Source of the DNA: a virus
Strand: one strand, 5' to 3'
Virus record (IMG/VR): IMGVR_UViG_3300031578_000012
DNA: 64,000 nt
Under the pieces are notes generated by a model. It did not search any database, was not told where the DNA came from, and was given only the letters and a program-made list of their open reading frames with translations. The translations under genes and the position numbers were made by a program. The first letter of the stretch is position 1. Each line of letters opens with the position of its first letter. Positions 1 to 64,000 of this stretch are shown piece after piece.

Positions 1-205
1 AAAATTGGCTACTTGGAACACTTCTCTAACTCAAACAGCCACTGATTTTGTTACTGCTCATGCTGCTGCTTACGCCGCTGTAGGTATAACCCTTACAAGT
101 TCTACTGTAGATCTTATATTTACAGCTATAGTGGAAGGAACGCCTTTTATTCATCCGGTTATTACCAATGTAACGCCTGATCTGGCTGGAACTGTAGTAA
201 ATACA
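1..205 (+). repeat. Copy A of a ~205-bp duplicated segment (partner 880..1084)
   Basis: Positions 1-123 match 880-1002 with 2 mismatches and 151-189 match 1030-1068 exactly. A 27-nt core (124-150) is strongly diverged. Confidence 0.9.
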
Positions 206-334
206 ACACCTAATACTCCTACTCCATTATCATACCATGGTATTTTTGCTGCTGTTGTAGCCGGGGAGAAATTACATAGTAGAACAGAATTTACCGGTGT
301 TGAGATATCAGCCGGGTCAATAGTTGTATACTAA
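2..334 (+). CDS. 5'-truncated virion-module protein, repeat-domain paralog of 578..1465
   Basis: The frame is open to the window edge. LATWNTSLTQTATDFVTAHAAAYAAVGITLTSSTVDLIF...HPVITNVTPDLAGTVVNTTP is nearly identical to the centre of ORF 578..1465. Confidence 0.7.
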   Translation, partial: KLATWNTSLTQTATDFVTAHAAAYAAVGITLTSSTVDLIFTAIVEGTPFIHPVITNVTPDLAGTVVNTTPNTPTPLSYHGIFAAVVAGEKLHSRTEFTGVEISAGSIVVY

Positions 335-549
335 TGATAAAACTAATAAATAATACAAACGTAGGCTGGGGTCAGTACTTCAAACCTACACCAAAAAATA
401 TTCAAAAATTGTCTGACGCTATTGTAGCTTTTGCAACTATCGTTTCCGGATCGGCGGTAATGGCTGATATGAAATGGTTGGCATTTGTTTTTATTGTACT
501 TGGTGCAATTGGTACATTCGGACAGAAATTTTTCTCAAATGGTAATTAG
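334..549 (+). CDS. Small membrane protein (one hydrophobic helix)
   Basis: 71-aa ORF. Its ATG overlaps the upstream stop (TAATG). Hydrophobic stretch WLAFVFIVLGAIGTFG. Confidence 0.55.
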   Translation: MIKLINNTNVGWGQYFKPTPKNIQKLSDAIVAFATIVSGSAVMADMKWLAFVFIVLGAIGTFGQKFFSNGN

Positions 550-577
550 AATCTTTTAATATTAAATACTTGGAATT

Positions 578-1465
578 ATGAAACATGTTGATTTATTTGA
601 TCATCCGGAAAATGCGTTAGTTGAAGAAACTATGGCATTGAATGTTTTAACTTTCACCGGAGCATCGGGGACCGCTACAGTTACTGTGGGGAACCTTTCA
701 CTGTTGGCTACCTTCTCTAATTCGTTACAGGAGACTGCCATGAAATTTATTATCTCTCACTTGGCAACTTTGAAGCAAAGCGGCTACACCGCAACTATTG
801 GTCTTCAGGCTCAGGTGGATACTGTTACTCTTACTGGTAGTAGCGGTACCGCTAATGTTACCGAAGCTGGCGGATTGACAAAATTGGCTACTTGGAACAC
901 TTCTCTAACTCAAACAGCCACTGATTTTGTTACTGCTCATGCTGCTGCTTACGCCGCTGTAGGTATAACCCTTACAAGCTCTACTGTAGATCTTATCTTT
1001 ACTGGGGCTGTAGCTGGTGTATCTTTTGATCATCCGGTTATTACCAATGTAACGCCTGATCTGGCTGGTACGGTAGTAAATACTACTCCCTGGAATACGG
1101 AAGTGATTACTTTTGGTCATGTTGTAGGTCAAGCTCCTGTAACTGTTACTAACGCTACTGGTGATCTAACTGGTACACTTGGATGTGTATATTACCCAGA
1201 TATGGAATTTGGTCGTATATTCAGATTGCTTTCTCAAGCTTCATTTACGATTGGGGCTGTTAAGAATCCACTGGATGGTGCTTACATTAGGCTTGAAATA
1301 ACAGCCGGTGGTGCACATACCATTACTTGGGATACATCTTATCAGTTTGCTGGTGGTACCGAGCATACTCAAACCTCTTCTGGTTTAGATATCCTTGAAG
1401 GACACTATAACGATACGGCAGGTAAAGTATATATTCAACCGTGGGCAGCTGCTGTAGGGGCTTAA
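578..1465 (+). CDS. Virion-module protein built from tandem ~60-aa modules
   Basis: 295-aa ORF. It has an internal repeat: LTFTGASGTATVTVG..LATFSNSLQETAMKF versus VTLTGSSGTANVTEAG..LATWNTSLTQTATDF. Confidence 0.75.
   Translation: MKHVDLFDHPENALVEETMALNVLTFTGASGTATVTVGNLSLLATFSNSLQETAMKFIISHLATLKQSGYTATIGLQAQVDTVTLTGSSGTANVTEAGGLTKLATWNTSLTQTATDFVTAHAAAYAAVGITLTSSTVDLIFTGAVAGVSFDHPVITNVTPDLAGTVVNTTPWNTEVITFGHVVGQAPVTVTNATGDLTGTLGCVYYPDMEFGRIFRLLSQASFTIGAVKNPLDGAYIRLEITAGGAHTITWDTSYQFAGGTEHTQTSSGLDILEGHYNDTAGKVYIQPWAAAVGA
880..1084 (+). repeat. Copy B of the duplicated segment (partner 1..205)
   Basis: See copy A. The offset between the copies is 879 nt. Confidence 0.9.
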
Positions 1466-1725
1466 TTTAATACCATTAAACCGTGGGAGCTATCTATAGG
1501 GTAGATATTGAGAAACGGATGGAGAATACCGGTACATTTACTCGTCCTTTTTATGTAAAGGGGTATGAGTTGAGAGAGTACTATTTATTTGGTATTAAAA
1601 TTAAGTCGGCAAGTACTGCTGCTACTTATCCGGATAAAACAGAATAGTTTTAATTCTCCTTTTCTTTCTTGAAATCCTATCCTTGGGTTCCGGGGTTAGG
1701 ATTTTTATTTTTAAACACAAATCTC

Positions 1726-4700
1726 ATGGAAGGCACTAAAGGACAGGAATACATACTTCAAACATTTCATGCTGGTCTCATGCGAGAGATCGATGAGGAT
1801 ATGATCCCACCAAATAGCGGAATTGTTCTTAATAGTAAACATTTGCGGTTGGATGAAAAGGAGCATGGATCTTTGCAGGCTGTGAAGGGAGATGTTGAAT
1901 ATGATTCTATATCGCTAACCGATGATTTTTATTGGATTGGTGGGGTGTGGGTGGCCGGGTACTTGGTTACCTTTTGGCATGAGAATGTATCTGCCGGCAC
2001 TGATCGAACTGTCGTATACATGCTTGGTTCTGGCTCCCTTGAAAAGGTAGCCGAGAGTGAATATTTACCAGGTCGTGACGGGGAGGATATGAAGCATCTT
2101 GATATTGATGCCAACTATGAGACCGGGGAGATTTTTATTACAGACGGACAGATTACTCCTATTATATTAGATGTAAATGACCTATGGGCTCAGAAGGCTA
2201 CTACCAAGTATACTACTGCTTATGATGCTACTTTGTATAATATAAAGCTGATTAACCAAGTAAATCAACCTAAATTTATTTCATTAGACGATGTGGGGGC
2301 AGGGGCCGGTCTTCGTAAAGGGAGTTACGCCTATTCCTTACGTTATGGAATGTTTAATGGAGAGTATACTCCATGGGGGCCTCTTAGTCCATATATACCT
2401 GTTCCTGAGAATTATGACCGAGCTAATACAAATGTATTGATTCCAGGTTCCAAAGTATACGGAGGAGCTTCAGATTTGGTACCTTCCAGGTATGGTATAC
2501 GACTATTACTTCGGATAAATAATGCTCCAGGGTTTGATTTCATTGAACTTAAACGCTATGCTAATCAGAATAGCGCAGCATTAGGTTATACTCCTAGTGC
2601 AGAATTTTTGCGGGTTGGTATAGATGCGGGAGGTTCTACGGTTAATATTTCGGAGATGGCGGCGGATATTATAGAGTTTCAGGATACAGACAACAAACAG
2701 TGGATTGTATATGACGAGACTGAAATAGGTTTTAAAGCCTCCATAAAAAGCGCTAGAACTATTCGGTATTATGAAGGAAGAGTAATTTTGGGCGGTATTA
2801 AGTATGAGTCCAGAGAGTTAGAAGACTTGGATATTTTTATCAATGCACCAAGCGTGTCTAAGTTGGGTTATCCTATTAAAAAGAATCTTGGAACGGCGGG
2901 ATATACGGATATTAATAACCAAGTATTTAACAAAACACATAGATTGGGGGAGCGTTATGGATATGCTGCTCAACTAAGGGATGATCAAGGAAATGTGTTA
3001 TTTTCTGTTCCGTTAAAAAATGCTACTCAAGATTTTCGAAATTTTAAATTTCCGGAGCGCCGGGAAGGGGTACCCGCTTCAGAGAGAATAGAATTTGAAA
3101 ATCCAAGTGTTCCTTATTTGCAGGATGTAGATAGTGGTAGTGGTACGAGCATGGATTTTGTGTATGAAGTATGGAAGAGTGAGAACCATAAGAAAACCAT
3201 ATCAGGCAGTGCAAGACAGACGCGAACCATATTTGATGATGATGGTGATTATGCCTATAATCCAATAACTCCTACAGGAAGGGATCCTGGTTATGGGGGT
3301 AATGGGCGAAACTATAAAGGAATGGATTCGGTGTATTGTGATAGAGTGGAGGGAGAAGATCCTAGCGGCTATGCTTATGACCCTACTGGTTATGGTGCGT
3401 CTTTTTGGTCTACCGGGTTTAGATTAGGAGGAATAGATATATCTGCACTACCAGATTGGGTAGCCGGTTTTAGTGTGGTGAGAACCCCAGCAGCTGGTCG
3501 TGTAGTGTGCCAGGGTATTGCAACTTATGCCCTTTTAGAGAAAGCTCCAGGAGCTACTAATCCTGCTTTACAGAAAGATCTAGATAAGGTATGGTTTTAT
3601 TCTCCTGAATTTGATACTGTGATTGGAGACAAAGTTAAAATTTATGATGATATAAAAACCAATCCAGCTAGTTACTCTGTACAGCTGGTGAGTCCGTTAG
3701 GATTTTTTTCAGAGTTACAGTCGGGTTTTTATACTGGAGTTACTCCCGATTACGGTAAGTTGGATTTTCTTACCTGGGCGACTATGCAACATAATAATGC
3801 TGGTGCCATTAATCCTACAGATGCAAATTCTGAGATTGGAACAGGTAATGGTTATATTTCTTTTGGTAGGTTTAGGAATTGGCAAGGTAACATATATATC
3901 GCTACAGATCATAAATGGGGTATAGCTTCAGCCGTTGATGTGGACATAGATGGAAAGAATGGAAGGTCAAATTATTTAGAAATCACTTTAGATGTAGGAA
4001 CACCCGCTCCGGATCATTTTTATTATAATCCAGACTTAGATGCCGTATCTGGTGATACATATGATGATGGTATGGAGTTTCATGAACCATTATATATTGT
4101 TAATATTATTCAGGATGCCGTATCTATTCCTATAGATAATACTAACCTATATCAGGAAATTGGGCATTACCAGAAATTACGAAGTATAATCGGATACGGA
4201 TCCGGGGATGATAATCCTGTGTTTTACCTAGCGGATGAGCGTCCGGAAGATTGTATTGCTTCAGAGTCTTATTTAACTGGAGGAGCTACATCTGTTCGTT
4301 ATATTGAAGTTAACGGGCAGAAATGGTTAGATCTTAGCCAGCAGGATAGTACAGAACGGGCAGCAAGGAATCTGGACATACATAATGATGGGTATACTAC
4401 GATTTATTCTATTAATTATTATGGTACATATCTGGGTACCAGAGTGGACGGTACCGGAAGGCACTATATTATATTTGATCAGGAAAGCACAGGAACACAA
4501 ATCATTCCCGCAGGTGGGGATGAAATTACGGTGGTATATAATTCCAATGTACCCATTGATATTTATCTTGGAGATAATATAATAAGTCTTACCAGTTTTG
4601 TACCTATAGATTGTGAGATTAAAGATGCTTGGCTTGCGCATGACGGAGATAAAGAACAATCATTCAGGATTAGGGGTCCTATGCCTTACAGACAATGGCA

Positions 4701-6213
4701 TCTTAATGATCTTTATAGGCAAGCAGAGGTGGCTACTGAAAGTGGAGGTAAATATGTAGAACTTACTAATTTATTAAATTTAAACTATTTACGTCAGTGG
4801 CTTATCATGTTCCCGGTAGAGAGCACAGTAAACATTCCATTGGTATATAAAAATTTCTTTCCTCATCGAGCTTATGTTATGCGTCCTAATGATTATAGTG
4901 TTATGAAGGCCACCGAAGACGAAAGAGAGTACTATGCTAGAATAGGTATCGCGAGAGGCTACGCAGATGATTATCCAGGGGAGCAACTAATGTGGGGGTT
5001 TGGTGGTTTTCATTTTCCGGAAGGATCTAATTTTGATTATAGTAAACTAGTACCACAAAAGGCTCCCGGAAAACCAGCATCTTCAGAGAGTGAGGTGACT
5101 AACTATCCTAAAAGGTTTGTATGGACTGTTCAGAAATCGCCAAATAGATCTTCTTCTAATGCTCTTAAAAGTATTTTGCCTACCAATTTTTATGATCTTA
5201 GCCACTATAAATCGGAACAGATATCTATATTATATGATCAGTATTCTAGTCGGGGAAACAATTTATATGTGGTAACCGACAAGGCTGTAGGATTATTATT
5301 AACAGATAAAACTATTGTAAGAGATTTTGTAGGAGATTCTTTGGGTATAGCAGCACAGGAGGGGAACTTTATTCAGGGGGAACAATGGCTAAACGAATCT
5401 GTTGGATGTCCTGCCAATTTGTTTAGAGGAAAATCTGAGGGGATTATTAAAGTGGATAATAGGCCAATAGATATCCTTACATTTCCTACTATAAATGATA
5501 TAGCGGTTCTTAGAGATAATACTATTGTGACCCTTAAAGCAGGTATGCGAGATGTTATAGAGAGTGCTATAGGTCTTAAAGGTAATCAGTATTATGGATC
5601 TTCTGATGATGATAAACTATTTTCTTCTTTTGTATATTCCAAACGAAATGAGTTATGGATTAATGCTGAAGGTTCTCTCATTGTATATAGCTTTATAAAG
5701 AATAATTGGATTATGGAGCTGGATTTTGCTAAATATACGCAGGTTTTTCATTGTCCGTGGTTAACTGGGGCTTTAACGGATGGTAATGTTGTTATAGCTC
5801 ATGATAGGGTGGGTGATATTATGTATGCAGGAGGATTTGAGAATTATGAAACAACTGAGGGAGCGTGGAACATAGAAAGCAATCCTACGAAAGAGGTGAC
5901 TTTTGTGTGTAATCCGGGGCATGGCAGGACTTATGAATTTATAGATATTTATGTTAAGGCATACGCAGCTCCAACGGCTCAACTAACACCTAGTCGTGAT
6001 ATAGCTTACGGGGGTAATTGGGGAAATGCTGCAGACATTGCCCCTGGTGACTGGGATACTTATGGGAATAATTGGTTTTATGCTAGAATTCCAAGACGAA
6101 CAACAGTCGGGACTGTGGTGAAGGGTAATTTATTGTATGTAAAATTATCTGGAACAAATTTATATAATTTGAAGTATGTAAAGATAGGTTATAGACCTAT
6201 ACAGGGAGGTTAG
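1726..6213 (+). CDS. Large (1495 aa) virion structural protein, function unknown
   Basis: Uninterrupted 4.5-kb ORF inside the structural block. The ATG at 1726 is preferred over the TTG at 1669 used by the track. I can assign no catalytic motif. Confidence 0.8.
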   Translation: MEGTKGQEYILQTFHAGLMREIDEDMIPPNSGIVLNSKHLRLDEKEHGSLQAVKGDVEYDSISLTDDFYWIGGVWVAGYLVTFWHENVSAGTDRTVVYMLGSGSLEKVAESEYLPGRDGEDMKHLDIDANYETGEIFITDGQITPIILDVNDLWAQKATTKYTTAYDATLYNIKLINQVNQPKFISLDDVGAGAGLRKGSYAYSLRYGMFNGEYTPWGPLSPYIPVPENYDRANTNVLIPGSKVYGGASDLVPSRYGIRLLLRINNAPGFDFIELKRYANQNSAALGYTPSAEFLRVGIDAGGSTVNISEMAADIIEFQDTDNKQWIVYDETEIGFKASIKSARTIRYYEGRVILGGIKYESRELEDLDIFINAPSVSKLGYPIKKNLGTAGYTDINNQVFNKTHRLGERYGYAAQLRDDQGNVLFSVPLKNATQDFRNFKFPERREGVPASERIEFENPSVPYLQDVDSGSGTSMDFVYEVWKSENHKKTISGSARQTRTIFDDDGDYAYNPITPTGRDPGYGGNGRNYKGMDSVYCDRVEGEDPSGYAYDPTGYGASFWSTGFRLGGIDISALPDWVAGFSVVRTPAAGRVVCQGIATYALLEKAPGATNPALQKDLDKVWFYSPEFDTVIGDKVKIYDDIKTNPASYSVQLVSPLGFFSELQSGFYTGVTPDYGKLDFLTWATMQHNNAGAINPTDANSEIGTGNGYISFGRFRNWQGNIYIATDHKWGIASAVDVDIDGKNGRSNYLEITLDVGTPAPDHFYYNPDLDAVSGDTYDDGMEFHEPLYIVNIIQDAVSIPIDNTNLYQEIGHYQKLRSIIGYGSGDDNPVFYLADERPEDCIASESYLTGGATSVRYIEVNGQKWLDLSQQDSTERAARNLDIHNDGYTTIYSINYYGTYLGTRVDGTGRHYIIFDQESTGTQIIPAGGDEITVVYNSNVPIDIYLGDNIISLTSFVPIDCEIKDAWLAHDGDKEQSFRIRGPMPYRQWHLNDLYRQAEVATESGGKYVELTNLLNLNYLRQWLIMFPVESTVNIPLVYKNFFPHRAYVMRPNDYSVMKATEDEREYYARIGIARGYADDYPGEQLMWGFGGFHFPEGSNFDYSKLVPQKAPGKPASSESEVTNYPKRFVWTVQKSPNRSSSNALKSILPTNFYDLSHYKSEQISILYDQYSSRGNNLYVVTDKAVGLLLTDKTIVRDFVGDSLGIAAQEGNFIQGEQWLNESVGCPANLFRGKSEGIIKVDNRPIDILTFPTINDIAVLRDNTIVTLKAGMRDVIESAIGLKGNQYYGSSDDDKLFSSFVYSKRNELWINAEGSLIVYSFIKNNWIMELDFAKYTQVFHCPWLTGALTDGNVVIAHDRVGDIMYAGGFENYETTEGAWNIESNPTKEVTFVCNPGHGRTYEFIDIYVKAYAAPTAQLTPSRDIAYGGNWGNAADIAPGDWDTYGNNWFYARIPRRTTVGTVVKGNLLYVKLSGTNLYNLKYVKIGYRPIQGG

Positions 6214-6233
6214 GAAATGAGAGGAATTTTTAG

Positions 6234-6241
6234 TATTTTTG
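6234..6241 (+). promoter_or_regulatory. TAnnTTTG box (TATTTTTG), candidate Bacteroidota-type -7 promoter element
   Basis: Matches TAnnTTTG. It lies 25 nt upstream of the ATG at 6266. Confidence 0.4.
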
Positions 6242-6265
6242 TTTTATATGCATAATAATTAAAAA

Positions 6266-6568
6266 ATGGGTGAAGAGAAGAAGGTACTTGCAAAGGCGGA
6301 GTTAAGTTTGCACTTACAAGAAACTGTAGGAATGCCTGATTATCAAGCTAATTGGGTACTGGATTCGTTGTTTGATTTTATAGCGAGTCATGTTAAAGAG
6401 GGTAATGAGGTTCTTTTGAAGGGTCTGGGTAGATTTGTATATGTGGATCGGGAAGGGACCAGGAAATCAAATTTAAGTGGGGATTTAATAGTTCCGCACA
6501 AACAAGTGAAGTTCCGTATCAATCAGCATTTAGCTAAATATGTACGGATAAATACAAGAGTTGAATAA
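6266..6568 (+). CDS. HU/IHF-family DNA-binding protein
   Basis: 100 aa. GLGRFVYVDREGTRKSNLSGDLIVPHKQVKFR resembles the beta-arm region of bacterial HU/IHF. The N-terminal helical part fits the family size. Confidence 0.8.
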   Translation: MGEEKKVLAKAELSLHLQETVGMPDYQANWVLDSLFDFIASHVKEGNEVLLKGLGRFVYVDREGTRKSNLSGDLIVPHKQVKFRINQHLAKYVRINTRVE

Positions 6569-6584
6569 TTAAAAATATATAATC

Positions 6585-7256
6585 ATGCCAAATACAGGGA
6601 TTGATGTAACTAAAGGAGCTGTCGGTGGTGCCGCTAAAGGTGCTATTATAGGAGGAAGTATTGGTGGTCCTATAGGAATGGGTGTAGGCACTGTAATTGG
6701 TGGCGTATGGGGCGGCATAACTGCAGGTAAGAAGTCAAAGGCTATGAGCCAGGCTCTGCAGAGGATAGAAGATTTACCTATGGTGGATCCTAACCAGGTA
6801 GCTTTTCAGGACCAGCTTGCCAGGGAAAAGAGAGCTGTCGAATCCGGTTTCACAACCGATTTCCAGGTTTCCCGGGATATTTTACAGCAAAGTCAAGCGG
6901 GGCAATTAAGCGTAGCTTCTAAGGTAGGAGCCAGCAATCCAGCTTTAGCTTTATCCATGATGGCTCAAGTGAACCAAGGTTTTACTACTGGGATGAATCA
7001 AGCTTTGGGTACTATTTCTACCAGGAGTTTAGCTTATACAACTATGATGGGAGATATGGTAGACAAGATTGCCAAGCGTAAATTAGATATTGAGGTGTTC
7101 AAAGCACAGGCTCAAATCGGGCAGGCTGCTGCCGAATATAAGGATAGAGTTGAACAAACAAATGCTGATCTTGCTTTTGGTATAGAAAAAGCTCCAGAGA
7201 TAAAAGAAGGTTTTACAGATTTGATTAGTAGAATATCTGGTGGTGGTGTACAATAA
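6585..7256 (+). CDS. Glycine-zipper protein, putative internal/ejection virion protein
   Basis: The N-terminus GAVGGAAKGAIIGGSIGGPIGMGVGTVIGGVWGGITAG is a glycine-zipper membrane-type segment. The gene lies in the structural operon. Confidence 0.6.
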   Translation: MPNTGIDVTKGAVGGAAKGAIIGGSIGGPIGMGVGTVIGGVWGGITAGKKSKAMSQALQRIEDLPMVDPNQVAFQDQLAREKRAVESGFTTDFQVSRDILQQSQAGQLSVASKVGASNPALALSMMAQVNQGFTTGMNQALGTISTRSLAYTTMMGDMVDKIAKRKLDIEVFKAQAQIGQAAAEYKDRVEQTNADLAFGIEKAPEIKEGFTDLISRISGGGVQ

Positions 7257-7271
7257 TTAAAATAAAATATA

Positions 7272-8999
7272 ATGCCTGATAACAACAATAATCCGAGTGT
7301 AGTTACTGATGAATCTGGTGGTAATTATGGCGGCATAAAACAAAATGCTGATCCGCTTGGTAGTGTCCAGGCGCAGTACTTACAGAATTTATGGCGTATG
7401 GCCCAGGAGCCTGTAAAAGCTCCCTTAACTCCCGCCCAGGAATTTCCTACGCTCAGTAAAGGTATTCAGGTAGGTACTTCAAGTACTGAGACTCTTGGTT
7501 CTCAGCCTATTTTTGGTGTTGGTGGTGGAGTAGTTAGTATGGCTGGTATTGATGCCATGAAAAAAGCAAGAAAGCAAGCAGAGATAGATTATTATAAAAG
7601 TTTGAAGCCGGATCCTACAGCTTTTGAATTGGGTGTAAAATTGGATAATCTGGCTCTTACAGACGAGTGGAATCAGAAGAAAAAGGAATTGGTAGACGCT
7701 TTACGCAATGAATTTTTAGTTGCTCTCGAAGGGCAGGAGGATGCCGACTTTAAAGCAGCTAAACTTGTTGAATCTTCTCCAGAATTAGCCGCTACGCTTA
7801 GGAAGATGGATAACACGGCTTCTATGGTTAATGTTGCTAGGAAGAAGTTGTTAGAGATTATTGAGGCAGCTGCTTATCCGGAGGAAGCTTATGTATCAAA
7901 AGAGATGATGGGAAGGGCGCAGGAATTTTTAGCTTTATTGGATGATCCGGATTATATATTAAATAATTCGGTTGAAGCTATATATCTAGCAGCCGAGAAA
8001 ATGCATACTAATACGAGCCTATATACTATTGTAGAGGGGGCTGTAACAAAGTATGGGGAGCGAACCCGTACTGATTTTCAGAGAGCTTCCAGCATGGATA
8101 CGGATGTTCGGGAATCATGGATAAAGAAGGAAATTACAGGGCCTCAGGAGGAGGATATTAAGGCTATGTATGAAAATATTGTTGCTCGTAATCCTTGGGT
8201 TGCTAAGGATGAAGATGCTGCAGCCTTTATTAAGAGGGAGTTGAAAGCTCAATCTGATTTTGTTGTGAAGAAATCCCTGGAAGATATTGTTAAGACAGAG
8301 AAGCAGAAGAATGTGGATGCAAGAAGCTTAGGTTTATTGGTCGATGACAAAGGAAAGATCATATTTGAGCCCATGAGTACGCCATGGGGGATAAAAGGAG
8401 AAAACGGAATTCATTATGGGGCTCATACTAATGGAGATCCGTACGCAATTGAATTGTATGCAGGTACTGAAATGTATATCAAAGACAAGGGACAAACCCT
8501 TAAAGTGACTTTACAGGATCCGGCTACTATGAATTTACGTGGCGAGTATACGTTAAAAGAGGGTAGAGGAGGAATTTTATCTGGTAGGTACATTGACGGT
8601 AAAGTAATTCTGGAGCAGAAAATATTATATGATCCAGATGAGGTAGTACGTAGTCAGACTAAAAAAGGCAAAACTTCTTTTGTTGGGGTTCCAACAGATA
8701 CTCAGGCTACCACTCAGGAAGCCCCATTTGTTGTATTGGATGAAAACGGTAATAAAATAACTATACGTGGTAGGTTTACAGCCGCTGTATCTTGGGATGA
8801 TTATAAGTCTGATGTAAGAGCAATAAATCCAGGCTTACAAGCTATTCATGGTGACTTACCGGGAATAGAGGATATTGATATACACGGTAGCCAGGATAAT
8901 CCAATAATTTTGGATGCTAGTAATACCAGGATAACTATTGATCCTAATAAATATTATGAACTTGATGGTACATTATATAAAGGAGATCAAATTGAATGA
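7272..8999 (+). CDS. Virion-module protein (575 aa), function unknown
   Basis: Long ORF whose stop overlaps the start of the giant gene (ATGA at 8996). Confidence 0.7.
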   Translation: MPDNNNNPSVVTDESGGNYGGIKQNADPLGSVQAQYLQNLWRMAQEPVKAPLTPAQEFPTLSKGIQVGTSSTETLGSQPIFGVGGGVVSMAGIDAMKKARKQAEIDYYKSLKPDPTAFELGVKLDNLALTDEWNQKKKELVDALRNEFLVALEGQEDADFKAAKLVESSPELAATLRKMDNTASMVNVARKKLLEIIEAAAYPEEAYVSKEMMGRAQEFLALLDDPDYILNNSVEAIYLAAEKMHTNTSLYTIVEGAVTKYGERTRTDFQRASSMDTDVRESWIKKEITGPQEEDIKAMYENIVARNPWVAKDEDAAAFIKRELKAQSDFVVKKSLEDIVKTEKQKNVDARSLGLLVDDKGKIIFEPMSTPWGIKGENGIHYGAHTNGDPYAIELYAGTEMYIKDKGQTLKVTLQDPATMNLRGEYTLKEGRGGILSGRYIDGKVILEQKILYDPDEVVRSQTKKGKTSFVGVPTDTQATTQEAPFVVLDENGNKITIRGRFTAAVSWDDYKSDVRAINPGLQAIHGDLPGIEDIDIHGSQDNPIILDASNTRITIDPNKYYELDGTLYKGDQIE

Positions 9000-11900
9000 G
9001 CGATAATCCATGGTTAACTAGAATAAAAGAGCCACCTTCGGTAGAGGAATTACCGGTTGAAGCGGCAGAACAGACCGGTCAAGCCGGTTTGCCTGTACCT
9101 AGTAATAATCCGTGGTTGGATAGGATTCCAAAGGAGCTAAGAACAGCGGTCAGTTCTACTTTTGTAGCGCCGGCTGTTCAGTATGATCCTATAAAGGAGC
9201 TTTTGGACCAGGGATTTACTTTCGAAGAAGCTGTAGAGACTGCTCACGCAGATTATGATAAGCAGCTTAAGAGCACTAAAAAATCTATCCGTGATGATAT
9301 CAATAATATAGTTGAGGGAGGTTATTATGATTATTACTATGGAGTAGGTACCAAGAAGCAAAAAGTGGATCGTAAGGTTAAGCGGGGTCAGGATGAACTT
9401 ACTGACAAGGCTTTAGATATTGCTCTTGACGAGATAAATAGAGAATTGTTTGAGGAGGTGGGAGACAATAGGCTTGGTATTGAGTTGAGTAAGATAGCCG
9501 GTATAGATATAGGAGAGATAACAGATCCGGTTGTATTTGGGAAAGCGCTGGATCAATTAGATCGTCAGGTAGCTTTAGATGTTAATAAGATATTACCAGA
9601 TGAAGCACTCAAGCGGGTAGACATTCAGAATCAAATCGATGCGGAGTTAGCAAGAAAGCCAACTGAAGAAGTACCTACAGATTGGCCTAAGATACGTAGT
9701 CTTCAGACTCAGTTATCAAGTACTGGAATTGTATTCTATGATCCTATTACTGGTGAGCGTGTGATGGAAGGAGAAGAGATGTCTGAGGAATCTCAGGAGG
9801 TATTAAATCTTATAAAACAGTTTGAACAGGAATATGGAGAGAGGCTAACCACTAAAAAAATGTTGGCCGATGAGTTCATGTTAACTTACGGAGCCTGGTT
9901 AGATGCTAAAGATAGGTTTGAAGAGCATGTCCTTCCATATAGGGAGGAAACTATTCGGCGTGGTGAAACCATGGTAGGTGATAGAGGAATTTCTTCTACT
10001 CATTATCTTTTCAGGCAAATGGGGGCTCCTCTTAATGTTAAAGCTTATCAAGCTAAGAAAACAGAACTGGATGCCCAGATGTATGCGTTATCTATGCTAT
10101 ACTGGGCTAATTATTCTCCAGAGAACATAAAGAAAGATTTAGGTTATCATTTACAGACTTCTGCAAAGGCGTTTACTACTGGGGCTCTAATTCCTATGAT
10201 GTTAAGATCTTCTGAATATAATGAATTATTCGGAACTCCAGATAGAGAAGTGTTGGATATTATGAAGAGGGCCATGTTAGAATTGAATATTCCTATGACT
10301 GAGGGAGAGAAAAAGAAATTTGATGTTACATTAGGGGAGAAAGTTAATCAATTAGGCTCTGGTTTATTTGGGTTCATGATACCTTTAGGGGCTTTAGGTA
10401 AAGTTGAGAAAGCTGCGTGGACTTTAACAAAGTTAGATGATGCTGTAAGATTATTATCTCAAGGCAGCAAATTAAAAAAGATATTAGCGGGATCAATAAA
10501 GGTCGCTTCTGAGGAAGGTAAATTTTTATTGGCTGGGGCTCCTGGTGGGGCTGGTGGTGGTTTCTCTACGGGTACGCAAATCGCTAATGCAGCTTGGGGT
10601 AGGGTAGTCAAATCGGGGGCGAATATATCTCCATGGACCAGGTTTGTTATGGGTATGGTTACGGGGGGTACCGGTATGACTGCTGGTATGTACGGGGCTC
10701 AGACTATGGAGGCTGGTGTAGAGGCTCTTCTTAGTGATTCTAAACTTAGTCATGAGTTGAAGACTATGTTTGGGGATCTGTCTATTCCAGAGGAGCGAAA
10801 GGAATTCTATGAAGAGTTATTAGCTAGGGTTATGGTGAACATGGCATTTGCTGGGGCGCATTCTAGGTTTTCTGATCCTAAGTATGATGGGTTGAAGCAA
10901 ATGGAGAAGGATTTTCGTAAGGCCGGCCGTGAAGAAGATGCAAATGAAGTTAAAACTGTGATAGATGGGTCTAAGCAGGCTGATAAGATACTGTTGGAGC
11001 TTGGATCACAGGGGCGTATAGGTAAAGAACTTACTCTTGGTGAGGAGGGTATGCGGATGCGTGAGAGCAATAAAGAAGCAGCACGTAGGGCCAAGGCTGA
11101 AAAATTAGCAACAACTTATCAGGAAAGGCTTACAAAATTGAAAAGCGAACAGCCAGAACTATTTTGGTCTGTAGATGTCCCTGACCCAGAGGTTCTAGCT
11201 ACAGCTGCTGAGACTGGTCGTTTAGTAGATGTTGGTGGGGGTATGGGTCTTGTTACTCCAGAAGGGAGGATGATAGGGTTGTTTAGGTACAAACCTGGGG
11301 CTAAAGGAGTAGCTAAAGCCGTACAAGAGAAGAGAATTGAAGAAGGAGGCGATCATTTAGATGTTTATGATATTACCCCAGAGGGTAAGAAAACATCTTT
11401 GGTTGATAATTATAAGAAGCAGGGATTAGTGGTTGTCGGAAGGCTTAAGTGGAATGAGAAGTTGGCTCCAAAGGATACTCCACAAAAAGTAAAAGATCAG
11501 AAGCCAGATGTAGTATTTATGGTGTTGGATAAGAATAATGTATTAAAGCCGGAGGATCTTAATAAAAGATTTAACTCTTATAATAAGGTTGTAGAGTATC
11601 AGCAGGAGATGGTGGCTGAGATGCGAAGAAAACAAAAGACAGGGGAAGCTACCGATGCATTTTTTGGTGATGTATCTGCAGGAAGGAAAGGCATGTCTGA
11701 CGTTGAGTATGAACCTACATTAGAAATTACTCCCGAAAAGCATGGTGAATTTATTAAGCATTATAATCCTCATAGAGGTAATTTTGATGATCACATAAGT
11801 AAGTCTATACCAGGTCACAAAGAGATTCAGGTCGCTACAGGAGATGCCATTATTAAAACCATATCTAGTGGTAAGGTTGCGGATATAGGGGGTTCTGAGA

Positions 11901-14900
11901 ATAGTTGGGCCAAGGCTATTACTGAAATGTCTAAAGGTAAGATAGAAACCGTTACAGTGGATCCACAGGAAGACATGCATAGACATAGTGATAAGACTCC
12001 TGTTAAAGGAAATACTTTTGTGGAGAAACCAATAATGCATGAATGGGAGGGTAAAACTCCGTGGAAGCCAAAACGTGAATATGATGTAGTTCATGAGAGT
12101 ATGGTGTTTCAGTTTGTCTCAAACGAGCGTAAAGCTCAACTTGATTATATCAGGGATAATGTGTTGAAAAAGGACGGGCTGCTGTTGTTAGAGGAGAAGT
12201 TCATCCCGAAAGGCAGTAAAGAATCCGAGACGAAGACGGATGAATTTGGAAGAAAAATAGTCACTGATTCAGAAATGGAAGTAGCTGAGGGGTTGGATAT
12301 GATTCATGGAGCACTTCAGGAAAGTAAGGGTAAGTTTACTCTTACAGATAAAATAAAACAAGCGGAAATAGTGGGTAAAAATCTTGTTATAAGAGATGCT
12401 GACCATATCAATGAACTTAAGAAAGATGCTAGTGATGCTATAAAGAAAATAGATAAGGCCAAAAAAGATGGAGGCGTTTTCAAGATAGGAGAGATGGAAG
12501 TTGAGGGAGTCGAACTTAACATGTGGCGTGACAATTATGAACGGAGAATATATCGTTTAGATAAATTACAGGAGTTTAAGGAAGATAAAAATGTGGTATC
12601 ACAATTAGAGTGGTCAAAGAATGAAGCTAAGAAGGATGAATACAAGGCCAAGTATTTCAAGCCAGAGGAATTGACGAAGAAGAAGGAAGAGGTTATCTTA
12701 GGCATGCATGAGAACATGGTTTCGAATGAAGCTCTGGAGCAGCTTCTGGTAGAAAGTTTTGATCATGTGTTTCGGTATTGGGATAGCGGTAATTTTAAAG
12801 GTTATGCGGCAACCAATAGTTTGACTAAAGCTCAGGCGTTTGCACAAAATATAGGAAATACAGGGCAGAGTGAGTTTAGTTCTTCTCCAATAGAGTTTAT
12901 TAAAGGAGGTTCTGGAAAGCCTCCGAAGACTCCTATTCAACGCAGGATTGATAGAGCATTAGGTATACCAAGAGAAAAGAAGAAAATTGTTGTAGAGGAG
13001 TATGCTGCCTTAAAGGATCAATTAAGGTTAGAAGCAAAGGTAGGGAAGGAGATTGTAAGTAATGCTGCAGAGGTGCGGGAGATATTTGCGGATTTCATTC
13101 GGTCCAAGAAAGGTATTGCAGGACTGGATGCTAAACTTTCTACAGCAATGATGAATAAGATAAATAGGATAGATTTTACTAAGCCAAAGACCATCCAGGA
13201 AGCTATGGATTATATTGATCGGGTTTTAGAAGATGCTAGATTTCGTCAGGAGTTGATTGAGTTTGAAAGTACATATGAGAATATAGAAAAAATCGTTGAT
13301 CCAACTACTTATGAGAAGAAGGAGGGTGGGATTTTAAAAGGTAAGGATAAGTTCTTTATTGAGACTAAAGATCAGTTGGTCGAGTTAGGAAAGGAGGCCA
13401 GGGAAGGTAATTGGGAAGAAGCTCAACAGAAACTTTTGGATAAAATAAAGAATCTTGAAGGGGAATATCCTACGGCTGAAGAGTATTTGGAAATCGAGCG
13501 TTTAGGTTTCCAGGGGATTTTAAACGAGACCTTCAAGGGAAATTTAGCAGAACTTAAAGGCAGGTTTCAGGATCTTAAGGAGATACGTAAAGACGGGCGT
13601 ACTAAAGCAGCAGCAGCTCGTATTGCTTATAGGGACGCTATGGATACTGTTAGGGGCTCTATATTTAATATTCTTACAGGGCAGGGAGAGAAAATGCCGG
13701 GATTGACTCCATCTGAAAAAGCTAATTTTAGAATGTCTTCAGCTAAGAAATACTTGAGTAGGCTTGATTGGGTAGCTACAGATTCTTGGCCTACATATCT
13801 TGATAAGTTATCAAAGAACGATAAGACTTCTAAGCCTTATCGGAGTTATCTTAGCACGTTTCTTCTTGATATGAAGACCGCTTCTGAGCAGGGAGAGTAT
13901 AAAGGCCTTGAAACCCATATAAACACGATATCAGATAAATATAAAGAAATTAATGGTTTAAAGTCTAGTAGGGATGTGGTTAAATTATCCATAGAACGTA
14001 CTAAAATGATTGAAGAAGTGTCTTGGATAGATGATATATCTGGAGAACGGAAGGTAGAGCAGATGACTCAGAATCAAATGTATGATAGGTGGATGAAACT
14101 GCAGGATCCAACACTGGTTCGTAGTATGGAGACCATGGGATTATTAAGAGAGGGTGAACTAACAAATAAAGCTAAAGCCTTGGAGGAGGCGTTGTTACCA
14201 GAAACAAGAGAGTGGGCAGATTGGCAATTATATGAGTTTTATCCGGAATATTATAAAGGTATAAATGAGGTGTATCGTAAAATATTTGGTACAGATATGT
14301 CGTATAATCCATTTTATTCTCCATTATTCCCGGAGGTAGAAGGAAAGAAGGCTCCACGTGAAGATCAGCTATTGGCTGATGTTACCATTAGAAATACTGC
14401 AAATAATTCTAGCTTAAAGGCTCGTACCAAGCATGGGTTAACTTTGCGTACTATGGATGGGGACAGGGTTTTAATTAACCATGTACAGAAAATGGAGTTT
14501 TTTAAGAATTGGGCAGAAACTATACGTACTTATGAAGAAATATTTTCAAATGGGGATATACGTGAAACTATACGACAGAATTTTGGTGATAAATATGTGG
14601 AATATGGAGATTGGTGGATAGATCAGTTTGCCCGTAGGCCTAAACAGATTACGGAGTTAGATCGTGTTACAACTAAGATCCGCACAACATTTACTTTAGG
14701 TTCATTAGGTCTTAAAGCTGTTCCGCTAGTTAAGCAGCTTACTTCCATACCGGCTTTTATGGATAATATACCTATCAAAGAGTTTGTTAATCCTGTAACT
14801 GCCGTAGATAATGCAACTGATTTTTTTAGTAAGAAAAAGAGATCACAATTAGAGGATACAGAAGGATATGGTTGGGATGTATTAATGACTTCTGTTTATA

Positions 14901-15901
14901 TGCAGGAGCGTGTACGTAAAGGATGGGAGCGAGATGTTATGCTTGTTATGCAAAAGGATTATCAAAACGTTTTGAATTCTGGCCTGGATTGGAAGAGCAA
15001 CATGATGTTTTTGACAAAATGGGGAGATAGGGCTGCTATTTTTGTAGGGGGCTGGCCGGTGTATAAATATCATTATAAACAGGCTATTAATGATAATTTG
15101 TCTCCTAAAGAAGCACATACTATAGCGATAAAGGAGTTTGAAACAGCTGCTAGGAGTTCACAGCAGTCTGGTATGGTGGCGGATTTATCTTTTGTACAGC
15201 AAGCTAATCCATATTTAAAAATGCTGACTATGTATAAGACAGCCCCATTTCAATATCATAGAAAAGCGGTTGGAGCTGTCCGTAATTTAATAGCTGGTAG
15301 GGAGACCTGGGATAAGGCTCTTAAGACCGTAGCAATTTATCATGTCATTATTCCAGCTATGTTTCAATTGACTGCAAATGGGTTTAATTGGGACGGGGAA
15401 GAAATGTTACGTTCTGCTTTGATAGGTAATTTTAATAATATGTTTGCTGTAGGTGATGCTGTTCAGGGAATAATGGATATATTAGGTAAGGAGCCGTGGT
15501 CTTATCAAGCTTCTCCTATTGAATCTGTTCCAGTTGATGTGGCAAAAGTTATAGGGGATTTAGGAGCCCTTGATTATGATGATATTACTTTCTATGATGT
15601 GTGGGAAGCATTAGATAATTTGGCTAGGCTTACTGGGAATGTAACCGGGTATCCTACAGACGCTTCTTATAATACACTAGATGGACTATTAGATATTATT
15701 TCAGATGATACTAATTATCCTGTTCGTAGGATTCTTGGGTGGAGTGAGTACAGATTAGATCGGGGATATGACCTGCCAAACGCGCTTCAAAATTGGTTAT
15801 TGAACAATCCGGATGCAAGTTTAGAGGAAATAAAAACTAAGGAATTAGAGATAAAAAATATTGAAGGAAGAGAGTTGAAGCCTAGGATTATAGGCGAATA
15901 A
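8996..15901 (+). CDS. Giant (2301 aa) polyvalent virion protein with an embedded CmoA-like SAM-dependent methyltransferase domain
   Basis: 6.9-kb ORF. The segment at nt ~11760-12230 carries NFDDHISKSIPGH, VADIGGSENSW, VTVDPQEDM, DVVHESMVFQFVS and LKKDGLLLLEEKF, which are collinear with the CmoA motifs FDERV..SVPGY, VYDLGCSLG, AVDNSPAM, ASMVVLNFTLQFL and LNPGGALVLSEKF. Gly-rich and hydrophobic segments flank it. Confidence 0.85.
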   Translation: MSDNPWLTRIKEPPSVEELPVEAAEQTGQAGLPVPSNNPWLDRIPKELRTAVSSTFVAPAVQYDPIKELLDQGFTFEEAVETAHADYDKQLKSTKKSIRDDINNIVEGGYYDYYYGVGTKKQKVDRKVKRGQDELTDKALDIALDEINRELFEEVGDNRLGIELSKIAGIDIGEITDPVVFGKALDQLDRQVALDVNKILPDEALKRVDIQNQIDAELARKPTEEVPTDWPKIRSLQTQLSSTGIVFYDPITGERVMEGEEMSEESQEVLNLIKQFEQEYGERLTTKKMLADEFMLTYGAWLDAKDRFEEHVLPYREETIRRGETMVGDRGISSTHYLFRQMGAPLNVKAYQAKKTELDAQMYALSMLYWANYSPENIKKDLGYHLQTSAKAFTTGALIPMMLRSSEYNELFGTPDREVLDIMKRAMLELNIPMTEGEKKKFDVTLGEKVNQLGSGLFGFMIPLGALGKVEKAAWTLTKLDDAVRLLSQGSKLKKILAGSIKVASEEGKFLLAGAPGGAGGGFSTGTQIANAAWGRVVKSGANISPWTRFVMGMVTGGTGMTAGMYGAQTMEAGVEALLSDSKLSHELKTMFGDLSIPEERKEFYEELLARVMVNMAFAGAHSRFSDPKYDGLKQMEKDFRKAGREEDANEVKTVIDGSKQADKILLELGSQGRIGKELTLGEEGMRMRESNKEAARRAKAEKLATTYQERLTKLKSEQPELFWSVDVPDPEVLATAAETGRLVDVGGGMGLVTPEGRMIGLFRYKPGAKGVAKAVQEKRIEEGGDHLDVYDITPEGKKTSLVDNYKKQGLVVVGRLKWNEKLAPKDTPQKVKDQKPDVVFMVLDKNNVLKPEDLNKRFNSYNKVVEYQQEMVAEMRRKQKTGEATDAFFGDVSAGRKGMSDVEYEPTLEITPEKHGEFIKHYNPHRGNFDDHISKSIPGHKEIQVATGDAIIKTISSGKVADIGGSENSWAKAITEMSKGKIETVTVDPQEDMHRHSDKTPVKGNTFVEKPIMHEWEGKTPWKPKREYDVVHESMVFQFVSNERKAQLDYIRDNVLKKDGLLLLEEKFIPKGSKESETKTDEFGRKIVTDSEMEVAEGLDMIHGALQESKGKFTLTDKIKQAEIVGKNLVIRDADHINELKKDASDAIKKIDKAKKDGGVFKIGEMEVEGVELNMWRDNYERRIYRLDKLQEFKEDKNVVSQLEWSKNEAKKDEYKAKYFKPEELTKKKEEVILGMHENMVSNEALEQLLVESFDHVFRYWDSGNFKGYAATNSLTKAQAFAQNIGNTGQSEFSSSPIEFIKGGSGKPPKTPIQRRIDRALGIPREKKKIVVEEYAALKDQLRLEAKVGKEIVSNAAEVREIFADFIRSKKGIAGLDAKLSTAMMNKINRIDFTKPKTIQEAMDYIDRVLEDARFRQELIEFESTYENIEKIVDPTTYEKKEGGILKGKDKFFIETKDQLVELGKEAREGNWEEAQQKLLDKIKNLEGEYPTAEEYLEIERLGFQGILNETFKGNLAELKGRFQDLKEIRKDGRTKAAAARIAYRDAMDTVRGSIFNILTGQGEKMPGLTPSEKANFRMSSAKKYLSRLDWVATDSWPTYLDKLSKNDKTSKPYRSYLSTFLLDMKTASEQGEYKGLETHINTISDKYKEINGLKSSRDVVKLSIERTKMIEEVSWIDDISGERKVEQMTQNQMYDRWMKLQDPTLVRSMETMGLLREGELTNKAKALEEALLPETREWADWQLYEFYPEYYKGINEVYRKIFGTDMSYNPFYSPLFPEVEGKKAPREDQLLADVTIRNTANNSSLKARTKHGLTLRTMDGDRVLINHVQKMEFFKNWAETIRTYEEIFSNGDIRETIRQNFGDKYVEYGDWWIDQFARRPKQITELDRVTTKIRTTFTLGSLGLKAVPLVKQLTSIPAFMDNIPIKEFVNPVTAVDNATDFFSKKKRSQLEDTEGYGWDVLMTSVYMQERVRKGWERDVMLVMQKDYQNVLNSGLDWKSNMMFLTKWGDRAAIFVGGWPVYKYHYKQAINDNLSPKEAHTIAIKEFETAARSSQQSGMVADLSFVQQANPYLKMLTMYKTAPFQYHRKAVGAVRNLIAGRETWDKALKTVAIYHVIIPAMFQLTANGFNWDGEEMLRSALIGNFNNMFAVGDAVQGIMDILGKEPWSYQASPIESVPVDVAKVIGDLGALDYDDITFYDVWEALDNLARLTGNVTGYPTDASYNTLDGLLDIISDDTNYPVRRILGWSEYRLDRGYDLPNALQNWLLNNPDASLEEIKTKELEIKNIEGRELKPRIIGE

Positions 15902-15905
15902 TGTG

Positions 15906-15913
15906 TAACTTTG
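15906..15913 (+). promoter_or_regulatory. TAnnTTTG box (TAACTTTG)
   Basis: Lies in the 27-nt gap after the giant gene, 15 nt upstream of the ATG at 15929. Confidence 0.35.
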
Positions 15914-15928
15914 TAAAAATATAAAATT

Positions 15929-16669
15929 ATGGCAAATTTCCAGATTACAATAACAAATCCTATTACCTTACAGGTAGATATTACGGATCAGAATGATGTC
16001 CTTACTATAGTGGACCATTCTAATTATGATGATGCAAGTCCAGAAGCTGGTCATAACCAGGCAGATTTTGCTGACTTGAGGCGGATGAAGATTACTTTAC
16101 CTACAGGTACGGAGTATCTTCTGTCTTCCTTGTATCCGCTTGAAGGTGATATAACTTTGGCTGTACCTGCGGGTGCTGTGTTACCTATGTCTACCGCATA
16201 TGCTTATACTACCGGAGACGGAAAGTATATAATTGAATTGGTAGTAGTACCTACTTGGGGAACTGGGTATTCATATCTTTTTAGTACTGCGCCCTATGTG
16301 TATTACGATGGGGTAGTGTACAGGTGTCTCCAGAATAGTTCTGCAAATATACCGGATGAGGCGCCAACATATTGGGAGCCGCAAGCTACAGTATCGACCG
16401 TATCATCCAAGTATAAACTGACTCAGAATATTGTTCCCATCAGCGACATGAAGGAAGTATGGGCCAGGCTGGTGTTTAATGTGAATTGCGTAAATAATAA
16501 AGTTGGTCCAAGGTATGAAGATTTATTCCGGGATCCTCAATTTATTGATGCAGTGCGATTATGTCTGCTTATGGATAGTATACCGGTTCTTATGAAGGTA
16601 GATGCCTGGACAGAGGTAGCAATGAATGTAAACTTTGCCAAGGAAATTAGCGCTAAATATGGATATTAA
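15929..16669 (+). CDS. Virion-module protein (246 aa)
   Basis: ORF with an ATG start, positioned between the giant protein and the fibre genes. Confidence 0.7.
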   Translation: MANFQITITNPITLQVDITDQNDVLTIVDHSNYDDASPEAGHNQADFADLRRMKITLPTGTEYLLSSLYPLEGDITLAVPAGAVLPMSTAYAYTTGDGKYIIELVVVPTWGTGYSYLFSTAPYVYYDGVVYRCLQNSSANIPDEAPTYWEPQATVSTVSSKYKLTQNIVPISDMKEVWARLVFNVNCVNNKVGPRYEDLFRDPQFIDAVRLCLLMDSIPVLMKVDAWTEVAMNVNFAKEISAKYGY

Positions 16670-16706
16670 TCGATGGGAATATGTATAATTTATTAACATA
16701 ATAATC

Positions 16707-16934
16707 ATGGGAAGTTTTACAGCAGAAGAGAAATTAGCAAGAGACGTTACTCGTAAGGCAGCGTCTGATCTGTATGGGACCGTACCAGGCAATGTGCTTA
16801 GTGGGAATATCCGTTATTTTGAACTGATGAACAGGGCGATGATTTTGATAATTCTGGAAGATGAGGATACGAATGATTTTCTCACGGATGCCGAACAAGA
16901 TACCTTGGAAGGAAAATTGATAATTAATTCATAG
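16707..16934 (+). CDS. Small acidic protein (75 aa)
   Basis: ORF in the operon. Its stop overlaps the next start. Confidence 0.5.
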   Translation: MGSFTAEEKLARDVTRKAASDLYGTVPGNVLSGNIRYFELMNRAMILIILEDEDTNDFLTDAEQDTLEGKLIINS

Positions 16935-17218
16935 TGCCTGACCTATTTAGTAATAAACCACAAAAGGTTTTCGTGGAGGGAGAGAATCCAGATAACCAGG
17001 TACCGCTTGGTGAAGATGATGACAATATATTCACCGAAGGGCAGGACGGAGTTGTGGGTAACGAAATTGATTTTAATGATGATGTCTTTACTGAGGGACA
17101 GGAGGGGCAGTGCGGAGGTGATATTGATTTTAATGATGATGTCTTTACTGAGGGACAGGAGGGTGTTATAGAGTCGGAATTATTTGAAACTGGTGTATTT
17201 ATCCCTGGTTGGAAATAA
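16934..17218 (+). CDS. Acidic tandem-repeat protein (GTG start)
   Basis: 94 aa with three copies of the (I)DFNDDVFTEGQEG-type unit. The GTG overlaps the upstream TAG by 1 nt. Confidence 0.5.
   Translation: MPDLFSNKPQKVFVEGENPDNQVPLGEDDDNIFTEGQDGVVGNEIDFNDDVFTEGQEGQCGGDIDFNDDVFTEGQEGVIESELFETGVFIPGWK
17066..17163 (+). repeat. Tandem repeat, period 57 nt (two 41-nt identical cores)
   Basis: attgattttaatgatgatgtctttactgagggacaggaggg occurs at 17066-17106 and again at 17123-17163. Confidence 0.9.
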
Positions 17219-17242
17219 GCATAATTAATATAGTATTTTTGT

Positions 17243-19891
17243 ATGGCAGATCCGTTAGGAAATAAACGACTCATCATTGATGATAATCCTCAATGGAACA
17301 ATAGTATATTCCATGAGGGTAATCTTCCACCGAATACGGTCGTGTTTGATGACCTGGACTTGGGGTGTGATCCTACACAACCGGTAGAAGATCCTACGCC
17401 TTCTCTTGAGGGTTATTGGGATCGGGACGATACAAACGGATATTTATACCCAAAGCAGTTATCAGATGCTGTAATGGTAGGCAAGACTGCTCCTACTTAT
17501 GGAGAGATGCTGGGGGTAACTGGTAGTATCTATACTAATGTTGGGTACCTTCTTGACGCCAATTCAAAAATTTATCGACCGGCGGCGAATCAGATTTTCT
17601 TTCAAATAAACAGTGTAAATGCTTTAAAATTATATTACGGGACCGCCAAATATCTTGGAGGAGAAATTACATCGGGATGGAAGTTACCCCTGGACACCCC
17701 TTCCATCTCGGCTCCTCCTTACACCTTTCAGGGGGATGAAGATACCGGTATGTACCATCTTGAAGCTAATGGTATTGGATTCGTTGGTGGTGGATCCAGT
17801 TTGCTAGCACTAAACGCAGATGGATCCATAATCTTGGGAACCATTCCTACCGATGACCCGACTTCAGCTATGCCGGCACTTGCAATTGATACGGCTACCG
17901 GTAAGATACATAAGCGTGACCTGGATGATCTTCATGTGCATTCCAATATTTCGGTTCTGGATCTTCTTGGCGCTAGTGGGGGAAAGCTTACCTATAACGG
18001 GGTTTTGGTAACAGATTTTACCGGGTATGCTACTGAAGCTTATGTTGATGCAGCTGATGCTATTTTGCAGGCAGATATTAACACCAGATCTTTAAATACT
18101 CATAATCATACTTTAGTTAGTCTTACGGAACATAGTTATACTAGCTTAACAGATAAACCGGATTTAACTTCTCTTCATATTCATACGAATAAACCTACTC
18201 TGGATGTGATAGCTGATTATACTTCTGCTACTCAGAATGATTTGCTTATTCGAGATGCTGCCGGCACAGCCTGGGTGCCTCCATCTACTTTTAGTGTTCC
18301 AATAGAACTTGTAAATGGGTCGTTCAGAGAAACATTTGATGCAAGAGTAACCAGTAATGGTACAGATATAACAATGTCCTTGGAACAAACGGGAACAGGA
18401 AACCTTACTATGCAGTTCAGTGATGGATATACTACTTTAGACTGTACTCCTGCTCTTACCATTATCCTTACCGCCGGAACCGATGCTATTCCTCAAAAAA
18501 ATTATATTTATATACTACAATCAACAAAGGCTCTCACAAAGAGTACTTCGGACTGGCCGGCTATTGAACATATAAAAGTTGGATTCTTTTTGGTTTCATC
18601 ACCTACCTATGTTCAGGCAGAAGGTCCTCTAATTAATCAGAACTGGAACGATCATCTATCTGGAACAGATAATATGGGCCATCTTGGTCATATTTCAGAA
18701 AGAGCACGTAGGGATGCTGCACATTATTTCAGTGGTATAGATGGAACCGGAACGGATGATTACACAACCAGTACTACCGGATCCGTTACAGTTCAGTGTA
18801 GCTCCGGAGTTGCTTATCAACTGCATGCATATACATATGCAGCAAAAGATACAAGTGGTACTGATGATATACATGTGGTGAATCATGATACTACTCCTTA
18901 TTATGCCACTCAGAATCTGTATAATGTGGTAAATGACGCCAATGGAGGTTCATTAACCAATAGATATTTTAATATTGTACTTTGGGGCGTGATTAATAAA
19001 ACCGGGGAATACTCACCTTTATTTGTCAATCTACCTACCGGATCATACAATGTTCTCAACGATGCTGTGACTGATAAAAATGGGTATGATGTATTTTCCA
19101 TGCCGAGAGAATTTAATTTAGATTCAAGTACAGGATTTCTCATTGCCAGACTTACCTTTCGGAAAGAAGGTACAAGTTGGACTTATCATAGTACGGTTGA
19201 TTTAAGAGGACAAACTTCTATAGGTGTAGCAACAGGAGGAGTAGGAGGATCTATAACTTCCTTTTCTGATGCTGTGTTTGATATCTATAACAACGCAGAT
19301 AACACTAAACTTATCAATTTTGATCTTAGTGGGTTGACAACTGCAACTACCAGAGTGATCACACCTTATGACGGGAATGTCAGTCTGGTTAATTATGATG
19401 GATCAATTTTGAAGGTTGATGCCATACAGGAACTTACTTTAAATGCAGGTATATTACTTGGAAATGTTATGACTGTTGACCAGGAGAACAGCCGGGTAGG
19501 GATAGGAGAACCGGTTCCTGCGTATAAACTGGATGTCGCTGGTAGTGGTAGGTTTGCCGGTACAACGCTGGGACAGTCTATTATAGGATATGGGCTGATA
19601 ATTAATAACCAGGCATACCCTGGTCCTGAAGGCGATTTTCAAGTCAAGACAGATATTTACAATGCAATTGCTGTTGATGCAAGTGAAGATTCAATACTAA
19701 TAATGAGTAATATCTTAGGTAAGGTTGGATTTTTCAATGCAACTCCATCAATTCAATCTACAGGATGGAGCGTTACTAATCATGTAGTAGATAAAATTTT
19801 CAATGCAAATGCTACAACAATAAATGAACTCTGTGATGTACTTGGAGAATTAATAACTGAATTAAAACTTAAAGGAATACTGGGAAGTTAA
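17243..19891 (+). CDS. Tail fibre protein (882 aa)
   Basis: Long Gly/Thr/Ser/Asn-rich ORF in the tail block, first of three consecutive fibre or spike genes. The function is assigned from position and composition. Confidence 0.65.
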   Translation: MADPLGNKRLIIDDNPQWNNSIFHEGNLPPNTVVFDDLDLGCDPTQPVEDPTPSLEGYWDRDDTNGYLYPKQLSDAVMVGKTAPTYGEMLGVTGSIYTNVGYLLDANSKIYRPAANQIFFQINSVNALKLYYGTAKYLGGEITSGWKLPLDTPSISAPPYTFQGDEDTGMYHLEANGIGFVGGGSSLLALNADGSIILGTIPTDDPTSAMPALAIDTATGKIHKRDLDDLHVHSNISVLDLLGASGGKLTYNGVLVTDFTGYATEAYVDAADAILQADINTRSLNTHNHTLVSLTEHSYTSLTDKPDLTSLHIHTNKPTLDVIADYTSATQNDLLIRDAAGTAWVPPSTFSVPIELVNGSFRETFDARVTSNGTDITMSLEQTGTGNLTMQFSDGYTTLDCTPALTIILTAGTDAIPQKNYIYILQSTKALTKSTSDWPAIEHIKVGFFLVSSPTYVQAEGPLINQNWNDHLSGTDNMGHLGHISERARRDAAHYFSGIDGTGTDDYTTSTTGSVTVQCSSGVAYQLHAYTYAAKDTSGTDDIHVVNHDTTPYYATQNLYNVVNDANGGSLTNRYFNIVLWGVINKTGEYSPLFVNLPTGSYNVLNDAVTDKNGYDVFSMPREFNLDSSTGFLIARLTFRKEGTSWTYHSTVDLRGQTSIGVATGGVGGSITSFSDAVFDIYNNADNTKLINFDLSGLTTATTRVITPYDGNVSLVNYDGSILKVDAIQELTLNAGILLGNVMTVDQENSRVGIGEPVPAYKLDVAGSGRFAGTTLGQSIIGYGLIINNQAYPGPEGDFQVKTDIYNAIAVDASEDSILIMSNILGKVGFFNATPSIQSTGWSVTNHVVDKIFNANATTINELCDVLGELITELKLKGILGS

Positions 19892-19893
19892 AG

Positions 19894-21942
19894 ATGGCGA
19901 AAACTATTACATGGGAAACAACTAACTTCAGAATTAGAGCTGATGGCGGTGATGTAGATGATCCTATTACCTTTCAGGATATTGTTGATTATTTCAAGGC
20001 AAATCCAATTGACTCAAATATAGCATTTCCACAAAAATATGGAGCCAGTCCTTACGAATTATGTGAAGGCAACGCTTCTGATTGGAACGGAGTAAATGGA
20101 ATGAATGATCCGATAGATGACGCTGTGGACTTTCGGGTAAACAGCCAAAGTATTAAGGCTGAGGTTGCATCATTGCCTTCATCAAACCCATTTACTTTAA
20201 TTGCTTGGTATAACGAAGATTATGTAAGAATTGATATTAACGCTTTAGCTTTGGGATTTTCTGTTGGTGATGAAATTTTGGTCGGAGATACTACGAATTT
20301 TAATGGTATTTATCAGGTTACTGGATTCCTTTATTCTACTTATATGTATGCTCGTCATTTCAAAAATATAACTTCTGATTTACCGCCAGAAAGTTCAGGT
20401 AATGTTTACACTCCGTTAGCGGTAGAATTTAATAGGAATAACCAATACACTGATTGGAAATACCCTGCATATAATGTTTTCTGGGCCTGTATGTGTGATG
20501 CCTTCAATTTTTCGATAAAATCTGACGGGGTGGGATCACCTATACTGAAAGCCATTACAATACGAAACGGATATAATTATACTCCTACCAATTCTCAATT
20601 AATTTACGGATGCAGTACGTCAATTATAGACCTTCCATTGACATCTTCATGGCAAGACATTGAATACGTTTTCCGTGATGATTTCATACCATTAGGATGG
20701 GGTATAAACTCAGGAGTAAGGGCGTATTATGCCAGAGTCGCACGAATTTATTTCTTTTTTGATGGACTTTCAGTAGGAGAGAATGTATGGCTTGACGGGG
20801 TAAGGATGGTTTTGCGCGATCCCAATCCAAAAGAATTATCATATAATGAGTATGAATTTTTTACACCTTTATACATAGGTGCAGGAGGCGTGACGCATTT
20901 CAGGGATCATGGATTTCTGGTAAAATTTACAATGCTTGAGCAAACAATGATAACCAATGCTGCAGGGACTTCGATTACAGCTAACGGGTCTATTGGGGAC
21001 ATACAGCTTGGAGATTGGAACGGAACAGATAAAGAAGGTGGAACATTCTATTTTAATCAGTTTTCCTCAGAGGATAATGGTGCATTTATAATGCAAAACG
21101 TACGATGTCAAGGGATACAATTTCAAAGCAAGAAAGACGTTTATGCCTTTGCAAATTTTAGCACAGCTTCTGGATCTCAATTTAGAAATTGTAATTTTGT
21201 AAACCAGATAAATTTTTATGGGGCATTTAATGTATCCTTTGAGAATTGTGCCTTTATGGGTGGCAGATATTTTATGGCATTTCCGGGAGCGGAAATAGTA
21301 ATTAATGGAATGACAGTTTATGGAATTGGAAGTTATCCGTTTTTCATTCGTGGAGTTGCAGTAATGACAGATTTTAAAGGATTGAAGATCATTGATGCGA
21401 CAGCAAATAAATCGCTTGTCTATGCTGATAGTTATGGTGAAGGACCAAATGGAGTGAGATTCGTTAATTTTGATATTTCTGAGTGTAATAATCCACAAAT
21501 GGGAGTAAGCATAAGTGGACCATATAATAAACCTTTGAACAAATTTGCCTTTTCCTTTAATCTTACTGTAACAAATGGAGATGGAGTTGTAATAGAAAAT
21601 GCAAATGTTATAATGAAGGACAAGGACGGGAATGAATTGTTCAATGTAAATACTAATTCAAGTGGAGCAATCACAGAGCAGATCGTAACATATTATCAGA
21701 ATGATCCTGATTCAGTTGTACATGACTCTTTATACTTTGATAACGAGAGTTTATGGGTTACCTTCTATCCATACACCCTGACTATAACAAAGGCTAATTA
21801 CCAGACATACACCCGCACCTTCTTTGATAGCTACACAAGGGATTTAGAAGTCGCAAAGAAAGGCGCTAAATGGGAAATTGCATTACAATTACCTAAAACC
21901 GTTATTCACAGTGCAGAACTGTATGGAGCAACAATATATTAA
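19894..21942 (+). CDS. Tailspike-like protein with parallel beta-helix repeats (putative glycan depolymerase)
   Basis: Periodic N/G-x-hydrophobic rungs, FRNCNFVNQINFYGAFNVSFENCAFMGGRYFMAFPGAEIVINGMTVYG, are typical of pectate-lyase-fold spikes. Confidence 0.6.
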   Translation: MAKTITWETTNFRIRADGGDVDDPITFQDIVDYFKANPIDSNIAFPQKYGASPYELCEGNASDWNGVNGMNDPIDDAVDFRVNSQSIKAEVASLPSSNPFTLIAWYNEDYVRIDINALALGFSVGDEILVGDTTNFNGIYQVTGFLYSTYMYARHFKNITSDLPPESSGNVYTPLAVEFNRNNQYTDWKYPAYNVFWACMCDAFNFSIKSDGVGSPILKAITIRNGYNYTPTNSQLIYGCSTSIIDLPLTSSWQDIEYVFRDDFIPLGWGINSGVRAYYARVARIYFFFDGLSVGENVWLDGVRMVLRDPNPKELSYNEYEFFTPLYIGAGGVTHFRDHGFLVKFTMLEQTMITNAAGTSITANGSIGDIQLGDWNGTDKEGGTFYFNQFSSEDNGAFIMQNVRCQGIQFQSKKDVYAFANFSTASGSQFRNCNFVNQINFYGAFNVSFENCAFMGGRYFMAFPGAEIVINGMTVYGIGSYPFFIRGVAVMTDFKGLKIIDATANKSLVYADSYGEGPNGVRFVNFDISECNNPQMGVSISGPYNKPLNKFAFSFNLTVTNGDGVVIENANVIMKDKDGNELFNVNTNSSGAITEQIVTYYQNDPDSVVHDSLYFDNESLWVTFYPYTLTITKANYQTYTRTFFDSYTRDLEVAKKGAKWEIALQLPKTVIHSAELYGATIY

Positions 21943-21945
21943 GTA

Positions 21946-24240
21946 ATGGCAAACTTTGGAGATATAAATACAGACTTAGTACTAGCCGCATCACAGGCTG
22001 TCCGGAGAAATGCGGCGAATGATGCATTTGAAGCATTTGTTCCAGCATCTGCCACTGAGGTTTTCTGGCTTAGAGATATAGTTGGAGCTCCATTTCTTTA
22101 TCCAAAAACTGCTGGCGATGACGTAAAAATTGATGCAGAGTTATTTGTAGATACAATTAAGGAATATAGTTCTGGAGTAACCATTGAAGGAATTAAATCC
22201 ATTGATTCTTATTGGATTATTCCAGAAATTACTGCCCCTGCTGGTACACCTGCCGCTACTGAAGGATATCTTTTCATGGACAGTGCTGATGACCATATCA
22301 AATTTAAGAATAGTACAACGACTTATGATCTTACTGATACGGGTGGTGGGGGTATGGTTTACCCGGGTGCAGGGATAGCTCTTTCAACCGGAGCAGCTTG
22401 GGGAACATCTATTGCCGATAATAGTACAAACTGGAATACTGCTTATTCTCATAGCCAAATAATTACAGGTAATCCGCATGCTCTTGATTATAATGATGTA
22501 GGGGCAGCTGCAGTATCTCATGTACACGGTAATATTACCAATGCTGGGGCTATCGGATCAACTACAAATCTTCCTATCATTACAACCACTTCTGGTGTAT
22601 TAATAGCAAGTTCATTTGGAACAGGTGCTAATACATTTTGTCAAGGTAATGATGCCCGGCTATCCGATTCCAGGACTCCTACGGCTCATGCTATGGATTC
22701 GGCTACCTATCATACCAGTAGTGATGTAACGACTTTAAATGCCACAACCTCTAAGCATGGATTCTTACCTAAATTGGGTGGAGGCACAACAAATTATCTT
22801 CGCGCTGATGGGACATGGGCAACACCTCCTGGGGGTAGTGCTGTTTCAGTAGCCAATCAAGGTGATAACCGTGTTGTTACTGCTACAGCAGTTGGAGATG
22901 CTTTAAATGCTGAAGCTAATTTTACTTTTGATGGAACAACACTTTCTGTTATAGGCGGAAGTTATCAATTAAATATTACTGATGAAACGGTTGATTTTAC
23001 AAGAGCTTCAGCAAATTATATCAGAGCTTCTACTGCAGGTGGGTATTTTGGTATTATAACTAATGGTTTAGGAGTAGCAGTCTCTAATGCTCTCATATAT
23101 TTATCAACTGATGCTGCATATTTACGTCATGGTGGCGCTACCCCCGCTACGAAATTCGCAACAACTGCTACAGGAGTTAATGTCACAGGAGCTATGGTTA
23201 GTAATACAGCTGAGATAGGCGGGGATGTTACAATAAATGCGGGGGGGGCAACTTCTTTCTGGTTTATAGATGCTGATCATAATCTCAAAGTACAGGTAGA
23301 AAATGTTACAGCGGAGTTTGCAAGAGGTATGGCTGTTATGAATACTACTACCACTTATATGCAGATTGGTTTCTATGGTGTAAATTCTACTTTTGGGAGT
23401 GGGTTTGCTTATATCGGAAAGGCTTATAATGATCAATGCGCAAAATTTTACCCGGATGCTCAGGCTGAGTTACATTATAATAACGCAATAAAGTTTGAAA
23501 CAACAACTTTAGGTGTACTTGTAACAGGGGAGGTTAAATCATCTTCTGGATATTTTGCATCCAATGGTGCTAATGTTTATCTTGGGGTGACAGGTGGAGG
23601 TACGGTTTACTTACGTCCTACGGCTTATGGATCTGCAACTGCTCAATCTACCTTTTCAATTACTCAGGCTTTAGTGGGAACTCCTTTGGCTGTTACAGGG
23701 GCTTTACAGGTTAATGCTGATAATTCAGCGGGTTATGCAGCCATATTCGACCAGGATCATGCTACTGCTCACGGTATAAGAATTAACTTGGATGCAACAG
23801 CTGGGATTACATATAACGCAATATATGCAGAGAATTCAGTCGGGCAGATTGCTGAACTTCGATCAGACGGTGATTGGTGGGCTGCTGACTATATATTAAG
23901 TTCAGACAAGAGATTAAAAGATATATATGCTACTGTAGAGGACGGTCTTGATGGAGTTATGAAATTAAACCCGGTTACTTTTAGATGGAAAGATAAAAGA
24001 AATGATCTTATTCATACTGGGTTTGTTGCTCAAGAAGTACGGGAAGTATATCCCGAGCTCGTAAAAAAAGGTTCTGACGGGTTCCTTTCATTATCATACG
24101 GAAAGATGTCTGTGCTTGCCATAGCCGGGGTACAGGATCTTAGCAGGAAAGTGGATACCATTGAAGACAGGCTACAAAAAAGAATTACTGAACTTGAAGA
24201 CCGAGTACAGGAATTGGAAGATGACAAGTGGTGTATATAA
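21946..24240 (+). CDS. Tail fibre with C-terminal intramolecular chaperone (peptidase S74-type) domain
   Basis: The C-terminus SSDKRLKDIYATVEDGLDGVMKLNPVTFRWKD...GFVAQEVREVYPELV...LSLSYGKMSVLAIAGVQDL, followed by a coiled coil, matches the endosialidase/fibre autoproteolytic chaperone signature. Confidence 0.85.
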   Translation: MANFGDINTDLVLAASQAVRRNAANDAFEAFVPASATEVFWLRDIVGAPFLYPKTAGDDVKIDAELFVDTIKEYSSGVTIEGIKSIDSYWIIPEITAPAGTPAATEGYLFMDSADDHIKFKNSTTTYDLTDTGGGGMVYPGAGIALSTGAAWGTSIADNSTNWNTAYSHSQIITGNPHALDYNDVGAAAVSHVHGNITNAGAIGSTTNLPIITTTSGVLIASSFGTGANTFCQGNDARLSDSRTPTAHAMDSATYHTSSDVTTLNATTSKHGFLPKLGGGTTNYLRADGTWATPPGGSAVSVANQGDNRVVTATAVGDALNAEANFTFDGTTLSVIGGSYQLNITDETVDFTRASANYIRASTAGGYFGIITNGLGVAVSNALIYLSTDAAYLRHGGATPATKFATTATGVNVTGAMVSNTAEIGGDVTINAGGATSFWFIDADHNLKVQVENVTAEFARGMAVMNTTTTYMQIGFYGVNSTFGSGFAYIGKAYNDQCAKFYPDAQAELHYNNAIKFETTTLGVLVTGEVKSSSGYFASNGANVYLGVTGGGTVYLRPTAYGSATAQSTFSITQALVGTPLAVTGALQVNADNSAGYAAIFDQDHATAHGIRINLDATAGITYNAIYAENSVGQIAELRSDGDWWAADYILSSDKRLKDIYATVEDGLDGVMKLNPVTFRWKDKRNDLIHTGFVAQEVREVYPELVKKGSDGFLSLSYGKMSVLAIAGVQDLSRKVDTIEDRLQKRITELEDRVQELEDDKWCI

Positions 24241-24274
24241 GATGACATTTAAAATAAAAAACAAATAATTAAAA

Positions 24275-25648
24275 ATGGCAAGAGTACCCGATTCTACAAG
24301 TTTTGCACTTTCTGAAGTAAGAGATGTTATTGATGATGATCCTGCTACAGCAGTTGTAACAAGTGTAACAGACAATGGTGGTGTTGCCAGATTTAATACA
24401 TCAAATACAAAAGGTCTCGATCCTGGCGATAACATTTCATTAACTGGATTTACTTCCTATAATGGTGTATATGCTGTTACTGCATTAAGTACAGATAGCT
24501 GGATTGAAACAATTCAGGGTTATGCAGGCGATGAATCTGGTATTTGGACTGCTACATTGTTAAAGACCCTTATTGATTGTTTTGATAATGCCATTGCAGC
24601 AAGGTTTGATCCAAGATATGAAGGATCAAAGGACCGTCAAAGTAATTTTCAGAATTATGGATGGCAGTTAATACTTACTTTGATAAATACTCATTACGAT
24701 GCTACAAGATCCTATAATAACCTAGACGGATGTACTGGTTGGCTTTTTGTTGCATGTGCATATGGATTAGTTTCTTATTCAGTTAATTCTAGCGGAGTGT
24801 TGTCCTATAAAGATACTTGGACAGATGCTGATGATGATTCTTTACTAAATATTTGGGTAGCAGACAGTGATAACTTTATTTTCTGCGTTGATGGGTATGA
24901 TGATACATTGAGATCTTTCACTTACAATGTAACCACAGGGGCTATAACATATATAGACGATGATGGACAAATATATGTCAATCCGTTACCAGGGAACATT
25001 GCAGGTCAAGGAAATACTATTACCGGGGATGATAATAAATTTGTTTTTTTTCTTACTAATCCTGGTAGTGGTTACAATGCCATTATAACATCTGAGTACG
25101 ATGGAAGTGCAAACATAGCTTATAAAACATCTATTACCGGGGCCCTTAATGAAACGTTTAGTGCTATCTGGTATGATATTTCAAGCGGTTATCTATTCAC
25201 AGTCGGGTCAGCAGGGTTGTCAATTTTTAGCATTAATCAAACAACAGGAGTATTAACAAGAATAGATTCTGAGAATGGTGGCCTGGGTGCAGGATGGAAC
25301 GATGTATGGACTGATGGTATTTATGCCTATGTCAGTACTACTTCTTATGGACTTGCTGTTTTTTCATGGGATGGTGGTGGAAATCTTACTTTTGAAGATT
25401 GGACAGATACTGACGATTCGTCAGCAATATATGCCATATCTGGTGACACTGATAATAAGTTTATCTATTGTCAGGGTGGAGATGGTAAAGTTCATATTTT
25501 TACTTTCCATAACGGTGCAGTATATTGTCACGGGGAGAGTACTGCAGCAGTTTCAAATATGCTGGACGTACATGTTCCGTATGATGTGGTAAATGTACTA
25601 GCAGTAGCAAGAGGTACTACAGGTCTTTCTACATATGGAATTAGTTAA
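24275..25648 (+). CDS. Beta-propeller-like repeat protein (LVIVD-like GL-x-hydrophobic repeats)
   Basis: Repeated motifs YGLVSYSVNSSGVLS, AGLSIFSINQTTGVLT, YGLAVFSWDGGGNLT and TGLSTYGIS. Confidence 0.55.
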   Translation: MARVPDSTSFALSEVRDVIDDDPATAVVTSVTDNGGVARFNTSNTKGLDPGDNISLTGFTSYNGVYAVTALSTDSWIETIQGYAGDESGIWTATLLKTLIDCFDNAIAARFDPRYEGSKDRQSNFQNYGWQLILTLINTHYDATRSYNNLDGCTGWLFVACAYGLVSYSVNSSGVLSYKDTWTDADDDSLLNIWVADSDNFIFCVDGYDDTLRSFTYNVTTGAITYIDDDGQIYVNPLPGNIAGQGNTITGDDNKFVFFLTNPGSGYNAIITSEYDGSANIAYKTSITGALNETFSAIWYDISSGYLFTVGSAGLSIFSINQTTGVLTRIDSENGGLGAGWNDVWTDGIYAYVSTTSYGLAVFSWDGGGNLTFEDWTDTDDSSAIYAISGDTDNKFIYCQGGDGKVHIFTFHNGAVYCHGESTAAVSNMLDVHVPYDVVNVLAVARGTTGLSTYGIS

Positions 25649-25684
25649 ATGATGTTATATTTTTGTTTTTAATCTAAAAAATGT

Positions 25685-25692
25685 TATCTTTG
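25685..25692 (+). promoter_or_regulatory. TAnnTTTG box (TATCTTTG) ahead of the replication block
   Basis: Lies in the 112-nt gap between the structural and replication modules. It is followed by the alternating Pu/Py run tacacgtacacaca. Confidence 0.45.
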
Positions 25693-25760
25693 TGGGTACA
25701 CGTACACACAAAGACAGATAGTTGTCGAATAATTGTAATTATAATTAAAAAAAGAGTATT

Positions 25761-26084
25761 ATGGCAAAGATTAAGTTTGATGTGGAGTTGAAGAATCTTA
25801 AGGGTGACCAAATAAAGGGGCCGGATAATGAAATTTGGACATTAGGGGATGCTTGTAAGAATGCCCTGTTGTCATATGATGAAAAAGCATCTGGAAATGA
25901 GAAGTATGAAGCGTTTCAGCTTTCTATGAAAATCGATTCTGCTCCTGCAGACGGTGTTGATTTAAAAGCGGAAGAAATTACTAAAATTAAGAATGCAGTC
26001 GGAAGAACCGGCTTTCCATTACTTGTAGGTATAGTATGGAATCTATTGGAAGGAAAAGATCCTTATAAATCCGTTAAAGTATAA
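25761..26084 (+). CDS. Hypothetical protein (107 aa)
   Basis: First ORF after the candidate promoter. Confidence 0.6.
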   Translation: MAKIKFDVELKNLKGDQIKGPDNEIWTLGDACKNALLSYDEKASGNEKYEAFQLSMKIDSAPADGVDLKAEEITKIKNAVGRTGFPLLVGIVWNLLEGKDPYKSVKV

Positions 26085-26089
26085 TAACC

Positions 26090-26371
26090 ATGGCTGGATG
26101 CTTATCTACTGAAGAGTGTAAAAAAATACTAACGAATCAGGAAGCACTGAAGGGGAGCAACAAAATCCTTCAAGGGGATGTTTCTGCAATAAAGAATGCT
26201 TTGTTAGGGGATATGTATCATCCAGTTGGTTTAGTAGAAAGGGTTCGTATCCACGAAAAGAAGATTTCGAAGATAGAAAGATCTAGTCTTGTTTTTGCGG
26301 GTATAAGTACAATACTTGTAACGATTGCTATTTTTTGGCGTAATATAACCGCCATATTTGTTGGCGGATAA
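26090..26371 (+). CDS. Hypothetical protein with C-terminal TM helix
   Basis: 93 aa. Hydrophobic stretch LVFAGISTILVTIAIFW. Confidence 0.55.
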   Translation: MAGCLSTEECKKILTNQEALKGSNKILQGDVSAIKNALLGDMYHPVGLVERVRIHEKKISKIERSSLVFAGISTILVTIAIFWRNITAIFVGG

Positions 26372-26393
26372 TACTACAAATTTACCGGGATAT

Positions 26394-27719
26394 ATGACAA
26401 CAGACTTCCAGTTAGGACTGTTGCGATATCTTGTTCAGGAGCCAGATGGTGTTGAGTACATATTAGACATAGAGGAAGATATTTTTGATCTGGTCCAGTA
26501 TCAGATTGCTTTACAGATTCTCAAGAAGTACTACCGACTCTATAACATCACCCCGGGACGAATCGCAGCACAGCAATTTCTTGAAGAAGAAATAACGGAC
26601 ACTACTGACCTAAGTAAGGATGTAGCCAACTCGTTGAGGGATACTTTTGTATCCGTATATGAACCCCTATCAGACAATGATAAGGTAAAACTCCAGGATA
26701 CTCTTGTTATCCAGATCCAGGAGAAGCACATAGATAATATCTTTACTGATTATGCTGATAATAGATTATCTCCAGATCAGCTAATTCTTAGAATAAACAA
26801 GGTTGCCTCTTTTGTAAAAACTCCTGGTATTGATCTTTATGCCGATGGGAGTTTTTTAGCTAGGGATAGATCCCTTCACTACGATGATCAGGTAGAAGGC
26901 AATCCTACATTTCTCCATGACCTTAATATGCTCACATCCGCTAGGGGATTTTACAGTCCTCAGCTAATCGTATTCATGTCGGGTCCTAAGCACTTTAAGA
27001 CCGGCTTTATGATAATATTAGCCGTAGAGTATGCCCGGGATGGGTATAGCGTATATTATGCTGATGGAGAGAACGGGGCTAGAAGTATTCGCAATCGGGC
27101 AAAACAGACTCTTATGGGGTGCACACTCTCGGAGTTGTTTGATCCGGCTATATCAACCGAGTTGGATGATACCCTGATGCGGTGGAGCAGGAACATGGGA
27201 GGAGACATTTTCATAGAGGGTTATCCATCTTATATGAAAACACCTAATGATGTCCGGGGTAGACTGCAGTTCTTAAAAGATGAGCATGGCTTTATTCCAG
27301 ATATTATTTTTTGGGACTCCATAGACCATTTCATACCTAGTAATCCGGTAGATCAGAAAAGAGATACCCGGATCCAGATTCAAAAAGTATATCATGAGGT
27401 GATCAATCTTAATAAACAGCTCGGCTGTTTTTCTTTTGCTCCTTCCCAGGTTAACAGAAAAGCCGTTAACAAGAAAACATTTGATATGACTGACCTTTCG
27501 GAAGATTTTGGTAAGGCTATGAATGCTCATGCTGTATTTGCCATATGCGGTACTCCAGATGAAATAGATATGAATATCCGGAGAATCATACCAGTGGTGC
27601 AGCGGGAGGGAGTAGCCTACAAGGGTAGAAATATGTGTTTGGTGCAGGTTGATGAGGAGAGACAAATAGTAGAAGAGCTGGACAAGGAAGCTTATTTAGA
27701 GGGGGTGGAAGATGATTGA
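26394..27719 (+). CDS. DnaB-like replicative helicase
   Basis: Walker A-like GPKHFKTG, Walker B-like DIIFWDSIDH and a RecA-type C-terminal half. The ATG at 26394 is preferred over the TTG at 26358. Confidence 0.8.
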   Translation: MTTDFQLGLLRYLVQEPDGVEYILDIEEDIFDLVQYQIALQILKKYYRLYNITPGRIAAQQFLEEEITDTTDLSKDVANSLRDTFVSVYEPLSDNDKVKLQDTLVIQIQEKHIDNIFTDYADNRLSPDQLILRINKVASFVKTPGIDLYADGSFLARDRSLHYDDQVEGNPTFLHDLNMLTSARGFYSPQLIVFMSGPKHFKTGFMIILAVEYARDGYSVYYADGENGARSIRNRAKQTLMGCTLSELFDPAISTELDDTLMRWSRNMGGDIFIEGYPSYMKTPNDVRGRLQFLKDEHGFIPDIIFWDSIDHFIPSNPVDQKRDTRIQIQKVYHEVINLNKQLGCFSFAPSQVNRKAVNKKTFDMTDLSEDFGKAMNAHAVFAICGTPDEIDMNIRRIIPVVQREGVAYKGRNMCLVQVDEERQIVEELDKEAYLEGVEDD

Positions 27720-28671
27720 TAAGGAGCGTCTATATACATATTTTGCTAAGAACCATGGTCCTTTGTACAAAACCAGTAATGGATGGTATGAAGGAGTATG
27801 TCCCTTTTGCGGTCGGCCGAAACTGGCTCTTAATTTCATTTACAAGCAAGCAAAGTGTTGGCGGGAGTGTTTTAACGGATTTGCGGTGGATCTGATCATG
27901 AAATATCATGGGATTAGGTACGTTGAGGCTCTTGATATGATAGAAGAGTATGATCCTACATACATTAAACTTGCCGGAACTTCTACCTATCAGCGATCAG
28001 ATGTAATACTACCTGAAGGTTATACTCCCATTCTTTTCGGGGAGGGGATCATGGGGGACCGGGCTCGTCATACTTTGGAGAGTCGTGGAATGGATCTTAA
28101 TTACCTGGATCGTATAGGTGTAGGCTATTGTAACAAGGAACATAAGGAATCAAAGAAAAACTATTTTGGGTATATCATTATACCTTTTAAACACGATGGT
28201 ATTTTGGTTTACTTTATCGCCCGGGATTTTACGGGGAACCATTTACGGTACAAGAATCCGTCTAAAGAAGAGTATGGTATAGGTAAGGGAGAGATTCTTT
28301 TCAATGAAGAGGCTCTGTACCTAAATGAGAAGATATATGTTATGGAGGGATGGTCAGATGCGGCTACGGTAGGCCCGGCTGGTGTGTCTATCCAAGGTTC
28401 TGATATGGGTATATATCAACGAACCAAGATAATACAAAGTCCGGTTCAGGAAGTTGTTGTAATTCCTGATGTTGGTTTTTATTCCAATGGTCTTCGTATA
28501 GCTAGTAAGCTAATCAGCCATAAGTCTGTAAAAGTGATAGATTTGGTTGAGTTAAAAGATCTGGGTAAAGATGTGAATCAAATAGGTAAAGTTAATGTTC
28601 TGTCGTTAGAGGACCATGTTCCTTGGTTGACCAGGAAAACAGTATATACAGAGTTACGCCATGCTTCGTGA
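27712..28671 (+). CDS. DNA primase (zinc finger + TOPRIM)
   Basis: CPFCGRPK...CWRECFNG zinc finger. TOPRIM motifs MEGWSDAATV and VVVIPDVG. Confidence 0.85.
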   Translation: MIDKERLYTYFAKNHGPLYKTSNGWYEGVCPFCGRPKLALNFIYKQAKCWRECFNGFAVDLIMKYHGIRYVEALDMIEEYDPTYIKLAGTSTYQRSDVILPEGYTPILFGEGIMGDRARHTLESRGMDLNYLDRIGVGYCNKEHKESKKNYFGYIIIPFKHDGILVYFIARDFTGNHLRYKNPSKEEYGIGKGEILFNEEALYLNEKIYVMEGWSDAATVGPAGVSIQGSDMGIYQRTKIIQSPVQEVVVIPDVGFYSNGLRIASKLISHKSVKVIDLVELKDLGKDVNQIGKVNVLSLEDHVPWLTRKTVYTELRHAS

Positions 28672-29554
28672 TCCATCCATACATATGTGTCGATCCGATC
28701 TTATCAGGATTTTGGAAAAGGAAAGGGTAATTCAGAGGATCCTAGACAGGGAGTTTTTATTTGCTCAGGATATTGTTAGTGTGCTTTTGACACATTATAA
28801 GGATAATATCAAAGATAGGATAATTTTGACAGCACTGGCTAAAACCAGGAAGAAGCTAGAACGAACTGTCCTGGCCGAAGAAAATATTGTAGAGGATTTT
28901 AATAAGGTATATAACGCCGCTATGCTGGCGAACAACATAAAAACACTGCCAATCAAGAAAAGCGATCCTCATTACTTGACACTGAAAGAGATAGCTAAAC
29001 AGGCCTATGATTTTTGTCAACTCTTCGATTTACCTTTAGAGGCAGGTTTCAACCTATACGTTGACATTGGGATTAAATTGCTGGACCGGAAATTTTCTAT
29101 TTACAGGTTGAAATCATACAGCATTAAAATTGTAGAGCACTACGATAATAAGATACTAATAGAAAATGATAGCACACCAGACCGTACTATTGCTATGGCA
29201 AAGGCCTGGCAAAGCGCCATGTCTCAGTTTTTCGGGCAGGATATAAAGGTTGAAGGCATTAAAGAATATATATACTTCGTCCATGCCAAGAATGATGCAG
29301 ACCATATGCAAGCAGATTATCAGGATTGGATTAACGCCCAGTTTGAAAAGTGGGCTTTTTTGAATAATGCTCCGGCTTTCAGTCAGCTACATGGAGAGAA
29401 CGCCGGCTTGAATTATTCCTTATATATGGGAAAAGAATCAAAGGAATTTGCTTCAGAGGAAGAAAAAACTTATTTTAAAAATGTGAAGGGTGAAAAAAAG
29501 ATCCAGACCAAGGCCGATAAGCAAAAAAAGACAGGTCGTAAACCGACAGTATAA
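28661..29554 (+). CDS. Hypothetical protein (297 aa)
   Basis: ORF overlapping the primase stop. Confidence 0.65.
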   Translation: MLRDPSIHMCRSDLIRILEKERVIQRILDREFLFAQDIVSVLLTHYKDNIKDRIILTALAKTRKKLERTVLAEENIVEDFNKVYNAAMLANNIKTLPIKKSDPHYLTLKEIAKQAYDFCQLFDLPLEAGFNLYVDIGIKLLDRKFSIYRLKSYSIKIVEHYDNKILIENDSTPDRTIAMAKAWQSAMSQFFGQDIKVEGIKEYIYFVHAKNDADHMQADYQDWINAQFEKWAFLNNAPAFSQLHGENAGLNYSLYMGKESKEFASEEEKTYFKNVKGEKKIQTKADKQKKTGRKPTV

Positions 29555-29927
29555 AAAAGTATGTGATGACATTGACCGCAACCAACTATACACCTATGAT
29601 AGAATATTCTGTACATCATGTAATTGTACTCTGGCCGTGTATGGAGAAACTTTTAGAAATTGGGGCCATTCTCATAATCTTCCGAAAGGCCGATTCCCCA
29701 TTCTTATTGCGGAGAAAGCTAATATTTCTCCCCGTTGCCAGGACGAAAACAATAGGGAAGGATGTCACGAAGCTCTTGACCGGTGTGACTTTTCCCGTAT
29801 TTCAGGCTTTAGAGACCTGGGATCCATCATGGCCTATAGAAGAGAGAATGCGCCTGAAGAATACAATAAATTTGTTACTGGATTAAAAGCGGAGGGGTGT
29901 CATGACTACGAATATGAAGAAATCTAA
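29490..29927 (+). CDS. Cys/His-rich putative nuclease (HNH/NinG-like)
   Basis: CTSCNC...WGHSHNLPKGRF...CQDENNREGCHEALD. It has a GTG start and a 65-nt overlap with the upstream gene. The function is tentative. Confidence 0.45.
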   Translation: MKKRSRPRPISKKRQVVNRQYKKVCDDIDRNQLYTYDRIFCTSCNCTLAVYGETFRNWGHSHNLPKGRFPILIAEKANISPRCQDENNREGCHEALDRCDFSRISGFRDLGSIMAYRRENAPEEYNKFVTGLKAEGCHDYEYEEI

Positions 29928-30099
29928 TAGAAAAATATTGGTATTCATCAGTAAGATCACATCAGTATCAGGGATTAGCATGTTCTGGTATGAAGTAAAT
30001 GGGGTTCGTAAAGTGATAGAAGGGGATAGGAAAGAGGTAGGCGATAAAAGACAGGAATTGATTAACCTATATCAAGATGAACAATTAACAGCAAAATAA
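29902..30099 (+). CDS. Hypothetical protein (65 aa)
   Basis: Short ORF in the operon with no motif. Confidence 0.4.
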   Translation: MTTNMKKSNRKILVFISKITSVSGISMFWYEVNGVRKVIEGDRKEVGDKRQELINLYQDEQLTAK

Positions 30100-30133
30100 A
30101 AGCAGAATTTCTAGCCACTTAAAATACACAATC

Positions 30134-30694
30134 ATGAAAAAAATTATAGGAATCTCTGGAAAGCAGAGATCAGGAAAAAACAGCGTAGCTGAGGTGCTTG
30201 AAAGTATTCTTAGTTCATACGAAAAGGTTGTAATAACTTCCTTTGCAGATCGATTGAAGAAAGTATCGGCCATAGCGATGGGATTACCAGTAAATACTTT
30301 TTTTGCTGATTCATCAAAAGCAAAATTATACGAGATAGCGCCTGATATTTTTATGACCGGCCGGGAGATACTGCAGAAGGTGGGAACAGACTGTTTTCGA
30401 AATAATATCCATGATGATTTTTGGGTGTATTCTCTGATGAGTGGTCTGAATAGAGAGAAATCTGGTATATACATAATTCCGGATGTTCGGTTCCCAAATG
30501 AGTTCAAAGCCATAAGAGATGTTGGAGGTTACGTTATAAGAGTAGTTAGGCCAGGGTTTGAGGGGGATGACCATATATCTGAGACTGCCTTGGATGGATA
30601 TGGATTTGATTTCATGATATATAATGACTGCCCTTTAAAGGGGGCAAATTTCATAGCTCAAGTAGAACAATTTATACGAATATACATATATTAG
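30134..30694 (+). CDS. Deoxynucleoside monophosphate kinase (T4 gp1-like)
   Basis: P-loop GISGKQRSGKNS. IIPDVRFPNEFKAIRDVGGYVIRVVRPGFEGDDHISETAL parallels T4 gp1 IVPDTRQDHE...VIHVVRPGQKSNDTHITEAGL. Confidence 0.85.
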   Translation: MKKIIGISGKQRSGKNSVAEVLESILSSYEKVVITSFADRLKKVSAIAMGLPVNTFFADSSKAKLYEIAPDIFMTGREILQKVGTDCFRNNIHDDFWVYSLMSGLNREKSGIYIIPDVRFPNEFKAIRDVGGYVIRVVRPGFEGDDHISETALDGYGFDFMIYNDCPLKGANFIAQVEQFIRIYIY

Positions 30695-32179
30695 ATGCAG
30701 ATATTTCTGGATAATGTGCAGTCACTTTTGGTGGGGTCAGAGACTTTATTTAAGGCTCTTCGTAAATATATGTCGATAGACGTACCCGGAGCTTATTTTA
30801 CTGATGCTTACCGTAAGCATGGTTGGGACGGAAAACGGTATTTTATTACGCCTAAAGGTAATATGGCTACCGGCTTTCTTCCCCTGGTATTAAAGTATAT
30901 TGAAGAGGAATATCCGGAAACAAACATAGAGATCATAGACAAAAGAGGAGAAATACCCCGACAAAAAGAAGTATTTATAGAGAAGATAGGATCCGTTGCT
31001 GCTGCCAGTAAATATGAGTATCAGAAGGAGCTTATCGTCAAGTTTAATAATTTTATTTCATTCCGGAATCAATCGATCTATTTTCCGAGAGGTATAGTAG
31101 ATGCTGCAACCAATGCCGGTAAGACGGCTATTATGGCCGGGCTATACTTGAATTTGGAGGGGGTTAATAGGATGTTGGTAATCATCCATCGTAAAACTAT
31201 TTATAGGGAGTTGGTTGAGTTCATGACTTCTGTTTTTGGGGAAGTAGGAGAAATAAATCCGGATATCTATAAGATAGCTCCGGTTACAATAGGCATGATA
31301 AATACTATGCATTCTCGCTTACATGATGTTAATATGCGCCGGGATCTGGAATCTTTTAATATACTTGTTGTTGATGAAAGCCATCGAGCCGGTAGTTCTA
31401 TGTATTCAAAAGTACTGCAGAGGTGTCCGTCCCCAATCCGGATGTTTTTATCTGGGACCGCCCTGGATGCGGGTAAGGATGCTATTGTTAAAAAGATGAT
31501 CATGGTAGGGCTGTCCGGGCCTAAGTTGGGGGAGATAAGTAAACGGGAACTGATGGATAAGAAAATAAGTACGGAAGTGAAGGTGCATTTACATGTGTGT
31601 AATACTATATTAAGGGCTCCTATTGTGGATTACAAAGAGATGATGAAAGCCTGTGTCCATTATTCTTCAGAGCGGGTAGCTTTAATGTGGTTTATTATCA
31701 AGCAGAAGTATAAAGATGGGCTTATCCTGGTAGCGGTTAATGAAATTCACCATGGGGAGTTTTTGCTGAATCGATTACAGGAATTCAATGATGCGGATAA
31801 ACTAGGGTTGGCCATTGATCTAACCCATAGTGAAGATTCCAGGCAAATAGAAAAGGTGGATGCCTGTAAGCAGGGAGATCTGGATGTACTCATCAGCACA
31901 ACTGTACTCAAAGAGGGGGTAAACATTCCATTAGTAAGATATCTTATTTATGCGGCCGGAGGAAAATCCAAGATTGATATTAAGCAGTGGATGGGTAGGA
32001 TTGAGCGTTTGCATTCTACGAAGCCTTTCGTAGAGTTCCACGATTTCTATGATATTGGATCCTACATACAGCGTCATAGCGCGGTGCGCCGGCAGATCTA
32101 TATTGATGAACAGCTTGAAATTATAGAAGAATATAATATTAAAGAAATTAAAAAGTACAAATCTGTTGTAATTAATTAA
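30695..32179 (+). CDS. SF2 DEAD/DEAH-box helicase
   Basis: Walker A TNAGKT, Walker B VVDESH and motif VI QWMGRIERL. Confidence 0.85.
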   Translation: MQIFLDNVQSLLVGSETLFKALRKYMSIDVPGAYFTDAYRKHGWDGKRYFITPKGNMATGFLPLVLKYIEEEYPETNIEIIDKRGEIPRQKEVFIEKIGSVAAASKYEYQKELIVKFNNFISFRNQSIYFPRGIVDAATNAGKTAIMAGLYLNLEGVNRMLVIIHRKTIYRELVEFMTSVFGEVGEINPDIYKIAPVTIGMINTMHSRLHDVNMRRDLESFNILVVDESHRAGSSMYSKVLQRCPSPIRMFLSGTALDAGKDAIVKKMIMVGLSGPKLGEISKRELMDKKISTEVKVHLHVCNTILRAPIVDYKEMMKACVHYSSERVALMWFIIKQKYKDGLILVAVNEIHHGEFLLNRLQEFNDADKLGLAIDLTHSEDSRQIEKVDACKQGDLDVLISTTVLKEGVNIPLVRYLIYAAGGKSKIDIKQWMGRIERLHSTKPFVEFHDFYDIGSYIQRHSAVRRQIYIDEQLEIIEEYNIKEIKKYKSVVIN

Positions 32180-32188
32180 AATTTTAAG

Positions 32189-32196
32189 TATCTTTG
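32189..32196 (+). promoter_or_regulatory. TAnnTTTG box (TATCTTTG)
   Basis: Lies in the 28-nt gap, 11 nt upstream of the ATG at 32208. Confidence 0.4.
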
Positions 32197-32207
32197 TACC
32201 CAATAGT

Positions 32208-32669
32208 ATGAAACGAGAACCAAAAGAAAAAGCAGAAAAGGTAGATCTACTTAAGCCCTATACACCGTCCAAGCCACAGGATGACGGTTGTTTTGGCAAT
32301 ATGTGGGATCCACAACATAAAGATTGTTCTATATGCGCTGATATAGAGGTATGTGGTATACTATATCAGCAGAACCATATTCAGATTAAAAAGCAGAAGT
32401 TTGAAGAAGAGAACGGACCTACTTTAGATATGACTGATTTTGAGGCCATATCAATAGAAAAGGTAGAGAAACTGGCTTTACAATACCAGAATGACCAGGA
32501 GCCGATGACAGTGGATGAGCTGATTTCATACATAAAAACACAAGCGCGAACTAAGGATACAGTAGCAGTCCGAGAATACTTAAAGAGAGTACTACCAATG
32601 ACCAAAATGCATATACAAGAAGACGAAATTCATGTCCAAAGTAACAATAATAGTAGATCAGGAAACTAA
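32208..32669 (+). CDS. Hypothetical protein (153 aa)
   Basis: ORF overlapping the polymerase start. Confidence 0.6.
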   Translation: MKREPKEKAEKVDLLKPYTPSKPQDDGCFGNMWDPQHKDCSICADIEVCGILYQQNHIQIKKQKFEEENGPTLDMTDFEAISIEKVEKLALQYQNDQEPMTVDELISYIKTQARTKDTVAVREYLKRVLPMTKMHIQEDEIHVQSNNNSRSGN

Positions 32670-35094
32670 TCTTACTCTGCTTAATCGAACAATGATTGAT
32701 ACTGTCGGGTTTGACCCGGAGGAGGTAGTCAAGATCGATATAGTAGAAGGAGCCGGTAAGGTATGGTCCCGGATAAAAGCTGTGAAGCCTTCCGTAATTA
32801 TGCCGGTAGGTGAGAAGGCTTTAAATACACTGCTAGGGGTAAATGGCATAACCAAGCATGCTGGTCAGATATTATATAAAGACGATTATCCAATTGTTCC
32901 CATACTATCCCCGGGATACATCGAAAGAAATCATCATCAATTAAGAAGGTTTGCAGAGGATATCTACACAGCATACCAGGCTTCGCTCGGAATCAACAAG
33001 ATAGAGGCCACCAATCAATTTGTTATAATGGAGACCCTGGAAGAGGTTCACCATTTGGTCGAGTACATAAAAAGTGTTGGTTATGGAGCCTTCGACTTTG
33101 AAACTACACTTTTGACGGACATGGGTACCTTTGATCCGGACTTTGTAGTAACCTGTCTGAGTATATCTTTTCAGCAGGGATCTGCCTATGTATTACCAAT
33201 CAATCACCCACAACGTAAAATGAGTGATGACGATCTTCGAGCAGCTATTGACCTACTTGCTTATGAATTTTTTGGGGATCCAAATATTACAAAGATAGGT
33301 CAATATGTGAAGTTTGATATGCATTGTGCTGCTAGGCTTGGGATTACTGTGTTTAGGGGACCTTTCCACGATACAATGTTAATGCATCATCTGCTGGATG
33401 AGAATTCTTCGAACAAGCTTAAGGAGATGGTTCGATACTACTATCCACGATTCGCGAATTATGAATCAGAGGTAAGCAAGTACTCCTGGGATAGCATTCC
33501 GTTGAATATCCTGGCAAAATATAACGCCCTGGATGCAGATTTAACCTTCCGGCTATATTGGTTATTTACTGACATGCTTCTGGAAGACGAGCGACTTTAT
33601 AATCTGTACCGAAACCTGACCGCGCCGGCTACGGTGGTTCTATTCCGCTTGGAGGAAAACGGAATGATGCTTGATAAGAAGTATCTCCGTGATTCTATTG
33701 AAAAAGTTGGTGAATTTATACAGGAACTAGAGGAGGATATGCGGAATAACAAGAGTGTCATTTCATTTGATCATTACATTCAGGAGCAGGAAATAGAAGA
33801 TGCCATAGAGAATTACGAAGATAAACTAGAAAAAGAGAAGGGGATAGAATACAAAGGTAAATCAGCTCAAAACAATCAAACTATTAGGATAAAAAAGTAT
33901 ACTGAAGCGGTTGCGCAATTAAAGACAGGATCTTTGGTACCTACACATAAAATACTCAATTTTGGGTCTCCCGTACAGTTAGTAGACTTGCTATTTAGTG
34001 TTTGGGGCTTTAATTTCCTTCCTCCGATAGATCCCTGGACCAATAAATCTATACGGGCTACAGACAAAAACACTTTGGACTTGTTGAATGATCGATCAGG
34101 TTTTTTGGATAACCTACAATCCTGGAGGCAGCTTAAAAAGATTCAAGGTACGTATTTAAATGGTTTGATAGAAAAGCTGGATGGTAATCATTACATTCAC
34201 GGTACTTTTAACCAGCATGGAACTAAAACTGGTCGGCTTAGCTCGGACAAGCCTAACCTGCAGAACGTCATAAGCCGGACCAAATATAAGAAGGTAGAGG
34301 AAGCGGTAAAGTTTGTGAAGGGGGCTTTTATTGTACCGGAAGGATATACTCTAATGCAGGCTGACTATTCTCAGGCAGAACTTCGAATTATAGCTCACTA
34401 TGCAGACGAGACAGCCATGCTTGAGGCCTATGCCGCTGGAGAGGACCTGCATGAACGTACTGCAGCAAATGCCAGGAATTATACCCTGGAAGAATTTCGT
34501 GCTCTACCCGAAAAAGATTTTAAACAGTATAGATTTGAAGCTAAGGCTGAAAATTTTGGTTTTATTTACAGGATCTCCCCGGAAGGGTTTAGAGAATACG
34601 CCAGGGTTCAATATGGTATCCGAATGTCCTTACAAGCATCTCAGAAAAAGCGTGATGCTTTCTTTCAGCATTATCCCAGGATTCTGAAGTATCATGATTT
34701 GTATGTAAATAAGGCCAGGAAATTTAAGTATGTACGTACATTGTTTGGTAGCAAGATACGTATTCCAGAGATAGATAGTTTTAACCGTATTAAGAGAGGG
34801 CATGCAGAAAGAAACGCGATAAATGGACCTATACAGGGAACAGCCGGTCAGATGACCATATTCGCTCTTGTATTGCTGAAGCATCGCCTGGGACAGGATA
34901 TTCTTATGGTAAATACGGTACACGATAGTATATTATTTTACTGCTTGAACAGTAAAGTAGAGGAAAAAAAGGCCATTATTGAGGAAACCATGGAGAATTT
35001 ACCGCTAGAACAGTATTTTGACAAGGTTTTTGACAAAGTGAAGATGAAAGTGGATTTTGAGACTTCCAAAGAATCGTGGGAGGCTTTAAGCTAG
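32632..35094 (+). CDS. polA: Family A DNA polymerase with 3'-5' exonuclease and an N-terminal UDG-like domain
   Basis: Motif A DYSQAELR, motif B RFEAKAENFGFIY, motif C VHDSILF and exo motif FDFETT. The N-terminal ~110 aa resemble family-4 UDG (PVGEKALNTLLG, ILSPGYIERN). Confidence 0.95.
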   Translation: MSKVTIIVDQETNLTLLNRTMIDTVGFDPEEVVKIDIVEGAGKVWSRIKAVKPSVIMPVGEKALNTLLGVNGITKHAGQILYKDDYPIVPILSPGYIERNHHQLRRFAEDIYTAYQASLGINKIEATNQFVIMETLEEVHHLVEYIKSVGYGAFDFETTLLTDMGTFDPDFVVTCLSISFQQGSAYVLPINHPQRKMSDDDLRAAIDLLAYEFFGDPNITKIGQYVKFDMHCAARLGITVFRGPFHDTMLMHHLLDENSSNKLKEMVRYYYPRFANYESEVSKYSWDSIPLNILAKYNALDADLTFRLYWLFTDMLLEDERLYNLYRNLTAPATVVLFRLEENGMMLDKKYLRDSIEKVGEFIQELEEDMRNNKSVISFDHYIQEQEIEDAIENYEDKLEKEKGIEYKGKSAQNNQTIRIKKYTEAVAQLKTGSLVPTHKILNFGSPVQLVDLLFSVWGFNFLPPIDPWTNKSIRATDKNTLDLLNDRSGFLDNLQSWRQLKKIQGTYLNGLIEKLDGNHYIHGTFNQHGTKTGRLSSDKPNLQNVISRTKYKKVEEAVKFVKGAFIVPEGYTLMQADYSQAELRIIAHYADETAMLEAYAAGEDLHERTAANARNYTLEEFRALPEKDFKQYRFEAKAENFGFIYRISPEGFREYARVQYGIRMSLQASQKKRDAFFQHYPRILKYHDLYVNKARKFKYVRTLFGSKIRIPEIDSFNRIKRGHAERNAINGPIQGTAGQMTIFALVLLKHRLGQDILMVNTVHDSILFYCLNSKVEEKKAIIEETMENLPLEQYFDKVFDKVKMKVDFETSKESWEALS

Positions 35095-35132
35095 GCCGAT
35101 GTTGGCCGACATAATTAAATACGATCACCAAA

Positions 35133-36125
35133 ATGGGTTTAGACGTAAACAAGCTCAATGAACTTCAGGAAGACCTGGAGAAGCGAAGCCAAGGTTCGTC
35201 CAAGAACTGGATCAATGTAAAGAAGATCGAAGAACCAATAGATATCCGGATAATGGATCCGCTGGCGGCAATGAACGGTATTTATTACATTGAAGTACCA
35301 GTATGGTGGGTGAACAGGCAGAAATTAATTTCTCCTAAATTTTTAGGGGAAGAGTGTGTCCTGGATGCAGCAGTTAAGATGGCAAACACTGCAAAAGATG
35401 CGGAGATTACAGCCTTACTTTATGCTAAGGAGAACAACATGCCGAAGGTTTCATTCAGTTATGAATTTTGGATCCCGGTTCTTCAATTCATTTGGGATGT
35501 GAACAAGAAGCAGGAAATCATCAATATCTATGATAAGGGTGATAACTATGATGTGAATAAGATTCTTAAGTTTGTGGTTGATGATCGAGTTAAGATCATG
35601 CAAACTGGTATATCTCTTTTAAAGCAGATTAATCAGCTTGCTACAGCCAGGGGCGGTGGTGTGATGACGGAGATACTGGACGGCTTCAATATCCAAATAT
35701 CAAAATCAGGTAAAGGTAGGGATACCAAGTATGCCGCCGTAAAAACCGAAGCTATGCCAATGCCAGGAATATTCTATGAAGACCAGATATCTGTTATTGA
35801 TGTAGCGAAATCACAAATCTTTACCAATGAGTATTTGGATTCTGTGATTGGTGAATACCTGTACGGAGAAGAGAAAAAGGAAGAGGAGTATGCATTTCCG
35901 GAGATTCGTGCAGAATTGGAGGAACGCTTCAAGGAAGATGAATCGGAAGAGAAGAAGACACCAGCTCGCAAGAGACCGGGAGCCAGAACTGCTCCGAAGG
36001 CGGAACCAGAGGCTACTGAGAAGGAGACACCTGTTCAGGGTAGAGGCAGAGGAGCTGCCGCAACCACAGCTAGGGGTCGTGGCCGGAACATCGCTAATGA
36101 TATGGCAGACGTAGGGGACAACTAG
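35133..36125 (+). CDS. Hypothetical protein, possibly ssDNA-binding (RG-rich, acidic tail)
   Basis: 330-aa ORF between the polymerase and recombination genes. C-terminal RGRGRG...RGRGRNIANDMADVGDN. The function is a guess from position. Confidence 0.6.
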   Translation: MGLDVNKLNELQEDLEKRSQGSSKNWINVKKIEEPIDIRIMDPLAAMNGIYYIEVPVWWVNRQKLISPKFLGEECVLDAAVKMANTAKDAEITALLYAKENNMPKVSFSYEFWIPVLQFIWDVNKKQEIINIYDKGDNYDVNKILKFVVDDRVKIMQTGISLLKQINQLATARGGGVMTEILDGFNIQISKSGKGRDTKYAAVKTEAMPMPGIFYEDQISVIDVAKSQIFTNEYLDSVIGEYLYGEEKKEEEYAFPEIRAELEERFKEDESEEKKTPARKRPGARTAPKAEPEATEKETPVQGRGRGAAATTARGRGRNIANDMADVGDN

Positions 36126-36605
36126 ATGAGTAGGATCATCGACTATACAGTACTTGGTAAACTATCTCCAGACCTAACCAGTCTGGAGATAGACCATGCT
36201 GAGCCGATGAAACGCTTACTCAAGAATTTGGAAGGTTTAACCCTTGAGATTAATATCAAGAGGTTTTTCCACCAGAGATCTTTAGCTCAGAACAGATGGA
36301 TATGGGGTATATGTATTACCACTATTCAGGCCTGGTTAAAGGAAACCAATGGAGAATTCCCGGATAAAGATACTGTATATGCTTTTTTGCGAATCCGGGT
36401 TGTAGGCCATGGAGTAGTTATTCGAGAGATGGATGGTTTTGAAGTACCAGTAATCGAAGGTAAGCGGTTTTCACAAATGACCACAGTAGAGTTTTCAGAC
36501 GCCGTAGAGAAGATCGTAGAATATTATGCTCTTCGGGGGTTAGAGGTACCATTACCAAAACCGAAAGGAAATAATTTGATTAACGAATATTTAAACGATG
36601 AATGA
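36126..36605 (+). CDS. ninB: NinB/Orf-family recombination mediator
   Basis: RSLAQNRWIWGICITTIQ compares with lambda NinB RSLDQNRKLWACLGDVSRQ. KRFSQMTTVEFSDAVEKIVEY compares with QSTSRMRVGEFAELLELIQAF. Confidence 0.8.
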   Translation: MSRIIDYTVLGKLSPDLTSLEIDHAEPMKRLLKNLEGLTLEINIKRFFHQRSLAQNRWIWGICITTIQAWLKETNGEFPDKDTVYAFLRIRVVGHGVVIREMDGFEVPVIEGKRFSQMTTVEFSDAVEKIVEYYALRGLEVPLPKPKGNNLINEYLNDE

Positions 36606-37194
36606 ACCAAAAGCATACATAACAACTTACACCGGAGGTATGTTTGATATACTGGAGCCTCTAAAATCGCATATCACAATACACGATATTGCTCATAGTC
36701 TTTCTATGCAATGTCGCTTTAACGGTCACAGTCGATGTTTTTATTCGGTGGCTGAACACTCTTATCAAGCCAGTTTTTTGGTAAGTGGAAGTAAATTTAC
36801 AAAGCTAGGAGCTTTAATGCACGATGCCGCAGAAGCTTTTATGTCTGATATTCCTACTCCGGTTAAAAGACTCTTTCCCGAGATATATAAAGTTGAGGAA
36901 AAGATTGTACTGGCTATATTTGAGTTGCTTGAACTGGATTATGAAGCAGTTGATTGGGCTAAAGTGAAAGAAGTAGATAGGCTATTATTGCTTTATGAAC
37001 AGCAACAAATAGGTACTGTAGCCAATAAACATAAGGCTGCTTGGGGTCCCTGGCAGGAATTGTATCCGAACCAAACAAAAATTGTACGCGGAGAGCTTAA
37101 CAGCTTGAATATGCCACTTCCGGACCTAGAGGCCTGGGAACCAGAGCATGCAAAACACGCTTTCATCAGTAGATTTAACGAACTAACCTGGTAA
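36598..37194 (+). CDS. HD-domain phosphohydrolase (YfbR-like 5'-nucleotidase type)
   Basis: IAHSLSMQCRFNGH, AEHS and LMHDAAEAFMSDIP. Confidence 0.8.
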   Translation: MNEPKAYITTYTGGMFDILEPLKSHITIHDIAHSLSMQCRFNGHSRCFYSVAEHSYQASFLVSGSKFTKLGALMHDAAEAFMSDIPTPVKRLFPEIYKVEEKIVLAIFELLELDYEAVDWAKVKEVDRLLLLYEQQQIGTVANKHKAAWGPWQELYPNQTKIVRGELNSLNMPLPDLEAWEPEHAKHAFISRFNELTW

Positions 37195-37196
37195 TT

Positions 37197-38195
37197 ATGA
37201 AAAACATTGCTATAGTTACAGCAGATATTCATGTTCACAAATACAAGCAATTTAACCAGAATAATCGCCGGTTAATCAATGTGATTGGATATATCAATTA
37301 TCTGTTTAAGTTTGCTTACAAGAATGAGATTAACTGGATCCTATTTTCCGGGGACCTGTATAATAATATGCAGCTGATTGGTACTGAGGCAGAGGATATC
37401 ATTATTGAGTGTTTCCATCGTAATTTTCAAGCTAACCCTCATATTACCTGGGTAGCCATAAGTGGTAACCACGACCATGCTACTAAGAACCTTAAGGATG
37501 CACCGGCTAAAACAGCCTTACGACATCTTTCTGTACTGTTTCCCGGATTTTTATTGATTGATAATAGCGCGGTTACTATAGAAGGTGTTAAGATCCACGG
37601 TATCCCATATTATGAGTATCCTGAACATTTCATGGATAGTTTGGAATATACGGTTGAGCAGGCCATCAAACACGAACCTAAAAATAATATACTTCTTATG
37701 CATCAGCTTGTAGGTATGGATAACTCGCTAATTCTAGAAGATATTAATCCTGATCATAAATACTTACAATCTTTTCATACGGTATTTAATGGGCATGTAC
37801 ATAAACATTCTGAGGTTAGAGAAAACTTTATTAATGTAGGTAGCCCTTTACATAGGGATGCTGGGGACATAGGTATTCCTAAAGGATTTTTATTATTTGC
37901 TTTTGATACCCTGGAATGGGACTATTATGATCTTACTGATAAATACCCTCAATATATTCATAAAACTATAGGAGAAGAACTTACTGACTGGGAAAAGAAT
38001 CAGTATGTAATATGGGTGCCTTCCAAGCAAGAAGTACTTCCGGAAGACCAGGAGATTGTGGATAATTTTAGTTCAGATATAAAACCGGAAAAGTTATTTG
38101 AAAATTATGTCCGGGCGGCCTTGTCAGATGATGAGGCTAAGGAGCTGGGGGTTAACAAGGATGAATTAATTGAATTTGGATTAAGCTATTTATAA
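37197..38195 (+). CDS. sbcD: SbcD/Mre11-type nuclease
   Basis: Calcineurin-type phosphoesterase motifs ADIHV, GDLY, GNHD and GHVH. It sits directly upstream of the Rad50-like ATPase. Confidence 0.85.
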   Translation: MKNIAIVTADIHVHKYKQFNQNNRRLINVIGYINYLFKFAYKNEINWILFSGDLYNNMQLIGTEAEDIIIECFHRNFQANPHITWVAISGNHDHATKNLKDAPAKTALRHLSVLFPGFLLIDNSAVTIEGVKIHGIPYYEYPEHFMDSLEYTVEQAIKHEPKNNILLMHQLVGMDNSLILEDINPDHKYLQSFHTVFNGHVHKHSEVRENFINVGSPLHRDAGDIGIPKGFLLFAFDTLEWDYYDLTDKYPQYIHKTIGEELTDWEKNQYVIWVPSKQEVLPEDQEIVDNFSSDIKPEKLFENYVRAALSDDEAKELGVNKDELIEFGLSYL

Positions 38196-40402
38196 TGATA
38201 CAATTTAATATGATAACGGCACAAGGGTTTGGGTCTATTGTTAAGCCCCTTACTTTTCATTTCAATCATTCTGGACTAAGCCTGATAAAAGGTATTAATG
38301 GATCTGGAAAAACTACAGTATTTGAGGCTCTGGTATGGTGTCTATATGGTATCAACCTAAAAGGAAAGACCGGTGATATGGTCATGTCCTGGCCGGAAAC
38401 TCGTACTTCAGCCTTTATAGGGACTGCTGTAAGCGTATGCTTTAAGGTTGATGACAATCTGTATACGATTATCCGGAATAAGAAATTTAAGGGAAAGCAC
38501 ATGGGTCTGAAGGGAGAAGATAGGTTAATGCTATTTGTTAATGAGGAATTGATACCTGATGAGCTCCATAAAGACGGCATGCAAGATTACATTAATCAGC
38601 TTTTGGGTGTGGACTCCAGGATTTTTATGAATTCCATTATGTTCGGTCAGCGGATGGCTAAGTTGGTGGAAAGTAAGAATGATGATAAGCGCAAGCTATT
38701 TGAGGAATTGTTCGATACTGAATGGATTGAATCCTTTAAGCAGAGGATGAATGAGCGTAAGGCCGAAGTAAACTTAAATATCAACACAGCGGAGAATAAT
38801 TGGGATTCTAATCAGTTTAGGATTACAGATCTTCAAGAACGTATAGCACAAAATCAGGAAGCTTTAACCAAATGGAAAGATGAACATACTGTCCGGATAG
38901 AAAACTATAAAAAGGATTATGTGACCGCTGAATCCGTATGGCACCAAGCTCAGGAGGATATTAAGGCGCTGGGTAAAGCTCCGGAATTTGATGAAGAAGC
39001 CTACCAGGATAAGGATAAGAAATATAGCCAGTTGGAGCTGGACATTGGTGAAATATTAAGGAAAGTAGGTCGTATAGAGGGACAGATGGATATGTTAGCG
39101 GATGAGGATCCTGCTGTGTTGAAGAAGGGAATATTAGGCATAAGGTCAGAAATCAGTGAATTAGATGAGCGTATGGCTAATTTTGGATGGAAAGAAGGAC
39201 AAGATATTAAGGGGGAAGTTGGAGCTATTGGTGAGATGTTGGATGATATTAATACGGCTTTGAAAGTAGCTCTATCCAGAGAAAAGGATCTAATTCACGG
39301 TTTAGACGCTAGTACAGCCTCAGATGAAGTATGTTATGCTTGCGGTCAACTTTTGGATGCAGAGGGAAAAGAAAAGATACGGCAATCGGTAGAAAAAGTA
39401 AAAGCTGAACAGAAAGCCCTTCATGAAGATATAGCTGCTAAAACGGCTACTCAAAGTCAGCTGGAAGAAGATCTTGAACTTTGGGAAAAGCTGTATAAGT
39501 GCCAGCAGGAAATCGAAGGCCATAATGAAAATATTGCTGTGAAAGAGGGGCTTATTAAGGATATCAGTGAACAGCAGGCCAAAGGAAAGGAACTGAATGA
39601 TCAGATCAAGGCCCTGAAAGAGAGCATGATTCCTATGGATGCTGAAGCGGAAAAGATGTTGGAAGAACTGAAAAATTTGGATATAGAGCGGGAAACCTGG
39701 AGAGAGTGGAACAAAAAGAAAGAAAACCTGTTCCAAGAGTGTATCCGCTTACAAAATAGCGCGGCAGACGCGCAAGGTAGATTAAGAGAAGTACAGGCCG
39801 AAAAGCCACCACAGTTTTACATAGAAACCGATCTAGCTAAGGTTGAGAAGGAGTGCACAGCTCAAAAGCAATTGAGTAAAATGATCAGCCAATTAAAAAG
39901 AGAGCATGGACTTCTGACTTGGTGGACGGTAAAAGCGCTAGGCGCTACTGGATTGAAAGCTTATGTATTTAAGGCTATGTTAGGCCAGCTGAATAACTTC
40001 ACCAGGAAGTACGGCCAGAGATTAGGGGTCTCTATTGAGTTTAGCATAGATATTACAAAAGCTTCCAAACCCTTTCAGACAGTGTGTTCGATAGGAGACA
40101 AGAAGGACAAGGATTACCGGGAGTTTTCCGGCGGTCAGAAACAGCGACTGGATATTGTATTAGTGTTTGCCATGCATGATCTGATATCTCAAACTGCTGC
40201 TATGAATATCCTGATAATGGACGAAGTTTTCGAAGGGCTGGATGAAGAGGGAGAAGCTGCGGTGTTTGATCTAATTCGTATGAAAGCGGATGAAGGTAGG
40301 CAGGTATATGTAATCAGCCATAGTCAAGTGCTGGACAGCCTGTACTCTAGCAGTATACAAGTAACACAAGATAAAGATGGGTCTACAATTATTGAAGTAT
40401 GA
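38195..40402 (+). CDS. sbcC: SbcC/Rad50-type ATPase
   Basis: Walker A GINGSGKTT, a long coiled coil with CYAC hook, signature FSGGQKQRLD and Walker B ILIMDEVFEGLD. Confidence 0.9.
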   Translation: MIQFNMITAQGFGSIVKPLTFHFNHSGLSLIKGINGSGKTTVFEALVWCLYGINLKGKTGDMVMSWPETRTSAFIGTAVSVCFKVDDNLYTIIRNKKFKGKHMGLKGEDRLMLFVNEELIPDELHKDGMQDYINQLLGVDSRIFMNSIMFGQRMAKLVESKNDDKRKLFEELFDTEWIESFKQRMNERKAEVNLNINTAENNWDSNQFRITDLQERIAQNQEALTKWKDEHTVRIENYKKDYVTAESVWHQAQEDIKALGKAPEFDEEAYQDKDKKYSQLELDIGEILRKVGRIEGQMDMLADEDPAVLKKGILGIRSEISELDERMANFGWKEGQDIKGEVGAIGEMLDDINTALKVALSREKDLIHGLDASTASDEVCYACGQLLDAEGKEKIRQSVEKVKAEQKALHEDIAAKTATQSQLEEDLELWEKLYKCQQEIEGHNENIAVKEGLIKDISEQQAKGKELNDQIKALKESMIPMDAEAEKMLEELKNLDIERETWREWNKKKENLFQECIRLQNSAADAQGRLREVQAEKPPQFYIETDLAKVEKECTAQKQLSKMISQLKREHGLLTWWTVKALGATGLKAYVFKAMLGQLNNFTRKYGQRLGVSIEFSIDITKASKPFQTVCSIGDKKDKDYREFSGGQKQRLDIVLVFAMHDLISQTAAMNILIMDEVFEGLDEEGEAAVFDLIRMKADEGRQVYVISHSQVLDSLYSSSIQVTQDKDGSTIIEV

Positions 40403-40914
40403 AGAAAATAGAAGGATTTGAGAATTATTCAATAACTTGGGATGGAAGAGTATGGAGCCATAAACGTAAAAAATTTGTTAAATCTTGGACTAACGGATTC
40501 GGGTACCATCATATAGCCTTGTGGAAAGATAAAAGTAAACGTTATCAATTTAGTATTGCTAGGTTAGTGGCTCAGGCTTTTATTCCAAACCCGGATAATA
40601 AGCCGCAAGTTAATCATATAGACGGGGTTAAGGATAACAACCATAAAAATAATTTAGAATGGGTAACAGCGAAGGAAAATATTGATCATGCAATAAATAT
40701 GGGATTAATAGTATGTCCAGATCAAACAATAAATAACAAAAGAAAAATACCCATTAATGTTTACGATTATATAACAGGAAAATTGAGATCTACGCATACC
40801 TCCATAAGTGAGACAGCTAGATATTATAGTATATCTAGAGGAAATATTTGGGGAGTTTTAGCTGGGAAGCGGAGACAAACAAATGGATTAACATTTGAAA
40901 ACATTTCTCAATAA
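40399..40914 (+). CDS. HNH homing endonuclease (NUMOD4 + HNH)
   Basis: EGFENYSITWDGRVWS (NUMOD4-like) and VNHIDGVKDNNHKNNLEWVTAKENIDH (HNH). It overlaps the sbcC stop. Confidence 0.85.
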   Translation: MKKIEGFENYSITWDGRVWSHKRKKFVKSWTNGFGYHHIALWKDKSKRYQFSIARLVAQAFIPNPDNKPQVNHIDGVKDNNHKNNLEWVTAKENIDHAINMGLIVCPDQTINNKRKIPINVYDYITGKLRSTHTSISETARYYSISRGNIWGVLAGKRRQTNGLTFENISQ

Positions 40915-40930
40915 TTTAATATTTTAATTT

Positions 40931-41554
40931 ATGTCAGAATTTAGTGAAACTCTTAAAAGCGAGATTGAAGAGGCCAGGAAAGCCTCAGTAGATTATTTGT
41001 CTGCTAAATCTTCGGGAGTTGGCACAGCAACGAAAAATCTAGGAGCGGATCCTGATACAAGATATATCCGTAGGTTGAAAAGAAGAAAGACCGAATACCT
41101 GGACGCTCTTGTGAATCAATTCTTCAGATTTCGTATGATCCAGCCGGACACGGAGGGGGAAGAAGTAACGGCCAGGTTTAACTATCTGGATGATTTATGG
41201 AAAAAGGCTTGTGAACGCTTTAACTTAAAGGGGAAGCAAGGCCGTACTCCTAAGAAGGGAGAGAAACTTCCTGAAATGATAACCCCAGGTCATGGCCGGC
41301 CTTTCGTGTTGGTATATGAGGCCTTTCAGCAACGGGTTGAGTATTTCATGGATATGGAAAAGAAACAAATTAAGGCCGCTAAGAAAAAAGCCGAAGAGAA
41401 AATTGCTGAACACTGGCTGAAGGTGAACTATCACCGTCTGTTTCGGAAATGGCCGTTTCGGACTATCTGGTTCTGGCTCCTGGCTTTAGGCCGGAAAAAA
41501 CAGTATAACCAGAAGTGGAACAGGTTTTATAAGAACCATATATACGAAGAATAA
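40931..41554 (+). CDS. Hypothetical basic protein (207 aa)
   Basis: ORF with an ATG start and no motif. Confidence 0.65.
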   Translation: MSEFSETLKSEIEEARKASVDYLSAKSSGVGTATKNLGADPDTRYIRRLKRRKTEYLDALVNQFFRFRMIQPDTEGEEVTARFNYLDDLWKKACERFNLKGKQGRTPKKGEKLPEMITPGHGRPFVLVYEAFQQRVEYFMDMEKKQIKAAKKKAEEKIAEHWLKVNYHRLFRKWPFRTIWFWLLALGRKKQYNQKWNRFYKNHIYEE

Positions 41555-41574
41555 TCATTTAAAATTTAATTCAA

Positions 41575-41778
41575 ATGAAAGCAAAAAAAGTAAAAAATGT
41601 ATATAGCGTAGGAAATATGATATTTCAAGCTATACCAGAAACTTATATTTATAAAGGATGTTATTTTAAGTGTGAAACCATAGCGGAGAAACCATGCTTA
41701 GATACAAAATTGGGATTAGCCTTAAGAAAAAAGGCAGATTGCGGAGGTAATCATACTATTTATATACGTTTAAAGTGA
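41575..41778 (+). CDS. Hypothetical protein (67 aa)
   Basis: Short ORF coupled to the next gene. Confidence 0.45.
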   Translation: MKAKKVKNVYSVGNMIFQAIPETYIYKGCYFKCETIAEKPCLDTKLGLALRKKADCGGNHTIYIRLK

Positions 41779-42332
41779 AAAGTATAGAAGAGGATCTTTT
41801 CGGTGGGCGCAAGAAGCAACCAATCAATCAGAAGCAGAAAGGAAATCGCAATGAATTGGTTGTGGCTAAGTTATTATCAGAATGGACCGGATCAGAATTT
41901 ACCCGGGTGCCTATGTCCGGTGGTTTACGATGGAAGAATGCTGTCAATATATGTGGGGATGTTGTGTCTACCGATCCCTCTTTTGATTTTCCGTTTTCAG
42001 TAGAGACCAAGCACATTAAATACCTGGGTATAGATTGGAAGGATCTTAATCAGGGATATCAGTTGAGAAAGAATTCAGTGTTATACAGGTACTTTGAACA
42101 GGCTTCCAGGGATGCAGAGAGAGCCGGTAAGAAGCCTTTGCTAATAATCCGTCAAAATGATATGCCTGAGAAGGAATATTTCCTTATTTTTAGACTTGAG
42201 GGATTATTTTCTGCTGTGATGCTAAACTCTGGTGGAGCAACACAAATATTATTCGGAGATAATATAGCTGGTTTTTTATTCTCAGAAATAAAAAATATTG
42301 AATTTAAACAATTTATACAATGGATGACTTAA
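41775..42332 (+). CDS. PD-(D/E)XK nuclease, Holliday-junction-resolvase-like
   Basis: GNRNELVVAKLLSEW...RVPMSGG...CGDVV...FSVETKH fits an Hjc-like D...E-x-K core. It has a GTG start. Confidence 0.55.
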   Translation: MKSIEEDLFGGRKKQPINQKQKGNRNELVVAKLLSEWTGSEFTRVPMSGGLRWKNAVNICGDVVSTDPSFDFPFSVETKHIKYLGIDWKDLNQGYQLRKNSVLYRYFEQASRDAERAGKKPLLIIRQNDMPEKEYFLIFRLEGLFSAVMLNSGGATQILFGDNIAGFLFSEIKNIEFKQFIQWMT

Positions 42333-43006
42333 TAAATTTTGTAGCAAATGCACAAATACCGGTACGTAATCGTAGCCGTAAGTGTCCCTATGTCGAGATC
42401 ATAGATCCTGGACATGGTGGTATTATCGATGGAAAATACGTAACGGCTCCTGATAAGATGTGGAAGCATCCTGGATTTACCTTCTATGAGGGGGTATTCA
42501 ACCGAGCTGTAGCCTGGAGGCATGCTCAGGATATGTTTGCTAACAATAGGAGCTACGAGATTGTAGTGTATAATAATCATGATATATCGAGACTTGAAAG
42601 AGTAGCCCGAGCTAAGGACATTCACAAGGAGGCCCTGAAAGCCGGATTCAAAACTTATTATCATTCTATACATGGTAATGCCTTTGGAGTACAGTCTGTG
42701 AAGGGGGTGGAGGTATATACATCACCCGGGACCACTAAATCGGATCCGGTGGCTACAGTTTATTATTACCAGTTAGCTAAGCTTGGATGGAATATGCGGC
42801 CATGTTTTCAAGATGGGGATCCGGATAAAGAGGCTAGATTTACAGTTTTAACTGAGACTCCAATGCCGGCCATTCTTTCCGAAACTGGGTTTTTCAGTAA
42901 TCCGGAAGAGGCTAAGCTGATGAGCGAATTATTTACGGTTAACCAGATTGCCTTGCTTATGACCCAAGCGGATCAGCGGGTGCAACAATTAAATCTATTA
43001 GGATGA
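42320..43006 (+). CDS. N-acetylmuramoyl-L-alanine amidase (endolysin)
   Basis: Amidase_3-type motifs IIDPGHGG, HSIHGNAF and ILSETGFFSNPEE. Confidence 0.85.
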   Translation: MDDLINFVANAQIPVRNRSRKCPYVEIIDPGHGGIIDGKYVTAPDKMWKHPGFTFYEGVFNRAVAWRHAQDMFANNRSYEIVVYNNHDISRLERVARAKDIHKEALKAGFKTYYHSIHGNAFGVQSVKGVEVYTSPGTTKSDPVATVYYYQLAKLGWNMRPCFQDGDPDKEARFTVLTETPMPAILSETGFFSNPEEAKLMSELFTVNQIALLMTQADQRVQQLNLLG

Positions 43007-43698
43007 AAAACAATATTATATTAATACTGCTAGTGATAGCCCTTACCACGGCTTTGGTATTTACTCTTGGAGACAGGCGGAGTATTAACAAGGACTATAA
43101 GAACCTGGAAGGCCTGCTAAACGATACCATTGAACATTATGAAGTCAGAACTCTGGCCGATGGTCAGGTAATTAATGAGCAAGCTCAGGTAATTACCACT
43201 AAAGATAATGCTTTAACAGCTGGTCTGGTAAAGCAGGAAGAACTTAAGGCTAGAAATTTGCGCAAAGATGTAACTATAGTTCGGCTGCAAAACGAGATTG
43301 CTGCCGTTAATTTGGAAGCAAATTATATTGATACTGTGACGGTGTATGATACTGTCATTAATAATACCGGGTATATAAGTGTTCCCAGATCTTTTAATTA
43401 CATTGATGAATGGTCCAGGATATTTGGTACGGTAAAAATTGACGGGGTAACAATTGATACACTCCGAGTCTTTAGTGAGCCAACTATATATATAGGTTAT
43501 CAACGGCAGAGCTTTTTCAAACCGCTAAATGCCGTAGTAATTACGGAGAATAAGAACCCTTATCTCCGTACAACCGGAATGCAGAATGTAGTCATACAAC
43601 AAAAGCCACCTATCTATAAACGACCATGGTGGCATAGAGGAGAAGGCTCGGCCGCAACAATAGGCGTACTGATATTACTGCGGAATTTGTTTAATTAA
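43003..43698 (+). CDS. Membrane-anchored protein, i-spanin-like lysis accessory candidate
   Basis: N-terminal TM IILILLVIALTTALVF and a C-terminal hydrophobic tail. ATGA overlap with the endolysin. Confidence 0.5.
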   Translation: MKNNIILILLVIALTTALVFTLGDRRSINKDYKNLEGLLNDTIEHYEVRTLADGQVINEQAQVITTKDNALTAGLVKQEELKARNLRKDVTIVRLQNEIAAVNLEANYIDTVTVYDTVINNTGYISVPRSFNYIDEWSRIFGTVKIDGVTIDTLRVFSEPTIYIGYQRQSFFKPLNAVVITENKNPYLRTTGMQNVVIQQKPPIYKRPWWHRGEGSAATIGVLILLRNLFN

Positions 43699-43708
43699 TA
43701 ATTAATTT

Positions 43709-43975
43709 ATGAAAAAATGGACTGTTCTGATTGCCTTGCTTATGGTTTTTGTCGTTTGCGGGTCACCCGATCCCTACGATAAAATACAAGCCACCGAAGC
43801 AAAGTGGCAACAGCTATTCCCTCAGCGGATAAATTACGACTTTCAGACCCGAGAGGACCTGATAAGGTTGTACCAGCTATCGCCGAATAAGTATCTTTGG
43901 TTCCCGGATTCATTTCCTGCGGTGTACAAACAAAAGAATTTATACCATCATAAATATAATCAAATAAAAAAATGA
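43709..43975 (+). CDS. Lipoprotein, o-spanin-like candidate
   Basis: Signal peptide with lipobox MVFVVC-GS. Confidence 0.55.
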   Translation: MKKWTVLIALLMVFVVCGSPDPYDKIQATEAKWQQLFPQRINYDFQTREDLIRLYQLSPNKYLWFPDSFPAVYKQKNLYHHKYNQIKK

Positions 43976-44202
43976 ATTGGTTAATACTTTCATATATATT
44001 AATGGTCATATCTATTTTTGGGTTGTTTTTAAACGCACGAAAAAATATTTTATGCTGGCCTATATGGTTAATTTCATCTGTTCTTTGGGTTGTTTATTTT
44101 ATACATCTTCAAGAGCATGCAAGTATAATTATGTGGATTGTCTATACAGGATTTAACATATATGGATGGTTTGCCTGGAAAAAAGCAAAACAAAACTTAT
44201 AA
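43972..44202 (+). CDS. Small 3-TM membrane protein, holin candidate
   Basis: 76 aa with three hydrophobic helices. ATGA overlap with the lipoprotein gene. Confidence 0.5.
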   Translation: MNWLILSYILMVISIFGLFLNARKNILCWPIWLISSVLWVVYFIHLQEHASIIMWIVYTGFNIYGWFAWKKAKQNL

Positions 44203-44212
44203 CTGAGATAAG

Positions 44213-44584
44213 ATGAACACAATAACTTTTCAGGAGTTAAATGATCGGATTACGTGGACATTATCACAAAAGATTGATCATTCGCTTTATGTTATTGATT
44301 CATTTTTTGCACAATATCCCAATTGTAGGGTTGCCTTTTCTGGTGGTGTGGACAGTACTGTAATGTTAGATTTAGTCAAAATGCTAAAAAAAGATGTTAT
44401 CCCGGTATTTGGAAACACAACAAATGAACACTCTGAAATATTAAGATTTGTAAAAAGTGTTGACAATATAAATATTGTACACCCCGAAACAACTTTTATA
44501 AAGGTAATTGAAGAATACGGTTTTCCGATGATAAGCAAGCGGGTTAAATATGCTATTAAATGGGTCGTGCAAATTCATAAATAA
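44213..44584 (+). CDS. PP-loop (PAPS reductase-like) N-terminal fragment
   Basis: SGGVDS PP-loop in VAFSGGVDSTVMLDLV. It is only 123 aa, whereas the family is usually about twice that length. Confidence 0.6.
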   Translation: MNTITFQELNDRITWTLSQKIDHSLYVIDSFFAQYPNCRVAFSGGVDSTVMLDLVKMLKKDVIPVFGNTTNEHSEILRFVKSVDNINIVHPETTFIKVIEEYGFPMISKRVKYAIKWVVQIHK

Positions 44585-44592
44585 TAAAAGCC

Positions 44593-45072
44593 ATGAGACA
44601 CTTAAATTTCTATTGTGACGGATCCTGCTACAATCACCCTACATTTAATACCATGGGTATTGGGGTCTTTTGTCCCGAGCTGGATATTAGGATTAGTGAG
44701 TATGAGGGGTATGGTACCAATAATATAGCTGAGTATAAAGCTGTGATCATGGCTCTCCTGTATATAGCAAGGCTTATTATTGATTCAGATTTTAAAGTAC
44801 GAACTAATCAACAATATAAGAATATTTATATTTATAGTGATAGTCAGATTGTAGTAAGGCAGTTAAATGGTAATTATCAAGTACATAATGAAAATTTACT
44901 TCAACAATTTTTACATGCTACAGGATTAATTACAGCATTACGTAAAACAATAAAAATTAATATTGAATGGACTCACAGATCCACACCAGAACAACAAATA
45001 GCAGATGAATTATCTAGAAAAGGAAACCCCCATTACGCGGAAGTTGAAGGGGGACCAACCGATAGCTTTTGA
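44593..45072 (+). CDS. rnhA: Ribonuclease HI
   Basis: DEDD residues in context: CDGS, NNIAEYKAVIMAL, YSDSQ and IADELSRKG. Confidence 0.85.
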   Translation: MRHLNFYCDGSCYNHPTFNTMGIGVFCPELDIRISEYEGYGTNNIAEYKAVIMALLYIARLIIDSDFKVRTNQQYKNIYIYSDSQIVVRQLNGNYQVHNENLLQQFLHATGLITALRKTIKINIEWTHRSTPEQQIADELSRKGNPHYAEVEGGPTDSF

Positions 45073-46387
45073 AAAGCTGAAAATATTTTTAAAGATGGCC
45101 GGTGGAGGCATGCATTTGCTTGAAGGGTATGCCGGTACCGGTAAAACTTTTCTCCTGGCAGAGATCATAGATTACCTGGAGCAGAATACTCAGCACCGGG
45201 CTTTAATTACTGCCCCTACACATAAAGCTGTGAAGGTATTACGTCACTTCGTTCCGGGAGTAGATGCAATGACTACTCATGCTGCTTTGGCTTTAACTGA
45301 ATATATAGACGGTCACGGTAACCAGACATTCAAGCGCCAGGGTAATAAACCTGTACCTGCCATAGAATATCAGTTTGTGGTAGTTGATGAGGCTTCTATG
45401 TTGGCGGATGATTTGTTTATGGAACTGGTACCTTTTGTAGAGATGGGAATTAAGGTTCTGTTTGTTGGGGACCCTATGCAAATCCCACCAGTAAACCAGA
45501 AGGACAGCATGCCTATGAACAAGGATGTCCGGAAAGACTATAACATATCGGTAGTCAGTTTAAAGGAGATTATACGACAGGAAGAGGGCAATCCGATCAT
45601 AGAGACTTCATTTAAGATTAGAAAAGCCATTTTAAGGCCCTCTCCCATCGTTATACGGGAAAATGGACTAACTCTTCAAGGAGAGGTGAGATTCGTCAGG
45701 AGAGCTGACGAAAGCCTGCTTATCGAAGAGATTTTGCCTTTGTATGCATCTGAGGAGTTTAGTAAGGATCCAGATACAATAAAAGTGATAGCCTGGACCA
45801 ACAAAACTGTGAACCGGTTTAATGATATCATAAGAGCGCATTTATTTGGTGAGAATCTACCTAAAGTCATTGAGGGGGACAAATTAATAGCTGATGCCCC
45901 AGTCATGGAGGATAAACGGATCCTGATTCATACTAACGAAGAAATGGATGTGGTAGAAGTAAACATAAATGAAATGTCTTTAGGAAGTACCTGGATTATG
46001 AAATATTATCATTGTCGGGTTAGGTTGCAACGAACTTCAGGTATCTACAATGAAGTCATGATCAGAATTGTTCATGAAGAATCAGAAGATCTATATGATA
46101 CTATTATAGGTAAACTGAGGGTCCTGGCTAAATCACACAAGCAAGGAGGCTATGAAGCTCGATCAGCCTGGATGGATTATTTCGGATTTATAGAGGAATG
46201 GCACAGGGTTAAATATAACTACGCTATTACAGCGCATAAATCGCAGGGCAGTACATATAAACAAGTGGTAGTATTAGAGTATGATATGGAGCACAACCGA
46301 AAGACCTTTGAGAAGAACCGTATATTGTACACAGCATGTACGCGACCTTCCCATTGCCTGATTGTTGTTTACAACCCGCTTACTTAG
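45005..46387 (+). CDS. SF1 helicase (Dda/RecD-like)
   Basis: Walker A GYAGTGKTF, Walker B VVVDEASM, AITAHKSQGSTY and YTACTR. The start is uncertain (45005 or 45095). Confidence 0.85.
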   Translation: MNYLEKETPITRKLKGDQPIAFEKLKIFLKMAGGGMHLLEGYAGTGKTFLLAEIIDYLEQNTQHRALITAPTHKAVKVLRHFVPGVDAMTTHAALALTEYIDGHGNQTFKRQGNKPVPAIEYQFVVVDEASMLADDLFMELVPFVEMGIKVLFVGDPMQIPPVNQKDSMPMNKDVRKDYNISVVSLKEIIRQEEGNPIIETSFKIRKAILRPSPIVIRENGLTLQGEVRFVRRADESLLIEEILPLYASEEFSKDPDTIKVIAWTNKTVNRFNDIIRAHLFGENLPKVIEGDKLIADAPVMEDKRILIHTNEEMDVVEVNINEMSLGSTWIMKYYHCRVRLQRTSGIYNEVMIRIVHEESEDLYDTIIGKLRVLAKSHKQGGYEARSAWMDYFGFIEEWHRVKYNYAITAHKSQGSTYKQVVVLEYDMEHNRKTFEKNRILYTACTRPSHCLIVVYNPLT

Positions 46388-46401
46388 TAGGCGGGTTTTT
46401 T
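46375..46401 (+). terminator. Intrinsic terminator at the convergence of the rightward and leftward blocks
   Basis: cccgctta-cttag-taggcggg forms an 8-bp stem with one G-U pair, followed by TTTTTT. Confidence 0.7.
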
Positions 46402-46829
46402 ATATAACTATTATTTTCGGTTTTGAGTTTGAGGATTTCCTTTTTAAGGCCTTTGATAACAAGATCCACAATAGCCAGGGCCGTAACTACTGTCACAGAT
46501 ATACCCACACTCTCCAGCATTCCCACATCGTTATCCGGTGTATAGTATTTCATATACCCTATTTGTTTGGGTTTAGGAGCAGGATTTGGATTGGATAGGT
46601 AATCAGAAATTTGTTCCGGTGATTGTTGTTGAATTGTACGAGAATCATACAAAGGTTGTAGGACAGGGCGTATTCCGTTGTTAGGCATATCCTCCAGGAT
46701 AACTTCAACGTAAGCAAGCTCTGCATTCATTACATGCTGAGCATACTTAGATAATACATCAATTCTGTATTCCATGTGCTTAATGAGCACGGAATTTTTG
46801 GCTATTTTTTCAACTATATCTTCTTTCAT
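46380..46829 (-). CDS. Hypothetical protein with C-terminal TM helix (149 aa)
   Basis: Last ORF of the leftward block. Hydrophobic stretch VGISVTVVTALAIVDLVI. Confidence 0.6.
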   Translation of the reverse strand: MKEDIVEKIAKNSVLIKHMEYRIDVLSKYAQHVMNAELAYVEVILEDMPNNGIRPVLQPLYDSRTIQQQSPEQISDYLSNPNPAPKPKQIGYMKYYTPDNDVGMLESVGISVTVVTALAIVDLVIKGLKKEILKLKTENNSYIKNPPTK

Positions 46830-46937
46830 TCTGTAAAGATATGTAAATTAAATGGAAAATCCAATTTAGTTCTACAAAATATGACAAATAATCCCTATGA
46901 TCTTAGATTAAAATTAGGGTATAGGATTTTAAACAAT

Positions 46938-46987
46938 AGAAAACCCGGAGCAATTCATGCATAATACATGTTTTGTCCGGGTTTTCT
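46938..46987 (-). terminator. Long-stem hairpin after gene 46986..47585 (possible terminator)
   Basis: agaaaacccgga / tccgggttttct form a 12-bp stem with a 26-nt loop. The U-tract is weak. Confidence 0.35.
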
Positions 46988-47585
46988 AACTAGAAGAGTA
47001 GATCAAAAAGTCATTTTTAGTATCCAATACTTTACCCATTTTATCCGCAAGGTCTTCAAACATGTTTTGAAGATCCCGGGGAAATGTGAACAAGGTTACC
47101 TTATCCATATGATCCACAATCTTCAGCTCCTTGAAACGTACAGGTATTTTACCGTCCTTCCGGTTTGATAGTAGCCGGTTACGAATTCTTTTTACATTCC
47201 TAGCCTGGACATTATTCAGGATTAACTCCCCGTCCAGGTAGAACCGGTAACCTTCTTTAGGAAAATATACTGGCCGGCATAACAGGACTTCATACATTCT
47301 GGCAGGATCATTCTTGGTAATGGTTCCCGCTATTCTGAAGAGATGGTCATTCATTACGATATGATTTGCTGGGATCTTATCTGATGGGTATGGCCGGACA
47401 TACGAAATATCGTATATTGTTTCCCTATTCTTATCAATCAGATAAATGGTGTTATCAATCCGATCCATGAGAACAGTAGTTCCATCAGGTTTGATAATAG
47501 CTTTCTCTTCCAGGATAGCATGCTGACTTAAATACTGAGTAACAGTATCTAGCATGGTAACTTCAGATAATTCCATCTTGTTCAT
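46986..47585 (-). CDS. Hypothetical protein (199 aa)
   Basis: ORF with ATGA overlap to the upstream gene. Confidence 0.65.
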   Translation of the reverse strand: MNKMELSEVTMLDTVTQYLSQHAILEEKAIIKPDGTTVLMDRIDNTIYLIDKNRETIYDISYVRPYPSDKIPANHIVMNDHLFRIAGTITKNDPARMYEVLLCRPVYFPKEGYRFYLDGELILNNVQARNVKRIRNRLLSNRKDGKIPVRFKELKIVDHMDKVTLFTFPRDLQNMFEDLADKMGKVLDTKNDFLIYSSS

Positions 47586-47869
47586 GATTGCCTCCTTTTT
47601 AAACTCAGCTCAGAAAGACGCTGGCGTTGTTCTACGAAATGATCTGGGTTATTAGCCATCAAGACCTTGTATATCAGACCTGAATAGTCCAACCAGTTTA
47701 TGACTTCCAAGGAAAATTCTTTCGTGGCTTCTTCCCTGATTTCATTCCATTCCTCTACTTCACCTACATTAACCATGCGTTCAGCTAAAGCTTGTTGTTC
47801 CAGGGTAAAGCAAGGATGGAAAAAAGGCTTTCCCCATACATCGTTTCCACTATTTACATAATACATCAT
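47582..47869 (-). CDS. Hypothetical protein (95 aa)
   Basis: The start is trimmed to the ATG at 47869, which is preceded by AGGAGGT (47874-47880). The longer track ORF overlaps the upstream gene. Confidence 0.6.
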   Translation of the reverse strand: MMYYVNSGNDVWGKPFFHPCFTLEQQALAERMVNVGEVEEWNEIREEATKEFSLEVINWLDYSGLIYKVLMANNPDHFVEQRQRLSELSLKRRQS

Positions 47870-47882
47870 ATTTACCTCCTTT

Positions 47883-48263
47883 TTAATTAAGTTGAGCTTT
47901 CTTATGGGGGTTACCCATTGAAGACAATGAAATGCGTATAGCTGTTTCCTGGTTGTGTCCCCAAACAGCTTTAGTAAGAGCATCTGCAACATTAGAACAT
48001 ACGTCATAATTGTTGCTGTCGAAATATACATAGGTAGGATAATACCCGGTGGTCCCTTCCTCAGCTATTCCAAGCATAAACTGATGATTATCCATTTCGA
48101 ATCCGGACCTAGGTAGTGCTACGGTAAAGGCCAGCTTCTTATCTTCTTTCCACTGATCCACGATTAGCAGCCATAGCCTGTCAAACAGACCAGGAACAGT
48201 TTTTGGAACAAAATGTCCCTTGAACTGTTCATCAATTAAATGAACTCTCTCTGTTGTTTCCAT
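47883..48263 (-). CDS. Hypothetical protein (126 aa)
   Basis: ORF with TAATG overlap to the upstream gene. Confidence 0.6.
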   Translation of the reverse strand: METTERVHLIDEQFKGHFVPKTVPGLFDRLWLLIVDQWKEDKKLAFTVALPRSGFEMDNHQFMLGIAEEGTTGYYPTYVYFDSNNYDVCSNVADALTKAVWGHNQETAIRISLSSMGNPHKKAQLN

Positions 48264-48901
48264 TAGCCGTAGATTAGTTTGTTAAATATTGCATATTGCA
48301 TTATGCAATCTGCGTCACCAGCATCATGATTCTCGATTAAATATTCTATCGAGTTTCCGCTGTTCTCAGCATGCTGTTTGAGTCCGTTGATAAACTTATC
48401 AAGAGTAAGGAGATGAATGAACTGATCACTAACAGCACCTTCAGGTTCATGTAAAGCCAGAATACCTCCGTATCCTACAACATCAGATGCATATTCAATT
48501 TTATCCTCTGCATCCTTCGGGCTCTCATGTATGGTAGCTTTAGCACACCAATAATTGATGCCTCCTTCCAGAGCGCAGGCGATAATATCGTTTACGTCCC
48601 ATGGATTGATTTGATAATTTACAGTAATATCAATTAATCTTCCTTTACTCCCGTATAAGAATCCGGGCTTTTGCCTGGCCTGCTTAGAATGGAATGGGTC
48701 TACCTTTTCAGATATGTTTCCGGTCCATCCTTTAGTCGTGGCAATAGTTCTCAGATCACCATCATTGGTAATATCTGTGTAGGTCCAACAGGATCCTGTG
48801 TGTTTATACAGGAGCCCATCGATCACTCGGTAAAGCTTGTCATCATGGCGGAACTCCCCAACCTTGAATCCGATAACTTTGTTACCATTTTTTTCATTCA
48901 T
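48263..48901 (-). CDS. Hypothetical protein (212 aa)
   Basis: ORF with an AGTATT box 29 nt upstream. Confidence 0.65.
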   Translation of the reverse strand: MNEKNGNKVIGFKVGEFRHDDKLYRVIDGLLYKHTGSCWTYTDITNDGDLRTIATTKGWTGNISEKVDPFHSKQARQKPGFLYGSKGRLIDITVNYQINPWDVNDIIACALEGGINYWCAKATIHESPKDAEDKIEYASDVVGYGGILALHEPEGAVSDQFIHLLTLDKFINGLKQHAENSGNSIEYLIENHDAGDADCIMQYAIFNKLIYG

Positions 48902-48924
48902 AATTAACTACATTATTGAAAGTT

Positions 48925-48932
48925 AATACTAG
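48925..48932 (-). promoter_or_regulatory. CTAGTATT box, 29 nt upstream of the ATG at 48901
   Basis: Member of the recurrent AGTATT motif family. See the finding on this motif. Confidence 0.45.
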
Positions 48933-49144
48933 GACTCTCTATGCACTTTGGAGCGCCGCCTGTTGAATTCTGCTAATCCTATACCAATCTCAGACGGTTC
49001 TTCAGTACTACTGAAGGGAGAATTGGGACCGAATCTACCAGATTTCTGTTGGGCGAGCTTCTGTGCATACTGCGAATTTTTCCCGCCTTCTGATTTGGAT
49101 AAGCGAGCTTTTCTGCGCTTGTTTACGACCTTTCTTTTTGACAT
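48929..49144 (-). CDS. Small basic protein (71 aa)
   Basis: K/R-rich ORF with an AGTATT box 29 nt upstream. Confidence 0.5.
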   Translation of the reverse strand: MSKRKVVNKRRKARLSKSEGGKNSQYAQKLAQQKSGRFGPNSPFSSTEEPSEIGIGLAEFNRRRSKVHRES

Positions 49145-49167
49145 AAATACTTGAATTATTGAGAATT

Positions 49168-49175
49168 AATACTAG
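49168..49175 (-). promoter_or_regulatory. CTAGTATT box, 29 nt upstream of the ATG at 49144
   Basis: Same motif and spacing as at 48925. A second AGTATT lies at 49178-49183. Confidence 0.45.
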
Positions 49176-49252
49176 AAAATACTGTCTAAAATGTTTGCTT
49201 ATATCGTTAAAAATACGTATCTTCGTATAGGTTCTTTGACATAATTATACCT

Positions 49253-50410
49253 TTATACCCTCTCCAGTATTTCTGTAGCCAGATCAAATATACGGTTATA
49301 GAAATATTGGGTAGGGACCTTTCTTCCAAATGATTTTTCCAGGGATAGTTCATTGCTATCTTCTGGTGAAATTACTCCCATTTCTTCACCATATTCGCTC
49401 TCTTTATAGATAGCCAAGTTGTAAATATTAAGAGCATACAATTTACTCTTTGATTCATTGATAAAATCAAGAGTATGGATATAGGTGACTATATCCTCTT
49501 CTACAATTCCAATTATCACATTCAGGATAACCTTCAGTCCTTGGTTATGAAGCTTGATCACGGCCGTACGTATCAGCTTCTCACTTGCCGGTTTATGCAG
49601 GGCTTTCAGGATCCTATCATTAAACGATTCTACTCCCATCTCTACTATCCTTACTCCCAGGTCCTGTAGCTCTTCTATGAATCCAGGCTTGTTAAGCTGG
49701 GCTGCTGTAGTCTGAATGATGAACCCTTCAAACTCCGGGTTGTTAGTCCGGACTATATCATACGCTTCCTTCAATATATTATAGTTGGGAGCCTGTCCAA
49801 AGGTAGAATCAGCAACATATACATACTGAAATCTCAGTGACGTAGAAATACGTGTTGCCTGGTATAATATTTCCTCCCTGGTCTTCTCCTGGATCCAGTG
49901 CTGAGTAGTACAGAACTTACACTTATGCTTGCACCCTGTAGATAGAGTGATACGCGGGATAGTGGTTGTATTCTCAAAATGTCTGTAGTTAAGCGCATAT
50001 TTATAAGGTACACCCAGATACTCTGCCAAGGCTTCAGGATTATCGAAATATTTCAAGCCTGGTATTTGAATATATCCCCCAGTCAGGATCTTGGCTTTAC
50101 CTGTGTATTCCCGGACAAACTTTTCGATAAATGATTTGTTCACATCCATTACAGAGAATAGGATATAGTCATAATGATTAATGTTTGTAATTGGCTCGCT
50201 ATTTTCCAGGACCAGGAAATCAGTATTTATATAACCATCCAGAAAGCCATCGATTTCAGCTATCCATAATGGAATCTCCCAAAAATGCGTTCCCTTCTGG
50301 TAGCCTTTTTTAAGCCTGTAAATATCCTCATAATACCTGCTGGCCTTTGTGTCCTGGTAGGGACCATTGATCAGCTTTGAGCTTACTTGTATGTATAGTA
50401 ACTTCTTCAT
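49253..50410 (-). CDS. Radical SAM enzyme with N-terminal ~150-aa alpha/beta domain
   Basis: CX3CX2C motif (C160-KHK-C164-KF-C167) in the context TLSTGCKHKCKFCTTQ. The 385-aa size and Cys position fit B12-binding-type (class B-like) radical SAM architecture. Confidence 0.8.
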   Translation of the reverse strand: MKKLLYIQVSSKLINGPYQDTKASRYYEDIYRLKKGYQKGTHFWEIPLWIAEIDGFLDGYINTDFLVLENSEPITNINHYDYILFSVMDVNKSFIEKFVREYTGKAKILTGGYIQIPGLKYFDNPEALAEYLGVPYKYALNYRHFENTTTIPRITLSTGCKHKCKFCTTQHWIQEKTREEILYQATRISTSLRFQYVYVADSTFGQAPNYNILKEAYDIVRTNNPEFEGFIIQTTAAQLNKPGFIEELQDLGVRIVEMGVESFNDRILKALHKPASEKLIRTAVIKLHNQGLKVILNVIIGIVEEDIVTYIHTLDFINESKSKLYALNIYNLAIYKESEYGEEMGVISPEDSNELSLEKSFGRKVPTQYFYNRIFDLATEILERV

Positions 50411-50712
50411 TCAGTTTCATATAAATGTTCAGCTATCTCTGGATGTACTTTTTTGAAGTATACGGAAATGAAGTCAGGATTGATATGATTAATCCCTTCT
50501 GATTCTAACCGGCGGACAGCATTTTGAAATTGTCTATCTATGCGTATACAAACAGTTATTAAATCCTTGTCACTTTTGTTCAATTTATCAAGTACTTGGA
50601 CTTTGATATGATGTGTGATTGCCTTGTGTAATTCTTGACTAATTTGAACATCATCTTCAATACAGGTTGAAGGCTTTTTACAAATCATATAGAATTCATC
50701 GTCTAGAAACAT
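50407..50712 (-). CDS. Hypothetical protein (101 aa)
   Basis: The start is trimmed to the ATG at 50712, because the track extension runs through the tRNA-like element TL1. ATGA overlap with the radical SAM gene. Confidence 0.6.
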   Translation of the reverse strand: MFLDDEFYMICKKPSTCIEDDVQISQELHKAITHHIKVQVLDKLNKSDKDLITVCIRIDRQFQNAVRRLESEGINHINPDFISVYFKKVHPEIAEHLYETE

Positions 50713-50736
50713 AATATTGATTTTAATATTAAATTT

Positions 50737-50780
50737 GTACCCCACCAGGATTCGAACCTGGTTAGTACCATACGGGGCTA
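50737..50780 (-). ncRNA. tRNA-like minihelix TL1 (acceptor stem + T-arm, no anticodon arm)
   Basis: RNA: UA[G]CCCCG-UAUGGUACUAA-CCAGG-UUCGAAU-CCUGG-UGGGGUA-C. The 5' UAG is the stop codon of ORF 50778..51074. Confidence 0.7.
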
Positions 50781-51074
50781 GAAGCAAACACTTACATATG
50801 TGGATTTGTCTGTTAAGCTTACTATCATAAGTAAGTCATCCACTTCATCAGGAGCTATACAATCCAGCGTTATTAAATACCTACCAACAGGAGTAAAGAT
50901 AGTAACAGATTCAAATGGATCAAGATAATCTGTGAATACAATGATATTTGTTGATGTCTCTTCTACAGTCACAATACCAGGACAGGCACCATTGGTAACC
51001 GTAATGTACGGCGGATGCATAATCTCACATGATGTGAGCAGAGCAATTGCAAGCAGCAAGAATAGAGTTTTCAT
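50778..51074 (-). CDS. Lipoprotein (98 aa)
   Basis: Signal peptide with lipobox LLTSC. Confidence 0.6.
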   Translation of the reverse strand: MKTLFLLLAIALLTSCEIMHPPYITVTNGACPGIVTVEETSTNIIVFTDYLDPFESVTIFTPVGRYLITLDCIAPDEVDDLLMIVSLTDKSTYVSVCF

Positions 51075-51586
51075 AACGTAGCTTTTTCGTAAACAGTCTC
51101 ACCATTGGAAAATGTAGCTACAACTCTCAAGGGTATGGAATAATCCTTGTAGATCTTCTCCAGCTTAGTAATAAGCTCTTCAGTGACCTGGTTAACCCAG
51201 TTAATGGCCCTGGTGGCCTGCTGGTTATTCAAACCTTCATAATTTAGATCATCCTGGTCCAGGCTGTATACCCAGTCGGATCCTCCTGTAGAGTATTGCA
51301 GAGCCCAATCCAGGTTGCAGCCAGCATAATATCCGCTACGTATGATAGCAGATACTCTAACTTCGATACAGATACCTCCCCAGTATCCATTGGTATTCAG
51401 ACTCCCAAGGACATGTGAAGGAAAGGATCTCAGCTCATGCCGGTCATGTCCTCCATCCTGGTATTCATCCAGCTGAGAGAGCTCGGACTCCAGGTTGTCT
51501 TTCAGATCCTGGTAGTCATAATCGTTCTCCAGCTCACACGCGAACACGCGGCTAGCGTTAACATTATGAAAATTACTTGTACTCAT
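51071..51586 (-). CDS. Hypothetical acidic protein (171 aa)
   Basis: ORF preceded by AGGAGGT (51591-51597). Confidence 0.65.
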   Translation of the reverse strand: MSTSNFHNVNASRVFACELENDYDYQDLKDNLESELSQLDEYQDGGHDRHELRSFPSHVLGSLNTNGYWGGICIEVRVSAIIRSGYYAGCNLDWALQYSTGGSDWVYSLDQDDLNYEGLNNQQATRAINWVNQVTEELITKLEKIYKDYSIPLRVVATFSNGETVYEKATL

Positions 51587-51615
51587 AATTACCTCCTATT
51601 TTTGATTAAACATTT

Positions 51616-51661
51616 GTACCCTGCCTGGAGTCGAACCAGGCCAAATACTATATCAGGGTTA
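51616..51661 (-). ncRNA. tRNA-like minihelix TL2
   Basis: RNA: UA[A]CCCUG-AUAUAGUAUUUGG-CCUGG-UUCGACU-CCAGG-CAGGGUA-C. The 5' UAA is the stop codon of ORF 51659..51907. Confidence 0.7.
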
Positions 51662-51907
51662 AGAAAATATTGACTGGTCCCCGGCCAGTGCTCTCTTCAT
51701 TAAATTAGACTTAGGCAGAACTTGCGTCCGGATCAAGAATTTCACGGTGTCCTTCTTCAAGCAATATTCCTTATGTTTACCTGGTTGCACTTCATAAAAC
51801 CGGATCTGGTTACCGGACCGGCGGATTTCCAGATGTAACCCGGTATATACACCTGCCCGGATCTGCTGCCCGGCTTGGTCTTTGAATTGTACTACAATTG
51901 CGCTCAT
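51659..51907 (-). CDS. Hypothetical protein (82 aa)
   Basis: ORF overlapping the upstream stop. Confidence 0.55.
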   Translation of the reverse strand: MSAIVVQFKDQAGQQIRAGVYTGLHLEIRRSGNQIRFYEVQPGKHKEYCLKKDTVKFLIRTQVLPKSNLMKRALAGDQSIFS

Positions 51908-52281
51908 ACCTTACAGTTAATAAGAGTATCACTATCAATATGATAGATAAAATCCTGCTTCAAAGTTTCACCAAGGAAGATAGCGGAAGATTTGTCCGTA
52001 TGTGATACTGAACATATATCCAGGTAAGTTTTACCCTCATGGATCCAGACTCCCAGGAAGAATCCACTTTGTAACCAGCACTTGTTGTCCTTGGCATACT
52101 CGGCAATAGCAATACTCAAGGTCTCCCAGTCGGTTGTATTCAGAACCCTATCATTTGCTATCCCTCCGATAACATAACCAGAGATGGGAGCCCGGCCAAG
52201 GTTATCTACAGTGCATCCTCCCGTATTCAGGGCTATTCTAGCGATCCGCTTGCTAAAAATTGATTTGAATTTGTTCTTCAT
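51904..52281 (-). CDS. Hypothetical protein (125 aa)
   Basis: ORF with an AGTATT box 24 nt upstream. Confidence 0.6.
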   Translation of the reverse strand: MKNKFKSIFSKRIARIALNTGGCTVDNLGRAPISGYVIGGIANDRVLNTTDWETLSIAIAEYAKDNKCWLQSGFFLGVWIHEGKTYLDICSVSHTDKSSAIFLGETLKQDFIYHIDSDTLINCKV

Positions 52282-52299
52282 GACTTCATAAATTAGATT

Positions 52300-52307
52300 A
52301 ATACTGG
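52300..52307 (-). promoter_or_regulatory. CCAGTATT box, 24 nt upstream of the ATG at 52281
   Basis: Member of the AGTATT motif family. Confidence 0.4.
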
Positions 52308-52309
52308 TA

Positions 52310-52483
52310 CTATCCCCATCCTTGCCCCCAAAGACATACAGCTATAACCGCAAAACATAAGACAGTGATTATTAGTACTTTGACTGCTATTTCAATCCTG
52401 GCTTCCCGCTTGCGTTCGGCCTCCGATTTTTCCCTGGTAACTGCCGGGGTTGGACGGAATGTGAAAACGTTACTGTGACTCAT
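52310..52483 (-). CDS. Small membrane protein (57 aa), not in the ORF track
   Basis: MSHSNVFTFRPTPAVTREKSEAERKREARIEIAVKVLIITVLCFAVIAVCLWGQGWG. It has a TM helix and fills an otherwise empty gap. Confidence 0.45.
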   Translation of the reverse strand: MSHSNVFTFRPTPAVTREKSEAERKREARIEIAVKVLIITVLCFAVIAVCLWGQGWG

Positions 52484-52501
52484 AACTTTAAAATATTAGT
52501 G

Positions 52502-52509
52502 AATACTAG
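52502..52509 (-). promoter_or_regulatory. CTAGTATT box, 24 nt upstream of the ATG at 52483
   Basis: Member of the AGTATT motif family, directly downstream of TL3. Confidence 0.4.
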
Positions 52510-52520
52510 AAATAAATTCG

Positions 52521-52566
52521 TGCCTGGTCCAGGATTTGAACCCGGACCGGATACCATTTCAGGCTA
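52521..52566 (-). ncRNA. tRNA-like minihelix TL3
   Basis: RNA: UA-GCCUGAA-AUGGUAUCCGGU-CCGGG-UUCAAAU-CCUGG-ACCAGGC-A. The 5' UAG is the stop codon of ORF 52564..52887. The acceptor stem has only 5 bp. Confidence 0.6.
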
Positions 52567-52887
52567 GTCAAGGATTGCGCTATACATTGACTGGTTGATC
52601 TTAAGCAATAAATACCTGGCCCGGTCAAATGTCTGGATCGCGCTGCCCCGCGATACGTTATACTTTGCTAGGATTGTTGGGTGGAATTCATTGTAGCTAA
52701 GATCTTGGACAAAATCAACTATTGATTTCTCCAATGGATTTGCATCAAGTGATTCACCTGTAAAGGGATTTCTGACCTGGCTAGTATCTCCGGACTTTTC
52801 AATGGCCTGGATCTGGCTGGCTAGGTACGCAGCGATAAATTTATCATCGGCTGCTGTGATCTTTTCACCGTTACAATACTTTTCCAT
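52564..52887 (-). CDS. Hypothetical protein (107 aa)
   Basis: ORF with an AGTATT box 24 nt upstream. Confidence 0.6.
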   Translation of the reverse strand: MEKYCNGEKITAADDKFIAAYLASQIQAIEKSGDTSQVRNPFTGESLDANPLEKSIVDFVQDLSYNEFHPTILAKYNVSRGSAIQTFDRARYLLLKINQSMYSAILD

Positions 52888-52905
52888 AATTGTAAATTTA
52901 AAATT

Positions 52906-52913
52906 AATACTAA
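52906..52913 (-). promoter_or_regulatory. TTAGTATT box, 24 nt upstream of the ATG at 52887
   Basis: Member of the AGTATT motif family, 4 nt downstream of TL4. Confidence 0.4.
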
Positions 52914-52919
52914 AACTTT

Positions 52920-52965
52920 GTACCCGGGTAAGGATTCGAACCTTACCTGTATACCATACGAGTTA
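52920..52965 (-). ncRNA. tRNA-like minihelix TL4
   Basis: RNA: UA[A]CUCGU-AUGGUAUACAG-GUAAGG-UUCGAAU-CCUUAC-CCGGGUA-C. The 5' UAA is the stop codon of ORF 52963..53193. Confidence 0.65.
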
Positions 52966-53193
52966 TCCAGTATAATTTGCGGCCCAATTATCAAAGGCTG
53001 ATATTATATCCCGGATTTGATTTGCTTCATATGAATAGTCAGATAGGTCAATAAATTTATCCTCCAATTGTCTGACTTCCTTTTGTCCAAAATTTTCATA
53101 TAATCCATGCTTACTGCATTTATCAATAAGTTTGGCCGTAGCTGCATTAATAGCCTTTTGTACTTTAATTAACTTTTCCATTGTATAAAGCAT
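52963..53193 (-). CDS. Hypothetical protein (76 aa; alternative start 53181)
   Basis: ORF between TL5 and TL4. Confidence 0.55.
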   Translation of the reverse strand: MLYTMEKLIKVQKAINAATAKLIDKCSKHGLYENFGQKEVRQLEDKFIDLSDYSYEANQIRDIISAFDNWAANYTG

Positions 53194-53205
53194 TAGTTAA
53201 AAGTC

Positions 53206-53252
53206 GCACCCTGTCCCGGTAACGATCCAGGACTAACACCAATGCAGGGTTA
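53206..53252 (-). ncRNA. tRNA-like minihelix TL5 (divergent T-loop)
   Basis: RNA: UA[A]CCCUG-CAUUGGUGUUAG-UCCUGG-AUCGUUA-CCGGGA-CAGGGUG-C. The 5' UAA is the stop codon of ORF 53250..53486. Confidence 0.6.
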
Positions 53253-53486
53253 TTTCAAAGGTTTGAACGTATCGGAGAACAGTATACAACCTCCATTGGC
53301 TTCAGCCTGTCCAATTAGATTAAAACCCAGCTGCTGCAATGTAATAACGGCCTGTCCCCAATAGTCATTATCTTCAATATTGACTATAATGTGCTGCCTA
53401 AATCTTAGCGAATTAATTGATATCCTGGATGGTTTGGTATCGGTAGGTCTAATAAACCGGATCTGAAATGCATGGTAATTTTTCAT
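53250..53486 (-). CDS. Hypothetical protein (78 aa)
   Basis: The start is trimmed to the ATG at 53486 (MKNYHAFQ). An AGTATT box lies 24 nt upstream. Confidence 0.55.
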   Translation of the reverse strand: MKNYHAFQIRFIRPTDTKPSRISINSLRFRQHIIVNIEDNDYWGQAVITLQQLGFNLIGQAEANGGCILFSDTFKPLK

Positions 53487-53490
53487 GGTT

Positions 53491-53661
53491 TTAAATATTA
53501 AGTAAATACTCAGAATTAATGGCATACTTTGCGGTGTGTATTCTTTTCGGAAATGGATATATATCCAGGAGCTCCTCCAATCTGTGAACCTCATGTATTA
53601 TACTGGTTAATGTCTCAAATGTACAAATCTGTTTTTGATTAGTGTTAGAAGGGGCACTCAT
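53491..53661 (-). CDS. Hypothetical protein (56 aa)
   Basis: The start is trimmed to the ATG at 53661 (MSAPSNTNQ). An AGTATT box lies 23 nt upstream, inside the 3' end of the preceding gene. Confidence 0.45.
   Translation of the reverse strand: MSAPSNTNQKQICTFETLTSIIHEVHRLEELLDIYPFPKRIHTAKYAINSEYLLNI
53505..53512 (-). promoter_or_regulatory. TGAGTATT box, 24 nt upstream of the ATG at 53486
   Basis: Member of the AGTATT motif family. Confidence 0.4.
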
Positions 53662-54376
53662 CGTTATTATTTTTAGTGAATACTGAAGTATTGGAACCGT
53701 AGATAACTTTAGAGTATACATACCTATCCAGGTTAGCTGAAGGCTTCACTACAATAGTATCTAACGTGTCCCTGAATTGAATCCAGGTTATGGCTTGCAC
53801 TTCGTGTGCTCGCAGGCCTACTTTCTTACCAGCTATAACATAAGCGCTAGAAAGATCCCTGTAACGCTTCTCAGTCATCCATATCTCAGGTATCTCTTTA
53901 ACTGCAAGATTAACCCTGAATGAATGCCGGTCAATAGTAACCGGGCCCTGCTTCTCAGGATGAAAGATATTGGTAAAGAATGCTGAAGTCTTATTAACTT
54001 CTTTATAACAACCTATCAACAGTCGAAGAATCTGTTTTTCTGATAGCTTGTTATCCAGGATCTTTAATGCTTTAAATTTATTCTTGTTGTAGGTAGTTAC
54101 AACCATTTGCTGGAAGCTATATCCAGCCTTGTGACCTCTGATAAGGTTAATTGAATCAATGATATTCTGTATCCAATTTGTCCCTGGGCTAAGCGCCGCA
54201 ATTACTCCACATACGGTATGTACGGGCAGGTTATGCTGATCGGCTATATAAATGGCTATTTCTTTAGCCCTGGTATACCAGGACAGACCCTCCAGACGCT
54301 GCTTCTCACTTGAATTGTGATACGCGGCCAGGATATTTGTAACCTGGGTGTTGATAGAAGGTAGGCTTTTTTTCAT
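53645..54376 (-). CDS. Hypothetical protein (243 aa)
   Basis: Largest ORF in the leftward early cluster. I can name no motif. Confidence 0.7.
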   Translation of the reverse strand: MKKSLPSINTQVTNILAAYHNSSEKQRLEGLSWYTRAKEIAIYIADQHNLPVHTVCGVIAALSPGTNWIQNIIDSINLIRGHKAGYSFQQMVVTTYNKNKFKALKILDNKLSEKQILRLLIGCYKEVNKTSAFFTNIFHPEKQGPVTIDRHSFRVNLAVKEIPEIWMTEKRYRDLSSAYVIAGKKVGLRAHEVQAITWIQFRDTLDTIVVKPSANLDRYVYSKVIYGSNTSVFTKNNNDECPF

Positions 54377-54380
54377 GGCT

Positions 54381-54530
54381 TTATAGATATTTATTCAATC
54401 CTGGTATACTTGAAAATTTCTCAGGGTATAATTTCATTTCACACCCACCACATCTATGTTTAATACCAATTACTGATCGAATTGTATTTCCACAATCTTT
54501 GCAAGTTGATTTGTAAACCTTTGTTTTCAT
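54381..54530 (-). CDS. Zinc-ribbon mini-protein (49 aa), not in the ORF track
   Basis: MKTKVYKSTCKDCGNTIRSVIGIKHRCGGCEMKLYPEKFSSIPGLNKYL has two CxxC pairs. ATGA overlap with the upstream ORF. Confidence 0.5.
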   Translation of the reverse strand: MKTKVYKSTCKDCGNTIRSVIGIKHRCGGCEMKLYPEKFSSIPGLNKYL

Positions 54531-54703
54531 GCTTTCAGTAGTTTAGTGGCATGTCTGGTAGCACTTTGTATACTAGTAAATTGCTTGTTTGTTCTGAAGT
54601 GTCTCCAGGATAGCTTTGTTCTTTTCACTACGTGAATAGGAACATTTTCATAAGACTCAATTGTAATTGAGCGGTTACCTTTGGTAATAATTGTTGTATT
54701 CAT
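54527..54703 (-). CDS. Hypothetical protein (58 aa), not in the ORF track
   Basis: MNTTIITKGNRSITIESYENVPIHVVKRTKLSWRHFRTNKQFTSIQSATRHATKLLKA. It is the first ORF downstream of TL6. Confidence 0.45.
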   Translation of the reverse strand: MNTTIITKGNRSITIESYENVPIHVVKRTKLSWRHFRTNKQFTSIQSATRHATKLLKA

Positions 54704-54728
54704 TTGATTGTAAGTTAGTTAAACATTG

Positions 54729-54787
54729 TGCCAGTAATGAGATTTGAACTCATGGCCATTATTATTTTTGGCTTCCAGTTAACTGGC
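54729..54787 (-). ncRNA. tRNA-like element TL6 (acceptor stem + T-arm with 27-nt linker)
   Basis: RNA: GCCAGUU-AACUGGAAGCCAAAAAUAAUAAUGGCC-AUGAG-UUCAAAU-CUCAU-UACUGGC-A. It lies at the 5' end of the leftward operon, 25 nt before the ATG at 54703. Confidence 0.55.
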
Positions 54788-55138
54788 AAAAAGAAGAGTA
54801 AGTAAGGACTCTTGCAATTGTCACGGAAAGGGCTGCCCATGCCTGTTACCAGTACCCTTAACCCCCCCTCTATTGCTAGATAAGGAAAGACGTTATATTA
54901 TCCCTATCAATATAGAAAATCCTACGTCTTCCTTGGTCTCCGAACTTCAGATCCATCCGGTTAATTACTCCATATCGCCTTGAAATCCATCTCTCCGGGT
55001 AGGTTTGCGGTCATCCTTACTTACTTATCATGTCAATGTACTCATTTTCAGCGACTTACGAGCTTCTGTGCTGCTCTGCGCGTGTTTCAATGGTATAAAG
55101 GTAATAATACGTTACGACAATGCAAACTTGAGTATCAG

Positions 55139-55217
55139 TCAGTTACAGCGATAAACAGACCAGTTTATTCAACATTCTGCGCGTTTATTACACTATCATT
55201 CAATCAGTTACAGCGAT
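55139..55217 (+). repeat. Direct 14-nt repeat tcagttacagcgat (x2, 65 bp apart)
   Basis: Copies at 55139-55152 and 55204-55217. Confidence 0.85.
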
Positions 55218-55271
55218 CCGGCGTTGCCTGGTGTATGGTCCATAAATATTTTTAAAATAAATAACAGTGTT

Positions 55272-55298
55272 CACGTGTACGTGCGTGTGTATGTGCAT
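55272..55298. repeat. 27-nt perfectly alternating pyrimidine/purine tract
   Basis: cacgtgtacgtgcgtgtgtatgtgcat. Confidence 0.85.
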
Positions 55299-55761
55299 TG
55301 TTCCTTCAAACCAGCGCTACCAGCAACCAGGCGCTACCAGCGGCCTGAGTGTGTATTTACAATACTAGCTATGTGACTACAATTGCACCCTGCGCCACGC
55401 GTGGAAAGAAATAAATAAATTGTGCACCATCAGCACCGGTGCCAGTCACCTACGCTGCCCTGTTCCCTTGGCGCTATAAAACCGTACACCCCTAGCCTAT
55501 TGAATACCAGCGCATTACGAGCGAATGTCTTATATCTTATATTATGTTAAGTAGAGGCTAGTGCGCTGGTGCTCAATTACATAAGTAAAATAGGGGACCC
55601 TATTGCGCTTGGTTCAGATCCAGTTTAGTTTTCTGTCAAACCGACCAGGGGGGTACAGCGCTAAAGGGTCCCATACACACGGAATAACGGGTTTCTGAGG
55701 ATGGGGTAGGGGTTAAGGGTCCCATTGGTATACATAAATAGAAAAATCGGAAATAGGGAGA

Positions 55762-55769
55762 TATTTTTG
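55762..55769 (+). promoter_or_regulatory. TAnnTTTG box (TATTTTTG), rightward
   Basis: Exact match to the motif. It faces the leftward boxes located 17-35 nt away. Confidence 0.35.
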
Positions 55770-55785
55770 TACTGCACTTGTAGTA

Positions 55786-55804
55786 CAAATGTAATACAAA
55801 TGTA
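55786..55804 (-). promoter_or_regulatory. Two tandem leftward TAnnTTTG boxes (TACATTTG x2)
   Basis: The plus strand shows caaatgta at 55786-55793 and 55797-55804. They are candidate promoters for the leftward early operon. Confidence 0.4.
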
Positions 55805-55903
55805 GTACAATTACTTTTTAGGGAACTATAAACCCCAATTTTTAGGGTGTTTGGTTCCTAAAGGGGTATTAAATATAGTCTGACTATATATTTTACGTTA
55901 TAA

Positions 55904-55941
55904 ATAACCATTTTTCACAAAGAATAACCCTTTTTCACAAA
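55904..55941 (+). repeat. Tandem 20-nt repeat ataacc(a/c)tttttcacaaa x2
   Basis: Copies at 55904-55921 and 55924-55941. Confidence 0.85.
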
Positions 55942-56111
55942 ATATGCGAAAAAGGCCGTCTCCACCGCCGGAAGGACCTTATTAGAGGCCCTGAAACCCA
56001 GTTATATGGACTTTTCTGGATATGTTATGCTAATTTAGATACATTCTAAAGTTAAATTCTTAGGTATTTTATAAAACATTTTGTACCTTGCACCAAATTT
56101 AAAGCTGGAAA

Positions 56112-56279
56112 ATGAAAGCCACACATGTTGAAATCAAAAAATCCTGCCGGGAAACACACGGAAAGCTGGGTGCCTTCCTGGAAGCTATAAAATATCTGCA
56201 AAAGCAATATATGTTTTATTTACAGGCAAAACAGAACAAGGATAAAACTATCCGGATAGAAATTCATATCGATGAATGA
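56112..56279 (+). CDS. Hypothetical protein (55 aa), not in the ORF track
   Basis: MKATHVEIKKSCRETHGKLGAFLEAIKYLQKQYMFYLQAKQNKDKTIRIEIHIDE. It is the first ORF of the rightward small-gene block. Confidence 0.4.
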   Translation: MKATHVEIKKSCRETHGKLGAFLEAIKYLQKQYMFYLQAKQNKDKTIRIEIHIDE

Positions 56280-56282
56280 AAT

Positions 56283-56396
56283 ATGGTAAACTTAAAGGAA
56301 CTTGAGAAAAGGCTTGATGAAACCCTGGCTAAAGAAACCAAAAATAGCTTAAATAAGTGGCTAGACGAACAACGGTCCACCGAATATATAGAATAA
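56283..56396 (+). CDS. Hypothetical protein (37 aa), not in the ORF track
   Basis: MVNLKELEKRLDETLAKETKNSLNKWLDEQRSTEYIE. It is tightly packed between neighbouring genes. Confidence 0.3.
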   Translation: MVNLKELEKRLDETLAKETKNSLNKWLDEQRSTEYIE

Positions 56397-56397
56397 G

Positions 56398-56694
56398 ATG
56401 GGACTATTTATTTGTGCTAAATGTAATTGTATAGAAAATACTGCTCTTGGTTGGTATTGGAGTTCGGATGAAAGCAAAGAAATGATAATATTACCACCCG
56501 AATTAGAACAATATCATGGTAAGCCTCTTTGTTCAGAGTGTTTACCAAACGTTCCATTTGTAGATAGGAGTGGATTTACGGGAAAAGGTAAATGGCACAA
56601 TAAATGGCCTAAAATAAATTATAATGAATGGAAAGATACTGATGAATCCAGGCATTATAAACGAGATGGTTACACGCTTAACTATATCGGATAA
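56398..56694 (+). CDS. Cys-rich (zinc-ribbon-like) protein (98 aa)
   Basis: CAKCNC...CSEC. Confidence 0.55.
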   Translation: MGLFICAKCNCIENTALGWYWSSDESKEMIILPPELEQYHGKPLCSECLPNVPFVDRSGFTGKGKWHNKWPKINYNEWKDTDESRHYKRDGYTLNYIG

Positions 56695-56709
56695 TTGCCC
56701 TTAAATAGA

Positions 56710-57018
56710 ATGGAAAAAATATACGTCAGATTTGGTGAAATTCCAACAGATGAACAAAGTGAAATATGGTGTGGTGATGTGAAAATTGGCAAAGAAAAAG
56801 GTGTTTCAGTATATGAAGCATTACAAGATGATAACGGAAAAATTAATATTCTAATGCCTAAACTTACATACAGCGCTTGTGTTTCATTGTCTGGATGTAT
56901 AGAAAGAAAGTCTTATATAATTACAGGAGAATTAGTTGGAATGGGAAGTGATGCCGAACCATTGTTAAGAAACTGTAAATTATTAAAGGAAATAAATTTA
57001 ATTCCCTTAAAACCATGA
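56710..57018 (+). CDS. Hypothetical protein (102 aa)
   Basis: The ATG at 56710 is preferred. The track uses the TTG at 56695. Confidence 0.55.
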   Translation: MEKIYVRFGEIPTDEQSEIWCGDVKIGKEKGVSVYEALQDDNGKINILMPKLTYSACVSLSGCIERKSYIITGELVGMGSDAEPLLRNCKLLKEINLIPLKP

Positions 57019-57296
57019 AAACAGCAGAAGTAAAAACATTAATTAATGAAATGCAAAAATTATGGGATAATCCATACTCTAAAATGTGTTTTGAAGATGC
57101 AGATGGTACACCCAGATACTCTGCCAAAGCAGTTGTGACATTGGTAAAAAAGACCTTTAAATCTTACGCAAATGGTTACGTTAAAGAAATCTTGCTTGAA
57201 TTAATCAGCATCAGAGAATACATGAAAGAAAAGGATGCATTTCATGGGTACGGACAAATGAATGATTTAATTACTAAATTAGAAGAAATAAAATGA
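57015..57296 (+). CDS. Hypothetical protein (93 aa)
   Basis: ATGA-coupled ORF. Confidence 0.55.
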   Translation: MKTAEVKTLINEMQKLWDNPYSKMCFEDADGTPRYSAKAVVTLVKKTFKSYANGYVKEILLELISIREYMKEKDAFHGYGQMNDLITKLEEIK

Positions 57297-57526
57297 ACAC
57301 AAACGAAGAAATGAAAACCTTATCAGTCCTTCCCGTATGTGGGAGAAGGCATGTAGTTAAACGCATTGAACGAACTGGCGTATTAAAGTACAAAGTCAAG
57401 GGAACCAGTCGTATGTTCACTACGCTGATCCCTCAACCCAATTACCGGGGAACCGGTCTAGCTTTGTGCGGGATCCTATTAAGAGGCGAGACCTTGCAAG
57501 AATGGATAATCCGGACAAAAAACTAA
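57293..57526 (+). CDS. Hypothetical protein (77 aa)
   Basis: ATGA-coupled ORF. Confidence 0.5.
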   Translation: MNTNEEMKTLSVLPVCGRRHVVKRIERTGVLKYKVKGTSRMFTTLIPQPNYRGTGLALCGILLRGETLQEWIIRTKN

Positions 57527-57530
57527 AGCC

Positions 57531-57692
57531 ATGGAACGCAGAAAATTCTTTAGATCACTTACAATCGCTACAGGAGCGGCCATAATAGTACCTGAAGTAC
57601 TACGCGAATCTCCTGAAAAGGAATATGTGGACCTGGATACTTCTAAGTTGCAAAGTTTCTTTGATAAGTACTCTTATCACAAAAAGCCATAA
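57531..57692 (+). CDS. Mini-protein with twin-arginine-type signal (53 aa), not in the ORF track
   Basis: MERRKFFRSLTIATGAAIIVPEVLRES... Its stop overlaps the next ATG (TAATG). Confidence 0.45.
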   Translation: MERRKFFRSLTIATGAAIIVPEVLRESPEKEYVDLDTSKLQSFFDKYSYHKKP

Positions 57693-57916
57693 TGGAGTAC
57701 ACACCATATACAACTACTCAACCAAAGTTTTGTCATGGACAAACCGTTGAGTTTACTCACCATAATGGTAATTCAATGGTTGGAAAAATAACAGCCCTTG
57801 AAACCCATTATAACTATCAAACCGGAGTTGGCTATCATATTTACGAGATTCTTAGAGAAGGAAATGTCAGATCTTGGTGGATAGGCGAAAGAAAAATAAT
57901 TACCGTTTTAAATTAA
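57692..57916 (+). CDS. Hypothetical protein (74 aa)
   Basis: ORF in the operon. Confidence 0.5.
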   Translation: MEYTPYTTTQPKFCHGQTVEFTHHNGNSMVGKITALETHYNYQTGVGYHIYEILREGNVRSWWIGERKIITVLN

Positions 57917-57926
57917 AATCAAAGTC

Positions 57927-58196
57927 ATGAATCATAATTGGAGTAGATCAATAGAAACAACCATCCATCGTACACCAGTACACGTGTTAGTTTACCTAGA
58001 CACAGATGAAGATGGCTATGAAGGAGTAAGGATCCGAACTATGTTGAATGAATATTTTTTGGAAACCTTTATTACCGTGGAAGAGCGTGATTATGCTTAT
58101 ATTCTTATTCCTACTTTTCCTGTACGAACAATAAAACGCATTCTCGAAATTGAAGCACTAAACCAAGGAGCATGGGACGCTAGAACATTACGTTAA
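57927..58196 (+). CDS. Hypothetical protein (89 aa)
   Basis: ORF in the operon. Confidence 0.5.
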   Translation: MNHNWSRSIETTIHRTPVHVLVYLDTDEDGYEGVRIRTMLNEYFLETFITVEERDYAYILIPTFPVRTIKRILEIEALNQGAWDARTLR

Positions 58197-58213
58197 TTTA
58201 ATACACACACAAA

Positions 58214-58636
58214 ATGAAAAAGTTTAAACTGATCTCACTAGTAATCTCATTGATGTTGCTAATGAATTTGTCACTTGCCGGACAAAATTATCACATTGAT
58301 AAAATTGTTACCGCTACCTGGAATGTGGAACTCTCTACCTGGAATGATTATCAGGAAGAAGATTTTACTGGTATAATTTCATTCAATGATGAAGGGTTTG
58401 AAGTAAAAACCCAAAATCAGACATTAACCTATATAATAGTAACGTCAGCCGGGAATGAAACCCTCAGCAATGATGATTGCCGACATTACTATTATGGGAC
58501 AGATGCTGAAGGAAACAGGTATGTCTTTGAATTAAGTCATGCTATTGAAGGCAAATTTAACTATATGATCGTGGTTACACCTACGCTTGTTACAAAATAC
58601 ATTCTAGGTGATATTATTCGAACAGTAATCACATGA
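58214..58636 (+). CDS. Secreted protein (signal peptide, 140 aa)
   Basis: MKKFKLISLVISLMLLMNLSLAGQ. Confidence 0.55.
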   Translation: MKKFKLISLVISLMLLMNLSLAGQNYHIDKIVTATWNVELSTWNDYQEEDFTGIISFNDEGFEVKTQNQTLTYIIVTSAGNETLSNDDCRHYYYGTDAEGNRYVFELSHAIEGKFNYMIVVTPTLVTKYILGDIIRTVIT

Positions 58637-58857
58637 TTAAATTTGTAGGTAAAACTGTGCTGGGTGTTATTTTAGTTTGTTTTCTAGCTACTCTAAGCGG
58701 GACGCTGCTATATTTCATCTGGCCAGTGGCTATAAGCGCCTTTCCAGGGCTAGTTGCAGCCGGATCTCTGGCAGCTAAACTTACCTGGTTTCAAGCAGTT
58801 TGCTTAACTTGGTTGTGCTTGATGCTCATAAAAGGCTCTGGCTCGATCAGCAAATAA
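58633..58857 (+). CDS. Membrane protein (74 aa, 2-3 TM)
   Basis: Hydrophobic throughout. ATGA-coupled. Confidence 0.5.
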   Translation: MIKFVGKTVLGVILVCFLATLSGTLLYFIWPVAISAFPGLVAAGSLAAKLTWFQAVCLTWLCLMLIKGSGSISK

Positions 58858-58868
58858 ATAAATTAATT

Positions 58869-59072
58869 ATGTCAAAAAGAACAGACACTGAGCGCTTGGA
58901 CGCTCTTGAAAAAATCTCCCGGGGACCGGATGCAGCTAGGCCTAGATACGGAATTGGATGGATTTTACGTATGTCCAATACTGGTCGTGGCTTAAGACTG
59001 CACGAAAGTAACAGTATAGAGGCTAATCCGAATATCCGGAAGGCTATCGATAGGTACCTGGATGCTGAATAA
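58869..59072 (+). CDS. Hypothetical protein (67 aa)
   Basis: The ATG at 58869 (MSKRTDTERL) is preferred over the track start at 58800, which overlaps the upstream gene. Confidence 0.5.
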   Translation: MSKRTDTERLDALEKISRGPDAARPRYGIGWILRMSNTGRGLRLHESNSIEANPNIRKAIDRYLDAE

Positions 59073-59127
59073 TTATTATCGTCTTATTGTATATTAACTG
59101 CTAATACGAAGATAATAATTATCCATA

Positions 59128-59331
59128 ATGAACAAATACGTTAAACTGAAGGAAAATATACAGCGCAAAGCCCTGGAGCGAAGGATGGTCATGACGGAAC
59201 CAGTACTTCAGTGGCTTGCCTGGGTGTTTATACCTGAACTAATTGAGGAGTATAATAAGTGGCTTCTGGACCAAGGATATACAGACTCCGATATTGTGCA
59301 TGAATTCGAGTTAAAAGATTTTTTGCAATGA
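59128..59331 (+). CDS. Hypothetical protein (67 aa)
   Basis: ORF with an ATG start. Confidence 0.5.
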   Translation: MNKYVKLKENIQRKALERRMVMTEPVLQWLAWVFIPELIEEYNKWLLDQGYTDSDIVHEFELKDFLQ

Positions 59332-59391
59332 CATATGATCCTACCAACAAAGCAACAAGGAATCATTCAAACAACTTAAAAATAAACGCCC

Positions 59392-59640
59392 GTGAAAATA
59401 CCATTAAAATATAGAACAAAGTTAGTAGGACAATATAATCCAGCAATATCATCTTGCCCGAATTATGAATGTGATTTTATAAAAGGTTTTGATAGCATGG
59501 ATTGGTTTGTTGGTTTTACAGATGAATTTGTAGTATGTGAATGTCCAAAATGTTTTACAAAATGGTATTATCATCATAGAGGAGAAGCCCGTATTAGAAC
59601 AATATTAAGATGTTTGAAATTCAAACCAACCAAACCATGA
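59392..59640 (+). CDS. Zinc-ribbon-like protein (82 aa, GTG start)
   Basis: CPNYEC...CECPKC. Confidence 0.45.
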   Translation: MKIPLKYRTKLVGQYNPAISSCPNYECDFIKGFDSMDWFVGFTDEFVVCECPKCFTKWYYHHRGEARIRTILRCLKFKPTKP

Positions 59641-59969
59641 AAAAACTACAATTTTATCGTAAAAAACCAGGCATAATCCAGGCAATTCAGTGGACCGGCG
59701 AAAATTATCCTCAAGTAAAAGCATTCTGTCCAAATATCTATACCACCCAGAAGCAGTTAAAAGCTACAAATTACATGCTTTTTATACCTGATAAGTCTCA
59801 TACTATTGAAGGTTGTATGTGTGCAAATCCAGGAGATTTCATTATCAGAGGAACAGAGGGTGAGTTTTCTCTTCACAAAGAGGCTGCTTTTACACAGACC
59901 TATGAACACATAAGTAAAGCTAAAGCATTATTTTTAAAAATATTTTATAAATTTAAAGTTATAATCTGA
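59637..59969 (+). CDS. Hypothetical protein (110 aa)
   Basis: The ATG at 59637 overlaps the upstream TGA (ATGA). Confidence 0.55.
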   Translation: MKKLQFYRKKPGIIQAIQWTGENYPQVKAFCPNIYTTQKQLKATNYMLFIPDKSHTIEGCMCANPGDFIIRGTEGEFSLHKEAAFTQTYEHISKAKALFLKIFYKFKVII

Positions 59970-60304
59970 TGAAAGTAAAAATTAAATTTAGGATTACCCG
60001 ATGGAGATTCAGACTATTAGGTATATGGATTCGGATCTCTACATACAAATATTTAAAGTATGACCTGGAGGATCCGGATGATTGGCATGACTACAAACAA
60101 ATGACTAAGGCTTCAAGTATATGTTCGGCCTTATATGAATTTGATCAGTGGCTTAAAGACCAGGTAAAGTATGCTAACGGTGATGGTTTAAGCAAACATC
60201 ATGCATTAAAATACTGGACTCGCGTAGAAGCTCTCCAGGAAGCCAGGGACCAGATCCGTCAAGATTTGTATGACAAAGGCGTGATTATGGATGATATCTG
60301 TTGA
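59969..60304 (+). CDS. Hypothetical protein (111 aa)
   Basis: Coupled ORF. Confidence 0.55.
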   Translation: MKVKIKFRITRWRFRLLGIWIRISTYKYLKYDLEDPDDWHDYKQMTKASSICSALYEFDQWLKDQVKYANGDGLSKHHALKYWTRVEALQEARDQIRQDLYDKGVIMDDIC

Positions 60305-60308
60305 GGAA

Positions 60309-60332
60309 TTAAATGAGGGATTAAATGAGGGA
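60309..60332 (+). repeat. Tandem 12-nt repeat ttaaatgaggga x2
   Basis: Copies at 60309-60320 and 60321-60332, directly after the stop at 60304. Confidence 0.85.
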
Positions 60333-60438
60333 ATACCCATTATAATAGGTATCTTCGAAAAATATTTGCAATTTAAGTACAATATGGTATGTAATCACTA
60401 CTATATTGTGTATTTTACGTTAATTTAATACATGTATT

Positions 60439-60852
60439 ATGAACAAAGGTTATTTTAAAGTGCAGGCAGATAGAGGAATTGTTTCGATTCCTGAGCGTTT
60501 ATTTTTTGCTTGTGCTAAGAAGATTAGTGAAGCGGCAGCCCAAATGCTATCTAGAGATGGTGGTAGTTGGATAAGCGTTGCCCCAGGAGGGGATGTACTT
60601 CCTACACTTATCAAAAAGAGAACGTCAGATAATATTCTGGGCCGGTTTCCGGATGGGTTTTATGTGGCTACATTAACTGATTTAGTAAATCGCGAAGATG
60701 AAGAGTGCTTAGATCTAATTAGACGAATTAATACCGTATTAAAAGAAGATATTTTTACCGATCTTCTTACTCCCCAGGAACCCAAAGCATCAGAAGAAGT
60801 AAAGGAAGAAGTAGATCCTGCAGAAGAAACTAATTCTGATTCGAAAGTTTAA
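60439..60852 (+). CDS. Hypothetical protein with acidic C-terminus (137 aa)
   Basis: Last rightward ORF before the terminator. Confidence 0.6.
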   Translation: MNKGYFKVQADRGIVSIPERLFFACAKKISEAAAQMLSRDGGSWISVAPGGDVLPTLIKKRTSDNILGRFPDGFYVATLTDLVNREDEECLDLIRRINTVLKEDIFTDLLTPQEPKASEEVKEEVDPAEETNSDSKV

Positions 60853-60882
60853 TGGAATAGTACTAAATTTGTGATGATAAAT

Positions 60883-60915
60883 AAGGGGATCCGATTGGAG
60901 TCCCCTTATTATTTT
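60883..60915 (+). terminator. Intrinsic terminator
   Basis: aagggga-(10-nt loop)-tcccctt followed by attattttg. Confidence 0.6.
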
Positions 60916-60967
60916 GTCAGATATTTTTACTATATTTCTGACAGAATAGTAAAAATATCTGACAAAA
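60912..60967. repeat. 56-nt perfect inverted repeat (22-bp arms, 12-nt spacer)
   Basis: ttttgtcagatatttttactat / atagtaaaaatatctgacaaaa lie between convergent genes. Confidence 0.9.
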
Positions 60968-60987
60968 TATGTTTGTATTAACTGGTA

Positions 60988-61269
60988 TTATACTGTTGGT
61001 CTACATGTTTGTAGTTGCACAGCGGGGAATAGTTGAAAAGCCGCGTCTATCTGCCTGACCAGATTAAGACATTCCGGATCTTCTAAAGTATGTAATTTTT
61101 GTAAAGCAAACCTAACAGCGTCAAATTCAGTTACAGCCAGATTAAGTTCTTGTGGAATTCTGTACTCATCAGCTAGAAGATCATTGACCTGTGTTAAGAT
61201 TTTTTCTAGCTTTTTTCTAGCATCTACAAAGAACGCTTCTACCTCCCCATTCCATAGATTTGATTTCAC
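60988..61269 (-). CDS. Hypothetical protein (93 aa)
   Basis: Last ORF of the leftward 63.1-61.0 kb operon. Confidence 0.55.
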   Translation of the reverse strand: MKSNLWNGEVEAFFVDARKKLEKILTQVNDLLADEYRIPQELNLAVTEFDAVRFALQKLHTLEDPECLNLVRQIDAAFQLFPAVQLQTCRPTV

Positions 61270-61697
61270 ACCTGATCCGTTCTTTGAGCAACTCTATTGT
61301 GGAGAATTACATCACCGTATACAACAATATTTCCTGCGACTACGAGATCGGCTGAATTACCCTCAAATGATTCCACTACAGCAATAAATAAGGCATCTTT
61401 AGCCTGCTGTTCCTGGGGTAGATCTTCATACGGAACCATACAAGGATGTTCCTTCTTCTTCGGATCTTTAACTTTACCATACACCCATCCAGTATCTTCT
61501 TTCTCTTTCAGCCAGCTTTCATGGAGCTCTTCCGAAGTACTTTCTGGATTATCCAGTCGAAACTGAACACCTTTAACGGCGCTCTCCTTCTGCCAATCTG
61601 AAGCATCTGCCCAAGGGAGTTGGGAATCATCTCCTATACTAAAGCAATACGCCCGGTTCACCTCATGACATGTCTTTGCAATTTGTTCTACATTCAT
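61266..61697 (-). CDS. RyR-domain protein
   Basis: IAKTCHEVNRAYC...LHESWLKEKEDTGWVYGKVKDPKKKEHPCMVPYEDLPQEQQAKDALFIAVV matches the ryanodine-receptor-type repeat known from phages. Confidence 0.75.
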   Translation of the reverse strand: MNVEQIAKTCHEVNRAYCFSIGDDSQLPWADASDWQKESAVKGVQFRLDNPESTSEELHESWLKEKEDTGWVYGKVKDPKKKEHPCMVPYEDLPQEQQAKDALFIAVVESFEGNSADLVVAGNIVVYGDVILHNRVAQRTDQV

Positions 61698-61736
61698 AAT
61701 AAAAATATTTAGTTAAAAATTAAATTAAGATTTCTA

Positions 61737-62060
61737 CTATTTAAGATTTTCAGAATTTTCTAATTTAAAATCATTATTCAATATCAAGTCTTCCATTATT
61801 GTTGCAAGAGTATCTGTTAAAATTTCATTAGTATATAATTTGGTCTGACCTACCATAAAAAACATAACATGAACCAGCTCATGAAATAAGGTATGTAGCT
61901 GCCTATCTTCCGGTATATCTCTTCCATCAAAATAATTACATAGCTTGATTCTATTGTGATTTATATCTGCTTCTCCTAATACGCATTTACCATTACAATA
62001 ATCATTATCAATTACTACATTGATAGTCTGGTTGAATAGTTTTATTTTTGTTGGTAGCAT
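61737..62060 (-). CDS. Small HExxH metallopeptidase-like protein
   Basis: HTLFHELVHVMFF. Confidence 0.6.
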   Translation of the reverse strand: MLPTKIKLFNQTINVVIDNDYCNGKCVLGEADINHNRIKLCNYFDGRDIPEDRQLHTLFHELVHVMFFMVGQTKLYTNEILTDTLATIMEDLILNNDFKLENSENLK

Positions 62061-62061
62061 C

Positions 62062-62199
62062 TTACTTTTTCTTATGCGGCCCTACCGGTATAGTAGGATG
62101 TTTGGCGTTCCATATTCTAGCGGCTTTAGCTTTAGCGGCTTTCTCATTCATTCCCTCTCGAATGAAACGGTCTCTCATTTCTTCATATCCTTTAGGCAT
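62062..62199 (-). CDS. Hypothetical basic mini-protein (45 aa), not in the ORF track
   Basis: MPKGYEEMRDRFIREGMNEKAAKAKAARIWNAKHPTIPVGPHKKK. It abuts both neighbouring genes. Confidence 0.45.
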   Translation of the reverse strand: MPKGYEEMRDRFIREGMNEKAAKAKAARIWNAKHPTIPVGPHKKK

Positions 62200-62200
62200 C

Positions 62201-62365
62201 TTATTTAATTTCAAAAGTTATGGAAATATCTTCTTTTAATAATGGACACTCATCATGAATCGTTTCATTCCAATACTGTTTAACCACTACTATTCCTTTA
62301 ACAGCTTCACATTTCTCAAAAGTACGTAGTGGGCAATTATAACATCCATTAACCATTATCCTCAT
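62201..62365 (-). CDS. Cys-rich mini-protein (54 aa), not in the ORF track
   Basis: MRIMVNGCYNCPLRTFEKCEAVKG...DECPLL. TAATG overlap with the upstream gene. Confidence 0.4.
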   Translation of the reverse strand: MRIMVNGCYNCPLRTFEKCEAVKGIVVVKQYWNETIHDECPLLKEDISITFEIK

Positions 62366-63078
62366 TAGGCTTCTGATTTTACAGGGTTTGTTTCTGATTC
62401 TGGACTATCCGGAATTTCTGGCATTACTTCTTCCGGAAGCTTTATATCTGTAATCCTTGGCGGTTTCTTACCTTTAATCCGAGCCATTTCCAAAATCATC
62501 CATCTCCAGGCCAGCATTGCATGATGATATACCTGTAAGTATTCATGTTCAATGAGCTTGGGTAAATCTTCTTTTATGTTAATACTTAGATCATTAACAA
62601 ATACATCCAGTTCACTCTCCAGATTATTAACCTGTATTTCATAATCAAACTTTGTAAATTTATTTGGATTGATAACAGCAAGCTTGTTCATTGCAATTTC
62701 TCCGCTATCTAGCAATATGTCTTCAAAGATGTGATTTAAAGTAACATACACTACCTCCAGATTGTTAATAACATTATGTATGTACTGTGAATGTTTTCCC
62801 ATGTCCAAATAGTCAATTTCTTTTTGGACTTCCTGCATAGTTTGACTATAATTGTGAGCATTTTGACACAGGGCTGTATACTCTGGTTGAGATAGAGTTT
62901 TAACAAATTCCTTATCTTTATACTGAGTATGGTATGACTCCAGCTTTTTCATAACAGTTTGGAGGGTCTTTTGGTGATGTAATATCGCTCCTTTGTTATA
63001 GTTAAGAGATTTAACCATATTGGTCACCTGGGCCATTGTATCCCGCATAATCTTTGCAATCTTCGAATCTTGTAGCAT
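62365..63078 (-). CDS. Hypothetical protein (237 aa)
   Basis: The start is trimmed to the ATG at 63078 (MLQDSKIAKIM). The track extension runs through tRNA-like element TL7. Confidence 0.65.
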   Translation of the reverse strand: MLQDSKIAKIMRDTMAQVTNMVKSLNYNKGAILHHQKTLQTVMKKLESYHTQYKDKEFVKTLSQPEYTALCQNAHNYSQTMQEVQKEIDYLDMGKHSQYIHNVINNLEVVYVTLNHIFEDILLDSGEIAMNKLAVINPNKFTKFDYEIQVNNLESELDVFVNDLSINIKEDLPKLIEHEYLQVYHHAMLAWRWMILEMARIKGKKPPRITDIKLPEEVMPEIPDSPESETNPVKSEA

Positions 63079-63097
63079 AGTTTCTGGTTTAAATGAG

Positions 63098-63188
63098 GGC
63101 AGAAGGGGGGATTCGAACCCCCGGGTAGTAATTACTACTCCAGATCCAGTAGGAAAAGCCAGAAACCTACTGGCTATTTTACTTCCGC
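63098..63188 (-). ncRNA. 91-nt tRNA-like element TL7 with G3-U70 acceptor stem and non-canonical core
   Basis: Acceptor GCGGAAG/CUUCUGC (G3-U70), T-arm GGGGG-UUCGAAU-CCCCC and discriminator C. The core forms hairpins GCCAG-UAGGUUU-CUGGC and GUAGU-AAUU-ACUAC, but I find no standard D or anticodon arm. Confidence 0.55.
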
Positions 63189-63338
63189 CTACCATAATAT
63201 CGTCCCCGCCGAAGCGGGGGCCTGACTATGCAGCTACCTTGTGGCTCCATACAGGACTTAATTGAACAACTTTGCCAGTTATTCCTCAGTGATTTCAATT
63301 CGTGTTGTACTCTGCATGCTGTCAAAACATTCAGCCCC
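63189..63338 (-). ncRNA. ssrA: tmRNA coding piece (5' GGGGCUG, P2 5' strand, tag frame, UUCG-capped hairpin); 3' boundary uncertain
   Basis: RNA: GGGGCUGAAUGUUUUGACAGCAUGCAGAG...CUGGCAAAGUUGUUCAAUUAAGUCCUGUAUGGAGCCACAAGGUAGCUGCAUAG-UCAGG-CCCCGC-UUCG-GCGGGG. The candidate tag frame at 63276..63226 ends ...SHKVAA-stop. Confidence 0.75.
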
Positions 63339-63585
63339 GTAAGATACGATCTGGGGGTACGCCCAGGAGAAGCCTACCACGTATGGTAACCCGGCTCCCA
63401 GGACCCCAGATCGCGAGTTCTTACAAGAGGGGAGGAAAATTCTAGTCTAAGCACCTATCATTTACGCTCCTCAACGTATGATTTATGGTACTACTAGAAT
63501 CATCCCTCAAGACCATTGCCGTAAAACACCCCTTGGTCGCAAAAGCGTCCGCAGGGCTTGCGGTTGGATTTTTTATCATAAGTAG
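63339..63585 (-). ncRNA. 247-nt structured intervening segment between the tmRNA acceptor and coding pieces
   Basis: Hairpin 63549-63563 (CCGCA/UGCGG). A long rod at 63428-63511 (AUUCUAGU/ACUAGAAU plus GAGGG/CCCUC). A long rod at 63348-63412 (GAUCUGGGG/CCCCAGAUC, capped by UACCA-UACG-UGGUA). Confidence 0.6.
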
Positions 63586-63650
63586 TGGAGCTGCGGGGCT
63601 TCGAACCCCGGTCCAAACATGCTTTCCTTCACGAATATAACGAAATCAAA
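63586..63650 (-). ncRNA. ssrA: tmRNA acceptor piece (P2 3' strand, GGAC, T-arm, CAGCUCC-A 3' acceptor strand); 5' boundary uncertain
   Basis: RNA: UUUGAUUUCGUUAUAUUCGUGAAGGAAAGCAUGUUUGGAC-CGGGG-UUCGAAG-CCCCG-CAGCUCC-A. It pairs with the GGGGCUG and the three P2 segments of the coding piece downstream. Confidence 0.75.
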
Positions 63651-63670
63651 GAACGTATTTGTTAGAAATA

Positions 63671-63678
63671 TATACTAA
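63671..63678 (-). promoter_or_regulatory. TTAGTATA box upstream of the tmRNA acceptor piece
   Basis: Variant of the AGTATT box, 29 nt upstream of the first P2-pairing nucleotides. Confidence 0.35.
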
Positions 63679-63808
63679 ATATCTAACAAAAATAAAATTG
63701 GTCGCGTAGTTTATCTGTTCCCATCTTGTCTTATAAGAACGTCTTCTATGCAAGAGCAGACCGGCTATACTGATTACTCATACCCTAGCCTAATGATATG
63801 CACCTTTG

Positions 63809-63892
63809 ATGCAATGAAAGGATTCGAACCTTTGACCTGAAGCACGTTCTATGCCGCGCGGCAACCGCTCTATCCAACTGAGCTACATTGCA
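63809..63892 (-). tRNA. 84-nt tRNA-like gene with canonical acceptor, D- and T-arms but no recognisable anticodon arm
   Basis: UGCAAUG-UA-GCUC-AGUUGGAUA-GAGC-G-[27 nt GUUGCCGCGCGGCAUAGAACGUGCUUC]-AGGUC-AAAGG-UUCGAAU-CCUUU-CAUUGCA-U. The 27-nt centre does not form a 5-bp/7-nt-loop arm. Confidence 0.5.
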
Positions 63893-63899
63893 TACCTTG

Positions 63900-63972
63900 T
63901 AGCGGGGACAGGAGTCGAACCTGCAGTCGAAAGCTTATGAAGCTCTTGAGTTACCATTACTTCCACCCCGCA
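63900..63972 (-). tRNA. tRNA with anticodon CAU (Met, or Ile2 type), 73 nt, CCA not encoded
   Basis: Acceptor UGCGGGG/CCCCGCU (U1-U72 mismatch), anticodon arm AGAGC-UUCAUAA-GCUUU, variable CGACU and T-arm GCAGG-UUCGACU-CCUGU. The D-stem is weak. Confidence 0.75.
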
Positions 63973-63974
63973 AT

Positions 63975-63982
63975 AATACTGT
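63975..63982 (-). promoter_or_regulatory. ACAGTATT box 8 nt upstream of the tRNA(CAU) 5' end
   Basis: Same AGTATT core as the boxes upstream of early ORFs. Its position suggests a -10-like promoter element with transcription starting about 8 nt downstream. Confidence 0.4.
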
Positions 63983-64000
63983 TTTGAATCTGACTTCATT

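Follow-up and report, generated by a model that had tools for sequence, protein, structure and literature searches.

tmRNA rescues stalled ribosomes, and its two-piece form consists of a coding RNA and an acceptor RNA, which tRNA-processing enzymes release from a precursor and which the helices P1 and P2 hold together. The DNA analyzed here, a stretch of 64,000 nt from a virus (IMG/VR record IMGVR_UViG_3300031578_000012; hereafter the window), had been predicted from its letters alone to carry a circularly permuted gene of this kind, which raises the question of whether the phage encodes a working tmRNA of its own. The two-piece reading has held up under the action of two detectors, the co-folding of the two pieces, the lack of a 3' end that would suit a one-piece gene, and the existence of covarying relatives in which the tag frame is kept. 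Judging from sequence evidence, we consider it probable (roughly 85%) that a novel ~80-kb phage, most likely one that infects Bacteroidota, here carries a functional tmRNA (ssrA) gene in circularly permuted form.

The gene is located on the minus strand, where its 3' half (~63658-63586) lies upstream of its 5' half (63338-63189); the 5' end at 63338 and the matching upstream 3' end at 63586 were both found exactly where they had been placed. The 3' half reads ...GCAUGUUUGGAC-CGGGG-UUCGAAG-CCCCG-CAGCUCC-A and ends at 63586. It represents the acceptor piece, which supplies the tRNA-like domain with its 3' half and comprises the 3' strands of P2c, P2b and P2a, GGAC, the T-arm (CGGGG-UUCGAAG-CCCCG, 63594-63610), the acceptor strand CAGCUCC, and the discriminator A63586; both the piece and its T-arm are recognizable in the sequence, in the alignment to the Rfam model RF04321, and in the co-fold. 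No CCA is encoded after A63586, the next letters being CUA, and the 5' limit of the piece presumably lies where conservation with the closest relative (locus L106) begins, at ATACGTTCTTTGATTTCGTT. An intervening segment of 247 nt (63339-63585, minus strand) separates the two pieces. The 5' half, GGGGCUGAAUGUUUUGACAGCAUGCAG, has its first base at 63338 and forms the coding piece (63189-63338, minus strand), which was delimited by sequence, ARAGORN, RF04321, and the co-fold, and which contains GGGGCUG, a D-loop analogue with UUUUGAC, the 5' strands of P2a, P2b and P2c, the tag frame, and a 3' hairpin. The putative 3' limit of this piece (63189) was placed directly before the next tRNA-like element. 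The predicted hairpin CCCCGC-UUCG-GCGGGG is present at 63219-63204 (minus strand), just past the stop codon, in both the sequence and the co-fold; here it has no U-run, whereas the corresponding hairpin in most relatives is an intrinsic terminator with a U-run. The gene order, with the acceptor piece upstream on the same strand and the two pieces joined by P1 and P2, is that of a permuted tmRNA.

When both putative pieces were submitted to RNAcofold, all of the proposed helices were reproduced exactly, including P1 (GGGGCUG/CAGCUCC; 63587-63593 with 63332-63338), P2a (63616-63622 with 63314-63320), P2b (63630-63636 with 63298-63304), and P2c (63641-63648 with 63290-63297), and the dimer had an energy of -79.0 kcal/mol, compared with -56.1 kcal/mol for the pieces alone (a gain of 22.9). 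The 7-bp acceptor stem carries the expected G3-U70 alanine identity pair, as G63336-U63589 in the RNAcofold structure, together with the discriminator A63586. In addition, the T-arm, AAUGUUUUGAC and UUGGAC align to the RF04321 consensus; the D-loop analogue has a single G and is 1 base shorter than in most relatives. Pseudoknots (PK1 upstream and PK2-4 downstream of the tag) are typical of tmRNA but not universal, and PK1 is important in the E. coli tmRNA. According to both sequence and co-fold, PK1 and PK2-4 appear to be lacking in the window gene, and the same is true throughout the family to which it belongs; P2c is separated from the resume codon by 13 nt, and past the stop codon there is one hairpin and then a tRNA-like element.

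The tag frame (63226-63276, minus strand) consists of the resume codon GGC, the encoded peptide GKVVQLSPVWSHKVAA, and the stop codon UAG, and in this form, as originally proposed, it agrees with the ARAGORN call. Internally, the context AAUAACU-GGC is followed by 16 codons with a VAA end and then by UAG, and this context matches that of the Bacteroidota one-piece tmRNA, AACUGGCGAA. The closest relative, L106, has an equal 16-codon frame encoding GKVRQLIPAIQHRIAA, and it differs from the window by synonymous changes in the frame and by three compensated pairs in P2a. Since the other contigs of the window's phage (L001-L006) are identical across the tmRNA and give no covariation signal, the evidence for selection on the window copy itself comes from this one close relative.

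Both detection tools that had been suggested were applied. ARAGORN called a permuted tmRNA (tmRNA*) at 63135-63677 with a tag identical to the predicted one, although the call reaches 63677, past the ~63658 limit of the acceptor piece; the program called no tmRNA in 89 unrelated phage loci. The Rfam search gave a divided answer. In a local search, the model RF04321 (tmRNA_permuted) was matched over its full length (model positions 1-213 of 213; 44.9 bits, E = 2e-7), but the score is below the gathering cut-off of 47 bits and the gene is thus absent at the gathering threshold, a shortfall for which the 247-nt insert, the shorter D-loop analogue, and the T-loop may account. The standard one-piece model RF00023 did not match the region at any E up to 10, and the alpha, beta, and cyano two-piece models (RF01849, RF01850, and RF01851) also failed on the window, scoring 12.5 bits (cut-off 50), 10.6 bits (cut-off 84), and 10.4 bits (cut-off 70), respectively. 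Relatives of the gene reach 38-46 bits on the beta model, only over the tRNA-like domain (model positions ~64-180), and membership in the alpha, beta, or cyano lineage was rejected because the window and its relatives fail the lineage models. On RF04321, a merged model that covers the shared tRNA-like domain (PMC11915505), 17 tested relatives pass the cut-off with 50.2-71.6 bits, and the gene of the crAss-like phage cr60_1 scores 40.3. The 64 kb contain a single T-arm followed by an acceptor strand that is complementary to GGGGCUG (0.02 expected), upstream of the 5' half; considering this single occurrence, the RF04321 match, and the absence of ARAGORN tmRNAs from unrelated loci, a chance match was rejected.

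The surroundings of the gene are rich in tRNA-like features. A 92-nt element on the minus strand at 63097-63188 was called by ARAGORN as tRNA-Glu(ttc) with odd geometry and scores 25.3 bits on the Rfam tRNA model, below the cut-off of 29; its fold has an 8-bp acceptor stem, a T-arm, and a variable hairpin, and no normal D-arm. This element may supply the RNase P site that defines the 3' end of the coding piece, and crAss-like relatives have a tRNA immediately after their coding piece. Upstream of the tmRNA, a tRNA-Met(cat) (63899-63972) and a second tRNA at 63808-63892, whose anticodon loop is 17 nt long, both on the minus strand, form one RNA gene cluster with it, downstream of an exonuclease gene. 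Spacers between the two pieces range from 20 to 266 nt in relatives, with a family median of 72, and the 247-nt spacer of the window is the longest well-folded one of the set, with a minimum free energy of -94.3 kcal/mol (z = -4.66, 200 shuffles) and three strong stem-loop domains. Its sequence does not resemble the spacers of relatives and matched no Rfam family, ribozymes included, at E up to 10. A spacer of this length and strong structure could hinder P1 formation in the precursor. A 45-aa ORF within it (63442-63579) was rejected as coding since L106 does not keep it, and the spacer was therefore treated as non-coding.

Pattern scans retrieved 14 permuted genes from IMG/VR loci and a further 57 from metagenome loci, leaving 44 non-redundant genes. 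Because the collection patterns fixed parts of the tRNA-like domain and GGCAA, the invariance of these positions and the GK/GN starts of the tags are partly by construction. Among 24 sequences, 91% of cells were paired compared with 81.5% in shuffles, and two-sided changes were present in 47 cells compared with 14.9 in shuffles (none of 500 shuffles reached 47), whereas sliding the partner by 1-3 columns lowered pairing to 41-56%. P1, including its G-U pair, is invariant in the 24 relatives; the T-stem shows two-sided changes in three of its five pairs, with 99% of cells paired in the 24 family members, and both the T-arm and P2a covary across the family. The distal part of P2 could not be aligned by MAFFT across the family, and hence a partner-swap energy test was used for it instead of column counts. 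For the P2 regions of 26 genes, the mean energy of cognate partners was -17.5 kcal/mol, compared with -12.5 +/- 0.56 kcal/mol for random partners, a cognate mean that was reached by none of 10,000 permutations, and the two pieces of the window rank first for one another. With regard to the tags, 22 of the 30 distinct sequences in the family end in AA and another six in VA. Relatives are often located directly before or after tRNA genes, which is compatible with maturation by tRNA-processing enzymes.

No case in a phage with Bacteroidota-type promoters was known to the original prediction, but permuted tmRNA genes of Bacteroidota phages do exist in public records. The RefSeq crAss-like phages cr60_1, cr114_1, cr52_1, cr125_1, and cr115_1 have their permuted tmRNA annotated as 'transfer-messenger RNA, SsrA' (that of cr53_1 is unannotated), and the isolate Chryseobacterium phage MA9V-3 (PV245944) carries a permuted tmRNA of the same family. 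As in the window, these genes are arranged in the order acceptor piece, spacer, and coding piece, have a Bacteroidota-type tRNA-like domain and no pseudoknots, encode short tags that start with Gly and end in AA, are often flanked by tRNAs, and are recognized as permuted by RF04321 or ARAGORN. Their P2 strands, tags, and spacers, on the other hand, differ in sequence from those of the window, and their carriers are Crassvirales or an unclassified isolate, whereas the portal of the window phage has no detectable homologue among 50,697 deposited phage records. We found no paper describing the permuted tmRNAs of crAss-like phages and MA9V-3 as a lineage. The window gene is one more member of a widespread Bacteroidota-phage family that is annotated in databases and hardly described in papers.

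Other searches with the phage sequence gave few matches. The exact 29-mer of T-arm and acceptor is absent from IMG/VR, blastn of the locus found no match among deposited phages, and neither the downstream 237-aa protein nor the adjacent exonuclease has close relatives in IMG/VR. An alignment-based exonuclease scan covered 80 IMG/VR loci, none of which has a tmRNA; no exonuclease homologue with 62%-100% identity was present in a set of 5.8 billion proteins, and the homologues P0005, P0008, and P0011 (59-62% identity) belong to phages that lack a tmRNA and have either 18 tRNAs in an array or no RNA genes at all. The DNA polymerase, helicase, and portal provided no information on the host. All of the nearest exonuclease homologues from isolates belong to phages of Bacteroidota, and a 31-nt stretch of the 3' tRNA-like sequence, two of its positions being N, occurs in >120 GTDB genomes that are almost exclusively from Bacteroidota.

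Two-piece tmRNA was reportedly described in Alphaproteobacteria (Caulobacter) by Keiler, Shapiro and Williams in 2000, and the betaproteobacterial and cyanobacterial two-piece lineages are said to have been reported by Sharkady and Williams in 2004. Like these bacterial systems, the window gene is circularly permuted and has the G3-U70 pair and a tag ending in AA, but it differs from them in having neither an encoded CCA nor pseudoknots, and its resume codon GGC (Gly) is shared with Bacteroidota, whereas the RF04321 consensus has GCA (Ala). The closest resemblance in the tRNA-like domain is to the Bacteroidota one-piece tmRNA, which shares GGGGCUGA..GGUUUUGACAGC and GUUUGGAC-stem-UUCGA..-stem-CAGCUCCA with the window, both domain halves being nearly identical, as well as the AACUGGC resume context, the Gly first codon, and the lack of an encoded CCA. 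Unlike the window gene, the one-piece gene has the normal order, a length of ~390-400 nt, PK1-PK4, and another tag (GENNYALAA), and its resume codon lies ~95 nt from the 5' end, compared with 57-66 nt in the phage family. Two-piece tmRNAs have also been published for marine phages, such as the OM43 phage Melnitz, and these copies were reported to group with the alphaproteobacterial lineage (PMC9004378). A phage-borne one-piece tmRNA is known from the flavobacterial phage Calle (Cellulophaga) (PMC8776804). The Calle gene, unlike that of the window, is in standard order (GGGGGCGACUGGUUUUGACAGG ... GGACGAGGGUUCGAUUCCCUCCGCCUCCA); this phage infects Bacteroidota and has an exonuclease homologue and a RyR-domain gene in common with the window phage.

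The tRNA-like domain, the absence of an encoded CCA, and the GGC resume codon would match an origin from the Bacteroidota one-piece tmRNA. The chances are about even that the family constitutes a further independent two-piece lineage, which would have arisen from that gene, be carried by phages (crAss-like phages, the Chryseobacterium phage, this 80-kb phage, and many uncultured ones), and be pseudoknot-free, with a spacer of 20 to ~600 nt and a core reduced to the tRNA-like domain, a long P2 between the pieces, and a phage-specific tag. As part of the same reading, the very stably folded 247-nt segment might be a separate RNA product. Both the pseudoknot-free, Bacteroidota-derived phage lineage and the large structured spacer of this copy may be new, and the lineage is probably mixed into the 'permuted (beta/alpha/cyano)' Bacteroidota counts of the tmRNA database, which has 48 'permuted' entries for Bacteroidota and 79 entries for phages (PMC11915505).

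A plausible course of events can be proposed for such a gene. The region would be transcribed from the minus strand as part of the tRNA cluster, and in the precursor the acceptor strand (63593-63587) would pair with GGGGCUG (63338-63332) and stack on the T-arm to give a tRNA-like minihelix. RNase P would then cleave 5' of G63338, the 3' end past A63586 would be trimmed, CCA would be put on by the host CCA-adding enzyme, and the 247-nt spacer would be discarded in maturation, while the 3' end of the coding piece would be fixed by the hairpin, by RNase P cleavage at the next tRNA-like element, or by both. P1 and the three P2 helices would keep the resulting 73-nt acceptor RNA and ~150-nt coding RNA in one complex, which would be charged by the host AlaRS via G3-U70 and brought to stalled ribosomes by host SmpB and EF-Tu, where resumption at GGC would add the tag GKVVQLSPVWSHKVAA, with AA as its C-terminal degron. 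The likely benefit for the phage would be that ribosome rescue is maintained or redirected in infection.

It is unlikely, by comparison, that the RNA works chiefly on the trans-translation of the host, as a decoy or a modulator that titrates SmpB or competes with the host tmRNA, instead of rescuing ribosomes and tagging proteins by itself. A search of the available phage DNA for an SmpB gene was negative (a positive control was detected in L121), so that the RNA must engage host SmpB, and this, together with a tRNA-like domain that is a nearly exact host-type copy and the absence of PK1 and PK2-4, would suit a decoy. There is also a precedent in the mycobacteriophage DS6A, whose tmRNA is TLD-only and, unlike that of the window, without a tag frame; it reportedly inhibits the endogenous tmRNA in E. 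coli, and a decoy-like role has been proposed for it (PMC4131195, PMC11915505). However, a pure decoy needs neither a kept tag frame nor degron ends nor a resume context, and all of these features are present: tag length and frame are kept between the window and L106 with synonymous changes, 28 of the 30 distinct family tags end in degron-like AA or VA, and the context of the resume codon is that of functional Bacteroidota tmRNA.

The intactness of every helix in the window and the open tag frame with its VAA end make it very unlikely that the locus is a decaying relic, in which fragments of a host tmRNA gained by recombination, for example at a tmRNA-targeting attachment site, would give no working RNA. 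Integration often takes place at tmRNA genes, and several of the IMG/VR matches to the same 5' motif turned out to be ordinary host-type genes at contig ends; the score below the RF04321 cut-off, the exceptional spacer, and the absence of a terminator U-run could likewise be taken as signs of decay. The sequence is nevertheless not a piece of host tmRNA, since its P2 5' strand leads almost straight to the resume codon; the P2 strands are phage-specific yet complementary within each gene, and dozens of unrelated contigs share the architecture, those of crAss-like phages and of one cultured phage among them. Hardly any credence is due to a one-piece tmRNA with its 3' end downstream and a merely coincidental tRNA-like 3' half upstream, an idea that stems only from the T-arm at 63097-63188, for which no support was found, and which was rejected for want of a compatible 3' end in the window: the acceptor of that element, CUUCUGCC, cannot pair with GGGGCUG, as the original prediction had already pointed out, a pattern search of the 64 kb detected no other compatible T-arm plus acceptor and none downstream, RF00023 has no match here, and the ~40 nt between the stop codon and the next tRNA-like element leave no room for PK2-4 and the P2 return strand.

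Taken as a functional permuted tmRNA gene, this single locus receives a sound annotation for a gene that Rfam misses at the curated threshold. At the level of the family, a minimal permuted host-type tmRNA with its own tag is common among Bacteroidota phages, the crAss-like phages that abound in the gut being no exception. This is relevant to the fate of stalled ribosomes and to protein tagging in infection by such phages, and it provides a natural pseudoknot-free tmRNA for structure and function studies. The tRNA-like domain, being a copy of the host type, can also serve as a host-prediction marker for uncultured phages. If the independent lineage is true, it would add one more separate case of tmRNA gene permutation.

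Bacteroidota-type promoters had also been mentioned for this phage; a simple pattern for such promoters matched the window 5 times, with 2.5 matches expected, which is no enrichment, and no reliance is placed on the remark. In addition, gene callers place a 276-aa ORF over part of the tmRNA gene.

The minus-strand end of the window is a cluster of RNA genes, with an exonuclease gene upstream of the cluster, and it is here that a permuted two-piece tmRNA gene had been predicted from the sequence alone. Two-piece tmRNAs are established in Alphaproteobacteria, one betaproteobacterial group, and cyanobacteria. We put the probability that the locus is a functional two-piece tmRNA at roughly 85%. 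All sequence elements quoted in the original prediction were found at their positions, and ARAGORN, which gave no tmRNA in any of 89 unrelated phage loci, reported a permuted tmRNA at 63135-63677 with the tag GKVVQLSPVWSHKVAA, the same frame that had been proposed. Of the Rfam models, the lineage-specific alpha, beta, and cyano models failed (12.5, 10.6, and 10.4 bits, respectively), whereas RF04321 (tmRNA_permuted, Rfam 15), a model merged from these three families (PMC11915505), matched over its full length at 63226-63644 in a local search (44.9 bits, E = 2e-7). Since this score is just below the curated cut-off of 47, the match is unlisted at the gathering threshold. In the alignment, the window's insert is 247 nt long, compared to the approximately 30 nt expected by the model.

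All genes of the cluster are on the minus strand. The first is a tRNA-Met (63972-63899), followed by an odd tRNA (63892-63808; Rfam 47.5 bits) with good acceptor, D- and T-arms and a 17-nt anticodon loop. This loop holds a GC-rich palindrome, GCCGCGCGGC, its anticodon could not be named by ARAGORN, and a contig otherwise identical to the window's (L006) has a G-to-T change in the D-arm. A leader of about 150 nt separates the odd tRNA from the acceptor piece, the tRNA-like 3′ half (...GGAC-CGGGG-UUCGAAG-CCCCG-CAGCUCC-A), which ends at 63586. After the 247-nt spacer, the coding piece, or 5′ half, begins with GGGGCUGAAUGUUUUGACAGC at 63338 and contains a tag frame of 16 codons (63276-63226) and then a GC hairpin (63219-63204). 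Most relatives have a terminator hairpin after the tag; the window's hairpin is devoid of a U-run and is followed, directly 3′ of the coding piece, by a 92-nt tRNA-like element (63188-63097) that may provide the 3′ processing site of that piece. In its predicted fold (MFE -41 kcal/mol, z = -4.1), the element combines a normal T-arm and a variable-arm hairpin with an acceptor stem of 8 bp; it has no normal D-arm, and an 8-bp stem bears a 12-nt loop. ARAGORN calls it tRNA-Glu(ttc), its Rfam tRNA score is 25.3 bits against a cut-off of 29, and the start of a 276-aa ORF from gene callers overlies it. Over-long tRNAs of 91 nt that resemble this element, in some cases with the anticodon undetermined, were called by ARAGORN immediately upstream of the exonuclease homologue in three IMG/VR contigs (L009 2437-2527, L011 1192-1282, and L070 4385-4475).

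Co-folding of the acceptor piece (73 nt, 63658-63586) with the coding piece (150 nt, 63338-63189) reproduced exactly the acceptor stem P1 and the three nested P2 helices of the original prediction. P1 comprises 7 bp, including G63336-U63589 (G3-U70), and is accompanied by the T-arm and by P2a (7 bp), P2b (7 bp), and P2c (8 bp), giving a dimer energy of -79.0 kcal/mol compared to -56.1 for both pieces folded alone. The resume codon lies 13 nt past the end of P2c and a single hairpin follows the stop codon, leaving no space for PK1 or PK2-4.

Other contigs of the same phage are identical across the tmRNA region, and protein-anchored searches found no tmRNA. A DNA pattern for the tmRNA 5′ half retrieved 26 IMG/VR loci, in which ARAGORN reported 10 permuted tmRNAs and nine standard ones with Bacteroidota tags (e.g., GENNYALAA); more permuted genes were found by reading the remaining sequences, and the script total was 14 of 26. 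For metagenomes, a pattern requiring a short distance from the 5′ end to GGCAA was used; it gave at least 120 loci, and script classification found at least 57 permuted genes among the matches listed. After removal of duplicates, the IMG/VR and metagenome matches listed comprise at least 44 non-redundant permuted genes with at least 30 distinct tags, although the patterns fixed GGGGCTGA, TTTGACAG, and GGCAA, so that invariance there and the GK/GN tag starts are partly by construction. The closest relative among the matches listed is L106 (IMGVR_UViG_3300031673_011701), which shares the leader ATACGTTCTTTGATTTCGTT and has a 16-codon tag, GKVRQLIPAIQHRIAA, whose Leu and Ala codons differ synonymously from the window's. 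Its P2a (AGCUUAU/GUAAGUU, compared to AGCAUGC/GCAUGUU in the window) has three compensated pairs, and its T-stem two more. In three crAss-like variants (L102, L150, and L242), the T-arm is GGGGC-UAUCGUAU-GCCCC, approximately 30-45 nt upstream of the coding piece, with an 8-nt T-loop devoid of the usual UUCGA in an otherwise intact permuted tmRNA.

Across 24 diverse aligned members, with pairs counted in P1, the T-arm, and P2a, 91.0% of cells were paired compared to 81.5 ± 1.0% in shuffles, two-sided changes numbered 47 cells compared to 14.9, and the covariation score was 0.255, which none of 500 shuffles reached, compared to 0.076 in shuffles. When the partners were offset by one to three columns, pairing fell to 41-56%, and P1 was invariant, including the G-U pair. 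As the distal P2 sequences were too divergent to align, RNAduplex energies were compared between cognate and swapped P2 partners in 26 genes: cognate partners averaged -17.5 kcal/mol and random re-pairings -12.5 ± 0.56, and no partner-swap permutation out of 10,000 was as low as the cognate mean. In the window, each piece has the other as its best-ranked partner (-24.0 versus a mean of -11.7). Both analyses thus indicate that the pieces co-evolve, as would be expected of an RNA functioning as a base-paired pair. A decoy role and a relic each take a share of the remaining weight. A one-piece tmRNA with a downstream 3′ end is of negligible probability and was ruled out, because the only T-arm and acceptor pattern complementary to GGGGCUG in the 64 kb (0.02 expected) lies upstream of the 5′ half, and the acceptor strand of the downstream tRNA-like element, CUUCUGCC, is unable to pair with GGGGCUG, as had been predicted.

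The spacer of the window (247 nt) is near the upper end of the family range among the matches listed (20-266 nt, median 72). It folds into three strong stem-loop domains (-94.3 kcal/mol, z = -4.66), the most stable fold per nucleotide among the spacers compared, and showed no likeness to other spacers or Rfam families beyond a short 5′-end motif in common with L106. It may simply be discarded, assist in processing, or form a product of its own. In several otherwise different spacers (L107, L126, L206, L208, L112, and L116), the region near the 5′ end contains a common motif of about 30-40 nt, of the type CGTTAACCCGTCGCGTTAG, with the potential to fold as a hairpin and perhaps to act in processing. 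Two contigs whose tmRNA pieces are nearly identical and whose tag, GKQINVNFAASRKLAA, is the same have spacers of 41 and 194 nt (L101 and L119), which shows that about 150 nt was recently gained or lost within the intervening segment. In some crAss-like phages (L114, L140, L168, L218, and RefSeq cr56_1 and cr113_1, hits H45 and H46), the pieces are about 600 nt apart, and the match spanning both overlies an annotated endonuclease gene; the intervening segment therefore seems to have acquired a whole gene.

Sequence analysis establishes the architecture of the gene, its helices and their covariation, the conservation of the frame, and a tRNA-like domain of the host type. By extrapolation from established two-piece tmRNAs, the functional two-piece RNA would be co-transcribed with the adjoining tRNA genes, cut by RNase P 5′ of G63338, and trimmed at its 3′ end with CCA addition at A63586. 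P1 and P2 would hold the pieces together, G3-U70 would direct alanine charging, and the RNA would enter stalled ribosomes in an SmpB-dependent manner, where GKVVQLSPVWSHKVAA would be appended as the tag. No SmpB gene was found in the phage's DNA examined, so the RNA would have to rely on host SmpB.

The phage family has several features in common with standard Bacteroidota tmRNAs from the same scans: the 5′ sequence GGGGCUGAC.GGUUUUGACAGC, resumption at AACUGGC with Gly as the first codon, the 3′ end GUUUGGAC-stem-UUCGA..-stem-CAGCUCCA, and an unencoded CCA. When two loop positions were left free, the window's 31-nt 3′ tRNA-like sequence was matched in more than 120 GTDB species genomes, virtually all Bacteroidota among the matches listed (Bacteroidales, Prolixibacteraceae, Marinilabiliaceae, and others), and relatives score 38-46 bits on the beta model (cut-off 84) in the tRNA-like domain only. 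The best isolate matches of the adjacent exonuclease are confined to Bacteroidota phages (Bacteroides phages DAC15 and DAC17, crAss-like genomes, and Cellulophaga phages). From these sequence comparisons we infer that the permuted phage family derived from a Bacteroidota one-piece tmRNA and that the host is probably a member of Bacteroidota; a remark on Bacteroidota-type promoters found no confirmation when checked. In six loci (L087-L092), an exonuclease 59-62% identical to the window's is followed by an 18-tRNA array and a TROVE (Ro60-like) protein gene (e.g., L087 6364-8321 and 8733-10145), and no tmRNA is present.

The original prediction named no precedent in a phage with Bacteroidota-type promoters; the family is already in public records. 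With a gut member as query, blastn matched 11 RefSeq crAss-like genomes, five of which annotate a "transfer-messenger RNA, SsrA"; a permuted gene whose tag is GNVIDINKYVAKLEVAA is present in the isolate Chryseobacterium phage MA9V-3; and 17 relatives pass the RF04321 cut-off. The tmRNA database has 48 "permuted" Bacteroidota genes, assigned to the alpha, beta, or cyano type, along with 79 phage sequences; the present family may be among these. Among 133 distinct phage tmRNAs, 53 were suggested by ARAGORN to be two-piece, mostly in marine phages (PMC9004378). Full-text literature searches gave methods mentions only and no paper on a Bacteroidota-phage lineage of permuted tmRNA, and tmRNA goes unmentioned in the main survey of crAss-like genomes. 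Permuted phage tmRNA is thus not new as a kind; recognition of the Bacteroidota-phage family as a lineage is possibly more novel. In two crAss-like gut phage contigs, the permuted tmRNA has RAGATH-9 and RAGATH-20 RNAs and a Hatchet ribozyme as neighbours at a distance of at most a few kb, all scoring above Rfam cut-offs (L133 3565-3737 and 5163-5311; L272 67-224 and 1159-1260). Unlike the window, the flavobacterial Cellulophaga phage Calle has a reported tmRNA of standard gene order; the one-piece gene of Calle_1 (L123 42950-43309) has an unusually long ARAGORN tag, AQIEANMEAVNAILNLEVAVGV, and its annotation (43002-43361) is offset by about 50 nt relative to the ARAGORN call.
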